Positions 1-51,060 of a DNA stretch of 51,060 nt are shown here, piece after piece. This DNA comes from a virus. The stretch lies in UHGV virus genome UHGV-0021437, one strand, 5' to 3'. A program made the position numbers and the translations under genes. Positions within the stretch are counted from its first letter, which is position 1, and each line of letters starts with the position of its first letter. The notes below the pieces were generated by a model. The model worked only from the letters and a program-made list of their open reading frames with translations, made no database searches and was not told the DNA's origin.

Positions 1-114
1 CAATAACTATTTTAAAATAAACAATAACTATTTTAACTTTTATAAATATAAGCTGTATAACTTTATAAAGAAAAATATATATATAAATATATATACAAAA
101 AGAAAGCTCATACT

Positions 115-405
115 TTAAAAATTTATTTGTTTTAAATTGTTTTGTTTTGCAAACTGTTTAAATGTTATATTATTATTTTTTAGATTTTCCCTTGCTTTAT
201 TAATTACATTATCTAAATCTAATAATGCTCCATCAACTGATACATACCTTTTTGTACTTATTGACACTCCTGTTTGATAATGCGTTATTGAATAGCATCT
301 ATCTTTCAACTTTACAATAACAATATTTTTACATTTTGTTTTATAGCATGGTTTCTTTATAATCTTTCTAACATTTCTGTCATATACAATTATATTACAT
401 TCCAT
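115..405 (-). CDS. hypothetical protein (96 aa)
   Basis: ORF from the track; no recognisable motif. Last gene in the minus-strand direction. Confidence 0.35.
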   Translation of the reverse strand: MECNIIVYDRNVRKIIKKPCYKTKCKNIVIVKLKDRCYSITHYQTGVSISTKRYVSVDGALLDLDNVINKARENLKNNNITFKQFAKQNNLKQINF

Positions 406-514
406 GTTCTAACCCTCCTATTTAACGATTTAAGACACTTTATGCATTTAGCCTATACTTTTATTACTAAACTATATAAAAACGCTAGAAACTTAAAATA
501 CAAGCTATAGAAGC

Positions 515-543
515 TATAATAAAAGGTAGCTTTTTAGGCTACC
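515..543 (-). terminator. rho-independent terminator candidate
   Basis: Inverted repeat AGGTAGC/GCTACCT around a T-rich loop, followed by a U-tract on the minus strand. It lies directly downstream of the ORF ending at 543. Confidence 0.4.
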
Positions 544-785
544 TAGAATTCAATATATGAGCCTCCTGTAAACATTGCTGATGGTCTGCTATATTTATCA
601 CAATCAAAAGGATTTAATGATGGTGTTACAAAACATAAATCATCATAACAATAATAATATTCGCCATCCTCTACAAAAGTGTTTTCCCACTTAATAGAAT
701 TAATTGCCTTTTCAAAAAGGTTGTTGTTCTGTGTTGAACACTCATATGCTGTTTTAAGTTTTTCAAAAATCTTTAATTCTTCCAT
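543..785 (-). CDS. hypothetical protein (80 aa)
   Basis: ORF with RBS AAGGAGAA upstream. Preceded by a consensus promoter. Confidence 0.4.
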   Translation of the reverse strand: MEELKIFEKLKTAYECSTQNNNLFEKAINSIKWENTFVEDGEYYYCYDDLCFVTPSLNPFDCDKYSRPSAMFTGGSYIEF

Positions 786-826
786 TTTGTTTTCTCCTTA
801 TTTGTTTTCTCTTGTTTACAATTACT

Positions 827-855
827 ATATTACACTATTTGTTTTGTTCTGTCAA
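827..855 (-). promoter_or_regulatory. sigma-70-type promoter TTGACA-N17-TAATAT (minus strand)
   Basis: -35 tgtcaa at 850-855 and -10 atatta at 827-832 (reverse-complement reading), with a 17-nt spacer. Confidence 0.45.
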
Positions 856-888
856 CATTTATTCGATAGAATAAGCAATAACTTTATA

Positions 889-918
889 ATAAAAAAAGGA
901 ACGCTTTTTATACGTTCC
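889..918 (-). terminator. rho-independent terminator
   Basis: Hairpin GGAACG-ctttttata-CGTTCC abuts the stop codon of ORF 919..2013. A U7 tract follows on the minus strand. Confidence 0.5.
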
Positions 919-2013
919 CTAAAATGTTTCTTCTTTTAGCTTTTGTTTTGTTTTGGGAATAAATCCATACATAGCAATACAATAACTGTCTGCTAAATCG
1001 TCATTGATTTTACAAGGTACTTTCTCACCGCCTATTTTAACGTTTATAACGCCTTTCTTGCCCCTACCCTTATATTCCTCGGCTATGTACTTTAAAAGCC
1101 CTTTCTGCTTTAAATAAAGGATTGTGGGATACTTGTTAGGATTTATTCCATATGAATTCTCTTTTGGTTTACTTGTTCCAACAACTGCATTCTTCCAACT
1201 TTTTGTTTCTACTGAATACACTGGTATACTATATGGATATAATGTATCTATTATTTTTACAATTAGCCCGGCTGTTGATATAATATAATCATAACTTATA
1301 TGTCCTTGTGAATACAATCTTATTCTCTCTACTATACAAATTGTATTTCGTTTATCTAGCCTATACTCTCTTACTATTTTTGTTATCTTGTCTTCTATGC
1401 AACGCCTTTTATCTGCATTTGTTATACAATTTTCAAAATTAACTGACCACATTTCGACCAATACTGAATCGCAAACCAATGTTATTCCTGTTCGATTATA
1501 ACTTTCATCAATTCCTAACACATATTTTTCATTTGTAATATATTTAAAGCTATATCCTTTGTGCTGATTTTCTTCACCTCTACAACAAGCACCAACATGA
1601 CCTTTATTAAATCCATCATATACTGTACTATTAACACTTGTATAGAATTTTCGTTCATGTGTTATATTATTTGTTGCAATTAAATGTTTTTCAAAAGAAT
1701 AACATATATTTGCCCACTGTGTACACCACTCCAGATTATCCACATGATTATTTAGTGGGTTTTCATCAAGATGATTTACAGTATCATAAAAATATGGATT
1801 ATCAATAAATGCTTTTGCAACTAAAATATGTATTTGATATTTTTTTGTTTTTCCATCTTTTGAAAGTTTTACTAAGCATCTACCCTTTTTTGTTATTTCT
1901 GGCTTCAATATCTTCTCTTTTTTCTTTGAAATATTTTTTACATTTCCAAAATTTGATACTTGGTAGATTCCCTCATATCCTTTTATATCTTTCCACTCTT
2001 CTATTTGATACAT
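919..2013 (-). CDS. HNH homing-endonuclease domain (NUMOD4 + HNH_3 motifs) fused in frame to a RuvC-like Holliday-junction resolvase domain
   Basis: N-terminus EEWKDIKGYEGIYQVSNFGNVKN and HLDENPLNNHVDNLEWCTQWAN are typical of phage HNH endonucleases. C-terminal part has YVLGIDESYNRTGI, CIVERIR and DDLADSYCIAMYG, which are the RuvC-like D, E and D motifs. No internal Met separates the two domains. Confidence 0.6.
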   Translation of the reverse strand: MYQIEEWKDIKGYEGIYQVSNFGNVKNISKKKEKILKPEITKKGRCLVKLSKDGKTKKYQIHILVAKAFIDNPYFYDTVNHLDENPLNNHVDNLEWCTQWANICYSFEKHLIATNNITHERKFYTSVNSTVYDGFNKGHVGACCRGEENQHKGYSFKYITNEKYVLGIDESYNRTGITLVCDSVLVEMWSVNFENCITNADKRRCIEDKITKIVREYRLDKRNTICIVERIRLYSQGHISYDYIISTAGLIVKIIDTLYPYSIPVYSVETKSWKNAVVGTSKPKENSYGINPNKYPTILYLKQKGLLKYIAEEYKGRGKKGVINVKIGGEKVPCKINDDLADSYCIAMYGFIPKTKQKLKEETF

Positions 2014-2471
2014 TGTTCCCTTATATACCTTTCTTTTTTAGCTTTTGCCAGTTTCTTTCTGAACCTTATTTTATCTTCCTTTGTGTTCATCTTTGTTTCA
2101 TTGCATTCACAGAACTGGATTCTATTTATATGTTTGGAAAGCCATTCCTTTTCTACAAGCTTAAATGTTTTAAGATTTTGGTTGTATAGAAGATATTTGT
2201 TATTCACTTTTCCACAATATAGAATTGTATATGTATGTTCTTCTGATTTTAGTTTGAACAGTGTTCCTGCTTCTATTCTGTTGCAATCACTACATCCCAT
2301 TGTTTTAAGTTCACTGTCTTTTTGAATACTTCCAACAATATAATCTCTTCCGGGAAACATGCATTTATATCTGTATCTGTTTGGTATAACGCTTTCTTCT
2401 TTTTCTGCTTTGTTTAAATAGCAACATTCAGCACAGCTCATTTTTCTCATGCTTTCAACCACTCCAAACAT
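2001..2471 (-). CDS. hypothetical Cys-rich protein (156 aa)
   Basis: ORF from the track; multiple CxxC pairs. Confidence 0.4.
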   Translation of the reverse strand: MFGVVESMRKMSCAECCYLNKAEKEESVIPNRYRYKCMFPGRDYIVGSIQKDSELKTMGCSDCNRIEAGTLFKLKSEEHTYTILYCGKVNNKYLLYNQNLKTFKLVEKEWLSKHINRIQFCECNETKMNTKEDKIRFRKKLAKAKKERYIREQCIK

Positions 2472-2848
2472 TTTTCTTTTGTTGTGAATACTGGATATAT
2501 GTCTCGCTGTAACTTTCTTATTCCAGTATTTATTGTGCTGTTAATACATAAAAAGTTTTGTTTATAGCTTTCTATGTTTTCTTTTTTATCTGTTACACAT
2601 TTGATAGGTTTTAAGTTATATAATGTTTCTTCTTTTCTAACGATACATTCTTTTACAATACATTTTAAAACAATGTTTTTCTTTGCCTTTTCCCTTTTAC
2701 TTACGAACACAAGAAAACACTCCTGTTCTGGTAAAAGCCTTAAATATGTTTTGTGTATGTTTTGCATTCCTTTACACTCCTTTGTTTCACACTCCATACA
2801 ATCTAAATATGTTACACGGAGTGCATATGCCTTACAATATTTGCTCAT
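2447..2848 (-). CDS. hypothetical Cys-rich protein (133 aa)
   Basis: ORF from the track. Confidence 0.4.
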   Translation of the reverse strand: MSKYCKAYALRVTYLDCMECETKECKGMQNIHKTYLRLLPEQECFLVFVSKREKAKKNIVLKCIVKECIVRKEETLYNLKPIKCVTDKKENIESYKQNFLCINSTINTGIRKLQRDIYPVFTTKEKCLEWLKA

Positions 2849-2923
2849 AGTAATCTACTTAATATCTTGCCTATAATTACTCCTGCAATAATCCATATAG
2901 TGAAGCCTATTACTTTATCCATT

Positions 2924-3778
2924 TTAATCCAACCTTTCTTTTACTTTTCCGTAGCATACATCTTTCATGTTACATTCTTCTGCCATCTTACAATTATAGC
3001 CTGTGCATTTTCTATGCCTTTGTACAAGTTTGTTTTGTTCTAATAGCTTTGTTTTACTTTCCTGTATTCTTTCTAATCTTCCAATGTACGGTGTAATCTC
3101 GCTTGGGTTATATTCATAATGGTACACTTTAAATTCCTGTGTATTTTTATCATCACATAAAACAATTCCGTGATGTATTCCTGTTAAATACATATAGAGC
3201 TGGCATTGCTTTCTACCACTTGCATGGTATTTCTGTTTTTTAAATGTAAATGTATTTACGCTTTTGATTTCTACGATATATGGAATCTTTTTAACACTTT
3301 CATCATATACGCTCTCAAGCCTGTAATCCTCTGGTATTTCGCATATAATATCTGGGGTATAGGATAAATCAAATTCATCAGCAAAACGGCTATAATCGCA
3401 ATCTAAAGGCTTACACAACCCACCACGGATAAATAACCTTTGCCACTTTTCATGTATTGCATCACCCTCGCTGAATATTCTTCTTAATCCAACAGGAACT
3501 TGCTCACCCTGTAGCTGTTTATAAAACAGAGAAAGAACTTGCTGGCGTATACAAAACTTATCATCTGATACAATTACAGCACTTGCATGGAGTCCTTTTC
3601 TTTCTGTTGTTTCCGCTCCCCTTGTCATTACACTCTTAAGGAATCTAAGTTCCTTTGGAATATCTTTGTCTAAATAAAATAAACCGTTCAGCATTTGTTC
3701 TATTTCTTTTTCTTGCGTACTTTGAATCTTTGTAAAAGTTTTATCCGCATCATTTTTAATATCGTCTATTATCCCCAT
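2924..3778 (-). CDS. PD-(D/E)XK exonuclease, Cas4/RecB-like, with a C-terminal 4-Cys cluster
   Basis: YIVEIKS (ExK motif), QCQLYMYL (QxxxY motif) and a C-terminal C-x4-C-x5-C-x5-C cluster. Sits next to the RecA-like gene, as in phage recombination modules. Confidence 0.55.
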   Translation of the reverse strand: MGIIDDIKNDADKTFTKIQSTQEKEIEQMLNGLFYLDKDIPKELRFLKSVMTRGAETTERKGLHASAVIVSDDKFCIRQQVLSLFYKQLQGEQVPVGLRRIFSEGDAIHEKWQRLFIRGGLCKPLDCDYSRFADEFDLSYTPDIICEIPEDYRLESVYDESVKKIPYIVEIKSVNTFTFKKQKYHASGRKQCQLYMYLTGIHHGIVLCDDKNTQEFKVYHYEYNPSEITPYIGRLERIQESKTKLLEQNKLVQRHRKCTGYNCKMAEECNMKDVCYGKVKERLD

Positions 3779-3943
3779 CTTCTTCTCCTTGTTCTGAAAT
3801 AGATAATATGTTTGTTTGTTTCAAACCAGTGGTTGTACAGAACCTTGTTTTTGCTTGTTTTTCTGTTTCAGCATAGCAAAAGAATTTATGCTCTGCACTT
3901 CCACCACTTGTATATGTTCTTCTAAATACTATACAATAAAATA

Positions 3944-4870
3944 TCACTCTAGCATTTCCTTGTATTTTTTCTTATGTTCATCCATGATTTCTTTTCTTAC
4001 AGAATCAAGGTCTGCAAAATCTACAAAACCACGCTCATAAAATAATGGGATTTCACAGCTCTGCATTGGCGGACTTACTTTGGACTTAACAACTTTTACT
4101 TTCATAATCATTCCAATACGTTCTTTTGTTTCTGTATTAAATGGGTTATGATTAGGGATTTCAATATAGCCTTTTCTTGCAACTTGGATTCTCAAAGAAC
4201 AACTATGTTTTAATTTATGACCACCCGGAGTCTGTATATTATCTCCGAAAGGTAACGCATTCATTTTATCACGAATCTGATTGATAAATATAACTGTAGT
4301 TCCTGTCTGCTCTATTACATCCTCAAGCGTTGGTAAATACTTATCCATGAGCCTTGCAACTCCACCGATACGCATTTCCTGTTCACTGTCTGTATTTACT
4401 GCTTTTCTTATTTTTTCAATATCATCCTTTGGTTGCATTGATGGTACGCTGTCAATTACAATTAACGGAATTCCCTCTTCTGCAAATCTTATTGACCTGT
4501 TAAATGCTTTTTCTCCATACTGTGCATTGTATATTAACATTTGTTTCGGCTTATTACCGAACAGCTTTGCACGTTCACTGTCGAACGTTTTTTCTATCGG
4601 TATATTAAGACACAATTCATGTTGAGCGCATAGCTGATATGCAAGCGTTGTTTTTCCCGCACTCTCTGCTCCGAATATTTCTATCGTTCTACCCTTAGGA
4701 ATTCCACCACCAATAATATTGTCAAGGTCAACAAGTCCTGTACTCCAACGTGGAATATTAAGATTTTTACTTTTACTTCCCAAACTATATACAGAACCTT
4801 TTTCTTTCTTATCAATTTCTGCACATAATTTTAATATTCCATCTTTATTCATTCCCTTTGCCATGTTCAT
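3944..4870 (-). CDS. RecA-family recombinase / ATPase
   Basis: Walker A GAESAGKTTLA and Walker B LIVIDSV. Alignable to the RecA core (IPRWSTGLVDLDNIIGGGIPKGRTIEIFG). Confidence 0.7.
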   Translation of the reverse strand: MNMAKGMNKDGILKLCAEIDKKEKGSVYSLGSKSKNLNIPRWSTGLVDLDNIIGGGIPKGRTIEIFGAESAGKTTLAYQLCAQHELCLNIPIEKTFDSERAKLFGNKPKQMLIYNAQYGEKAFNRSIRFAEEGIPLIVIDSVPSMQPKDDIEKIRKAVNTDSEQEMRIGGVARLMDKYLPTLEDVIEQTGTTVIFINQIRDKMNALPFGDNIQTPGGHKLKHSCSLRIQVARKGYIEIPNHNPFNTETKERIGMIMKVKVVKSKVSPPMQSCEIPLFYERGFVDFADLDSVRKEIMDEHKKKYKEMLE

Positions 4871-5396
4871 ATTCCCCCATATATTTATTACATAAATCTA
4901 AAAGTTTGTCAAATACATCATGGTTAATGTCAGTTTCCCCTGTTAAATGCAATACCTCCGCTTCATCTAAATACCATTTCGCTTTCTTTAAATCTTCATA
5001 GCCATTTTTATATTTATGCCTACTCAAATACTTATACGCATTTACAATACAATAATCAGTTACGCTCTGATTTCCAAAAATTAACCGCATATTGTCAATA
5101 CATTCAATACTACAATGCCCCTCATAATGTTTTGGATGATTTACATTATCATGTTTGTTTGGTTTTGTTTCTTTCTCACAGCCACCGCAATCATTCATAC
5201 TTGCACCAAAACAACTATTACATTTTCTATTTTCTTTTTTCATTTCTGTTTCGCCCTTTCCAATAGTAGATGTTTTTAAAATTTCCTCTCTTACTTTATG
5301 TGTTATTACATTACATACGACTATTTCATTGCACGCTCTACCTATTTCTACGCATAATCCATCATATTCATATTCACAACCATCACATCTTCCCAT
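4845..5396 (-). CDS. Cys-rich protein with a DUF3310-like C-terminal domain
   Basis: HPKHYEGHCSIECID...YLSRHKYKNG resembles the phage DUF3310 family. N-terminus carries several CxxC clusters. Confidence 0.4.
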   Translation of the reverse strand: MGRCDGCEYEYDGLCVEIGRACNEIVVCNVITHKVREEILKTSTIGKGETEMKKENRKCNSCFGASMNDCGGCEKETKPNKHDNVNHPKHYEGHCSIECIDNMRLIFGNQSVTDYCIVNAYKYLSRHKYKNGYEDLKKAKWYLDEAEVLHLTGETDINHDVFDKLLDLCNKYMGEYEHGKGNE

Positions 5397-5401
5397 TTAT
5401 T

Positions 5402-6928
5402 TTACCTCGCCATTAATGTACTGTTATACTTTACAACTCTACTCATATATTTGTTTTTGTTGAATTCTAGCGCACCCTGTTCTTTTAAGATATCAATTAC
5501 TCTTGTTGTAACGCTTCTTCCTTTACATCTGTCATAGAAATCATCATAAGACTTGAATACAGCCTTTCTGCGCTCTTCTTCAATGGTTTCTGCGGCTTTT
5601 TCTCCTATACCCTTAATAATACTCAACCCTTGCTGTATAACGTCTTCTCCATCCATTTTACGCAATGAGGTTTTAGCTGAATAATTAACATGTGGCAACA
5701 TAACCACAGCACCATCTTTTACAGCAAATTGCGAATACTTAAATATATCTGCATCATTATCTGCATACTTCATTTTAACATACCAAAACTGTGTTGGGTA
5801 ATGTACTTTGTAATACATTTGGTCGATACTAATAAGCGCATACCCTGTGCTATGACCCTTATTGAAGCCATATATGAGCATACTTGCCCATATGTTATTT
5901 GTTTGTTCTTTTGTCAATCCCTCTTGTTTGCACCCTCTGTAAAAATCTTTTTTCATTTGTTCAATGATTGGAACATATTCTGGTTTTGTTAAATTTTCAG
6001 CTTTCTTCATAATCTTTAACATATCAAAACTCTGTTGTGCTGTTAAGTGTCCAACTTTCTGCGCTACTTCAACTGTTTGTTCTTGGTATAACATTGTTCC
6101 ATATGTTTCTTGTGTATATTTATAGTATGGTGTATTTTTATCTACTTTATCAGAAAGTTTATTATGTGCATATGTTTCATGCATATGTAACTGTAATGGG
6201 GCGGGTCTGTTCAATGCATTCACCGCTATAATATCATTAATACAATCACATTTAATCATATCAAGAATCTTTTTAGGTGCTGATTTCTCCATCTGAAATA
6301 TTCCATCTGTTCTGCCCTCTCTAAACCCCTCTATAACCTCCTTGCTTTCTTCATCCTCTTCTGTTATCTCATGTCCTGTCTTTTCTCTTAGCTCACGCAT
6401 TTCTGACATTGTTTTAAGTCCAAGCATATCAAACTTTACACAATTAATATGTTCTAAATCATCCTTGTCAAAACAGCTACTTAATGCTCCTGTTTTTCTA
6501 TCTCTCATGATAATACATGTATAATCACTTATGTCTGTTCCAACCACAGCAACTCCCGCCGCATGTTTTCCTAAGTATTTTATCTTTCCATACAACTTTG
6601 AGAAATGTTTTATAATGTTATCATATTTCTCATTGAACTCTTCTGTTCTGTATCCATTCAATAAGTTATTCATATTCAGTTCATCATCAACTATGAATCC
6701 CTTAATATAAGACTTAATTTCTGCAATTACTTTTTTGTTTTCATCAGCTTCAAACCAATCAACATCTTTTGTTGTTTTTAAGTTGCATACACTTGCTAAA
6801 TCATTCACAAGGTTGTCAACTCCATACATTCCGTAAGAACAAATTTGTATTGCTTTGTTTGGGTATTTGTTTATAACATAATCAATTACTTCCTGTCTCC
6901 TATCTCTTTCAAAGTCTAAGTCAATATC
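5402..6928 (-). CDS. dnaE: DNA polymerase III alpha (DnaE-type) exon 2: palm/fingers
   Basis: Translation upstream of the called Met continues as DIDLDFERDRRQEVIDYV, matching the DnaE PDFDIDF catalytic region. Also contains GKHAAGVAVVGTDISDY, KFDMLGLKT, ALNRPAPLQ, YQEQTVEVAQ and YGFNKGHSTGYALIS, all conserved DnaE motifs. A stop codon sits immediately 5' of GAT at 6928. Confidence 0.8.
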   Translation of the reverse strand, partial: DIDLDFERDRRQEVIDYVINKYPNKAIQICSYGMYGVDNLVNDLASVCNLKTTKDVDWFEADENKKVIAEIKSYIKGFIVDDELNMNNLLNGYRTEEFNEKYDNIIKHFSKLYGKIKYLGKHAAGVAVVGTDISDYTCIIMRDRKTGALSSCFDKDDLEHINCVKFDMLGLKTMSEMRELREKTGHEITEEDEESKEVIEGFREGRTDGIFQMEKSAPKKILDMIKCDCINDIIAVNALNRPAPLQLHMHETYAHNKLSDKVDKNTPYYKYTQETYGTMLYQEQTVEVAQKVGHLTAQQSFDMLKIMKKAENLTKPEYVPIIEQMKKDFYRGCKQEGLTKEQTNNIWASMLIYGFNKGHSTGYALISIDQMYYKVHYPTQFWYVKMKYADNDADIFKYSQFAVKDGAVVMLPHVNYSAKTSLRKMDGEDVIQQGLSIIKGIGEKAAETIEEERRKAVFKSYDDFYDRCKGRSVTTRVIDILKEQGALEFNKNKYMSRVVKYNSTLMAR

Positions 6929-7271
6929 CTACCTTTGTCGTTTGTTTCCAATCTGTCAAGGCTAGACTATATCTTCCACATATGTGGCATTCGCACTTCG
7001 GAACGGTGCTTATCTCCATCCCTACTCTTGTTACTCTCTTCACAAGCTAGTCGTTACACCTTTATATACTACTGTATATACTTGGCACGGTATTCCCTCA
7101 ATCTCACCGTTGCTGGTTTAGGGTTTCTTAGTCAGATTATTCGTCTATGGTCTATGCCCTATTATCCTGTTGTAACATTTCAATAAGGAGTCTTATTTTT
7201 CTGATACCGTTAGCATATTATAATAATACACACCATTAAGCAATGTTCACGAATGATGCCCAATTAAGTTT
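6929..7271 (-). ncRNA. group I self-splicing intron, ORF-less, about 343 nt
   Basis: Splits the DnaE gene between ...SLP and DIDLDF. The 5' exon ends in U and can pair as UGCCU with an internal guide GGGCA, giving the U.G wobble at the splice site. The intron ends in G before exon 2. It contains GAAGAUAUAGUC, the conserved P7/J8-7 element seen for example in the T4 td intron. Its GC content is above the local background, and stop codons occur in all frames. Confidence 0.7.
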
Positions 7272-8465
7272 AGGCAATGACTTCTTTTCCTTACGCATAA
7301 ATCTGCTAAAATCTAGGTTATATTTAATACTATCAACTTCTGTGATTCCTACTGCATATGCTACAAGACAATTACAGACAGAACCTCTTCCTTTTCCTGT
7401 TTCAATTCCATTTTCTTTCGCCCATGTTATATAATCCCTAACAATAAGAAAATAATCTGCAAAGCCATGATAGTTAATTACTTCCAATTCGTCTTTGCAT
7501 CTTTTCCAATATTCCTTACACCATTTGTTTCGCTTTTTCAATCCCTGTTTTGTTAATGTTTCAAGCTGTTTTGCTCCATCTTCTGATATCTTAGGAAGTT
7601 CTAACTCCAAACCATCCAATATGTTTTCTTCTACTTTGTTATATATTTCTTTCATGTTGTCTGCAAATCGTTCTGCAAGTTCCATTGGTCTTTTAAACTT
7701 CTTTTTGTAGATTTTTGCAAACCTTTCTGTTATCTCATATTCTGTAGGCATGTACCTTTCACCATATGTGTTTTTAACATCCAATGTTGTTTTTCCGATT
7801 TCATGCATTTTACAATATGTGTCAAAATCTTCTTTACTTCCAAAATGGGAATCACTTGTTAGAATACATTTTATTTTCTTTCTTTTTGCCATTCCCATTA
7901 ACTCATAGTCTGTTCTTTGCTGTGTACCCTGTGTATCTATCTTATATGGCTGTATTTCAACGTATAAGTCCTCTTTGAATATTTCCTTAAACTTATCCAA
8001 CAAACGCTCTGCTGTGCTTCTATGACCGTTCAGAATGGCTTGTGACGTTGCACTTGCAATACAAGCTGTTGTACATATAAGTCCATCTGAATACTTTTCT
8101 AATAACTTAAAATCTACTATTGGCTTGTAATAGAATTGTTTTGTGTTTGCTTCTGTCATAATGTGACATAAGTTTTTATACCCTTGCAAATTCTTAACAA
8201 ATAAATTCAAGTGGTAACTTTTTCTCTGTGGATTTTCTTTATTAAATTTTGGCTGAAAATATATTTCACATCCCATAACTGGTTTTATTCCAACTTCATT
8301 ACACGCTTGATAATGTTTTATTAATCCACTGATAGAACCATGGTTACTTATCCCTAAAGCTCTATAGCCTAATTCTTTTGCGTGTTTTGCTAGCTGTTCT
8401 GGTTTACCGAATCCATCAAATAATGAATATTCATCATGCCTATGTAAATCGAAAAAATTTCCCAT
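7272..8465 (-). CDS. dnaE: DNA polymerase III alpha (DnaE-type) exon 1: PHP domain and N-terminal palm
   Basis: PHP motif FFDLHRHDEYSLFDG...GISNHGS. Ends with ...RKEKKSLP at the site where bacterial DnaE has ERVSMP|DFDIDF. The track ORF 7236..8465 reads 11 extra codons into the intron. Confidence 0.8.
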
Positions 8466-8555
8466 TTATATCTTCCTTTCTGTTCTCTATTTTCTACTTA
8501 ATTATAACAATCAACCATCTTTGTTATTTTCAATTTCCAATGTCAATATTGTTCT

Positions 8556-8969
8556 CTACAATAGCTCTTTTAATTTTTCTTCTGTTCTTTCATAACCAAC
8601 TGTTCTTATTGCACTCTGTAACAATTCATATAATCTTCTTTGGTTTATACGTTTTTCATTTATATTATCTATTGAATCTACCCATTCTAAATTGCATAAT
8701 CTGTTATCATCTCTCACACCATTTTTATGATTTACTTGTTTTACGTCCCATTCTTCATCATAGCAAAAAGTCAACATAACCATTCTATGCACAAGCGTTG
8801 TTTCTTTCTTTCCATTCAATGAAGCAGAAATAAACAAATAACCATTAGTTGCCTTTTTCAAAGATAATATCTTTCCTTTTCTATTCTTTACTCTTCCATA
8901 ATTTGACACAAAATAATTTCTATTCAATGGGTATTCTTTCCATCTTTCTTTAATACAAATCACCTCCAT
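8556..8969 (-). CDS. free-standing HNH homing endonuclease (NUMOD4 + HNH_3)
   Basis: ERWKEYPLNRNYFVSNYGRVKN and VNHKNGVRDDNRLCNLEWV. Lies immediately upstream of the intron-containing dnaE. Confidence 0.75.
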   Translation of the reverse strand: MEVICIKERWKEYPLNRNYFVSNYGRVKNRKGKILSLKKATNGYLFISASLNGKKETTLVHRMVMLTFCYDEEWDVKQVNHKNGVRDDNRLCNLEWVDSIDNINEKRINQRRLYELLQSAIRTVGYERTEEKLKELL

Positions 8970-9043
8970 ATATAATATATAATATCATATATGGAGGTAA
9001 CTGTCAACCCTTATTCAACCCCTAAATTAAAACTTATTTTGTT

Positions 9044-9889
9044 TTACTCTTCCCAATCGTCCTCTTCTTCATCCCAATCATCGGAATCACTTTCTTCGTC
9101 CGCTTCTTCCAAAAGGTCAATATAATATTCTTTTGACTTCTTTGGTTTACAATCAATATCACGTTCTTTACACAGCTTATAAAGTTCCTGTGGCTTCATG
9201 CTTTCATAGTCGTTTGTTTCTTCCTCTTCTTCATCCCAATCATCTGTTTCCTCTACTTTTGTTTTAGCTTTTGTTTTGTTTGGTTTCTTCTTTGGCTCGT
9301 CCTCTTCAAAATCTTCATTGTTATCAGATGGATATGCCTTGTCAATATATTTTAAAATTGCTGAATCAGAAAGTGGTTTTACTTTGTTATTTCTAAATTT
9401 CGCTTTGTCCAATGGAATAACAGAATACGTTGTGCTCTGTCCTTTTCCGATTCTCTTAATCTCATAGTCTCTATCCAAAAGTGTTCCATAATTTTCATAC
9501 AATGAAGCAAGTGCGGGAACTGGTGAACAGTTATTAACTGCCGCCATCAACAGTTTCACTTCTTTACTTTCATAATCGTAAACACTCCAAACATACATTT
9601 TTCTTGTTCTTAAATTTTCATCTTCACAATACTCACACTCTCTGCCAAACTCTTCTTGGCATGGAACATTTACACCTAATGCAAAACTGTCGTGGAACTT
9701 AATTTCCAAACCATCTTCCATATCTGTTAAGAATCTTACTCTTGCTTTAGAATCCTCTTTGAAGAACATGAACTTTCCTTTGCTTGTTCCACTCTTACTG
9801 ATTTCACTTTTAATGTCTGATAACTTAATTTTTCCCATGTTTATTTTTCTCCTTTTATTCTTTTGATATGTTTGTTTTATACTCACCAA
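9044..9889 (-). CDS. T4 gp32-like single-stranded DNA-binding protein with a C-terminal HeH motif and acidic Trp-containing tail
   Basis: ARVRFLTD resembles gp32 AVIRFLPS. Zinc ligands H-x11-C-x7-C-x2-C (HDSFALGVNVPCQEEFGRECEYC) match the gp32 zinc site. C-terminal ELYKLCKERDID...YIDLL is an HeH motif. Tail ends DSDDWDEEEDDWEE. Confidence 0.6.
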   Translation of the reverse strand: MVSIKQTYQKNKRRKINMGKIKLSDIKSEISKSGTSKGKFMFFKEDSKARVRFLTDMEDGLEIKFHDSFALGVNVPCQEEFGRECEYCEDENLRTRKMYVWSVYDYESKEVKLLMAAVNNCSPVPALASLYENYGTLLDRDYEIKRIGKGQSTTYSVIPLDKAKFRNNKVKPLSDSAILKYIDKAYPSDNNEDFEEDEPKKKPNKTKAKTKVEETDDWDEEEEETNDYESMKPQELYKLCKERDIDCKPKKSKEYYIDLLEEADEESDSDDWDEEEDDWEE

Positions 9890-10238
9890 TTTCTACTGCA
9901 CAAAACTGTTTTGGATTTATAATATAACCGCCAAACTCTATATATGCATTTGCATCTTTAAGATAACATTGTTTTATAACACTTGCTATATTGCTAACTG
10001 AATCTTTCACAACTTGTTTTGCCTGTTTTACTAAGTCTGTTAAAAGCATTTCATCAAAACTTACTTTATCCTCGTCACGCATAAATCCGAACTTTGTTTC
10101 ATATTCACTACAAATCAGTTTGTATTCTTCACTCTCTTCATTATACTCTCCACACACCACTCTGTCAATCGTTAATTTTTCAAGTGTGTCTTTATGATAC
10201 AAATTCATTTTACAAGTTACTTTGTATTTCAGTACCAT
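9855..10238 (-). CDS. hypothetical protein (127 aa)
   Basis: ORF from the track. Confidence 0.4.
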   Translation of the reverse strand: MVLKYKVTCKMNLYHKDTLEKLTIDRVVCGEYNEESEEYKLICSEYETKFGFMRDEDKVSFDEMLLTDLVKQAKQVVKDSVSNIASVIKQCYLKDANAYIEFGGYIINPKQFCAVEIGEYKTNISKE

Positions 10239-11184
10239 TCTTTCTGACCCTCCTAGAACGCTGTTTAGCGGCTTTTATTTCTTCCTCTGACATTTCCCCT
10301 ACATCTTTCTTATTAACTGGATAATCAAAACGTATGACATCGAAAAACCGCTTTAAATATTCTGTTCCTTTTATTCCACATTTATCGTTATCAAGTGCGG
10401 AAATTACTGTCGTAATTCCTTTTTGTTTTAATTTGTTTACCTGTTCATCTGATATATGCCATCCAAGTATTGCAACAACATTTTTTGTATGTCCTCTTGT
10501 TTTAAGACTTAGGTAGTCCATGTATCCCTCACATATATATGGAATGCAATTTTCCTCATATGTTCCGCATAATGTATCACGCTTTCTGAATCCCTCATTA
10601 TATAAATACTTTCTTTTCTTTTCAACATGCGGGTTCATTGTTCTTCCTACCCATCCCATAAACTTTTCATTGTCCAATATTGGAAATATAAATGGATATG
10701 CAACATTATAATTATACTTACACTTTGAAACATTTAATGCACGTTTACTAAATCCTCGCTTCTCCATGTATTCAATGATTTGTTTTTCGTCCTTACTGTT
10801 TGCTTCATTCCAATCTGTTGTTTTCAGTCCATAGTAATAATCTTTTGCTTCAATCAACGCTTGTTTGCTTTGTTTCTTTCGTTTCCTTTTAACCTTTATT
10901 TGCAACTTTTCTATTTTATCACTATGCAATATTTGTTCTAGCAAACAACATGCCTGTAAATCATTTAACTCTGGATGTGCTTTCATAACAAAATCTAATG
11001 CATTTCCTTTTGCTTCACATCCAAAACAAAAAAATGTTCCATCACTTAAACAAATTCGCATTGATGGGTTTATATCATCATGGAAAGGACATATGATATT
11101 AAACTCTGTTGTTGTTACTTCTTCAATGATTCCATAATAGATTAATACTTTCGCAAGTTCCTTTCCTCTATATGTTCTTATCAT
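10210..11184 (-). CDS. DnaG-like DNA primase (CHC2 zinc finger + TOPRIM)
   Basis: CPFHDDINPSMRI...CFGCEAKGNALDFV is a CHC2 zinc finger. TOPRIM-like EGYMDYLSL ... ALDNDKCG. Confidence 0.75.
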   Translation of the reverse strand: MIRTYRGKELAKVLIYYGIIEEVTTTEFNIICPFHDDINPSMRICLSDGTFFCFGCEAKGNALDFVMKAHPELNDLQACCLLEQILHSDKIEKLQIKVKRKRKKQSKQALIEAKDYYYGLKTTDWNEANSKDEKQIIEYMEKRGFSKRALNVSKCKYNYNVAYPFIFPILDNEKFMGWVGRTMNPHVEKKRKYLYNEGFRKRDTLCGTYEENCIPYICEGYMDYLSLKTRGHTKNVVAILGWHISDEQVNKLKQKGITTVISALDNDKCGIKGTEYLKRFFDVIRFDYPVNKKDVGEMSEEEIKAAKQRSRRVRKNGTEIQSNL

Positions 11185-11194
11185 GCATTTTGTT

Positions 11195-11731
11195 CTAGCC
11201 TTTCTGTTCTGTTATTTTAATGTATGGCTCTGATATTTCAACATCACAACATTTTCCTAACTGCGCTTTATCCTCTTTACTTATTTTGCCTGTTTCATAC
11301 ATTCTATCAAGTTCTACCTCATTCATTGTTTCTTCTACATCAATGAACTTTTTAAACTTCTTTGCATCCACTCCACATTGTTTCAAATACTTAATGAGTC
11401 CATCCATATCATTCACTTTGTATGTTTTATTTACAACTGTTTTATACAGCTGTTTTGAAATGTTTTGTTTTAACTTTTCAAACTTCCATGTTAGCGTCTT
11501 TCTTCTTACTTTTGTTACTTTAAGTTTCACATGGTTTGTGTAATAATTCACTCCATCTTTTAACTCAATGTCAAAAGTTTCTTCTCCTTTTGGAAGATTT
11601 GTAAACATGAAATTCGTAACTGCAAGCTGTTCTTTTTTTCTTACTTCATTGTAATATTCATCAAACTTTTTCTTTTCCTGTTGCGCTTCATACAATCTTC
11701 TAACGCTCTGTTCTATCTGTGATGTGTTCAT
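11195..11731 (-). CDS. hypothetical protein (178 aa)
   Basis: ORF from the track. Confidence 0.4.
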   Translation of the reverse strand: MNTSQIEQSVRRLYEAQQEKKKFDEYYNEVRKKEQLAVTNFMFTNLPKGEETFDIELKDGVNYYTNHVKLKVTKVRRKTLTWKFEKLKQNISKQLYKTVVNKTYKVNDMDGLIKYLKQCGVDAKKFKKFIDVEETMNEVELDRMYETGKISKEDKAQLGKCCDVEISEPYIKITEQKG

Positions 11732-12350
11732 TCTTCTTGCCTGTCCTTTCTTTGTATTCTTTTACTGCCTGTCTCTGTGTATATAATACAGAATTAATGT
11801 CTTTTGGATATGTTCTAACATTGATATCTCTAATGAAAACAAGTTCATCAAATGTTAATTCTTTTTCTTCTCCTACTGGTGTCTGTACTCTTACAAGCTC
11901 ACGCTTTCTGTTTACTCCTACAACTTTTGCCGTTCCTAACTTCTTTAAAAGTTTACCGTGTTTTGTTTCGATAAATCTGACATAGCAAATCATACAACCA
12001 ACCTGTAAAACATTATCATAAATACGTTGTTCTTTTCTTGAACCATATTTCATTTCGATTTCTTCTAGTGTTGCAACTTCTCTTTTCTCTGTTTCCTCTG
12101 TGTTTGTTTTAACCTCTTCTGTTACAACTGGTTCTTCAACCTTTATTTCTGTTTTTGTTTCATCCCATGCTTCTTCATCTTCGTCAACACTTGGTTCTGG
12201 CTGTTTCTCAACAATACTTTCATTTTCATAAGCATTAAGTCTATCAATCAATTCCTGTCTTGTAAATTTATGTCCTTTGCTTTCAAGTGTAAGCCCTCTG
12301 TTTCTTGACTCCTGTTTTAACTCTGCTACTTTCATTTCTTCAAATCTCAT
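11700..12350 (-). CDS. HeH/SAP-motif protein (216 aa)
   Basis: N-terminal MKVAELKQESRNRGLTLESKGHKFTRQELIDRL is a classical Rho-N/SAP helix-extension-helix motif, followed by an acidic linker. Confidence 0.45.
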   Translation of the reverse strand: MRFEEMKVAELKQESRNRGLTLESKGHKFTRQELIDRLNAYENESIVEKQPEPSVDEDEEAWDETKTEIKVEEPVVTEEVKTNTEETEKREVATLEEIEMKYGSRKEQRIYDNVLQVGCMICYVRFIETKHGKLLKKLGTAKVVGVNRKRELVRVQTPVGEEKELTFDELVFIRDINVRTYPKDINSVLYTQRQAVKEYKERTGKKNEHITDRTER

Positions 12351-12414
12351 TTGTTTTGTTCTCCTTTTCTTTTTATGTGATAATTATATCACTTTATCTT
12401 TACGCTGTCAATAT

Positions 12415-12606
12415 TTATTTTAAAACGATTATGCAAATTACTGATAACATATACAGCATTCCAAACAATGATAAACAAGCTATAATATCATTGAAATCCT
12501 GTTTTGTTATGCCCCATTCTTTCCAAAAGGTTTTGAACGCTCTTTTGAACGTTCTTACCTTTCTTCTCATTTTTCTCTGCAACTTTCTGTAATTGTATGG
12601 TGTCAT
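12415..12606 (-). CDS. small basic protein with a C-terminal transmembrane helix (63 aa)
   Basis: Basic N-terminus and a hydrophobic C-terminus, CLSLFGMLYMLSVICIIVL. Confidence 0.35.
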   Translation of the reverse strand: MTPYNYRKLQRKMRRKVRTFKRAFKTFWKEWGITKQDFNDIIACLSLFGMLYMLSVICIIVLK

Positions 12607-12625
12607 TTTGTTTTATCTCCTTTCT

Positions 12626-12874
12626 TTATGCTCTTTCTACAGACTCCATAAAACTTTTTAATATTTGTTTTTGTTCTTCATCTGTTAAAAGTTCCATATC
12701 CCAAAAGGCTCTTACATATCCGTTAAAATGTGCTATGTATTCATTTTTATACTCTCCAAAGGTTTCACAAGAAATCATTCCTTTTTTATATTGCTCATAT
12801 CTATGGTGAATTCTTCCAATTATAAATGTTTTTCTTTCTTCGATTTTGTTCATTGCTAATGTTTTCATATTCAT
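12626..12874 (-). CDS. hypothetical protein (82 aa)
   Basis: ORF with RBS AGGAGGAATG. First gene after promoter P1. Confidence 0.4.
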   Translation of the reverse strand: MNMKTLAMNKIEERKTFIIGRIHHRYEQYKKGMISCETFGEYKNEYIAHFNGYVRAFWDMELLTDEEQKQILKSFMESVERA

Positions 12875-12931
12875 TCCTCCTAGTTTGTTCTCCTTTTCCG
12901 TTTTGTATTTATTATCTCTTAACTTGATTTA

Positions 12932-12960
12932 ATTATATATCAAATGATTGATTTTGTCAA
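12932..12960 (-). promoter_or_regulatory. sigma-70-type promoter TTGACA-N17-TATAAT with downstream ATCAAGTTAAG element
   Basis: -35 at 12955-12960 and -10 at 12932-12937, read on the minus strand. Confidence 0.5.
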
Positions 12961-12974
12961 CCATTTTTTATTTT

Positions 12975-13118
12975 TTATTTTAATGTATTAACTACTGGCT
13001 TAACAATTTCATATTCAACAAATACACTAGCCATAACTTCTGCTGTTTCTTTGTCAACTCCCTGTTTGATTAAATCCTGTTTATATGCTTTCTTTGCTTC
13101 TCTCTGTGCTTTTGTCAT
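12975..13118 (-). CDS. small hypothetical protein (47 aa; MTKAQREAKKAYKQDLIKQGVDKETAEVMASVFVEYEIVKPVVNTLK)
   Basis: Not in the ORF track because it is under 60 aa. Perfect RBS AGGAGGAACAAAACAATG. Immediately downstream of promoter P2. Confidence 0.4.
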   Translation of the reverse strand: MTKAQREAKKAYKQDLIKQGVDKETAEVMASVFVEYEIVKPVVNTLK

Positions 13119-13172
13119 TGTTTTGTTCCTCCTAATTTGTTTTATTTAACTGTTTACCTTTAACTTGATTAT

Positions 13173-13200
13173 ATTATAACATATTTAAAACAAAAGTCAA
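13173..13200 (-). promoter_or_regulatory. sigma-70-type promoter TTGACT-N16-TATAAT with downstream ATAATCAAGTTAAAG leader
   Basis: -35 at 13195-13200 and -10 at 13173-13178. An about 85-nt promoter-leader nearly identical to the cassette at 42118-42202. Confidence 0.5.
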
Positions 13201-13230
13201 TAGATTTTTATAAAATATTTTAAAATAAAT

Positions 13231-13286
13231 AAAGCTATATAAAATATATAAATATATTAATTATATTATATATAATATATAGCTTT
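13231..13286 (-). terminator. AT-rich 56-nt palindrome (AAAGCTATAT ... ATATAGCTTT); terminator or origin-like element
   Basis: Perfect 10-nt inverted arms flank a TA-repeat core, directly downstream of the ORF ending at 13292. A U-rich tract follows on the minus strand. Confidence 0.4.
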
Positions 13287-13291
13287 TTGTT

Positions 13292-14023
13292 TTATTTATT
13301 TGTTTTATGTTTTGTTTCTTTCTTCTTCCACTTATCTGTATAAGTATCATTATATTTGTCTTTATACTTCTTATGGTATTTATCCTGTACATTATGAATT
13401 GCTATTACATCATAACCTGTTCCATTGAGCTGTTCGCACATTCTGTTAATTTCTTTCAACTCTTTTGTTACATCCTGTATAAGTTTAGATATATATTCCG
13501 CATCTGCTCCCATCCCATTGTTCATGCATTTCTGCCACTGTTCCTCATACAGTTCTTTTGTTTCATGTTCCCACTGTTTGTACTGTTCCATTGCGTTCTT
13601 TACGAACTTAGGGAGAACACTGTCATTCACATCATCTGTTGTGTATTTGCTCCAATCTCTAGGAATCATCTGTGGAAACTGTACTTGTCTTAACGGAATT
13701 AACTTCTGGTGAAGATTTATATATTTATGGTGAAGCTTTCTTTTGTTTGCACATTCATCCATATACTGACATTCTAACTTTCTTTTGAATCCCTGTAAAC
13801 CAAGAAAACAAAAATAGTCTGCAAGCTGTTCATGGAAACTTAATGCTTTCTGCATGTGCTCATCAAGTTTTATATATACTTCTTCTGCAATGTTTTCTTG
13901 CATACGTTTGTTTCTTTGTGTCCCCATGTATGGTTGCTGTTCCTGTGTATTCCATCCTTGTTCTGTGTTTGTTTTGTTTTGATTTATGTTTTCATCATAT
14001 TTCACACCATTTACTTCATACAT
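13292..14023 (-). CDS. hypothetical protein (243 aa) with a Lys/Tyr-rich C-terminal tail
   Basis: ORF from the track; no family recognised. Part of the terminator-delimited cargo block. Confidence 0.4.
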   Translation of the reverse strand: MYEVNGVKYDENINQNKTNTEQGWNTQEQQPYMGTQRNKRMQENIAEEVYIKLDEHMQKALSFHEQLADYFCFLGLQGFKRKLECQYMDECANKRKLHHKYINLHQKLIPLRQVQFPQMIPRDWSKYTTDDVNDSVLPKFVKNAMEQYKQWEHETKELYEEQWQKCMNNGMGADAEYISKLIQDVTKELKEINRMCEQLNGTGYDVIAIHNVQDKYHKKYKDKYNDTYTDKWKKKETKHKTNK

Positions 14024-14036
14024 TGTTTTGCCCTCC

Positions 14037-14420
14037 TTATATTACTGGTATTACTGGAAAATTATAACTTGTTCCGCATAACTCACAACCACTAACCATA
14101 AAAACACCAACATCTGTTGCAACATTTGTGTGGTACACTTTTCTACTTCTTAACTGGTCTGCATGGACATTGTTTCCGCACTTTGTTCTAAGTACATATT
14201 GTGTTGTTCCTGTTCCAATCGTTATAGCTACCGTTTCTGCACTTGTTACTGTCGGAATTGCCTGTGCTATGCAAATACATACTTTTTCTTTGTTACTATA
14301 GCTAGCCTGTGGTATATTCAGAATCAAAACACCATCCTGTACTGTTACACTATTTGTTTTCACAAAGTGAACACAACCACCGCATCCATATCCATTATTA
14401 TTATATAAACTACATGCCAT
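14037..14420 (-). CDS. hypothetical Cys-rich protein (127 aa)
   Basis: N-terminal CSLYNNNGYGCGGC plus internal CICI and a C-terminal CELCG. Confidence 0.4.
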   Translation of the reverse strand: MACSLYNNNGYGCGGCVHFVKTNSVTVQDGVLILNIPQASYSNKEKVCICIAQAIPTVTSAETVAITIGTGTTQYVLRTKCGNNVHADQLRSRKVYHTNVATDVGVFMVSGCELCGTSYNFPVIPVI

Positions 14421-14454
14421 TTTATATCACCCTTTCTAACCCTTTTAATTAAAC

Positions 14455-14480
14455 GAATAGGGCGGTTTTTATGCCGCCCT
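14455..14480 (-). terminator. GC hairpin terminator candidate
   Basis: GGGCGG-tttttatg-CCGCCC, between the genes ending at 14535 and starting at 14420. Confidence 0.4.
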
Positions 14481-14534
14481 TACAAATATATCACGCATAA
14501 GCGGAAACTCTCTTAAATCAACGAATAAACACCT

Positions 14535-15242
14535 TTAACATCCGCATCCATTATTGCAAGCTGTTCCATAGTGTGAAAACATCTGTGCGCTTTCATATGG
14601 ACTACATGTCTGATATGCCGGAATCGGTGTTGGTCTTAATGTTGAAATCAGTGTTGCGTTCTGTGCCTGCTGACTCAACTGGAAGTTTGCTGTCTGTAAC
14701 TGGTCACGTAAGCTCTGAATTTCATTCTGTGTCATTAATGCTCTTGTTGCATCACCATCTGCTTTAATGGCGTTCACAATGTCACATGTGTTTCTTGCAT
14801 TTTCATATCTTACAGAATCAATACTTCTCTGTGTTGTACAGCAACAATCTGCAAGCTGTGAAGCCAGTGCATTTGTGTTCTGCATTCCCGCTACTGCTAC
14901 ATTGTTAATTGCTTGCTGTGTTCCATTAAAACCATTCAGAAGTGAAGTATTCACTGCATAGAAACCATCACAAATTCCATTCTCCAAACCATTCAGTTTG
15001 TTCATTACTGCTTGGTTATCGAATCCTCTCTGGATTGCACTATCTGTATATGCGCTTGCTGTACTATTCATACCATTTCCACCCCAGTTTCCGAAATTAC
15101 CTCCCCAAGCCAAGAGGAAAAATAAGAAAAAAATCCAGCTTCCGTTACCGTCACCGAACATTCCATTGTTTTCTTTACCGAGTGCTAATGCATCAGCTAC
15201 ACTCAATCCATTTCCATCCATTCCCATAATTGTTACCTCCAA
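14535..15242 (-). CDS. Gly/Asn-rich membrane protein with a coiled coil and C-terminal Cys cluster (235 aa)
   Basis: Transmembrane helix WIFFLFFLLAW followed by GGNFGNWGGNG. Coiled-coil region IQSLRDQLQTANFQLSQQ. Contains CCC and ends ...ACNNGCGC. Confidence 0.4.
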   Translation of the reverse strand: MEVTIMGMDGNGLSVADALALGKENNGMFGDGNGSWIFFLFFLLAWGGNFGNWGGNGMNSTASAYTDSAIQRGFDNQAVMNKLNGLENGICDGFYAVNTSLLNGFNGTQQAINNVAVAGMQNTNALASQLADCCCTTQRSIDSVRYENARNTCDIVNAIKADGDATRALMTQNEIQSLRDQLQTANFQLSQQAQNATLISTLRPTPIPAYQTCSPYESAQMFSHYGTACNNGCGC

Positions 15243-15277
15243 TTAATAATATTTATATAAACCGCTATATGTACACT

Positions 15278-15466
15278 TTAGCGACTCATACCACCCATAA
15301 ATGCTTGAAACTGTTTATAAGCCTGTTCTATATCTATTCCTCTTTGCTTACATAAATTTCTTGCTACTTGCTCAAGCTCTTCATTTGTTTTACCTTGTGC
15401 CATCTGTTCTGCCCTTTTAAAAAGTGGATTATTCTGCATCATTTGTTTGCTCAACTTCTGTAACAT
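15278..15466 (-). CDS. small hypothetical protein (62 aa)
   Basis: ORF from the track. Confidence 0.35.
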   Translation of the reverse strand: MLQKLSKQMMQNNPLFKRAEQMAQGKTNEELEQVARNLCKQRGIDIEQAYKQFQAFMGGMSR

Positions 15467-15863
15467 ATGCTGTTCCCTCCTTGAGTTCTTTTATTCTTTG
15501 TTTTAATTCACTTATAACATTTTCAAACTGTTGCTTAGAAACATACTCAACACTTGTTTTATTTTCTGTTGGTTTTAATGTATATGTTTTAAGTTCTGCT
15601 GAACCATCTAACAAGATTTGCTTTGTATAGATACATCCATTTGCAATATCAGTGAAAACAAACAAACTACCATCTAAGTCAATCATACTTGCTTTTGCTT
15701 CATCATAGCTTGAAACTGGTCTACCTTTTAGCATCTGTGTTTGACTCTGATTCTGCATATATGGTTGTTGGTAATTATATTGCTGTTCCATCTGTGCAAT
15801 TCTATTTTGTGTTAATTGTTGCTGATATGGATTCATCCCATACCCTGTATAATTGTACATCAA
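15429..15863 (-). CDS. hypothetical protein with a Q/N/Y-rich, prion-like N-terminus (144 aa)
   Basis: N-terminus MMYNYTGYGMNPYQQQLTQNRIAQMEQQYNYQQPYMQNQSQTQ. Confidence 0.4.
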   Translation of the reverse strand: MMYNYTGYGMNPYQQQLTQNRIAQMEQQYNYQQPYMQNQSQTQMLKGRPVSSYDEAKASMIDLDGSLFVFTDIANGCIYTKQILLDGSAELKTYTLKPTENKTSVEYVSKQQFENVISELKQRIKELKEGTAYVTEVEQTNDAE

Positions 15864-15952
15864 TCACCACTCCTTTCATGCTTATAATATATCACACTTT
15901 TAATGTTTTGAAATATAAACAAGTATACTAGGAAGAACCATAAAGAATATGT

Positions 15953-15982
15953 GCAATAAAAAAGGAGTGCTTTCGCACTCCC
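15953..15982 (-). terminator. strong rho-independent terminator
   Basis: GGAGTGC-tttc-GCACTCC hairpin plus U8 on the minus strand, immediately after the sigma-like gene. Confidence 0.6.
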
Positions 15983-16216
15983 TTAAATCATTCTACCTAT
16001 TTTCATAAGCATCTTTCTATGTTTCTTTTTGATTGCTATTTCTGACAATCCTATTTCATCTGCTATACATTGTAAGGTTTTCTTTTCCTTGTAATGCATC
16101 CATAAGATTTTCTTTTCTTCTTCACTTAACATTGTTTGTTCCATTAAATCACTGAATTCTTTTACTGAACTTATGTCCTTTAGTTTCGTTCTAGTTTCTG
16201 CATTCTTTTTATCCAT
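15983..16216 (-). CDS. sigma-70 region-4-like HTH protein (77 aa from MDKK; the track ORF extends to 16294)
   Basis: EEKKILWMHYKEKKTLQCIADEIGLSEIAIKKKHRKMLMKI resembles sigma region 4. The MDKK start overlaps the stop of the upstream small ORF (ATGGATAA), which suggests translational coupling. Confidence 0.5.
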   Translation of the reverse strand: MDKKNAETRTKLKDISSVKEFSDLMEQTMLSEEEKKILWMHYKEKKTLQCIADEIGLSEIAIKKKHRKMLMKIGRMI

Positions 16217-16343
16217 GCTTACCACTTCCCATAAACTTTCCGCACACTGGACATTTCTTATGATTTCCACCCTGTTTGTTTCTGTTCTTTGCAACCTTAA
16301 CAGTTTTAACTGTTTTAGTTACATGTATGCTTGCTTTCGCCAT
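16209..16343 (-). CDS. small basic zinc-ribbon protein (44 aa; MAKASIHVTKTVKTVKVAKNRNKQGGNHKKCPVCGKFMGSGKHG)
   Basis: RBS GGTGGTGAG 8 nt upstream. CPVCG motif. Overlaps the start of the sigma-like ORF. Confidence 0.35.
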   Translation of the reverse strand: MAKASIHVTKTVKTVKVAKNRNKQGGNHKKCPVCGKFMGSGKHG

Positions 16344-16480
16344 TCTTAATTCTCACCACCTTGGTTATGAACCGCATTATCATTGTACTGATTTCCATTT
16401 ACATCATTATATTCTGCATTCGCATTATCTCCGCTTGTTTCAACATCAACATTCTTTCCATCTGTTGTTACATAATCAAA

Positions 16481-16630
16481 TTATGATTCATACCAAACAA
16501 AACAACCAAAATTAAATGCTGATTGCAGAAACATTAAAACAATTAAAATAATAATGATGATATCTTTCAATTTGTTTGAACGCTTATACTCTTTCTGTAC
16601 ATCTAACAGAACTTCGCTAAACTCTTCCAT
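16481..16630 (-). CDS. small membrane protein (49 aa)
   Basis: MEEFSEVLLDVQKEYKRSNKLKDIIIIILIVLMFLQSAFNFGCFVWYES. ATG at 16630. Not in the track because it is under 60 aa. Confidence 0.35.
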   Translation of the reverse strand: MEEFSEVLLDVQKEYKRSNKLKDIIIIILIVLMFLQSAFNFGCFVWYES

Positions 16631-16645
16631 GTTTGTTTCACTTCC

Positions 16646-17641
16646 TTAAATTGTTGCATCCTTATATTTTCCATTTACCTTTACTTTAACAATTCCAGTA
16701 CTGTATTTTCCATCTTTTCTATACATCATACCCGTTTTATATTTACTACTTTGTTTTGTGTAACAATTTGCTTGTAACTTAAATATAGCATATAATGTCA
16801 TGTTTGCTGTTATTATGTTCGTTTCTTCAATATATGAACCACTTCCGTTTTGATTTGTGTTCCATCCTAGAAACTTATAATTAGCTCTTTCTGCTGTTGG
16901 CAATGAACCTATTCTGTCTCCATAATAAATCATTCTTTCAACTGAATCAGAACCACTAACTGTTCCTCCATTTGATTTTGCATCAAATTTAATTACACAG
17001 CTTATTCTCTCCCACTCTGCATATAAGTCGGCATTTCTTTCATACGACCATACCCATGGCTTTCCAATATATGAAGTCCAGTCTGTTCCGTTACTTTCCC
17101 TCCAACCTTTAAACACATAGCCATTTCTTGTAAAAAAGTTTTCTTGTGTAACATAACTTGAACCATAATAAACTTGCTCTGACCATCTGTCATTTTGATT
17201 CCACAGACCACCGTTTCCATAATAAGTAATTGTATATCTGTCTATTGCAGGAATTGTAAAGTTTACACTTGCTGTGTATGAGTTTCCTCCACCATATTCT
17301 ATTCCTGTAAACCTAGCAGAGCATGTACCAATAGAACTAGATGTTCCTCTATTGTACGTTTTACTGTATGTTCCGATTAAAACTTGATTTGCTGTATCCC
17401 AACTATGTCCAGAACTTGTGTTGATACTTCTACTTCCTATACTAGAATTTGCAGAAGCTCCCCAATCAAAATAGAACGTATTAGAACTATCTTGACATGA
17501 ATACTGCGACCAATACCATACTTGCACTGTTATTGTGGTTTGTGTTTTGCTATTTGAAGATTCTACATATAATCCTATACAACCTTGGTAGGCTGTTCCT
17601 GTTGAAACTGAGCTCCATTGCGTTCCGCTTGGTGCTGACAT
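16646..17641 (-). CDS. tail fibre / receptor-binding protein with Listeria-Bacteroides repeats (Flg_new-type)
   Basis: Two repeats of Y..F.GW.......Y......LYA.W type: YVFKGWRESNGTDWTSY...ADLYAEW and YKFLGWNTNQNGSGSY...TLYAIF. Confidence 0.55.
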   Translation of the reverse strand: MSAPSGTQWSSVSTGTAYQGCIGLYVESSNSKTQTTITVQVWYWSQYSCQDSSNTFYFDWGASANSSIGSRSINTSSGHSWDTANQVLIGTYSKTYNRGTSSSIGTCSARFTGIEYGGGNSYTASVNFTIPAIDRYTITYYGNGGLWNQNDRWSEQVYYGSSYVTQENFFTRNGYVFKGWRESNGTDWTSYIGKPWVWSYERNADLYAEWERISCVIKFDAKSNGGTVSGSDSVERMIYYGDRIGSLPTAERANYKFLGWNTNQNGSGSYIEETNIITANMTLYAIFKLQANCYTKQSSKYKTGMMYRKDGKYSTGIVKVKVNGKYKDATI

Positions 17642-17653
17642 TTACAACACCTC

Positions 17654-18364
17654 CTATTCTGCTATGCGGATATAGATGTCTCCATCTTTTCCTGTTGAAT
17701 CACTTGGTACTGCTGTTCCCTGTCTGATTGTAGGCATTGCATTTATCTTTGTATTAATCTCATTAATTTGATTTTGCAAACTTATAGCCGCATCTTGTCC
17801 TAGCTGTCCTTTAATACCATCAAACCACTCATTGAACATTGCTGTAAACTGCGAAAACAAATCGGATGTACTTATTTGCTGAACAACTCCTGTTACGAAT
17901 CCACAAACCTCATTATACGGTCGCATATCTGTTATATCTGACGGACTAAAACTAGATGCACCAACTGGCTTTCTTATTGTTGCTAATTGTATTTCTTTAA
18001 CTGTTGATGTTCTTGAAACGCTTGCACTATTTTGTTTCAATTCAAGTGACATCTTTCTATTTGTTTTATCCAACCTTATTACAACAGAATCTTCCTGCAC
18101 ATATGATGAACTATTAACTGGAATTGTTAATGTTTTGTTTTCTGTTAATTCATAATAATACCCATCTATATAAGCACTTCCCGCTTTTACTGTTACTTTT
18201 AATCCACTTTGCGCTGAAACTTTTAATCCATCTGTAGGATTTACAAAAACACCATTTCCAATAAACTTTGAAAAGTAGCTTGCAAAATCATCCGCATTGT
18301 ATGTTCTGTCATACACTCCGTTACTTGTTTCAACTGCATTAAAAAACCCATACTTCTCTGCCAT
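17654..18364 (-). CDS. tail/baseplate structural protein (236 aa)
   Basis: Position between Tal and the receptor-binding protein. C-terminus GTAVPSDSTGKDGDIYI is fibre-like. Confidence 0.4.
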   Translation of the reverse strand: MAEKYGFFNAVETSNGVYDRTYNADDFASYFSKFIGNGVFVNPTDGLKVSAQSGLKVTVKAGSAYIDGYYYELTENKTLTIPVNSSSYVQEDSVVIRLDKTNRKMSLELKQNSASVSRTSTVKEIQLATIRKPVGASSFSPSDITDMRPYNEVCGFVTGVVQQISTSDLFSQFTAMFNEWFDGIKGQLGQDAAISLQNQINEINTKINAMPTIRQGTAVPSDSTGKDGDIYIRIAE

Positions 18365-18383
18365 AACAATTCACTCCTTTCAA

Positions 18384-19892
18384 TTATATTTTTCTTCCAG
18401 TCCAATTTCCACCATTTCTAAATCCAATATATAAATTATTTGAAACATCAACCATCATTATAACACCATCACTTCCTCCATTTGTTACAAATACCCCTTT
18501 TGAATATGTTGGTATCGTCAACCCATCTGGAAAAGGAACATTACTATGAGCATTAACAAAAAACGATTTATTATCTTGCGGGAGATGGTCTATATCTTTT
18601 GCTATAGCATCTGCTTTCAAATTTTTGATAAATGTTATATCACTTTTAACTCCATCTAAACCTGTCTCTAATTTCTTTGTATTTGCTTCAAGATATTTTA
18701 CATTTACATTGTTTTCTTCGACCTTTTTTATTGCTATCTCTGACTTATCTATAACATCCTTGATTCTTGAGCCATATGTAAACTCTAAATCTACGATTTC
18801 TCTATCACCTTGCCTTGTCACTGTTACATTAGTAATCTGTGCATCAATTTCCATTCCTAGTTCTTCATCCGCTACTGTAACAAAATCTCCAATATTATAA
18901 TCCGTTTTATAAGTATACTGTTTTGTAATATCTGTAACTGTTGCTGTATATTCTTCACTCAAATCATTGTCTTTGGCTTTTTCATCTGCTCTTTGTTTCA
19001 TCAGTTCTTCATACTCTGCATCAGTTAATGTTTTGCTATCCTGTTCACTTTGAATGTCTCTTGCATCAACCCATAATTCTCTTCTGTTCCAACCAGTACG
19101 CTCTCCAAAAGTAACGTCTGAATTAACATCTATGTTATACCACTTTCTATCTGCTCCCTCTCCCTCTCCCGCAATATATACTGTATTTTTTAACTTACTT
19201 CTGTCAACTGTATAATCAGTATTTGCTATATTGCTTAACGATTGAGAAAACACGACAGAGCTTATAGCCTTATTTCCTCTTTGTCTTGTTCTATCTTCAC
19301 CCGCTCCAATTATCAATGTCCAATCATCAATGTTTTGCGGATGTTCTGTATTAGTAACTGTAACATTTGGTCTTAATGCAATTCTTAATTTGTCTACTTC
19401 TACGACCTCACTTATTTCATCCCACAATGAGCCACCTGTAACTTGTTTGTCTATCGTACTACATACTTGTTTTAATCTTTCTTCATCTTCAAACTCAACT
19501 GTTAGTGCAACATTTCTGTTACTATCATCTGACATTATAAGATTTTGTTTTACAAGCTCTTCAATGTATTTATAACTTTTACCTTTAAATGTTACCTGTC
19601 CTTTAATCACTCTGTACTCTAATAACTTTAAAGCAAGACTACCTTTTATCGAAAATACTCTGCTTGTTTCGCTGTCACTCTCACGCTTTACAGATTCAAT
19701 AACTCCGAACACATCATGGTCTAACAAAACATAATAATTTTTTGTCTTATCCATCAAATACAAGTTTTCTTTATCGAGCATTGCATTAATTGTAAATTTT
19801 CCAATTTCTCTTGCTTTAAACTCATACTGTGAATATTCATACTTTCTGAGAATGTCAACTATACGCATTGTATCGTCTAAAACCATTATCAT
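18384..19892 (-). CDS. tail-associated protein (Tal-like, siphovirus tail tip), 502 aa
   Basis: Position downstream of Dit. Size and N-terminal region are typical of the siphovirus Gp44/Tal family. Confidence 0.5.
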   Translation of the reverse strand: MIMVLDDTMRIVDILRKYEYSQYEFKAREIGKFTINAMLDKENLYLMDKTKNYYVLLDHDVFGVIESVKRESDSETSRVFSIKGSLALKLLEYRVIKGQVTFKGKSYKYIEELVKQNLIMSDDSNRNVALTVEFEDEERLKQVCSTIDKQVTGGSLWDEISEVVEVDKLRIALRPNVTVTNTEHPQNIDDWTLIIGAGEDRTRQRGNKAISSVVFSQSLSNIANTDYTVDRSKLKNTVYIAGEGEGADRKWYNIDVNSDVTFGERTGWNRRELWVDARDIQSEQDSKTLTDAEYEELMKQRADEKAKDNDLSEEYTATVTDITKQYTYKTDYNIGDFVTVADEELGMEIDAQITNVTVTRQGDREIVDLEFTYGSRIKDVIDKSEIAIKKVEENNVNVKYLEANTKKLETGLDGVKSDITFIKNLKADAIAKDIDHLPQDNKSFFVNAHSNVPFPDGLTIPTYSKGVFVTNGGSDGVIMMVDVSNNLYIGFRNGGNWTGRKI

Positions 19893-19896
19893 ATAA

Positions 19897-20841
19897 TTAC
19901 ATCCCCCTTATATTAAAATATTGTTCCCTATACTCAAAACTAACATCCATGACACCATCACTAGGCTGTGTTTCGTATGAATAATAATTTTTACCAATAA
20001 GTATCTTAAACAACTTATAACCAACTTCCATATTTCCAACTATTGAATATTCTTCGCCACTTTGCGTATGCAGTTTAACGCTTTCTTCTCCGATATTTGT
20101 ATTTATAACAATTTCATCACCAGCAGACATACTCAAATCAGAAAATATAATTTTTGCATCTTCTGTTATGCTGTTCACTTGCTGTGTTATAAGCGTATCT
20201 GATACCGCTTTCATTCTAATAATACAACCAACTGGAACATCACCGCTGTTTTCAAACAAAACAATTTTCTGTCTATGTCCTACTCCCATTGTTACTCCTT
20301 TTGTTTTTGGAATTGTTAATGGAAACTTGAACTTGTTTTCGAAAACAGAAAAATTAACTGTTTTTGTTTCTTTGTAAAACATTGGATTGAAACATTCAAA
20401 CTCCAAAATAAACTTACATAACACTTCATTGTTTTCTTTATATGTTTTTGAATATTTTGGCGGTGCTGTTGGTCTTGCATCTAAATAAAATCCATTTGCT
20501 TCTATAATCATTTCTTGATAAATAGAAACAATTCTATCAAGTTCTTCCTTTTTGTCTTGTACTGCTGTTTCACAATTCTGCCAGTATTGCTCCCATGTGC
20601 TTGCCTGTTCTACATCCTTAGCAACAACATATCCTGTTATTGTTGGCTTTCTTGTTCCAACTGTTAAACCCGCATAAGATTGCCCTATCTGGTAAGGCAC
20701 TCTATATGCGGACATTTCTACGCTAGGTGTATCCCAATCAATTTCATCAACGATATAATAACCATCTTTTGAATCAATAACAATACTGTCTTCCGTTACG
20801 CTGTTTGTTAGTGTAACTTTTTTGACCATTGTTTTCACCAC
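19897..20841 (-). CDS. distal tail protein (Dit-like)
   Basis: 314-aa ORF immediately after the tape measure gene. Confidence 0.5.
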   Translation of the reverse strand: MVKTMVKKVTLTNSVTEDSIVIDSKDGYYIVDEIDWDTPSVEMSAYRVPYQIGQSYAGLTVGTRKPTITGYVVAKDVEQASTWEQYWQNCETAVQDKKEELDRIVSIYQEMIIEANGFYLDARPTAPPKYSKTYKENNEVLCKFILEFECFNPMFYKETKTVNFSVFENKFKFPLTIPKTKGVTMGVGHRQKIVLFENSGDVPVGCIIRMKAVSDTLITQQVNSITEDAKIIFSDLSMSAGDEIVINTNIGEESVKLHTQSGEEYSIVGNMEVGYKLFKILIGKNYYSYETQPSDGVMDVSFEYREQYFNIRGM

Positions 20842-20844
20842 CTT

Positions 20845-23800
20845 TTAAAATCCTAACAGTAACTCCCTTTTTGCTTTCTTCATTTGTCTTGCATACTCAT
20901 ATGCGTTTGGCTTTGTATTGTAGAAATTAAATGTATCACCACTGCTATTTCTACCTCTACTGCTATTATACTCTTCATTCTCCTGTTTTGTCAATACCCT
21001 TTCACCCTTATGCAATTCTGCTACATATCCATTGAAAGGTACATAATCCAAACCACTTGCATGTTTACCATTTACACTCTTTGCGGCTGATTTCGCTTCA
21101 TTCGCGCCACTTACTACATTTTTAAATCCGCTGACAATTCCGCTGACAAAACTTCCAATCTTGCTTGCAAAATCGCTTACCCATCCGAGTATGCTTTCTC
21201 CTATGCTCTTTAATCCATTCCACATCTGCGTCAAGATATTTCTACCCGCACTGTACATCTGACTACCTAATGCAAGTATTTTGCTAGGTATTTGCGTTAC
21301 AATACTCCAAACCTTGCTAGGTAACTGTTGCATAAATGAAATAAACTTTGAAACGAAATTAGAGGCTGTCTGAACTCCACTCTGTACGAGCTGTGAACCC
21401 CATGAAATAATATTGCTCAATGTATTTGATAGCCATTGGTACACTCTACTTGGTAACTGTGAGAACCACTGTACAACATTCGTTAAGAAATTTGAAGCGG
21501 ATTCTGTTCCGCTTTGTACAGTATTTGTTCCCCATTCAACAATCTTATTAATTGTTTCAAGTAGCCACGTCCATATTCTACTAGGTAATTGTGCAAACCA
21601 TGTTACAATGTTTTCAATTATCACTGGAAGTTCTGTTGTTGCCCATTCGATACATGATTGACCGAACAGGTAAATATGTCCTAACATTTCACCGATTGCA
21701 TAACCAACCTTATAAGGCAATTCATTAAACCATGTTACAACTGCATTTATTGTATTTGGTATTGTTTCATTTACGAAAGTATTAAATGCATTCGGAATTG
21801 TTTCTGTAAAAAAACTAATCACATTATCAACAAAACCTTGTATTGTTTCAACTGCATTATTGAATACCTCTGGTATTGTTTCTGTAAAGAATGTTTTAAC
21901 ACTGTCAAACGCTCCTAATATGATTTCTGGTAATCTGCTAAATATATCAGATACATTATCAAAAAACTCTTGAAACTTTTGTGCCGCTTCATCAAGTCCG
22001 AACTTCTCTAATATCTTAGCTCCTATATCTCCTATAGTGCTTAGAATTGTACTTCCTATACTTGTGAATGTTTCAATTATGTTATCAAACAATCCTTTTA
22101 TTCCATCTGCAACCTGTTCAAAATCTCCTGTGAATACTCCTATGAATATATCCATAATACTCAATATGTTGTTTAAAACAAGTTGTATAACATCAACAAG
22201 TGTTGAAAAAGCTCCCTCAAACACTGGCGCAAATATATCACATAATGTCTCCCATGCTGTTTTAATTATATCTGTTATACTTTCAAAGTTAAAACCTAAC
22301 TCATTTATTTTACTTATGAATTGATTTACAAAATCTGAAAAAACATTCTTTAGTTCATTGAATGTGTTTGTTATATTGTTTCTGAATTCTTCATTTGTTT
22401 TCCATAATGTCACAAACATTGCAACCAATGTTCCTATAACTGCAACAACTCCCAAAATAGGTGCTATAGCTGAACTAAACGTTGTTACAATTTTTGTTAT
22501 AGCACTTGGTATTCCACCCATGCCCGCTATTAATTCAGATTGCCCCATGCTTAGAAGCTGTATCGTCTTTGTTACACTTCCAATAACTCCACTTGCTGTT
22601 TTAACAACTGTAATTATAGTTCCGATTGTGCTTGCAACCTTTGACAAAATAAGCAAAACTGGACCGATTGCGGCTACTACAATGCCCGCTTTTACAATGA
22701 ACTCCTGTTGTTCTTCTGATAGCTCATTAAATTTTGTTACAAGGTTCGTAAGCCACTTAATAAAATTTCTTATGTTTGGAATCAATACATTTGATATAAC
22801 AATTCCCGCACCCTCTAATGCTGATTTAAAAAGTGTTATATCACCCTTTAAATTATCGAGCTGTGTTTGTGCCTGTTTTAAAGCTGAATCATTTGCATCT
22901 TTCAATCCCTCTTTGAAATCATTTACTTTTTCTGTTGATGAAACTGTCATTTTATTGAACGCTTGCAAACCATACGTTGTGAATATGGTGTTTTTATATG
23001 CGTTTCGTTCTTCTTCTGACATTCCACTTAGTCTTCCATTTAATTCATCTACAACCTCATTAAAATCTCTTGCATTTCCTTGTGCATCATACACTGAAAC
23101 TCCTAATTCGTCAAGTGCTTTTTTGGCTGTACTTGTTGGAGTATACAAATCCATCATTGCTCTGTTTAGTGCTGTTGCCGCTTCTTCTCCTGTTATGTTT
23201 TGTTCTGCTAATCGTAGCAAACTTAATGTTACGCTATCCATGTTTTGTCCATAACTTTTTGCTGTTGCAGATGAAGACGAAAGAGCTGTTCCTAATCCTC
23301 TAACATCTGTGTTCGCCATTGTTGCTCCTTTAGCAACTAAGTCTGTAACACGCTTAGCTTCACCCATCCCTTTTCCAAAACCTTTTAATGTTCCAACAAC
23401 ATATGTAGAAGAATCTGCAAGGCTTAGATTTCCCGCCGCCGCAAGGTTTAATACCTCTGGTAACGCTGTCATTTGCTCTTCTGCTGTTAATCCGCTCTGT
23501 GCTAGTACGTTCAATCCCTCTGCCGCCTGTGTTGCGCTAAACGCTGTTGTAGCACCCATATGCTGTGCAAATTTAGAAAGATTTTGAATCTTATCTGTTG
23601 TCGTTCCCATTGTTGCGGCAACTTGTGACATTGCACTTTCGAAATCTGTTCCCGCTTTCAATGCCACCGCTCCTACACCTGCAAGTGGTAATGTCACACT
23701 TCTTGACAATGTACTACCAACTGTGGAGAACGCACTTGAAAGTCCTTTAAACTTTTGTTCTGCTGTGGCTGAATTATCCCCAAAAACTTTTAGGTCATTA

Positions 23801-23880
23801 TAAGCGGATTTAAACCCTTTTTGAAACTTACTTGAATCAAGTTCCAAGTATGCCACAGCAGTTCCCATATTAACCGCCAT
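20845..23880 (-). CDS. tail tape measure protein (1011 aa)
   Basis: Long alpha-helical protein with hydrophobic transmembrane-like segments. Positioned after the tail chaperone. RBS AAAGGAGAAATAAATG. Confidence 0.85.
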   Translation of the reverse strand: MAVNMGTAVAYLELDSSKFQKGFKSAYNDLKVFGDNSATAEQKFKGLSSAFSTVGSTLSRSVTLPLAGVGAVALKAGTDFESAMSQVAATMGTTTDKIQNLSKFAQHMGATTAFSATQAAEGLNVLAQSGLTAEEQMTALPEVLNLAAAGNLSLADSSTYVVGTLKGFGKGMGEAKRVTDLVAKGATMANTDVRGLGTALSSSSATAKSYGQNMDSVTLSLLRLAEQNITGEEAATALNRAMMDLYTPTSTAKKALDELGVSVYDAQGNARDFNEVVDELNGRLSGMSEEERNAYKNTIFTTYGLQAFNKMTVSSTEKVNDFKEGLKDANDSALKQAQTQLDNLKGDITLFKSALEGAGIVISNVLIPNIRNFIKWLTNLVTKFNELSEEQQEFIVKAGIVVAAIGPVLLILSKVASTIGTIITVVKTASGVIGSVTKTIQLLSMGQSELIAGMGGIPSAITKIVTTFSSAIAPILGVVAVIGTLVAMFVTLWKTNEEFRNNITNTFNELKNVFSDFVNQFISKINELGFNFESITDIIKTAWETLCDIFAPVFEGAFSTLVDVIQLVLNNILSIMDIFIGVFTGDFEQVADGIKGLFDNIIETFTSIGSTILSTIGDIGAKILEKFGLDEAAQKFQEFFDNVSDIFSRLPEIILGAFDSVKTFFTETIPEVFNNAVETIQGFVDNVISFFTETIPNAFNTFVNETIPNTINAVVTWFNELPYKVGYAIGEMLGHIYLFGQSCIEWATTELPVIIENIVTWFAQLPSRIWTWLLETINKIVEWGTNTVQSGTESASNFLTNVVQWFSQLPSRVYQWLSNTLSNIISWGSQLVQSGVQTASNFVSKFISFMQQLPSKVWSIVTQIPSKILALGSQMYSAGRNILTQMWNGLKSIGESILGWVSDFASKIGSFVSGIVSGFKNVVSGANEAKSAAKSVNGKHASGLDYVPFNGYVAELHKGERVLTKQENEEYNSSRGRNSSGDTFNFYNTKPNAYEYARQMKKAKRELLLGF

Positions 23881-23902
23881 TTATTTCTCCTTTCAAACAA
23901 TA

Positions 23903-24145
23903 CTATTCATACTGTTTATAAAAATCTTTAAAATTACTATAATGTTTTGTTTCCGCTTTTTTGTTCTGTTCTATGTAATGAGGTTTTTCTCCCTCTGTTA
24001 GTCTCAATGTTAATTCACAACATGCTTCGTTAAAACAAAAGGCAGTATAACTGTCCTCTATTCCTAACACTTCGCTAGGTAAACATTTATACTGCCTTGA
24101 TATTGCTAATACACTTTCTATCTTTTTACTCTGTACGAAAGGATT
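23903..24145 (-). CDS. candidate frameshift extension of the tail assembly chaperone (80 codons, no start codon, +1 frame)
   Basis: An open frame (NPFVQSKKIESVLAISRQYKCLPSEVLGIEDSYTAFCFNEACCELTLRLTEGEKPHYIEQNKKAETKHYSNFKDFYKQYE) with no ATG, GTG or TTG, +1 relative to the chaperone. It starts within the last 6 codons of the chaperone and fills the gap before the tape measure gene. Confidence 0.35.
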   Translation of the reverse strand, partial: NPFVQSKKIESVLAISRQYKCLPSEVLGIEDSYTAFCFNEACCELTLRLTEGEKPHYIEQNKKAETKHYSNFKDFYKQYE

Positions 24146-24551
24146 CTAACGCTTTTACCCCCTGCTGTGAGTAATTAAAAATGAACATCATCTGTTCATC
24201 TGTAAGCTCAATCCCTGTACTTTTGATTTCATCATATGTTGGCTCTACAAAAGTTTCACTTGCAATCAAATCAATTACATCATAGATTTCTTGCATCATA
24301 TTGTTTTCTTCTGTATCAAGACTTCCACTCTGTACGAATAACTCATTTGTTTTAACAAGTAATGAGTTTGGAATCTTTCCTTGTTTTGCCATTCCTAAAA
24401 TTGATGGTCTTTTAAGTTTTGCATAAAACGGTTGACCCTCTGCAAAATCTGGAAGTCTTACAATGTTTCCATCTGCATACTGTTTCAACTGTTCCAAACT
24501 TGTTACTTGTTCTGTTTTTTCTACTTTTTCTGTTTTCGCTGTTCTTGCCAT
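24126..24551 (-). CDS. tail assembly chaperone (gpG-like)
   Basis: 141 aa, acidic, located between the major tail protein and the tape measure. Followed by an overlapping start-less ORF. Confidence 0.6.
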   Translation of the reverse strand: MARTAKTEKVEKTEQVTSLEQLKQYADGNIVRLPDFAEGQPFYAKLKRPSILGMAKQGKIPNSLLVKTNELFVQSGSLDTEENNMMQEIYDVIDLIASETFVEPTYDEIKSTGIELTDEQMMFIFNYSQQGVKALESFRTE

Positions 24552-24575
24552 GTTCTTATTCTCCTATCTTTTATT

Positions 24576-25208
24576 CTAATTTACTGCGAGTCCTGTTTCG
24601 AAACTATCTTCATCAGACAATGCTACAACATCTGTAAACTGCGGAAGTGTTTTCACATAAGATATCTTATATGGTGCTTCTCCCTCTTTTGGTGCTGAAT
24701 TAATTGTGTACTCTGGAACTCTAAATACATCGTCTTCTGAACTCATTGCAACTGGTGTTCCTTGACAGTTTGGATATGTGATTTTTTCATATCTAACAAT
24801 CTGACCACTTGCATCATACTGTGCAGAATAACAATCAAGTTCAAATACTTTTCCTTTGTCTGTACTTCCCGCAACTGGTGGTGTATATGTTAATGAATCA
24901 CCAGTTCCCTCTACTGTTCCACCTTGCAGAATCTTAACAAGTTCTGGAATGAATACATTATCTGTTAATGTAATTTGATGTCCAGTGATTGTTGTAGTTG
25001 CTGGCTTCTGTGCAATTAATCTTCCGAGTTTTACAAGTTTAATTGCATCTGTTGTTTCTGTCTGTGGTTCTACTGCTACTTTATTCGCTGTATCTACCGC
25101 AATCTCTGTTGCATTAGAATCATCACCATCAACCATGCCTGTTCTTACTACAACAAGCGAAACATCAATGGTTGGGATTCCAACTGCTTTTTTCTGCGTT
25201 TTCGACAT
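24576..25208 (-). CDS. major tail protein (210 aa)
   Basis: Position and size. Confidence 0.55.
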   Translation of the reverse strand: MSKTQKKAVGIPTIDVSLVVVRTGMVDGDDSNATEIAVDTANKVAVEPQTETTDAIKLVKLGRLIAQKPATTTITGHQITLTDNVFIPELVKILQGGTVEGTGDSLTYTPPVAGSTDKGKVFELDCYSAQYDASGQIVRYEKITYPNCQGTPVAMSSEDDVFRVPEYTINSAPKEGEAPYKISYVKTLPQFTDVVALSDEDSFETGLAVN

Positions 25209-25220
25209 TATTTAACCCTC

Positions 25221-25580
25221 CTAATAATTTTCTATTTTTCTACATCCTTGGTATTGAAATGATACCATGTGTGCATTTTTATCTTCATCATAAAAACTGG
25301 CTGTTTCATTTCCAACATACATAACAAGTGGAAATACTTGCTTCATTTTTTGTTTTGTTTCAATCATGAAACTTTCGATTCTTCCATATCTGTTTACTGG
25401 AACGTATAACATAACTGTGTATAGCGGTCTTTCACTTGAAACTGTTTGTTGCTCATATGTTCCCTCTGACTTTACAACAACATACTCTTTCAGACATTCG
25501 CCTTTATGCTGTGATGGATAATATACATTTGTTCCATCTACCGCTATAGCATCCCTAATTTGCTCTATAATGCTTTTCAT
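25221..25580 (-). CDS. tail completion / tail terminator protein (119 aa)
   Basis: Position in the head-tail joining cluster. Confidence 0.4.
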   Translation of the reverse strand: MKSIIEQIRDAIAVDGTNVYYPSQHKGECLKEYVVVKSEGTYEQQTVSSERPLYTVMLYVPVNRYGRIESFMIETKQKMKQVFPLVMYVGNETASFYDEDKNAHMVSFQYQGCRKIENY

Positions 25581-25933
25581 TTGATATACCTCAATAAATC
25601 CTTATACCCATCTAAAACTTCCTTAGAACACGCATTAACGGTTGGTTGTAAGATTGCAAATCTTCTTTCATTACATAACTCTAAATATATACCATAATCA
25701 ACTCCATGACCTATATATATTCTAGTTCGCATCTTTCCAATTTGTTCCACCCATCCTGTTAGCCTTTGTCTTGCGTGCCCTGTTCTGTCTGTCCACGGTC
25801 TGTTCTTTTTAGCATAGTTCTGAAACTTTTTTGCACCACTTGTCGCAAACATTTTAATCGCAACTTGTGACTTTGTTTCGGCTCTTTCTAAATTGTCTAG
25901 TAGTTGTTTTGCATCAATTCTAATTGTTCCCAT
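25577..25933 (-). CDS. HK97 gp10-like head-tail joining protein (118 aa)
   Basis: Size, position, and an overlapping start that suggests translational coupling. Confidence 0.45.
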   Translation of the reverse strand: MGTIRIDAKQLLDNLERAETKSQVAIKMFATSGAKKFQNYAKKNRPWTDRTGHARQRLTGWVEQIGKMRTRIYIGHGVDYGIYLELCNERRFAILQPTVNACSKEVLDGYKDLLRYIK

Positions 25934-26300
25934 TCAACACCAACTCCATTGAAATATCACAAACAATGTTAAACTCTTGTATATTGTTTTTCTCAATAAC
26001 CTTATAAATGTTTTCATTAATCTGTATCAAATCACCATTCTTTATATCAACTGAATCACTGTATGATACCATTAATTTCGGTTGCCCTTTTGAATGTGTT
26101 TTAGAACCATCTGAAATGCTTTTTGTTATATATCCCTTTTCTGTATGAAACAATCCTTGTACTTCTGTTATGCTCTGCTGTTCATCCGTATCTTCTCCAT
26201 ATTTGTTTAATATTGTTCTTTTAACTTCATAGCTTCTGCCATGTGTTTTTATCTCTCGTTTTACTTTGTTTAGTTCTATCTGTAACATTTTCTCATTCAT
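25920..26300 (-). CDS. head closure / head-tail adaptor protein (126 aa)
   Basis: Position. Confidence 0.4.
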   Translation of the reverse strand: MNEKMLQIELNKVKREIKTHGRSYEVKRTILNKYGEDTDEQQSITEVQGLFHTEKGYITKSISDGSKTHSKGQPKLMVSYSDSVDIKNGDLIQINENIYKVIEKNNIQEFNIVCDISMELVLNGNN

Positions 26301-26545
26301 TTTAGCACCCCACTGTTTACAGAAACAAAATGGGATGCAAGCATTTTGAAATAACTAGAACTGTCTTTCGTGGTCAAACCGCTTACATCCAACCCTGTTA
26401 CTTCTGCTTTGATTATTAATCCATCATAGCTTGCTTTTCTAACATCACCATTATTTTTCTCTAACAGATACTGTAATTCATCCACTTCGAAATATGGTGC
26501 TTGTTTTTCTCTCAAGTTGAATTTTAACTGTTCTAAATTATCCAT
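26297..26545 (-). CDS. head-tail connector protein (82 aa)
   Basis: Position. Confidence 0.35.
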   Translation of the reverse strand: MDNLEQLKFNLREKQAPYFEVDELQYLLEKNNGDVRKASYDGLIIKAEVTGLDVSGLTTKDSSSYFKMLASHFVSVNSGVLK

Positions 26546-26568
26546 ATACGCTCACCTCCCACATTTGT

Positions 26569-26871
26569 TTACATCTTACTCTGTTGGATTGCTTTCTGAA
26601 TAATCTGTCTTGCTTCTCTTACATTCTTAGCTTTTGAAGTATCAATGTTATGTTTTGTTGCATACTCCGCAAGCTGTTCTTTGTTCATTTCAGAAATTGG
26701 AATTGTGTCAACTGAATCATCCTCAACAATTTCTTCATCTGTTTCAAAATCATCAATGTTCTGTTCTGCTTCATCAACAATAACATATCCATTCTGCTTA
26801 AACATTGTTTCATATGAGCGGCGGCTTACCTTAACGGTATGCTCACCTTTCATAATATTAACCATTGCCAT
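26569..26871 (-). CDS. hypothetical acidic protein with a C-terminal HeH-like motif (100 aa)
   Basis: MNKEQLAEYATKHNIDTSKAKNVREARQII resembles an HeH/Rho-N motif. Confidence 0.35.
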   Translation of the reverse strand: MAMVNIMKGEHTVKVSRRSYETMFKQNGYVIVDEAEQNIDDFETDEEIVEDDSVDTIPISEMNKEQLAEYATKHNIDTSKAKNVREARQIIQKAIQQSKM

Positions 26872-26886
26872 GTTTTATTCCTCCCT

Positions 26887-27921
26887 TTACGCTACTACAT
26901 CAAGAATATATACTTGGTCTGCTGTTGGGAAGTCTGGCAAACAAATCATTGTAACTTTTGTTTCGACATTTACTGGGTCTGCCTTTGTCATTGTTGTAAC
27001 TGCAACACCTGTGTCTGTGATAGATACATTTGCAACATTACTTGACATAAGGTCTGATTCTTCTGGTGTTGTACCAAACCATGTATTTCCAAGTTTTCCT
27101 GTTGGGAACATAACAAAAACATCATCTGGAACATATCTCTGAACTGTTCCATCTTCATCTTTATATCGTTTGTCATATATAACAACATCAATTCCGAATT
27201 CATCCTTGATAAGCTGTTTAATTTTTGCGTCTGAAATAAAACCAACACCATCTGTCATAACATAAATGGATTTCTTAATTTCTGTATTTATTCTGAAATA
27301 TCCGAATACCTTAGAAGAACAAATTGCTCTTTCAATCGTTACACCTGTATCATCATTAATCTTTGTGATTCCTGCTCTGATATCATCAAGAATTGTTGCT
27401 GATGGGTCACTCCAACTCTTTGTTACTGTTACTTTGTGCGATTCATCTACACCATAATCATACTCGTAAACCTGTCCATTTCCTTTCATAGAAATTGTTC
27501 CTGTTGTGAGCATCATCATTCTCATACGCTCTCTCTGTGCGGAAGCACCCTCAAGAAGTTCAACCTCGTCTGCAAAGATTCTGTTTACGATTGCATCAAT
27601 GTATGCTTGGTTTCCACTCTCGATGATTTTGTTAAGTTCCTGTCTTAACTCTTCATCAATGTACTTAGATTCTTTGAAGAATGGCATATCTGCACTTAAC
27701 TTCTCAAATCCAATTCTCGGTCTTGGAATAGCCTGTACATCAAACGCTGATGCTTTCAGAACTACTGGAAGTCCATTAGAACCTTTCAGCCATTTCAGTG
27801 TGAGTCCGAGTTTCTTATCATTTGGGAAAAGCTCTTCGCCAAGGTATGGTTCTCTGTCCTGTTGTAGCAGTTCCCAATATGATGTGATTTCTGAACTAAT
27901 AATAAGGTCATAAATTGTCAT
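26887..27921 (-). CDS. major capsid protein (HK97-fold type), 344 aa
   Basis: Size and position after the scaffold gene. Confidence 0.65.
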   Translation of the reverse strand: MTIYDLIISSEITSYWELLQQDREPYLGEELFPNDKKLGLTLKWLKGSNGLPVVLKASAFDVQAIPRPRIGFEKLSADMPFFKESKYIDEELRQELNKIIESGNQAYIDAIVNRIFADEVELLEGASAQRERMRMMMLTTGTISMKGNGQVYEYDYGVDESHKVTVTKSWSDPSATILDDIRAGITKINDDTGVTIERAICSSKVFGYFRINTEIKKSIYVMTDGVGFISDAKIKQLIKDEFGIDVVIYDKRYKDEDGTVQRYVPDDVFVMFPTGKLGNTWFGTTPEESDLMSSNVANVSITDTGVAVTTMTKADPVNVETKVTMICLPDFPTADQVYILDVVA

Positions 27922-27946
27922 GTTTTATTTTCCTCCTATTTCTTAA

Positions 27947-28342
27947 TTAACAAGCAACGAATTTAATCATTGGCATTGCCGCTTTTACTTCGTCTGTAAG
28001 TTTCGCTTTTGTTGTTGCATCTACTCTGTTTGTATTTACAAATCCGAATAAAAGCAATGTTCCATTTGCATCCCCCGTTGTAACATCTACATCATGTAAC
28101 AGAACTCCTACTGCATTGGATGCTTCTGTAGAACTACCAGCTGTTGCCGCTGTGAATGCTGTTGTTCTTGCATCAAGATTTCCTGTAAGTGGTGTTCCCG
28201 CTTTAACAACCTTTTTGTTACCCTCTGCAACTCCAAGTGCCTTGCTTACTACAACACCCATAGAAACTTGATGTTCTACTGCAAAAAGAATTTGATTTGT
28301 ATTACCATATGTTTCTTTTCTAACTCCTGTTTGATTTAACAT
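27947..28342 (-). CDS. hypothetical structural protein (131 aa; possible decoration or Ig-like)
   Basis: Located between the scaffold and capsid genes. Ala/Thr/Gly-rich. Confidence 0.35.
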   Translation of the reverse strand: MLNQTGVRKETYGNTNQILFAVEHQVSMGVVVSKALGVAEGNKKVVKAGTPLTGNLDARTTAFTAATAGSSTEASNAVGVLLHDVDVTTGDANGTLLLFGFVNTNRVDATTKAKLTDEVKAAMPMIKFVAC

Positions 28343-28356
28343 TTGTTTTACCCTCC

Positions 28357-29004
28357 TTATTTAAAATAATGGCTCTTTACTGCTTTTCTTCCAGCAAGTA
28401 ATCTTTCAGCCATTGTTCCTGTATACTTTGAATCACCGTTGTTTTGTTCTCCATTTGTATTCTGATTATTCTGCTCTATTGTTTTCTTAACTCTTGAACG
28501 TGTTACTGTTCCTTTTTTGTTTGTTTCATCTTCCTCGGTTGCAAAATAAATCTTTCCATTTGTGCTATCTTTCATTTCTGCAATTACAGCATTAATGTCT
28601 TTATCTTTTGTTACTTTTGCTTTTGCAACAATAACTAAATCATCCACAAGCTCTGGTTTTGCTCCTAACTGAATGGCTGACAGTTTAGCTTCTGCAATTA
28701 CTCTTGCTTCACGTTCTGTAACAAGTTCTTTCGTTGTTGCTGTTAATGCATCATCTTTTTTCTGTAAATCAGTCTTGTTTGCTTCTTCGTCCTCTTTCGC
28801 TTTTTTAACAATCGCTTGCAATGAATCCGAATTTTCAACTCCTAAAGATTTAAGATATTCAGCAATCGCATCCCCTTTTACTTTTTCAACATCAACATTA
28901 TTGTTCTGCTGTGTACTTGTCTGCTGACTTGTGTTACTGTTCTGCTGTTCATTGTTATTATTCTCATTGTTCTGTGCATCTGTGTTTGTATTTGTTTCTG
29001 ACAT
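28357..29004 (-). CDS. scaffolding protein
   Basis: N/Q-rich N-terminus and coiled-coil content, upstream of the capsid gene. Confidence 0.55.
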   Translation of the reverse strand: MSETNTNTDAQNNENNNNEQQNSNTSQQTSTQQNNNVDVEKVKGDAIAEYLKSLGVENSDSLQAIVKKAKEDEEANKTDLQKKDDALTATTKELVTEREARVIAEAKLSAIQLGAKPELVDDLVIVAKAKVTKDKDINAVIAEMKDSTNGKIYFATEEDETNKKGTVTRSRVKKTIEQNNQNTNGEQNNGDSKYTGTMAERLLAGRKAVKSHYFK

Positions 29005-29009
29005 TTGTT

Positions 29010-29321
29010 CTATTCTCCTTTATTATATAATGTTTGTAAAATTCTCTCTTCTTTTTGTAACTGTCTTTTCTTTTTCTCAATACCTTTTAAAAATCTCGCC
29101 TTTTCTGTTTCATTTGTTTCACTGTTCATGTTTGCTGTTGCTTTTCTTATTTGTTTTTTCAAAATCAATGTTTTTTGATTATCATAATAACAATCATATT
29201 GTTTTCCACAATTCGGACATACTAGAAAAGTCCTTGTTATGTTTTGTTTTCCAACTTGTTTGTTTTCTTCCTTTATCATTGGATAAAAAGATATTTGACA
29301 CTTATCACATGTCACTTTCAA
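29010..29321 (-). CDS. zinc-ribbon protein (103 aa)
   Basis: CDKC ... CPNCG. Confidence 0.35.
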   Translation of the reverse strand: MKVTCDKCQISFYPMIKEENKQVGKQNITRTFLVCPNCGKQYDCYYDNQKTLILKKQIRKATANMNSETNETEKARFLKGIEKKKRQLQKEERILQTLYNKGE

Positions 29322-29718
29322 TTATATCACCACCTGTATACATTGTCAACTCTTTTATGAATATTTTTCCATTTTCATCATAAAAAGTTTTTCCTTTTGA
29401 GACTTCATTAAGTAGCTTTCTTTTTTCGTTAAGTTTCTTTGTAAGTCTGTCCTTTTTCTTTACCTCTCTAGGACTCACAGTTTCGTTTTTAAGACGTTTT
29501 CTCATTGCCTTGATAAATAATGCCTTAATCTCATTAAACGTCTGTATGGACTCATTATCGTCTATCTGAACGACTTCTACTTCTTTACATCTTATGCATT
29601 CAAAATATAAAATAACGTAATGCTTTTTATCTTCGTCATACACATATTTTTTCAGAAGTGACTTTGAATCCAAACTGTTTACTTCTCCGCATTTGTTACA
29701 TACTCTTTTTACTTCCAT
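29305..29718 (-). CDS. zinc-ribbon protein (137 aa)
   Basis: CNKCGEV ... CIRC. Confidence 0.35.
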   Translation of the reverse strand: MEVKRVCNKCGEVNSLDSKSLLKKYVYDEDKKHYVILYFECIRCKEVEVVQIDDNESIQTFNEIKALFIKAMRKRLKNETVSPREVKKKDRLTKKLNEKRKLLNEVSKGKTFYDENGKIFIKELTMYTGGDIIESDM

Positions 29719-29733
29719 GTTCTCTCTCCTGTT

Positions 29734-30735
29734 CTACATAAAATCCAACGCATACTTATCAATCTCTGGAAATGTTCCAACTGGCGAATTATACCACATT
29801 CCAATTTTCTTAGCTATACTTTGCATACTATCTGGAATCACAGCTTCAAAAGTACACATTCCGTTTGGATGGTCTAAAGGTAATGCATCTTTCGGATATA
29901 CTCCTTGTCCTAATCCATATTTATCTTCTTTTGCTCTGTTCTCACATATTCTGCAAACCCTACCATGGAAATTACTTGTAATCCATCTGTAACCGATAAC
30001 AAAAGGGTCATTCTTATTTACTGCTTCAAAACTCTGTTGATATGCATGTGATACTAATGTTCTAGCAAGTCTTTGTGCGTTGTAATCAACATGACCAAAA
30101 CGAAACTTATCATTTATTGTTTCTCCAACAGTATTAGCTCTTCCCGCTTGTACATCTGTTATTCTTGCTTTTCTTGTACTGTAAATAATCTTACTTGCTT
30201 TCCTTGCCTTTGGGTCTACATAGCTTTCAATATCAAGTGCTATTTCATATGCGCTTTTTCCTTGTGCTGTTCCTATTGATATTATTTTGTTTATGCTTTC
30301 CTGTGTTTGTTTGTTGTAACCCCATATTGCTTTACTTAACGTCCAATTATCTTGATATACATTTCCTGTTATTATATTTCTAACAACTTGGTCTGGAACA
30401 AACTTAAATGCTCCATGTATATCTGAATCTTTAAACCCACAATATTTTAAGAATGTTCGTGTATCATATACAACCGCTTCTGATACTGTTGTCATATTTC
30501 TAACAACTCCATTTTTAATGTCTTTGTTTAATTGTTCGATTCTTTTTGTTATGCTTCTCTTTAACAATACAAGGTTTTGTTTTTGCATGCTTCCATTTCC
30601 CATGCTTGCTATTTGTTTTGTAACATCTTGATACAGATGCTCATACATTTGTTTTATGTCTTTTTGCATCTGTATCGTTGTTGTTTGCCTTACTTGTTCA
30701 GCATTTTTCAAACTGAACTTTTGTGCCATCTTCAC
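29734..30735 (-). CDS. head morphogenesis protein (SPP1 gp7 / Mu F-like minor capsid protein)
   Basis: Immediately downstream of the portal gene. Conserved-looking C-terminal region (GYRWITSNFHGRVCRICENRAK). Confidence 0.6.
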   Translation of the reverse strand: MKMAQKFSLKNAEQVRQTTTIQMQKDIKQMYEHLYQDVTKQIASMGNGSMQKQNLVLLKRSITKRIEQLNKDIKNGVVRNMTTVSEAVVYDTRTFLKYCGFKDSDIHGAFKFVPDQVVRNIITGNVYQDNWTLSKAIWGYNKQTQESINKIISIGTAQGKSAYEIALDIESYVDPKARKASKIIYSTRKARITDVQAGRANTVGETINDKFRFGHVDYNAQRLARTLVSHAYQQSFEAVNKNDPFVIGYRWITSNFHGRVCRICENRAKEDKYGLGQGVYPKDALPLDHPNGMCTFEAVIPDSMQSIAKKIGMWYNSPVGTFPEIDKYALDFM

Positions 30736-30997
30736 GCCTCCCTAATCATTACAAATACAAAAACCTGCTTTACATCTTTCCCAGCTATTTGTATCTTCAC
30801 AAATCTGTTTTACAAATGTTGCTGTTGCATCAATTAATGATGTTCCCATAACTGGTTCTGCAAATGTTTTGCCATTCCACATATATTTTACTTTGTATTC
30901 TTTCATTTTTGTTTCCTCCTAATTTGTTTTCTTTGTTCCTTACAAGTATTATAATACACTATAACAATATAAATGTCAACACTTATTTAAAACTTTC

Positions 30998-32563
30998 TTA
31001 TTCTTCTTCGAGTTTTGTTTGTGTTTCAATTTTTTGCACATTCTTTTCTACTTGCTGTTCTGTTCCAAGGTTTTCAAGTTCTCCTTGTACTTGTGCATTC
31101 ATGCTCATACTATCAAACATATTGTTTTCTATTGCAATCTGCATAAGTTCTTCATCAATCTGTGCATCTGTTTTAAACTCATTCTTTCTCCACTTTTTAA
31201 TATAGGACTTTCTACTTCTTGCATTTGCCGCAATCTCTGAAAGGTCAGATGCTTTTTCATCATCTTCGTCTTCCATAAGTGCATAGTGTTCCATTACATC
31301 AATGTTATACTGTATTTCATCTAAGCCTGTTAAAACATACCTTGAAATAACTTCATCTTTGTTCAACATTGCAATGTCTAAAATACATTCAATAATAAAC
31401 TCTAGTGCTGGTCTCCATGCTTTCATCTTTTCATCACATCTTACTTGTAATGGATAATACAATGCTTTTAATGCTTTTCCACTTGTGATTGTTCCGACCA
31501 TTGTTTCCTCTGAAATATTTGGTATATCAAGTTCTCCATACATTGTTGCTTTGATTCTGTCTAATGTTGTTTTAACACTTTCTGTATGGTTCATCTGTGG
31601 TGCTAGTGTTCCGACAGATGGGTGAACTTCATTTTGATTTTGCTCTGAACGTAAATCCCAGTATGCTCCCGCTCCACTACTTAAATTTGCTGTTGTTTCT
31701 GCATTCATATCAACAGTGTATCGAATAGGGTTCATTCCTTTTCTCTCACTGTCTATATCTGCATTTCCAATTCTACTGTAGGACGCTTCATACATTGATA
31801 AATCTTCAATCTCTGATATTCCTAACTTATCAATCAATGTTCCGTCATTCATAATAACAACAGCGGGAATATAATCAAGCTCTATTATTTGTTCTTTTAC
31901 AACTTCCTGTTCTACATTTCCAAGTCCATTGTATAATGTTGAGCTGAAATGTATTTGTCCATCTATTTCTTCGTATCTGTTTACTAAATATTTCTTCTGA
32001 TTTGTTCGCCTTGTTCTGTTTACGCTTTCAAAACTGATAAATTTTGTTAATCTGTCTGAACCATAATCTGTCTCATAATAGAACTGTAAACTGTTATAAA
32101 AATGTGTTTGTATTCCATCTTGTTCTGAAAAATCAACCAAACATGCTACACGCTTTCCAATAAAACAATCTTTTGCACTTTGTAACAATGTTCTTGAAAA
32201 GTTGCTTTTCTTTAAAACTTTATTTACTAATGTTTGGTACTGCTGTATTTGTTCTTCATTTGCTTCATCAACATAATTTTGTTGGATTAAAAAATCCGGT
32301 GTTTGGCTAAACATAAAACGTGCTTCTTTATCGATTAATGTTTTAGCAATTTTAAATCTAACATCTGACGCAACATAATCTCCCGCTGTTCCCTCTGTTA
32401 CAAATTCAGCACCCTTTTTATAATCCATATAGTTTTGTTGTATTTGTAAAAGTTCCTGTGTATATAAATTATATCCCTCTTCTATTTCATTTCTTAAAAC
32501 AAAATAAGGAAAGTTTCTTAATGCTTGTATTACTTCAACACTATGTTGTTTATTACTAGCCAT
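30998..32563 (-). CDS. portal protein (521 aa)
   Basis: Size and position, with a strong promoter and RBS upstream. Confidence 0.75.
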   Translation of the reverse strand: MASNKQHSVEVIQALRNFPYFVLRNEIEEGYNLYTQELLQIQQNYMDYKKGAEFVTEGTAGDYVASDVRFKIAKTLIDKEARFMFSQTPDFLIQQNYVDEANEEQIQQYQTLVNKVLKKSNFSRTLLQSAKDCFIGKRVACLVDFSEQDGIQTHFYNSLQFYYETDYGSDRLTKFISFESVNRTRRTNQKKYLVNRYEEIDGQIHFSSTLYNGLGNVEQEVVKEQIIELDYIPAVVIMNDGTLIDKLGISEIEDLSMYEASYSRIGNADIDSERKGMNPIRYTVDMNAETTANLSSGAGAYWDLRSEQNQNEVHPSVGTLAPQMNHTESVKTTLDRIKATMYGELDIPNISEETMVGTITSGKALKALYYPLQVRCDEKMKAWRPALEFIIECILDIAMLNKDEVISRYVLTGLDEIQYNIDVMEHYALMEDEDDEKASDLSEIAANARSRKSYIKKWRKNEFKTDAQIDEELMQIAIENNMFDSMSMNAQVQGELENLGTEQQVEKNVQKIETQTKLEEE

Positions 32564-32595
32564 TTAATATTATACTCCTTTCTATTATATAATAT

Positions 32596-32624
32596 ATTAT
32601 AATATATAAATATATATATGTCAA
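32596..32624 (-). promoter_or_regulatory. sigma-70-type promoter TTGACA-N17-TATAAT upstream of the portal gene
   Basis: -35 at 32619-32624 and -10 at 32596-32601. RBS AAAGGAG lies downstream. Confidence 0.5.
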
Positions 32625-32658
32625 TAAATATTATTAAATATTTTATGTTTTTAAATAT

Positions 32659-32683
32659 AACAAAAGGGTGGATTTCTCCACCC
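32659..32683 (-). terminator. rho-independent terminator after the endolysin gene
   Basis: GGGTGGAgaaaTCCACCC hairpin followed by a U-tract. Confidence 0.6.
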
Positions 32684-32706
32684 ATAAATGTTTGTTTTGG
32701 TTTGTT

Positions 32707-33621
32707 TTAGAATAACTGGAATCTATCCATTGGAACTCCAAAAGCACCCGCATAACCATCCTGTCCACCTGTTGTTTCGTCATTATACTGCCATGAATAG
32801 TACCCTCGTTTTACTGGTGATATTCTATACTGTGCTTTCTGCCAACTTCCTACTGGTGGATGATAGATAACTTGTACTGCATCTATCACTCTTCCATTAC
32901 CCGCATATCCATTGTTTCCATCACTCCAATTACATCCTGAAACAAAAGGTAACCAACCTCTGCCCAAAACATGGACTCTGTAACTTACTGAACCAACATC
33001 ACACTTAATTGCAATGTCTGTTATCTTTCTACCTTGCACTCCCGCAAAATCTTGTAAGTTTCTAACAAACGGATAAATTGTTCCACCCTCAACTCTTACC
33101 GCATATGTAAAATTAACTGGAACATTGTAATGTCCTCCGCTTGCCTGTGGTTTTTCTGTTACTGGTTGTTTTGTTCCCTCGCCATAATCAATATCACAAA
33201 GCTTTAAAAGGTGTGTGAAATTGTTTTGTGAAAGGTTTGCAATTCTTACTCCATATGCTGAACCATCTGCGGCAATATATTTGTTATCACCTAAATAGAT
33301 TCCAATATGTCCTTTCATCCATACTGCCCAACCAATATGTTTGTTTGTTCTCTGTGAGATTGGAACAACTTCTACTGCTGTATTCTTATACTGTCCACTA
33401 CCTCTTACAATACCAGTATACCAACTTATAAGTCCACTACAATCTACACATACCTTACCCGCCTTGTTATCATCACTGTACCAAACACAGTTAGAACCAT
33501 ATGTTCTTCTTAGTTGTCGTATCTGTTCCAAACTTAGTACAGTTCCTTTTGCCCCATACACATATGCTGTTCCAATTTTACTTTTTGCAAACTCAATTAA
33601 TCCTTGTACTGTTTTACTCAT
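32707..33621 (-). CDS. endolysin: NlpC/P60-family peptidase plus a C-terminal cell-wall-binding region
   Basis: Catalytic Cys in a DCSGLI context and a His in GHIGIY. Placed after the holin. Confidence 0.7.
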   Translation of the reverse strand: MSKTVQGLIEFAKSKIGTAYVYGAKGTVLSLEQIRQLRRTYGSNCVWYSDDNKAGKVCVDCSGLISWYTGIVRGSGQYKNTAVEVVPISQRTNKHIGWAVWMKGHIGIYLGDNKYIAADGSAYGVRIANLSQNNFTHLLKLCDIDYGEGTKQPVTEKPQASGGHYNVPVNFTYAVRVEGGTIYPFVRNLQDFAGVQGRKITDIAIKCDVGSVSYRVHVLGRGWLPFVSGCNWSDGNNGYAGNGRVIDAVQVIYHPPVGSWQKAQYRISPVKRGYYSWQYNDETTGGQDGYAGAFGVPMDRFQLF

Positions 33622-33679
33622 TATATATACCTCTATAACCTCCTAGAATGCCACTAGAATCAATTTTAATATTATGCCC

Positions 33680-33928
33680 TTAGACTTCCTTAGACTCAAC
33701 CTCTGGAAGCCCTGCAACGCTCGTTAAAAGACTAAGGATACCTGTTACAACTGCTGTACTTGCTACAACTTTCCAATCAACTTCTCCGATTGTTGTTGAT
33801 ACACCAATAGCCGCAATAGCCGCCTGTGCCATTGTTTTAATTGCTCTTACACTTGCCGCTTTAATCCATTTCTGTGTACTTACAGAAACTTTAAAAACAC
33901 AATTCTTAAACATGCTTTCTACCTCCAT
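33680..33928 (-). CDS. holin (2 transmembrane segments, 82 aa)
   Basis: Two hydrophobic helices and a charged C-terminus, immediately upstream of the endolysin. Confidence 0.55.
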   Translation of the reverse strand: MEVESMFKNCVFKVSVSTQKWIKAASVRAIKTMAQAAIAAIGVSTTIGEVDWKVVASTAVVTGILSLLTSVAGLPEVESKEV

Positions 33929-34232
33929 TTTCTAATTGACATAACTCTAATGCGTGTTTTGTTTCGCCTATTTCTTTTTCATTCTTTTCTATTGCATCCC
34001 ACTGCTGTTTCTGTCCTTTTCTTACATGTTCTTTGTACTCTTCAATTTCTTTGTTTTGTTTTTCTAGTTTCTCATTTTGTTCTTTTATTTCTTTTGCCAA
34101 CTGTTCAACCCTTAGTGTTAATTCTGTCATTGCTTTTGTGTTTTCACTTAATGGTCTGTATATTGCTGTAAAAATTCCAATTAAAGAACTTAACCCTATA
34201 ACCACTATACCAATCATTTCCGCAGTTGTCAC
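33906..34232 (-). CDS. XhlA-like membrane and coiled-coil lysis accessory protein (108 aa)
   Basis: N-terminal transmembrane segment IGIVVIGLSSLIGIFTAIY followed by a coiled coil. Overlaps the holin start. Confidence 0.4.
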   Translation of the reverse strand: MTTAEMIGIVVIGLSSLIGIFTAIYRPLSENTKAMTELTLRVEQLAKEIKEQNEKLEKQNKEIEEYKEHVRKGQKQQWDAIEKNEKEIGETKHALELCQLENGGRKHV

Positions 34233-34313
34233 ATTATTACACCTCCAATAATTATTTTTATTTTGCTGTTTTCTTTGTTTTGTTCTTAGTTAGCTAAAGC
34301 CACATTTAGTTTA

Positions 34314-36488
34314 TCACATATGACACCATCGTTTTATAAACTCTGCTACCATTGGTGCAAATATTTGTGTTGTATACTTTTGATTAAAGTGAATGCCATC
34401 GGATGTGTAGATATTTTTATTAACACTAGATAAACCACCCATTATACTCATATCAAGTACAGGTACACCATATAGCCTACATTCTTCTATTGTTGCTTGA
34501 ATGTAATCATAAAAAGTGGAATTTTCAGAGTTTTTTACATATAATTTTTCTGTTACTGGCGGAATTATAACAAAAATAAAATATCCATACCCATTAAACC
34601 TTGAATTTAGATTTTCAAATATTCTTTTCCAACCTGCGTGAAAAGTATTACTCATTAACAAATCTGTTACACTACCCAATTTAGTAGATTTTACATAGTC
34701 ATTAGTTCCACCCATAACAGATATAACTCTTGAATATTCATAGCTTGCTAACCTAGAATCACTTGATATAGGGTGATAAGTACCCATTTTTTCTGTGTCG
34801 TTAGCTATAGTTGTTCCTGTTTCGCCCTTATTAATTGCACGTTTAAAGCCAAGTATGTTTTTTACTTCATCGACATAAGGCGTATTAATCCTTATTTGTT
34901 CGCCTGTTTCGCTCCATTTTCCTGTAAAACCATAAGTTAGGGAATCCCCTATTGCCTCATAAGAAGCATCGCAAAATGATTTTAAATTATCTCCCTCTAT
35001 TGTCTTAAATGTTGGAAATTTTGGGAATTCATTTTTAATAAGCATTAATGTAAAAGTATAATTAAAAGTGCCGCTAACATAAAATTCTAGTGTTACTGTT
35101 TCAACTGGTAATTCAAAAGTAGAAGTGTAACTTGCCTGAGGATAAGTTAGAACTATTGTACTGCCATTCATAATATATAATGGCGGTTTTTCATTGGTTA
35201 AACAAGTTAATGAAAATTTATCACCTATATTGCCTTTAATTGTTTGAAGTTTTATTCTCCCTGCTTTAGTACCACTAACCGATAGCACACCATTTTTAAA
35301 ATCATATGTTATACCGTCAATAGTACCTTTTTTATTAATAGGGTCAAATAGATTTTCACTGTAAAAATTAATTATATCTTCCTTTAGTTCACTAACATTA
35401 CTTTGTAGTTGAGTAATATTTTCTTCATTAAATATTTTAATTTTTCCATAAGGGACAAAATATGACACGTCTTTTCCCATAAGTGCATCAATCACCGCTT
35501 CTGTATTTAGAACCACGTGATTAATCTCATGTTTAGAAAATGACAATCGAATGTATTTTGCATTTACATTAGTATAGGATAAGAGACTTTGAGCACTTCC
35601 ACCAGTTAAGTATTTTTTTTCATTGTCATACCAAGCATAGTACACATCACTAGGAAAACTAGAAAATATTCCATAATTATTAAGATAAATACACTTAAAT
35701 ATTTGCGGAGTCATTTCTATATGGTCTGTCGCAACCCAATTTAAGTAATACGTTTCTTCGCCAGTATTACCATTGATATATGCATTCTCAACCCAACTTA
35801 TATTTTCAAAATCTATTAAAGAACTTGCTTGATGGATATTAGTTACATCTTTCCTCATCTCAATAACATCTTTTTGCATCTGTGTATAATCACTTGGTAT
35901 TGTACCTATCACATCTTGCGCTTTCTTTTCAATTTCTGCTTTTTGTTCGCTTGCTACTTTTAACAATTCTGCTTCTAACTGGTTATAATAATCTTTTGCA
36001 ACTTCTTCCTGTTCCTGTGTTCCATTTACTTCCAATCCATCTAATACTTCACCAGTTGCAAGTGTTGTATTCCACTCATTTGTTATTGTTCCATCTGTAT
36101 TTGTTTTAATAGCACATACAATAAAAGAGATTACTCCTTTGTATGCTGTTACTTTTCTACTCAATTCCCAACTGAATGTTATATAATCTTCTCCATCTGT
36201 TGCTAGGTCTGTAACAATATACTTATCTTTTCCTGTGTCCAAACCACTTGCATTCTGGAATATAACTCTTAATGATAACTTACTTAAATCTATTCCATTT
36301 CCAACAAACCTTTTACAGCGGAAATATTTTCTTTCACCTTTTTCATCACTCATAACACCGAATACTTTTTCTGTTTCTGGAATCATCATTGTTCTTGTAT
36401 CTGCATCTATTTCTATCATATCATTTGTTTCTGTTAATGCTGTTGCAACAACTTCTGCCGCATTTAACAATTCATCTACACTAGGCAC
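34314..36488 (-). CDS. fibre-like protein with a C-terminal SGNH/GDSL hydrolase domain (724 aa)
   Basis: GDSL block I AIGDSLTYG, block III GGTNDY and block V DGIHFN in the C-terminal 200 aa. Central coiled coil. Confidence 0.55.
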   Translation of the reverse strand: MPSVDELLNAAEVVATALTETNDMIEIDADTRTMMIPETEKVFGVMSDEKGERKYFRCKRFVGNGIDLSKLSLRVIFQNASGLDTGKDKYIVTDLATDGEDYITFSWELSRKVTAYKGVISFIVCAIKTNTDGTITNEWNTTLATGEVLDGLEVNGTQEQEEVAKDYYNQLEAELLKVASEQKAEIEKKAQDVIGTIPSDYTQMQKDVIEMRKDVTNIHQASSLIDFENISWVENAYINGNTGEETYYLNWVATDHIEMTPQIFKCIYLNNYGIFSSFPSDVYYAWYDNEKKYLTGGSAQSLLSYTNVNAKYIRLSFSKHEINHVVLNTEAVIDALMGKDVSYFVPYGKIKIFNEENITQLQSNVSELKEDIINFYSENLFDPINKKGTIDGITYDFKNGVLSVSGTKAGRIKLQTIKGNIGDKFSLTCLTNEKPPLYIMNGSTIVLTYPQASYTSTFELPVETVTLEFYVSGTFNYTFTLMLIKNEFPKFPTFKTIEGDNLKSFCDASYEAIGDSLTYGFTGKWSETGEQIRINTPYVDEVKNILGFKRAINKGETGTTIANDTEKMGTYHPISSDSRLASYEYSRVISVMGGTNDYVKSTKLGSVTDLLMSNTFHAGWKRIFENLNSRFNGYGYFIFVIIPPVTEKLYVKNSENSTFYDYIQATIEECRLYGVPVLDMSIMGGLSSVNKNIYTSDGIHFNQKYTTQIFAPMVAEFIKRWCHM

Positions 36489-36503
36489 TTCTTACACCTC
36501 CCT

Positions 36504-36812
36504 CTATGTTTGTTCTATATATGCCCTGTTTGTTACTATTCTTGTTTTATTACTCTTTCCTGTTAATTCAAAATAAAACATGCTTCCATGTGTTACATTT
36601 ACTGGAACTGTTACTTTGTTTTGAATTATTTCATTTGTTTGCTTTCCATTTACATCATACATGCTGATAACTCTTTTTGTTCCTTGCCATTCATTGTCAA
36701 AATGAAATACCAAACACAAATAATTATCTGAACCTCTTACAATGTTTTCAAAATCACATTGTTTGTTTCGTCTTAATAATTGTCCAGTAACATCAAAATG
36801 TAATTCTCTCAT
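36504..36812 (-). CDS. hypothetical protein (102 aa)
   Basis: ORF from the track. Confidence 0.35.
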   Translation of the reverse strand: MRELHFDVTGQLLRRNKQCDFENIVRGSDNYLCLVFHFDNEWQGTKRVISMYDVNGKQTNEIIQNKVTVPVNVTHGSMFYFELTGKSNKTRIVTNRAYIEQT

Positions 36813-37069
36813 AAGCCTGTACCTCTTCTAATTATTCCGCTTGCTACTGTTCTTTCTATTGTTTCATCATGTTCTATGTTTATTGGTTCTGAATCATATG
36901 TTGCGAATACTGGCTCTCTTTCTTCAATAATTGCCATACACAGTTCTATTCCATTGTATAATCCACAACTATAATCATCACCAATGTTTTGTGCTTGCAT
37001 ACCTTTTAATTGTTCTATACTGTTCTTAATTGTTTTTAATTTCTTCCAACTTCTCAACATTCTTAACAC
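36809..37069 (-). CDS. hypothetical protein (86 aa; the likely start is the ATG at 37060)
   Basis: Own RBS GGAGGTG 8 nt before the ATG. Confidence 0.35.
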   Translation of the reverse strand: MLRMLRSWKKLKTIKNSIEQLKGMQAQNIGDDYSCGLYNGIELCMAIIEEREPVFATYDSEPINIEHDETIERTVASGIIRRGTGL

Positions 37070-37253
37070 CTCCTGTGAGCTTCTATTTACCGCCTATATA
37101 CTATTTTATTACTTACACTTACAATTCCTAACCTCGCTTGCTATTTGTCTTTATTTGCTTAATATCGGCTACTGTATACTGGTCTAACGCATACCACAAA
37201 GCACTACGTTAATTCGATAGGCTTTTTATCCTACCCTCTTATAGTTTCTATTC

Positions 37254-37997
37254 CTATAAGTCTAGCATACCTATTAACTTCTTATAATTTAGAATACGAA
37301 CTTTATATTTTCCTCTTACTGTCCAATTCTTCTGAATAGCCTGTGTTATGTTCACTTTGCCATTAAAGAATTTCATTGCTTCTGTCTTTGAATAGAAATA
37401 ATGCTTTTTATGAGTTTCAATGTCTGTTATAACGATTGAATGATATATGCTTTTCTTATTTATCTTCAAGACTCTTTCTAAGTTTGTATCTTGTAATATA
37501 TAATATTCTTTGCATCTTGTATTCAATCCTCTAAATGCTCTGTGTAACTCTGTTTGTGCTTCTTTCAAGTTTGTAAAAGCTCCTACAAAATTCAATCTAA
37601 AATCATATACATAGCATTTACCTTTACCATTAGCATCCCACATTTTCTCTACTGCAATAGGGTTTGCCATGTTTTCTTTTTGTGTACACCATCTTAAATT
37701 GTTTGGTTTATTGTTCAACTTGTTTCCATCTATGTGGTCGACAATGTTTCTATCTTCTGTATGACCTACCACAAATGCATAAGCCATCAATCTATGCACA
37801 AAACATTTCTTCCATCTTCTTTCACCTTGTAACTTCAAAGCTACTTGTTTATATCCACTACTGTTAAAACTCTGTACTAATTCCATTCCATCTTTTCCAT
37901 AAACATTTCCATATATGTCTATTTCATAAATATCTAATACTTGTCCATACTCTGTTGCTAATGTATTGACTCTCTTTCTCTCATACATCACTGGCAA
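37254..37997 (-). CDS. free-standing HNH homing endonuclease (247 aa)
   Basis: VDHIDGNKLNNKPNNLRWCTQKEN is an HNH_3 motif. Own RBS AAGGAGG. Sits directly after the terminase large subunit. Confidence 0.75.
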   Translation of the reverse strand: MPVMYERKRVNTLATEYGQVLDIYEIDIYGNVYGKDGMELVQSFNSSGYKQVALKLQGERRWKKCFVHRLMAYAFVVGHTEDRNIVDHIDGNKLNNKPNNLRWCTQKENMANPIAVEKMWDANGKGKCYVYDFRLNFVGAFTNLKEAQTELHRAFRGLNTRCKEYYILQDTNLERVLKINKKSIYHSIVITDIETHKKHYFYSKTEAMKFFNGKVNITQAIQKNWTVRGKYKVRILNYKKLIGMLDL

Positions 37998-38053
37998 CCT
38001 CCTTTATAATATTGTCGCAATAGCTCTTGGGAACATTATTCTTTCGTCAGTTC

Positions 38054-39505
38054 CTATGCGTTGCACGTGTCAAACAGCCATACGCTGTGAGACTTCCGTT
38101 CTGGTCTGCATTTCAGCCTTTCCAGTTTTTCTATCGCTTTATACACGCCTAGTCTTGTGGTATTTTTAAACGTGTGTGGGTCGATATTGAATTCATCATA
38201 TATTACATTGCCCTTTGTATCCTTTGCATATGTCAAATCTTTTAATTCCTTTATCGAATTCCTACATTTAGGCGAGCAAACAATCTTTTTAAAACGTTTT
38301 ACTTTCTTTGTGTTTTGTAACCTACTTCCCGCATACTTTTTACAAGCATACATTTTTACTCCCTCTTGTCTATAATACTGTATATCTTTAGGAGAAGCAC
38401 TATCAGCGAATATGGGTTTGTTGCATCTTTCAGCTCTCTTAAATGTTCTTTGTACTCCATCCAACAAAATGAATTTGTTATCTGTTATATGGTTTCTATA
38501 TACTTCATCATAAATATATAGTATTTTGTTTTTATCATCTACTGCACAACTAATCAATGCATTGTAACTTGTTTCAAAACCAAAATCCAAACCAAAGAAA
38601 TGGTATTTACTTGGTATATTTGTTATCGTGTTTGTAAACTGCTTTGCGTTTGTTGCAATCGTAAACTGTGGTAATACTCTTGTTCCACTTGCTCCGAATC
38701 TTCCCCACCTTGCTACTACCCATAAGTGTGGGTCATTTATTTTTAATCCATCAAGACGTTTAATATATGATATTGGCAAGAATGGGTTATCATCTGCAAT
38801 ACTATGATGGTAATACACTCCATTCTTTTTATTTACTAATGTTCTTCTCCTATATATTTCCTGTTCATCCTGTATTATATGTTCTTTTCCTTTATCATCT
38901 GTGTGAACAAAGAATGTGTTATATACCCAGTTCTCTTTCCCCACTGGGTTTGTTGTCATAATAAAATGCAATGACATTTTAGGCTCTCTAATACGTCCTA
39001 GAAGCTCTGTATATGCATCATAACGTATTTCACTACACTCTTCCATCCAAACGATAGAAACACCATGTATGGACTTTATTTTCTCTACATTGTCCATACC
39101 CCTAAATATGATTCTACTGCCATTTGAAAATCTTACTTCCATAGGTGACATAACAGCTACAGCCTTACCATTCTTAGGCAAGTGTTGGTTCGGTAGTGAT
39201 TCATCACTTAGCATATTCATCTTTTCCAGTATCTCTTTGAATAATGCAAAACATGATTCTTTAATTGTTCCATATACCTGTCTTACAACAAGGCACGTTC
39301 TTCTTTCTTCTAATAGTTTTAATATAATCTTAAGTGCTACATGGTAACTCTTTCCGCTTCCATATCCACCGAATAAAAGGTATTGCTCATAATTCCAATC
39401 TGTTAAAAAAGTGGAGAATCTTTTTGAAACATCAATGTTTACATCCATGCTTTCTTTCTCCTTTTGTTTTAGTTTGTTTGTAATAACAGAAAAGGACAGA
39501 TACAT
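38054..39505 (-). CDS. terL: terminase large subunit
   Basis: Walker A GGYGSGKS. C-terminal RNase-H-like nuclease region. 483 aa. Consensus promoter upstream. Confidence 0.85.
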   Translation of the reverse strand: MYLSFSVITNKLKQKEKESMDVNIDVSKRFSTFLTDWNYEQYLLFGGYGSGKSYHVALKIILKLLEERRTCLVVRQVYGTIKESCFALFKEILEKMNMLSDESLPNQHLPKNGKAVAVMSPMEVRFSNGSRIIFRGMDNVEKIKSIHGVSIVWMEECSEIRYDAYTELLGRIREPKMSLHFIMTTNPVGKENWVYNTFFVHTDDKGKEHIIQDEQEIYRRRTLVNKKNGVYYHHSIADDNPFLPISYIKRLDGLKINDPHLWVVARWGRFGASGTRVLPQFTIATNAKQFTNTITNIPSKYHFFGLDFGFETSYNALISCAVDDKNKILYIYDEVYRNHITDNKFILLDGVQRTFKRAERCNKPIFADSASPKDIQYYRQEGVKMYACKKYAGSRLQNTKKVKRFKKIVCSPKCRNSIKELKDLTYAKDTKGNVIYDEFNIDPHTFKNTTRLGVYKAIEKLERLKCRPERKSHSVWLFDTCNA

Positions 39506-39535
39506 TACTTTGCATCTGCCTTTCTGTTTGAATTA

Positions 39536-39564
39536 ATTATACCATATTATATTATATACGTCAA
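39536..39564 (-). promoter_or_regulatory. sigma-70-type promoter TTGACG-N17-TATAAT upstream of terL
   Basis: -35 at 39559-39564 and -10 at 39536-39541. Confidence 0.5.
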
Positions 39565-39591
39565 ATAAAATTTTATATTTTATGCAATGCT

Positions 39592-40110
39592 TTACTTGAA
39601 TATTTTATCAAGAACTCCACCAATGTCGTTTACTACTCTGTCCATTGTTTCAATCAGCTCTTCATATGATTCACCGTACACTTCTTTCATGCATTCATCC
39701 CTGTGGTTAATCAAATTTTCAAGCGTTGCATTCTTCATCTTGGTATCTTCTTTCTTAATTTCACTCATACAAATCACTGAACCGATTGCATTCATAATTG
39801 TTGCTTGGCTTTCAAGAATAATATCAAGTTTGTTTTCTACTTTCTCAACTTTTGTATTTGTTTTGTTTCCAACTTGCTCTTCACTTCTTTTACTTGAAAC
39901 AACTTCAAATTCTTCTTTTCTACACTTAATAACATTCTCTAAATAATATGAACCAAAACCAAGATTATAATAATTTTTACCAACCTCTCTGTATCTAATC
40001 TGATAATATGGGTTGTTACCATGTAGAACTGAATCACCCACGATGATTTCAATATCATCTACGATTATTTTATTTTCCATTGTTTCCTCGTTTGTTTTCT
40101 TTTCTTCCAT
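39592..40110 (-). CDS. hypothetical protein (172 aa)
   Basis: ORF immediately upstream of terL. An alternative candidate for the small terminase. Confidence 0.35.
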   Translation of the reverse strand: MEEKKTNEETMENKIIVDDIEIIVGDSVLHGNNPYYQIRYREVGKNYYNLGFGSYYLENVIKCRKEEFEVVSSKRSEEQVGNKTNTKVEKVENKLDIILESQATIMNAIGSVICMSEIKKEDTKMKNATLENLINHRDECMKEVYGESYEELIETMDRVVNDIGGVLDKIFK

Positions 40111-40140
40111 TGTTTTGTACTTCCTTTCAATATTTAATCA

Positions 40141-40881
40141 TTATCTCCAATCCATTGTCCATTGGTCTGCCATTGCTTTTGCAACTCCTGAAAATGTTTT
40201 ACTTCTTGCTTTAGCAGTTCTTGGGTCGTGAAAAGGAATAGATTTACCGTTCTCATCGTAGACTTGTCCAATTCCAACCCCAAACCTTGCTCCACCCTTA
40301 TATGTCCTAATTTTTGGCTCTACAATATTTGTTGAAATTAATTTTGGAAGTCCTTTTAACCACAGGCATGTTGTTTTCTTTGTTTCATGCCCAAACTCAT
40401 ATGGTTGAATACGTTGTGTAGGTTTAATTGGCAATCCATACTTTTCAGCTAAATCTGGAAACCACTTTTTTATGTAATCTCCACTGATAATGTTCACTGG
40501 GTTTTCAATTGATACTCTGTCACAATCAGCAATTAAAAATTGACAGAAGAATTCAATACCGTCTCGTTGTCTTCCGTCCACTCTTTTCTTTTCAAAATGT
40601 TTCGCACCACTTACTGCAAGATGTGTACATGGAGGAAATGCGATAATCATATCCCATTTACCATGTACATTATGGTGTCCTCCATCTGTAGTCTGAAAAG
40701 AACAATTACCATTAAGCAATGGTAAAACATCTTCTTTTATATGCCATTCCGGATGACCTCCAGAACAGTCAATAACATCACAACTATAAGCATCAAATCC
40801 TAGTTTTCTCAATTCTTTTGTAACAGCTTGTGATTCCTCACATGCAACCAAAATTTTCTTTCTTGATGAAATTGTTTTCAT
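40141..40881 (-). CDS. DNA C5-cytosine methyltransferase-like protein, divergent
   Basis: FPPCTHLAVSGAKH resembles the motif IV catalytic PC region. RVSIENPVNII resembles the motif VI ENV region. Motif I is degenerate (ACEESQAV instead of FSGxGG). Confidence 0.4.
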   Translation of the reverse strand: MKTISSRKKILVACEESQAVTKELRKLGFDAYSCDVIDCSGGHPEWHIKEDVLPLLNGNCSFQTTDGGHHNVHGKWDMIIAFPPCTHLAVSGAKHFEKKRVDGRQRDGIEFFCQFLIADCDRVSIENPVNIISGDYIKKWFPDLAEKYGLPIKPTQRIQPYEFGHETKKTTCLWLKGLPKLISTNIVEPKIRTYKGGARFGVGIGQVYDENGKSIPFHDPRTAKARSKTFSGVAKAMADQWTMDWR

Positions 40882-40940
40882 TTATACTTCCTTTCTGAAA
40901 TAAATGCTTGTTTGTTTTCTTTTAGGTTTATATGCCTAAA

Positions 40941-41013
40941 TGGATTATATAGGATTCGAACCTATAACTTACCGCTTATGAGGCGGTTGCTCTAACCATT
41001 GAACTAATAATCC
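40941..41013 (-). tRNA. tRNA with anticodon CAT (Met, or lysidine-modified Ile2)
   Basis: Cloverleaf with 7-bp acceptor stem GGATTAT/ATAATCC, D arm GTTC/GAGC, anticodon loop CTCATAA, T loop TTCGAAT. CCA is not encoded. The anticodon stem lacks the three G-C pairs of an initiator tRNA. Confidence 0.8.
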
Positions 41014-41099
41014 TTAATGTGTTGCTTTCGTGGCTTGCACACTACTCACAACACTTTAGCAAGAAAAGAAATTTGATATGCACACTTAAAGGTGTGCAA

Positions 41100-41171
41100 C
41101 TGCCTAGGTTGGAATCGAACCAACAAATCAAGGAGTCAAAGTCCTTTGCCTTTCCGTTTGGCTACTAGGCA
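41100..41171 (-). tRNA. tRNA-Gln (anticodon TTG)
   Basis: Acceptor stem TGCCTAG/CTAGGCA, anticodon loop CTTTGAC, T loop TTCGATT. CCA is not encoded. Confidence 0.8.
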
Positions 41172-41304
41172 ATATGTAGACTGTAAACACTACTATATGC
41201 ATGGGGATTTCATTTACAGCCTACGAGCTACAATAGAGAAAAAAATGCGCCTCGCATTAATGCCTCTGTGTTTTAATGACTTTAACACCTGTCAATGTTT
41301 TATT

Positions 41305-41454
41305 TTATAAATAAAATACATCATCTTCAACTGCAATGTAATTATCACCAAAACACATTTCAATGTTATACTCTCTTGCAATTTCTTCTGCTTCTCTAAT
41401 CTTATCTGCTTCTACTAAATTCCAAACCTTTTTGATTGCTTCTGTTCTACTCAT
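41305..41454 (-). CDS. small hypothetical protein (49 aa; MSRTEAIKKVWNLVEADKIREAEEIAREYNIEMCFGDNYIAVEDDVFYL)
   Basis: RBS AAGGAGATATGAATTATG. Downstream of promoter P5. Confidence 0.4.
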   Translation of the reverse strand: MSRTEAIKKVWNLVEADKIREAEEIAREYNIEMCFGDNYIAVEDDVFYL

Positions 41455-41510
41455 AATTCATATCTCCTTATCTGTTCTTTATTTTGTTCCCTTTGTTTCT
41501 TTCTGATTAT

Positions 41511-41539
41511 ATATTAACATAATTACTTGTATTTGTCAA
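41511..41539 (-). promoter_or_regulatory. sigma-70-type promoter TTGACA-N17-TAATAT
   Basis: -35 at 41534-41539 overlaps the stop codon of the upstream small ORF. -10 at 41511-41516. Confidence 0.45.
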
Positions 41540-41679
41540 CAGTTATTTTCATTTTTTCTATGTCTTCCATGCTCTCTGATGTGTTCAACAATATCCGCAG
41601 AAGCTCCGTTCTGCTTACATCTTCTTGCTAACCGTTCCCACATATCAAGATTTTTCCACCGTGGTTTATTCTTCTTCAT
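41536..41679 (-). CDS. small basic protein (47 aa; MKKNKPRWKNLDMWERLARRCKQNGASADIVEHIREHGRHRKNENNC)
   Basis: RBS AAGGAGAGAAAACAAATG. Confidence 0.4.
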   Translation of the reverse strand: MKKNKPRWKNLDMWERLARRCKQNGASADIVEHIREHGRHRKNENNC

Positions 41680-41699
41680 TTGTTTTCTCTCCTTACTTT

Positions 41700-41933
41700 T
41701 TATTCATAACAATTTGAACCATAATCTGAATACTCCATAAATACTTTTGTTTCCTTGCAATAGCTTACATTGTATTCATATTCCATTTTCATTCCATATA
41801 CTTCTTCTGAAAGAACACACTTGATTTCATATACTGTTTGTCCACAATCTTCTGTTTTGTGCATCTTCATACTTTCAACTGTTTTTGTTCCATTAAATCT
41901 TTCTTCAATTCTATCTTTAATATATTTTCTCAT
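41700..41933 (-). CDS. hypothetical protein (77 aa)
   Basis: RBS AAGGAGAACAAAAAAATG. Downstream of promoter P4. Confidence 0.4.
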   Translation of the reverse strand: MRKYIKDRIEERFNGTKTVESMKMHKTEDCGQTVYEIKCVLSEEVYGMKMEYEYNVSYCKETKVFMEYSDYGSNCYE

Positions 41934-41978
41934 TTTTTTGTTCTCCTTATTTGTTTTCTTTCTTTAACTTATGTATTC

Positions 41979-42007
41979 ATTATAACATCTATGTTTTGTT
42001 TTGTCAA
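41979..42007 (-). promoter_or_regulatory. sigma-70-type promoter TTGACA-N17-TATAAT with downstream AAGTTAAAG element
   Basis: -35 at 42002-42007 and -10 at 41979-41984. Confidence 0.45.
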
Positions 42008-42117
42008 TATACTTTTAAAATTTTATTAACTTCTTCACTTAGTGTATATCTTGTTCCTATAAACTTTTTATTCTCTTCTCTAAGATTATCCAGCTCATTT
42101 GTCAATATTCTTTTCAT
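42004..42117 (-). CDS. small protein (37 aa; MKRILTNELDNLREENKKFIGTRYTLSEEVNKILKVY)
   Basis: RBS AAGGAGGAACAAATAAGATG. Its stop overlaps the -35 of the next promoter. Confidence 0.35.
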   Translation of the reverse strand: MKRILTNELDNLREENKKFIGTRYTLSEEVNKILKVY

Positions 42118-42174
42118 CTTATTTGTTCCTCCTTATTTGTTTTATCTGTTTTTGCTTTCCTTAACTTTAATTAT

Positions 42175-42202
42175 ATTATAACACAATATAGCAAAAAGTC
42201 AA
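42175..42202 (-). promoter_or_regulatory. sigma-70-type promoter TTGACT-N16-TATAAT, duplicated leader cassette
   Basis: About 85 nt nearly identical to the cassette at 13121-13200, including ATAATTAAAGTTAAGG and the RBS AAGGAGGAACAAA. Confidence 0.5.
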
Positions 42203-42266
42203 TATGTTTTTATATAATATTTTATATTTATTTATATAATAAAATAAGCACCCTTTTATAGGTGCT

Positions 42267-42812
42267 TTAAATTCTTTCCTTTGTTTCAATATCTGCCTGT
42301 GGATATTTTGTTTTTAATGTTGTAAATGCTTTGTTCATATCCTGTGTGTTTTTGAAGTGCAACACAACATCATGTTTTTCTTTTGTTTTAAACTTTACCT
42401 CTTTTTCTGTTGGTTCTTCTTCTGGTAACAAATCCATATCAAAGTCAAATAGTGACATATCAATTTCGCCAACATCCCACAGTTCACTTAACTCTGTGTT
42501 CAGTAGTTCTACATTCCATTCACTTTCGTTCAGTTTGTTATCTACTAGCCTATATGCTTTTATTTGTTCTTCTGTGAGTTCTTCAAGGCATACAGTTGGT
42601 ACTTGTTTTAATCCTGCTTTCTTAGCTCCTAGGATTCTTCCATGCCCAGCTACTACACTGTTATGTTTATCAATTATTACTGGCTGTGTAAAACCAAACT
42701 CTTTAATACTATTTGCAATTTGTTCAACTTGTTCTTTACTGTGTTTCTTTGCGTTCTTCTTATATGGTTTTAATTCCTTTATTTGTTTATACACTATGTT
42801 AAGTTCTTCCAT
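42267..42812 (-). CDS. ParB-like nuclease-domain protein (stand-alone, 181 aa)
   Basis: LKPYKKNAKKHSKEQVEQIANSIKEFGFTQPVIIDKHNSVVAGHGRILGAKKAGLKQVPTV is the ParB/Srx fold typically found at the N-terminus of phage methyltransferases. Confidence 0.65.
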   Translation of the reverse strand: MEELNIVYKQIKELKPYKKNAKKHSKEQVEQIANSIKEFGFTQPVIIDKHNSVVAGHGRILGAKKAGLKQVPTVCLEELTEEQIKAYRLVDNKLNESEWNVELLNTELSELWDVGEIDMSLFDFDMDLLPEEEPTEKEVKFKTKEKHDVVLHFKNTQDMNKAFTTLKTKYPQADIETKERI

Positions 42813-42965
42813 GTTCTTTCACTCTCCTTTATTAATGTTTTATACATATGTTTTATATACCTCTGTTCTGCCTGTTTGTGTTCAATTATACGTTTGTTCT
42901 ATGTTTTCCTATATAGCTTTTTACTATTCACATGGTGTTTTGTTTGTTTACTAATAGTTTACTTA

Positions 42966-43238
42966 CTAGTAGCTTAGTAGCTTTCCCATGTATTTTACAC
43001 TTTTTACTTTACAGTTCTTTAATGCGAGTAATACTATTGCTTTGTGTTTTGCTTCATGTATGTTTTCTGCATAGCATAGTGTTTTATTTGTTTGTTCTGT
43101 TTCTACTCCTAGTTCATCTAACTGTGTATATACTACTAGGTACTTGCTTTGTTTTTCATCTTCTATATCTGAACTTATGTTCTGCATTTGTTCTAGTTCT
43201 TCTTTTGCTTTACTATATGCTTTTTCATGCATACCCAT
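42966..43238 (-). CDS. hypothetical protein (90 aa)
   Basis: ORF from the track. Confidence 0.35.
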   Translation of the reverse strand: MGMHEKAYSKAKEELEQMQNISSDIEDEKQSKYLVVYTQLDELGVETEQTNKTLCYAENIHEAKHKAIVLLALKNCKVKSVKYMGKLLSY

Positions 43239-43329
43239 TTTAACCCTCCTATCTGCCTTTTCTAGCTGTTTTATTTATATAGGCTTATACTTTATAAGGT
43301 ATTAGGTTTAAAACGCTTATATGAGCTTA

Positions 43330-43854
43330 TTATCCGCCATATACATCATTTCCCCACTCTTCCTCTTCTGACTCCTGTTCTTCAAGCCAATCTGTTCCGT
43401 TTTCCGCATTCCAGATTTCTTCATCGTCTTTTGCACTTGGTTCATATACATCACCCTGTGTGATTAGATTAATTGTTACTTCATTCTGTACTTTGCCTGT
43501 TTGTTTGAACATATCTAGCTTATCCATCATTGTCACAATTTCTTTTATCGCTCCTACATCACCTGTTAAGCCTTTTTTAAATAATGCAACCATCAGTAAG
43601 TTTTGGTTTGTTAAATCTTCACTTTTAAAACCCATATGCATTAATACTTGTTTTTGTTTTTCTGTTGTTATCTTCATTGTTAACAATGCTTTCATACATT
43701 GCTGTAATGCCATTTTTTCATCACGTTTCTTTTTTCTTGCTTCAACTCCGAGTTGGACAATTCTTTTCTTTTCTTCTTCCGACCTTTCATTCATAGGAAT
43801 TAGATTTTCTATTCCCTTACGAAATGTTTTTGGTGACTTCGTGTTTGTTGCCAT
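43330..43854 (-). CDS. candidate terminase small subunit (174 aa)
   Basis: Basic HTH-like N-terminus (EEKKRIVQLGVEARKKKRDEK), acidic C-terminus. Size typical of a small terminase, though not adjacent to terL. Confidence 0.35.
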   Translation of the reverse strand: MATNTKSPKTFRKGIENLIPMNERSEEEKKRIVQLGVEARKKKRDEKMALQQCMKALLTMKITTEKQKQVLMHMGFKSEDLTNQNLLMVALFKKGLTGDVGAIKEIVTMMDKLDMFKQTGKVQNEVTINLITQGDVYEPSAKDDEEIWNAENGTDWLEEQESEEEEWGNDVYGG

Positions 43855-44420
43855 CCTTTCTGTTCACTCTCCTTTTATTTATTTGTTCCCATAATATCAA
43901 ATAAGGCAAGGAAGTGTGCTTTGTTTTGCTTCTTCCTCACCGATATTTCTTTCTTTTATACAAAAACAGTAAACATATAAAACCGCTATCAAGTGTACGA
44001 GGTTTGTGTAGGTTGTATATTGAACGAAATTATTTTATGAGTACAAAACATGGCTTTTTATTTTGTTTTATTTCATATGCCTACTGCTTTTATCTATTTA
44101 TATTTCTGGCTAACATTTGTGGCTGTTACTTATATGTTTCTATCCTAAAACATTTCCTTAATTCCATTTTATTATAGCATGTTACTATCTGTTTGTCAAG
44201 GTAAAATTTACAATTTTACGCAATGTAAATTTTAATTTATTTTGCTTTTATTTATGTTTTCTTTGTTTGTTTTGCCTAAAAAGTAAATCTCTTTCTTTCT
44301 TAGCTTTTATTCTTTCTGCTTTCGCCTTTTCATTTGCTTTGTAATATTCCATATACTTACTACATGTCCCATGGCAATGTAATATTCTTTCTGCACAATT
44401 CTTACATGGACTGTGTAACA

Positions 44421-44795
44421 TCATATCAACCCTTTTCTTCTTAGATAATCTTCTACATCACATAAATATAATATTGCATCCTGTGTGTCCTGTTCCCTTA
44501 TACTTACAATACCATCTGTGTCTTTTATTGTGTACCTGTATTCTGATAATGGAAACCCATCTTTTGTCTCATTCCGCATTTTATGTTTTACTCTTGTAAT
44601 AAAATTAAGTATGAACACCGTTACCAATGTTATTACAATGCTTTCTAATGCCCCTATATGGCTTTTTATCAGCACATATGGGAGTAGTATATAAATAATA
44701 CACTTAAGCTCTTCAAACCGTTCTACAATCCAATTATGCGCCTGTGAAATAGTTTCTGTAAAAGAGCTTCCTACTGCTTCAAATAACTTTCTCAT
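44421..44795 (-). CDS. membrane protein (124 aa)
   Basis: Hydrophobic segments IYILLPYVLI and IVITLVTVFILNFI. Confidence 0.4.
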   Translation of the reverse strand: MRKLFEAVGSSFTETISQAHNWIVERFEELKCIIYILLPYVLIKSHIGALESIVITLVTVFILNFITRVKHKMRNETKDGFPLSEYRYTIKDTDGIVSIREQDTQDAILYLCDVEDYLRRKGLI

Positions 44796-45172
44796 AGTTT
44801 CTTTAATCCTTTCATAAATTCACCCATTCCATTTTTTAATGTTTCAAGTTTTGTTTCAAGTCTTTTTCTATATGGTGGTGTTTTGCACACTTCGCATCTG
44901 TATTTGTTTTCTTTGTTGAAGAATGCTCCCGCAAATTCTTTGCATATATCACAATTATGTTCAAATACTTCTGTTTCATCTGTGAAAATGTATACTTCTA
45001 AATCTACACAACCAATGCCACTGCTTTCGTTTTTCTTAATGCTGTAGCTTAAATTCTTAGAATTGTTTTCTGCAAGGATGTTTGTTGCTATCCACTTACA
45101 GCATTCAAGATATGCCTGTTTCATTGTTTTAGCTTTGAACTGTTTCTGAATAATCTTTTCTGCTATTAACAT
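44792..45172 (-). CDS. hypothetical Cys-containing protein (126 aa)
   Basis: ORF from the track. Confidence 0.4.
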   Translation of the reverse strand: MLIAEKIIQKQFKAKTMKQAYLECCKWIATNILAENNSKNLSYSIKKNESSGIGCVDLEVYIFTDETEVFEHNCDICKEFAGAFFNKENKYRCEVCKTPPYRKRLETKLETLKNGMGEFMKGLKKL

Positions 45173-45176
45173 GGTT

Positions 45177-45644
45177 TTATTCCTCCGATAACTCCTGTTT
45201 TGCTTCTACTGCACTTCTGTCTGCAAGTTCATTTAGTGGGTCACCATTATGCCCTTTTATGTGTACCATGTTAATCACCATTTTCTTTTCATATACGAGC
45301 TTAAACATCTTTTCCCATATTTGTTTATTCTTTATTGGCTTATCCTCTTTTGTTTTCCATCCATTCTTATACCAGTTTAAAAGCCAACCTTTTGTTATAG
45401 CATTCACAACATATGCACTATCACAATACACTGTCACCTTTTTTGCGTTGCTTTTAAAGGCTTTTACTAATGCCATATATACAGCGGTTAATTCCATTTC
45501 ATTGTTCGTTGTTTTATATTTGTTTCCTTTTGTCACATTTGTTTTGTATCCGCTGTCACATTTTACAAGTTCAACAAAACTCCATCCTCCAACTCCGGGG
45601 TTTCCACTACAAGCACCATCTGTATAAAATATCAAATCTTTCAT
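45177..45644 (-). CDS. rnhA: ribonuclease HI
   Basis: FYTDGACSGNPGVGGW, CDSAYVVNAI and HIKGHNGDPLNELADRSA are canonical RNase H motifs. Confidence 0.8.
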   Translation of the reverse strand: MKDLIFYTDGACSGNPGVGGWSFVELVKCDSGYKTNVTKGNKYKTTNNEMELTAVYMALVKAFKSNAKKVTVYCDSAYVVNAITKGWLLNWYKNGWKTKEDKPIKNKQIWEKMFKLVYEKKMVINMVHIKGHNGDPLNELADRSAVEAKQELSEE

Positions 45645-46036
45645 TTATTTGTTCCTTTCTTTGCATCTGCTTTAATGTCTGCATATAGCTTTACAATAAT
45701 CTTTGCGACCAGTTCCCATAATGTTTTACCATACACTGTTCCAATCCAATCATGTGATTCCCTTACCTTTACGCATGAACATGAGTAAAAAACAAATTTG
45801 CGTGTTTCGTTCAGCTGTTCATAATATGGCAAAAAGCTCTGTGTTCTATAGTTATACCTTATACAGATTCCTTGCATTGCTTTTTCTAATACTTCTAATG
45901 GTGCAATTTCTGTTTTTGTATAGTTTTGTTTTTCAAGCATCTTTGCAACTGGTTTTACTTTCCAGAGAAAATTGTTTAATACTTTTAAGTTCTCCTGTTT
46001 TGTACAATCTAAGTTTAAAATCTCTTCTGTTTTCAT
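45641..46036 (-). CDS. hypothetical protein (131 aa)
   Basis: ORF from the track. Confidence 0.4.
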   Translation of the reverse strand: MKTEEILNLDCTKQENLKVLNNFLWKVKPVAKMLEKQNYTKTEIAPLEVLEKAMQGICIRYNYRTQSFLPYYEQLNETRKFVFYSCSCVKVRESHDWIGTVYGKTLWELVAKIIVKLYADIKADAKKGTNK

Positions 46037-46136
46037 GTTTTGTCCTCACTAATTAAAAAAGGCAAGAAATAGTTTTATCCTACCTCCCGCCTTTTATTAA
46101 CATCTATGCAACGTTTGTTTTATTTACTTGTTTGTT

Positions 46137-46808
46137 TTAGATTTCCCAGTCATCATCTTCATCGTCTTCTGCTTCGGACTCCACATCAGCGGCTTTCAGA
46201 AGTTTTACGTAAGCATCTGCTTTCATCTTTGTTTTTGCTTTGATACCACGTTCTTTACACATTTTGAAAAGCTCCATTGCTGTTTTACCCTCATACGGGT
46301 CTTTCTCTTCTTCATCCTCTGTACCCCAGTCATCCTCTTCCTCTTCTACTGGCTCTGCTTTCTTTGCAGACTTCTTGGAAGTTGCTTTTGCTTTCTTTGG
46401 CTCTTCTTCATCAAGTTCACCTCTGTCAAACTTTTCAAGAATCTCAATCAGTGCATCTTTCTTTCTTGATTTACACTTAGAAGAAATTCCTCTTGCACAA
46501 CACATCTTGTAAAGGTTTGCCGCTGTCATATCTGTATAATCAAAATCCTCTTCTTCTGTTTCAGAATCTTTTGTTTCCTCTTCTACTTCCTCTGGCTCAT
46601 TCATTTCAACACCATCTTTAAGTCCTGTTTCAAGAACTCTTGCTGTTACTTTTGGAAGTGCTTTAAGAATTACAAGGATTTTATCTCCCGCAACTGCTAC
46701 CTCTCTTGTAAGCATTGGATAACGTGAACCAATCTCACAAATGTTTTCTTTGTTCTTTCCTACAATGATTTCCTTTGCCGCTTCATAAGCTGTCCAATTC
46801 TTTGCCAT
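46137..46808 (-). CDS. protein with two HeH motifs and acidic DDW tails (223 aa)
   Basis: Two HeH motifs: TAANLYKMCCARGISSKCKSRKKDALIEILEKF and TAMELFKMCKERGIKAKTKMKADAYVKLL. Acidic segments EEEDDWGTEDEEE, and a C-terminus DDEDDDWEI. Confidence 0.5.
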   Translation of the reverse strand: MAKNWTAYEAAKEIIVGKNKENICEIGSRYPMLTREVAVAGDKILVILKALPKVTARVLETGLKDGVEMNEPEEVEEETKDSETEEEDFDYTDMTAANLYKMCCARGISSKCKSRKKDALIEILEKFDRGELDEEEPKKAKATSKKSAKKAEPVEEEEDDWGTEDEEEKDPYEGKTAMELFKMCKERGIKAKTKMKADAYVKLLKAADVESEAEDDEDDDWEI

Positions 46809-46869
46809 TTTTCTTTCTCCTTTTTTCTCTTTGATTTTTTGTCTTAATTTGTTTTCTGTTTACTCTTAA

Positions 46870-46898
46870 ATATTAACATATATTTTTGTTTTTGTCAA
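46870..46898 (-). promoter_or_regulatory. sigma-70-type promoter TTGACA-N17-TAATAT
   Basis: -35 at 46893-46898 and -10 at 46870-46875. Followed by RBS AAAAGGAGAAAG. Confidence 0.45.
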
Positions 46899-46906
46899 CA
46901 TTTATT

Positions 46907-47197
46907 TTATTCTTTTTCTGCTTCACACTCACACGCTTCTGCATGTTCTATAAGTCCAACAGCTTCGCATGCTTCTAATACACAATCAAGCAATGCAATT
47001 AAACCATCTTCATCAAGGATTCCTAAACTGCCCTTAAGAAATACCTTTGTTTCTTTTCCATCCTCTTCTGTTACAAGCTGTTCTGCAACACTATATCCTA
47101 CTTTGTTTGTTTCACTGTTGTATGCTTCTGATATCACAACATTACGTCTGTCCTTAAAACGTCTTGAGGAAAGTTCTCTGAAAGTTAATCTTCCCAT
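46907..47197 (-). CDS. hypothetical protein (96 aa)
   Basis: ORF from the track. Confidence 0.35.
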   Translation of the reverse strand: MGRLTFRELSSRRFKDRRNVVISEAYNSETNKVGYSVAEQLVTEEDGKETKVFLKGSLGILDEDGLIALLDCVLEACEAVGLIEHAEACECEAEKE

Positions 47198-47571
47198 TCT
47201 TCTCCACCTCCCTCTTCACTGTTGTCTGGTAACTCTAATACTGCCATGAATTTTAACATGATATATTCTTCATCCACTAAAGAACAAATGTTATCTAAGT
47301 TTACATTTTCAACTAATGACTTGAATGGAATTGTTGCATTTCCATCTTTGTCAAAGTTAATTGCTCCAATCGTAAACATACCTAAATTTACTGCTCTGCT
47401 TGTAGCTCCTTTTGCATGTAAAGTAATATCATTATTTAATCCTTGCAATAGTTCTACACTTGTTAGGATTTCATCATATCGGAGTTTAAACTTAACTTGT
47501 ACTGTTTTGTTTTTTCCAATAGTTAAACCCTCAAATGTAGCAATACCTTTTTGTTGTAACTTTCTTTCCAC
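47185..47571 (-). CDS. hypothetical protein (128 aa)
   Basis: ORF from the track. Confidence 0.35.
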   Translation of the reverse strand: MERKLQQKGIATFEGLTIGKNKTVQVKFKLRYDEILTSVELLQGLNNDITLHAKGATSRAVNLGMFTIGAINFDKDGNATIPFKSLVENVNLDNICSLVDEEYIMLKFMAVLELPDNSEEGGGEEWED

Positions 47572-48266
47572 TATTTTGTTTTTCTCCTTTCTGTTCTAAA
47601 CTTCTGTTCTTGTTTTCTTCTTTCTTGTTCTTTTTGTTTGAAATAGTTATTTCTTGCATTAATGTTATGTTTTACTTTATTAACATCTATAACATTAATA
47701 CTTTGTTTTGTATTACTATTTCTATTTGTTGAGTTAGAATTATTTAAGTTATTTAACTTATCTGTGTTATTTAAGTTAAGCAACTTATCTTCTTTTGTGT
47801 TGGGCATGAAGCTAACAGCTTCAGAACCCCCTCTTTCTTTCTCCCCCTTATAATACTCCTCTTCATCTTGGTTGTCAATACCCTTTTTTAAAATTTTATA
47901 CTTTTTTAAGAATTGGCTATTCTCTTCCTCTAGCTTACTTAATACATCGCGCTCTATAAGCTCCCTATATGCCTGTATATCCTCTTCTTTTATTGCAACC
48001 CATACTTCATCCCTGTTAATGAACTGAAAGGCAAATAGAGGTATTTTATGGGCTTCTAAGGCATGATGCTCTAATACATGCAAAACACTTTGTTTAATGC
48101 TGAAACTTTCATGGTCTGTGCTTTTAAGCTCACAAAGGAAATGTCTACTTTCTCCATCGCATTTCTCTATCCATCCAGAACCACTGTTTCTTGTAGGTTT
48201 TAAACCTAACCTGTGCATAACTTCTGCTTCATTCTTTCTATACCATTTTGTACTACGTTTATTCAT
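47571..48266 (-). CDS. putative VRR-NUC / PD-(D/E)XK-like nuclease with an N-rich low-complexity C-terminus
   Basis: GSGWIEKCDGESRHFLCELKSTDHESFSIKQ fits a D...E.K...Q pattern. C-terminal NLNNTDKLNNLNNSNSTNRNSNTK is encoded by imperfect TTATTTAAGTTA repeats. Confidence 0.35.
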   Translation of the reverse strand: MNKRSTKWYRKNEAEVMHRLGLKPTRNSGSGWIEKCDGESRHFLCELKSTDHESFSIKQSVLHVLEHHALEAHKIPLFAFQFINRDEVWVAIKEEDIQAYRELIERDVLSKLEEENSQFLKKYKILKKGIDNQDEEEYYKGEKERGGSEAVSFMPNTKEDKLLNLNNTDKLNNLNNSNSTNRNSNTKQSINVIDVNKVKHNINARNNYFKQKEQERRKQEQKFRTERRKTK

Positions 48267-48447
48267 TTGTTTTATCCTTTTCCCAACTTGCTACTGTTTC
48301 CAAAACATCTACAATCTCCTGTGCTGTTATAATATCAATACTTGCACTTTTTGTTGTTCGTTTATAGCTTGTTTCAATAGCTTCTTTTATTTTGTTTGCA
48401 AGCTCCTGTACATTATACTCTTTTTCAATCTTCATTTGTTTCTCCAT
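48259..48447 (-). CDS. small hypothetical protein (62 aa)
   Basis: ORF from the track. Confidence 0.3.
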   Translation of the reverse strand: MEKQMKIEKEYNVQELANKIKEAIETSYKRTTKSASIDIITAQEIVDVLETVASWEKDKTNE

Positions 48448-48634
48448 CCTGTTCTTTTAGTTTTTGTTTTGTTAATGCTTCAAGATATTTGATATACCTT
48501 AAACCTAACCTATGTGTGCTTTTTGTTCTATAATTCTTTCTTGCTTCATTGAGTTCTGCTGTTCCAAACAAATCACGGAACTTTGTTTCTGTTTGGACTA
48601 TAGCATAACTATAATTATCTTTACTGTTTAACAT
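48425..48634 (-). CDS. small hypothetical protein (69 aa)
   Basis: ORF from the track. Confidence 0.3.
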   Translation of the reverse strand: MLNSKDNYSYAIVQTETKFRDLFGTAELNEARKNYRTKSTHRLGLRYIKYLEALTKQKLKEQDGETNED

Positions 48635-48782
48635 TTAGTCTCCATACCTCCATTCTAAAAAATATAATCTTCTTAAAATAGCATTTTTAAGATTTAATCG
48701 CGCACATTTGTTGAGTTCTTTTATGCATTCTGCCATGTATTTTCTTAATTCATTTACACATTCTTCTAAGATATCACACTCT

Positions 48783-49322
48783 TCATTTTTCATTTTCTTC
48801 ATATCCCCATTCTAAGTGTGCTACTATATACATCTTTTTTATAATAGCCTTTCTAAGACTCATATATGCCCCTAGGTTGAACTTTTCTCTATGAGTAATA
48901 CAATTTGTTATATATGTAATTAAATTATCTAATCTGTCCTCTACTGTATGGTAATCATTGCAATGCATATTCGTAGCATTCCATTTCTTTATCGGACAGA
49001 ATTCGCAATTATCATTATACCAGTTAGCATTACCTCTTATAAACTCTATTGACCTCACAGCACCAGCAACATAACAAGCGGCACAATTAGCATTCATTAA
49101 CAAATTGTTCTTTTCTACTTCTGTGATTTTACCTCTAACAAATAGATTGAATAGTGCTGTTCTTTTTAATGATGTAATATATAATGTTTCTATTTGTTCT
49201 GTATTTGCTCTATGATATTCAATACCTCTAATTTCATTTGTTTTAACACTAAATACTTTTATTACTTCTTCCCAAAGCATTGTATGTATTTCATTGTATC
49301 TTTTTAATATGTTCTGTTCCAT
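48783..49322 (-). CDS. hypothetical Cys-containing protein (179 aa)
   Basis: ORF from the track. Confidence 0.4.
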   Translation of the reverse strand: MEQNILKRYNEIHTMLWEEVIKVFSVKTNEIRGIEYHRANTEQIETLYITSLKRTALFNLFVRGKITEVEKNNLLMNANCAACYVAGAVRSIEFIRGNANWYNDNCEFCPIKKWNATNMHCNDYHTVEDRLDNLITYITNCITHREKFNLGAYMSLRKAIIKKMYIVAHLEWGYEENEK

Positions 49323-49340
49323 GTTTGTTTTACCTCCATA

Positions 49341-49568
49341 TTATACTTTTGTTATTTCTCCTACACATTCACTAACATATTTGCAACCTAAACAGCTAAA
49401 GAACTGGCATTCTCTACCACAGGATTTATATTTACATTTTAAACACTTACCATTCCTGCATTCCCATTTCAAACATGGAATATTATTATGCCTTTTTAAT
49501 AAAATATCTATTGCACCTTTTATTCTTTCCTGTTCTATGTCTTTCTGTGGTGGTTGTTTATTTACCAT
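49341..49568 (-). CDS. Cys-rich small protein (75 aa)
   Basis: CLKWECRNGKCLKCKYKSCGRECQFFSCLGCKYVSEC. Confidence 0.35.
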   Translation of the reverse strand: MVNKQPPQKDIEQERIKGAIDILLKRHNNIPCLKWECRNGKCLKCKYKSCGRECQFFSCLGCKYVSECVGEITKV

Positions 49569-49580
49569 TTATCTCACCAC

Positions 49581-50204
49581 CTATTGTACTTTTGCTGTTA
49601 TATCAACATTTACTTTTATTATTTCATCAACACTTCCGAGTAATATGTACCTACCATTATTCAAATTTACGGAATTACATATCAATGCATTTTTAAAACG
49701 AACCTCTGCTGTTTTCATATATAACTCTGAATCAGTGCCTTGTTTTAAAATGAAGCAATCGCCAACTTTTAACTGACTAAACAGAGTTTCTTCTTTCTTA
49801 TTTATAATTTTAATGTTTTTTGTTTCGCTCATGTTTTTACCTATTTTTATTACCTCATTACTGTTTTCTTTCTTCCATATATCATCGTTTACTGTCCAAT
49901 GGTGTATTTCTCCATCCCACCATTTTGTTATGTATCTATTATTACTTCCAGATAACATATATACACTATCTTTTAACATTTGCTCTAAATCAAAATCAAA
50001 CAGAAAATGCTCTGATGGTTTCTTTCTTGCAACATATCCGCATATTGCACAACGCTTTTGTCTTGCATATTCTCTAGCACGTATTCTGTAATATGATTTA
50101 CTATCTAATTCATTTAACTTTTCATCATACCACACTAAAGTTCCATGCAACCCCGTTGATTTACGATTTTCAAAATCTGCTTTCATTTTTATTTTCCTAC
50201 TCAC
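49581..50204 (-). CDS. hypothetical protein (207 aa)
   Basis: ORF from the track. Confidence 0.4.
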   Translation of the reverse strand: MSRKIKMKADFENRKSTGLHGTLVWYDEKLNELDSKSYYRIRAREYARQKRCAICGYVARKKPSEHFLFDFDLEQMLKDSVYMLSGSNNRYITKWWDGEIHHWTVNDDIWKKENSNEVIKIGKNMSETKNIKIINKKEETLFSQLKVGDCFILKQGTDSELYMKTAEVRFKNALICNSVNLNNGRYILLGSVDEIIKVNVDITAKVQ

Positions 50205-50511
50205 CTTTTATAATTTGTTTTGCTAGTTTACCAATGAACTGTTTATCCATTCCATTCAGCCTGCTAAACAAATCAAAACCTGTTGTTCCATCAAAATCAT
50301 AGAAAACATATCCATACTGTGTATACATTCTAATCGTAGTCTTTGCATATGGTCGCTGTTCTCTTACTAACTGCTGTGCTATTTCATCAAACTTTTTATC
50401 GCTCCACTTAGGACTATCCTCTTCATAGTACAAATAACTATGTATTAAAACAACTCTTTGTAGGAAATCTATTTTTAATTTATCTGTCCAATATGTTGGA
50501 AAAATATACAT
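50197..50511 (-). CDS. hypothetical protein (104 aa)
   Basis: ORF from the track. Confidence 0.4.
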   Translation of the reverse strand: MYIFPTYWTDKLKIDFLQRVVLIHSYLYYEEDSPKWSDKKFDEIAQQLVREQRPYAKTTIRMYTQYGYVFYDFDGTTGFDLFSRLNGMDKQFIGKLAKQIIKGE

Positions 50512-50514
50512 TGT

Positions 50515-50727
50515 TTATTCCACCTCTATCACATACATTTTTGCGTCTACATCAAATGATACGCCTTTTATAAATTCTACTTTTATTCCATCCAATACAC
50601 TTAACTGTATATCAATAACTTTTACTCTTTTACCTGTTGGAAATTCAACTAATACTTTGTCATAATTTCCATACATAAAACCAGCTATAAATTGCGTTAA
50701 TGTATCTATTTCGATTTCTTTACACAT
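50515..50727 (-). CDS. hypothetical protein (70 aa)
   Basis: ORF from the track. Confidence 0.35.
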   Translation of the reverse strand: MCKEIEIDTLTQFIAGFMYGNYDKVLVEFPTGKRVKVIDIQLSVLDGIKVEFIKGVSFDVDAKMYVIEVE

Positions 50728-50941
50728 TACTTACTCTCCTATTCCATTCTTCTATTACTTTGTCAATAGAGCTTGTTGTAAATCTTTCTTGTGATACTCC
50801 TTTTTGAAAAGCTACATCTGAATATATTGAAGTTCCAATTCCACATGACATACACACAACTTGTACACCACTTTTTACATACAAAACTGCTTTACCTCCA
50901 CAAAAAGGACAAGGTCTTAATTTTGAATTAATACTCTCCAT
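50720..50941 (-). CDS. Lar-family restriction-alleviation-like zinc-ribbon protein (73 aa)
   Basis: N-terminal LRPCPFCGGKAV ... CMSCG resembles the Lar (Rac prophage) family signature. First gene in the direction of transcription. Confidence 0.45.
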   Translation of the reverse strand: MESINSKLRPCPFCGGKAVLYVKSGVQVVCMSCGIGTSIYSDVAFQKGVSQERFTTSSIDKVIEEWNRRVSNV

Positions 50942-51060
50942 TTGTTATATCGCTCCTTTATTGTTTTATTTTCTTCTAATCTTTTTTAATCTCCTTATTT
51001 GTTTTATACAACTGTTATCTTGTTTACAAATAATACTATAATACATTTGTTGTTATATGT

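Follow-up and report, generated by a model that had tools for sequence, protein, structure and literature searches.

An ORF-less group I intron of IA2 type interrupts a phage family C DNA polymerase gene at its catalytic-aspartate codons

Group I introns are classical residents of phage DNA-metabolism genes, among them the genes of family A and family B DNA polymerases, and ORF-less derivatives are also known. The introns of T4 td, sunY and nrdB and those of Staphylococcus phage Twort self-splice in vitro, and in td the endonuclease ORF (I-TevI) is located in the P6a loop. The DNA polymerase introns of the Bacillus phages SPO1 and SP82 are group I introns that encode the HNH nicking enzymes I-HmuI and I-HmuII (cited in PMC3428280). 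In dnaE, the selfish elements described are inteins, for example those of the cyanobacterial split DnaE, which sit in conserved motifs and are removed to give an intact polymerase (PMC2677866, PMC4760082). Our full-text literature search, of incomplete coverage, returned only intein papers for dnaE, with no published report of a group I intron in this gene and no description of the intron subfamily presented here. This agrees with a first-pass annotation of the locus, which had called such an intron unusual for a family C polymerase. In principle an intron in dnaE is unsurprising to a specialist; what sets this one apart is its host gene, for which no report was found, together with a structural peculiarity by which a subclass may be recognised.

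The locus lies in a 51,060-nt stretch of gut-phage DNA (UHGV-0021437, hereafter the window). All large ORFs of these 51 kb are on the minus strand, and two tRNA genes are present, Met-CAT (40941..41013, −) and Gln-TTG (41099..41172, −). Since related IMG/VR contigs are about 50 kb long, the window is probably a near-complete phage genome. A megablast search with 1 kb around the insertion site against 50,697 phage records gave no match, and this collection thus does not include the phage.

Two adjacent minus-strand ORFs had been read in the first-pass annotation as the halves of one DnaE-type polymerase, separated by an ORF-less group I intron at the catalytic motif, and our analysis bears this out. 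The upstream ORF (8465..7236, −) reads ...FMRKEKKSLP and then continues through 11 more codons (KLNWASFVNIA) to a stop. The frame of the downstream ORF (6829..5402, −) is open upstream to position 6928 and reads DIDLDFERDRRQEVIDYV 5′ of the Met of this ORF; both boundaries are exactly as annotated. Excision of 7271..6929 (−), 343 nt, joins 7272 to 6928 and yields a DnaE of 906 aa, in which the insertion point lies between Pro398 and Asp399 (SLP↓DIDLDF; here and below the arrow marks the insertion point). Exon 1 (7272..8465, −) has 398 codons, covers the PHP domain and the beginning of the polymerase domain, and ends in ...AAG UCA UUG CCU (K S L P), its final base U7272 being the 5′ splice-site U. 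Exon 2 (5402..6928, −) has 508 codons plus a stop and opens with GAU AUU GAC UUA GAC UUU (D I D L D F). The spliced mRNA would thus contain ...AAGTCATTGCCT↓GATATTGACTTAGAC... and its product the junction peptide ...KKSLPDIDLDFER....

In Pol III alpha, the PDxD motif is the site of two of the three catalytic aspartates. The spliced 906-aa protein matches the Pfam families PHP (3.8e-44), DNA_pol3_alpha (8.2e-64), DNA_pol3_finger (3e-26) and HHH_6 (2.4e-14), and Pol III alpha of Thermus aquaticus (PDB 2hpi) with an E value of 3.5e-104. The alignment to 2hpi is ungapped over the junction (kkSLPDIDLDFerd to rvSMPDIDTDFsdr). By homology, the interrupted gene is therefore dnaE, encoding a family C polymerase alpha subunit, and the catalytic role of its aspartates is taken from the published Pol III alpha work. 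An in-frame UAG directly abuts the first Asp codon (GAU) of exon 2 and the next in-frame AUG follows 33 codons downstream, so the catalytic aspartates can be translated only after splicing.

The insert (6929..7271, −) has stops in all three frames and, with a GC content of 0.385, is richer in GC than the exons (0.325 and 0.332). It starts right after the exon U, carries GGGCA at nt 11-15, contains GAAGAUAUAGUC and closes with a G. DnaE inteins differ from this element, as they are in frame and are removed at the protein level; stops in all frames together with an RNA fold indicate removal at the RNA level. That the interruption is no intron at all, and is instead an intein, a translational bypass, a group II intron or an assembly chimera, has a negligible chance in our judgement and nothing in its favour beyond the interrupted ORF itself. 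The stops in three frames speak against an intein, 343 nt is far above known bypass gaps, and for a group II intron the insert is too short and gave no domain V/VI-type Rfam match. A chimera is contradicted by the recurrence of the insert: four isolated Clostridium phages have it, as do numerous independent assemblies, which come from several datasets.

These relatives were found by scanning IMG/VR with the spliced DnaE, which gave 58 loci of the same polymerase onto which the protein was mapped back, and by blastn with the insert, which found the isolated Clostridium phages CS266P1-P4. In the IMG/VR set, the dnaE gene is intron-less at 37 loci. Three intron-less genes with 96-97% protein identity (L003, L004 and L041) read TTGCC(A/G)↓GATATC and are otherwise unchanged, which is the junction predicted for the window. 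All insertions between residues 398 and 399 lie at one identical phosphodiester bond. Their lengths are 262, 343/344, 438, 656, 770 and 823/824 nt in IMG/VR and 840/842 nt in the four Clostridium phages. Dozens of independent contigs with this insert at one codon boundary, together with precise intron-less alleles, are far beyond chance.

When the insertions were aligned, they showed a common RNA core with one loop that holds an ORF, an ORF remnant or nothing. Insertions with an HNH ORF are 770-842 nt long, those with a decayed ORF 656 nt (L035) and 438 nt (L047), and ORF-less ones 262-344 nt; the ORF-less form of 342-344 nt occurs in eight distinct sequence variants. The ORF of the relatives is located in the P6a loop and encodes a protein of 162 aa (Pfam HNH_3, annotated as I-HmuI-like), of which in-frame-deleted remnants of 106 aa and 53 aa persist in L035 and L047, respectively. 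The window copy has no intron-encoded homing endonuclease (stops in all frames, and a P6a with a 4-nt loop) and is therefore not autonomously mobile. This allele series (empty, invaded, with a decaying endonuclease, ORF-less) is the textbook homing cycle, with the window at its final stage. In the ORF-bearing intron of L031 (nt 218-706) and its equivalents, we observed that the last residues of the HNH ORF are E R C N D, with the stop right after them (GAA AGG UGU AAC GAC UAG). Since these final codons and the stop are the P6′-J6/7-P7 core of the ribozyme, the 3′ end of the endonuclease gene is made of conserved sequence taken from the intron.

The splice sites follow group I rules. As proposed in the first-pass annotation, the end of the exon (UGCCU) can pair with the internal guide sequence GGGCA (7257..7261, −; intron nt 11-15) to form P1, with the wobble pair U7272.G7261 at the splice site. 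This helix covaries: where the exon changes from G to A, the intron changes from C to U (UGCCU/GGGCA to UACCU/GGGUA), and this happened twice independently, in the CS266 phages and in L199 as compared to L184. U is found at position −1 in 25/25 distinct intron alleles, compared to 3/37 without the intron (Fisher p = 2e-14); the intron alleles invariably have CCU as the Pro codon before the site, and the empty ones CCA (29), CCG (4), CCC (1) or CCU (3). A P10 pairing between exon 2 and the bases just 5′ of the guide spans 3-7 bp across members. In the window the candidate P10 has 3 bp, AUU (nt 8-10) with exon-2 GAU, and where the exon differs the intron compensates (GAUGUC/GACAUU in L184, GAUAU/AUAUC in L219). 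At the 3′ end, the final base of the intron is always G, as had been noted for the window copy, while the last three bases vary (UAG, AUG, UUG, GUG, AAG or GAG). Separate translation of exon 2 from these three bases was considered and rejected: some lineages have AUG there, but others UAG, AAG or GAG, with no base conserved except the final G.

We aligned 31 distinct members with MAFFT (alignment A1), drew the group I structure by hand, and then counted pairs. The hand-derived fold comprises P3 (nt 17-24 with 277-284), P4, P5, P5a, P6, P6a, P7, P7.1, P7.2, P8 and P9, with P7 (GACUA/UAGUC) pseudoknotted with P3. In the window, the P3 5′ strand CAUUCGUG (7248..7255, −) directly follows P1, and P2 is absent. 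Between P3 and J3/4 are two conserved hairpins (7213..7245, −), hpA (nt 27-38, loop GCUU) and hpB (nt 41-59). J3/4 (UAA) and the P4-P5 domain (7087..7212, −) follow, with P4 ACGGUAU/AUACCGU, P5 CCC/GGG and the P5a hairpin. This arm carries an optional extension of about 80 nt (nt 69-139) that is also present in the CS266 phages and missing in the minimal form of 262 nt. P6 (GCC/GGU) and P6a occupy 7058..7086 (−). The window P6a is an 18-nt hairpin (UAUAUAC-AGUA-GUAUAUA, 7080..7063) at the place where the relatives carry their endonuclease gene. The catalytic 3′ domain (6965..7057, −) consists of J6/7 GUAAC, P7 GACUA, P7.1, P7.2 (loop AGAUAAGCA), the P3 3′ strand UGCGAAUG, P8, J8/7 AAGAUA and P7′ UAGUC. 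The 3′ end of the intron (6929..6961, −) is made up of P9, capped by the tetraloop GAAA (6945-6948), and the terminal omega G (6929).

The alignment strongly supports this fold. Standard pairs make up 92.1% of cells in the 31 members, compared to 34-40% in a control in which the 3′ partners were slid by 1-3 columns, and 43/74 pairs changed on both sides, compared to 18-20 in the slid control. The covariation score was 0.327, against 0.04-0.06 for the slid control and 0.112 for column shuffles, none of which reached the observed value (0/500). Compensated pairs were found in P3 (6/8), P7.1 (5/5), P7.2 (5/7) and P8 (3/4). P4 and P7 are invariant among the 31 members, and such invariance is expected for the catalytic centre of group I introns. 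RNAalifold, blind to the hand drawing, recovered P3, P4, P6, P6a, P7.1 and P7.2. Even within the close clade of the eight ORF-less variants, compensatory changes keep the fold.

The two hairpins set these RNAs apart. They are present in every member (hpA with 4-5 bp and the loop GCUU(A), hpB with 5-9 bp), and compensatory changes occur in both; in L219, hpB is enlarged to a branched insert of about 90 nt. In td, sunY and Twort the P3 5′ strand is next to J3/4 and P4, an arrangement that none of the 31 members has. This insertion is a peripheral departure from IA2, not a core one, and as predicted from the alignment it would be a variation on a well-studied ribozyme core. Some members have an exact 11-nt tetraloop-receptor motif in P5 (in L215, CCUAAG...UAUGG), and nearly all, the window included, have GAAA as the loop of P9, so that the L9-P5 contact usual in such introns may form. 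Two GC dinucleotides, one within the hpA loop and one right before J3/4, show no variation in 31/31 members (A1 columns 51-52 and 83-84; window 7240-7241 and 7213-7214). RNAalifold pairs them, with no covariation either way, and they may be in tertiary contact. An alternative P3, pairing the GC before J3/4 with a GC in P3′ (columns 83-84 and 300-301), was rejected, as the partner bases change in the nrdD members described below while the GC stays fixed.

The first-pass annotation had proposed a covariance-model search and regarded the lack of a group I match as evidence against an intron. With Rfam RF00028 (Intron_gpI), no match was obtained in the window at the gathering score, nor in 6800-7400 at E <= 10; the Rfam scans gave only two noise matches. 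This part of the proposal thus turned out negative, but it is not decisive, since the proven T4 td intron also fails: its score is 36.9 bits where the threshold is 50, with the alignment confined to the 3′ part. For phage IA2 introns, a miss by RF00028 is therefore of little diagnostic weight. In 2025, a survey of introns in Bastillevirinae likewise described the Rfam and GISSD models as weak on phage introns (PMC11878797). The 3′ domain of the subfamily alone (P7-P7.1-P7.2-P3′-P8-P7′) then served to construct a covariance model, R1 (103 positions, 21 pairs). In the window R1 has a single match, at 6963-7060, with 109.9 bits. In known phages it matched over the whole model length four experimentally proven IA2 introns, those of T4 nrdD/sunY (44.3 bits, E about 1e-6), Twort orf142 (33.8 bits), T4 td (30.8 bits) and T4 nrdB (22.8 bits), and it aligned P7.1 and P7.2 of the subfamily to those of td, sunY and Twort. 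The likeness to the P7/J8-7 core of phage IA introns such as td, noticed in the first-pass annotation, was thereby recovered by the model. All core positions common to td, sunY and Twort are intact in the window copy. The intron is thus a real group I intron of IA2 type.

Its closest known relative is the intron of T4 nrdD (sunY), the top R1 match. Both share the J8/7-P7′ sequence GAAGAUAUAGUC, which includes the identical J8/7 AAGAUA, a similar P7.1 loop UGAUGAAUGUAA, and P7.2; in both, P1 is followed directly by P3 with no P2, and J3/4 UAA(A) by P4 ACGG. In sunY, however, P3 abuts J3/4, whereas the dnaE-intron subfamily has the two additional hairpins (about 37 nt) there. The host gene also differs, and the sunY ORF (I-TevII, GIY-YIG) is located after P7′, whereas the dnaE introns carry their HNH ORF in P6a. 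The introns of td and Twort orf142 share the IA2 core, P7.1, P7.2 and the order P3′-P8-J8/7. P7 (GACUA/UAGUC) is the same in td, sunY and Twort as in the window; this, like the J8/7 match, is a likeness of sequence only. The position of the ORF in P6a is common to td and the relatives of the window intron; td differs by having P2 and lacking hpA and hpB, neither td nor Twort orf142 has dnaE as host, and Rfam detects td weakly and the dnaE-intron subfamily not at all. With the SPO1/SP82 introns the likeness considered is one of gene and endonuclease: both are group I introns in a phage replicative polymerase, and the HNH protein of the relatives is I-HmuI-like, but the SPO1 polymerase belongs to family A instead of family C and the window copy has no endonuclease.

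The precise insertion, the covarying fold, the splice-site rules and the kinship to proven ribozymes are direct observations, and from these we infer that the window copy splices; the insert is very probably a functional group I intron. On the established group I pathway, exon UGCCU would pair with intron GGGCA in the folded pre-mRNA to form P1, with the U.G wobble at the cleavage site, and a free guanosine bound in P7 would attack after U7272. The terminal G6929 would next take the same binding site, and the 3′-OH of exon 1 would attack after G6929 while the short P10 holds exon 2. The outcome would be an mRNA for a single 906-aa DnaE with the SLPDIDLDF active site intact. In the unspliced precursor, the polymerase frame would stop 11 codons into the intron and leave the aspartates of exon 2 without a usable start.

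Some observations would suit a dead relic that no longer splices, with dnaE either a pseudogene or expressed as two non-covalently associated fragments (a split polymerase). The endonuclease gene is gone, the peripheral P9a stem has one A.A mismatch (common to L200 and L204), P10 has only 3 bp, there is no Rfam match, and the single-sequence MFE is unexceptional (z = -1.24). We nevertheless consider this improbable. Exon 2 has no usable start, as the UAG abuts the first Asp and translation from the first AUG would drop both catalytic aspartates, and no second polymerase ORF is evident in the list of large ORFs of the phage. The two exons show no damage and, across the full 906 residues, have 97% identity with alleles that lack the intron, the eight ORF-less variants preserve the fold by compensatory changes, and the core that td, sunY and Twort have in common is unbroken. 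Undamaged exons, a compensated fold and an intact shared core argue that splicing is kept by selection. The predicted fold is atypical, with two hairpins between P3 and J3/4 and no P2, and we counted this against a splicing intron.

Immediately upstream of dnaE is a free-standing ORF for a NUMOD4 + HNH_3 endonuclease of 137 aa (8556..8969, −). Of about 58 related loci, only the window and L033 (96% identical) have this ORF, and it shares 31% identity over 84 residues with the intron-encoded HNH of the relatives. It is probably another mobile homing endonuclease and could conceivably act as a helper in trans. Many group I introns need proteins in vivo, and one could picture an intron that does not self-splice and depends on a host chaperone, a maturase or this neighbouring HNH protein, which would make production of the polymerase conditional. 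The position of the ORF would fit such dependence and the additional hairpins could serve as a protein-binding platform, but the close structural relatives td, sunY, nrdB and Twort self-splice in vitro and most relatives with the same ORF-less intron lack the free-standing HNH gene. We give protein dependence even less of a chance than a dead relic, and the preferred reading stays that of a splicing group I intron.

As to its history, the intron is best explained as descending from a mobile ancestor: relatives have an I-HmuI-like HNH gene in P6a, and in the window this gene has been deleted, with a short capped hairpin left behind. The active-site codons were probably targeted because even divergent phage polymerases have conserved DNA there.

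More distant members were searched with the core pattern TAACGACTA-N25-40-GAGATAAGCAC. A 14-mer, GCTAACGGTATCAG, had also been tried as an IMG/VR probe, and was dropped as most of its matches (at least 120) were due to chance. The pattern matched at the same P↓DxDxDF boundary in more divergent DnaEs (ELP↓DIDIDL, PELP↓DVDTDF, KKMP↓DIDVDF and ISMP↓DIDSDF). The last of these, in L219, is on a metagenome contig of 169 kb and interrupts a canonical-looking DnaE (FERFLNPERISMPDIDSDF). In addition, the pattern matched genes of anaerobic ribonucleotide reductase (nrdD) in uncultured phages. These nrdD members belong to the same RNA subfamily (hpA, hpB, GAGAUAAGCAC loop) and comprise L183, L201, L203, L206 and L220 as well as L213, L222 and L223. 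One nrdD group has a sunY-like P1 context (exon AUGGGU, guide GCUCAU) and a GIY-YIG-like ORF in P6a, and the other a zinc-finger-like ORF after P7′. The presence of the subfamily RNA in both nrdD and dnaE indicates that the ribozyme core moved between these genes. In 185,579 bacterial and archaeal GTDB genomes, the pattern search gave nothing credible, only two chance-like matches without the 5′ half, and thus no evidence for such an intron in bacterial chromosomal dnaE.

From these data we tentatively put forward a broader reading, to which we would give about one chance in three: that RNAs with hpA and hpB, no P2 and the P7.2 loop GAGAUAAGCAC form a distinct, undescribed phage IA2 subclass that escapes Rfam and, in many phages of gut and rumen, has moved between nrdD and the codons for the catalytic Asp residues in family C polymerase genes, and that the window copy might still spread in trans via the neighbouring HNH protein. 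A parallel for the latter is T4 MobE, which mobilises the defunct nrdB intron in trans (PMC2790892).

Once the intron is recognised, four Clostridium phages and dozens of metagenomic phages regain one undivided gene for their replicative polymerase, and the active site of family C polymerases joins the conserved DNA-metabolism motifs colonised by homing introns. In all four intron-bearing Clostridium phages, both halves of DnaE are filed as 'hypothetical protein', with exon 2 begun at the final AUG of the intron. In the GenBank records of CS266P3 (OP172777, L001) and CS266P1 (OP172775, L002), for instance, the halves are two such CDSs, the second starting at this terminal AUG, and the intron is unannotated. 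The locus is also a concrete case of the Rfam group I model missing real phage introns, and the subfamily alignment or model could seed a better one. With empty, endonuclease-bearing, decaying and ORF-less alleles in close phages, the natural series is suited to the study of the homing cycle and of competition between phages.

Finally, some close relatives (L048, L051 and L049/L059) carry a second, unrelated insertion in dnaE at FNKGH↓STGY, which looks like a second group I intron. In L048 it is ORF-less and 345 nt long (4975-5319), and in L051 it has 1139 nt (5612-6750) with a LAGLIDADG_3 ORF. The site is a few residues from the classic DnaE split-intein site (...AEY↓CFNKSH). The window is uninterrupted at the equivalent place (codons 757/758, about 5851/5850).
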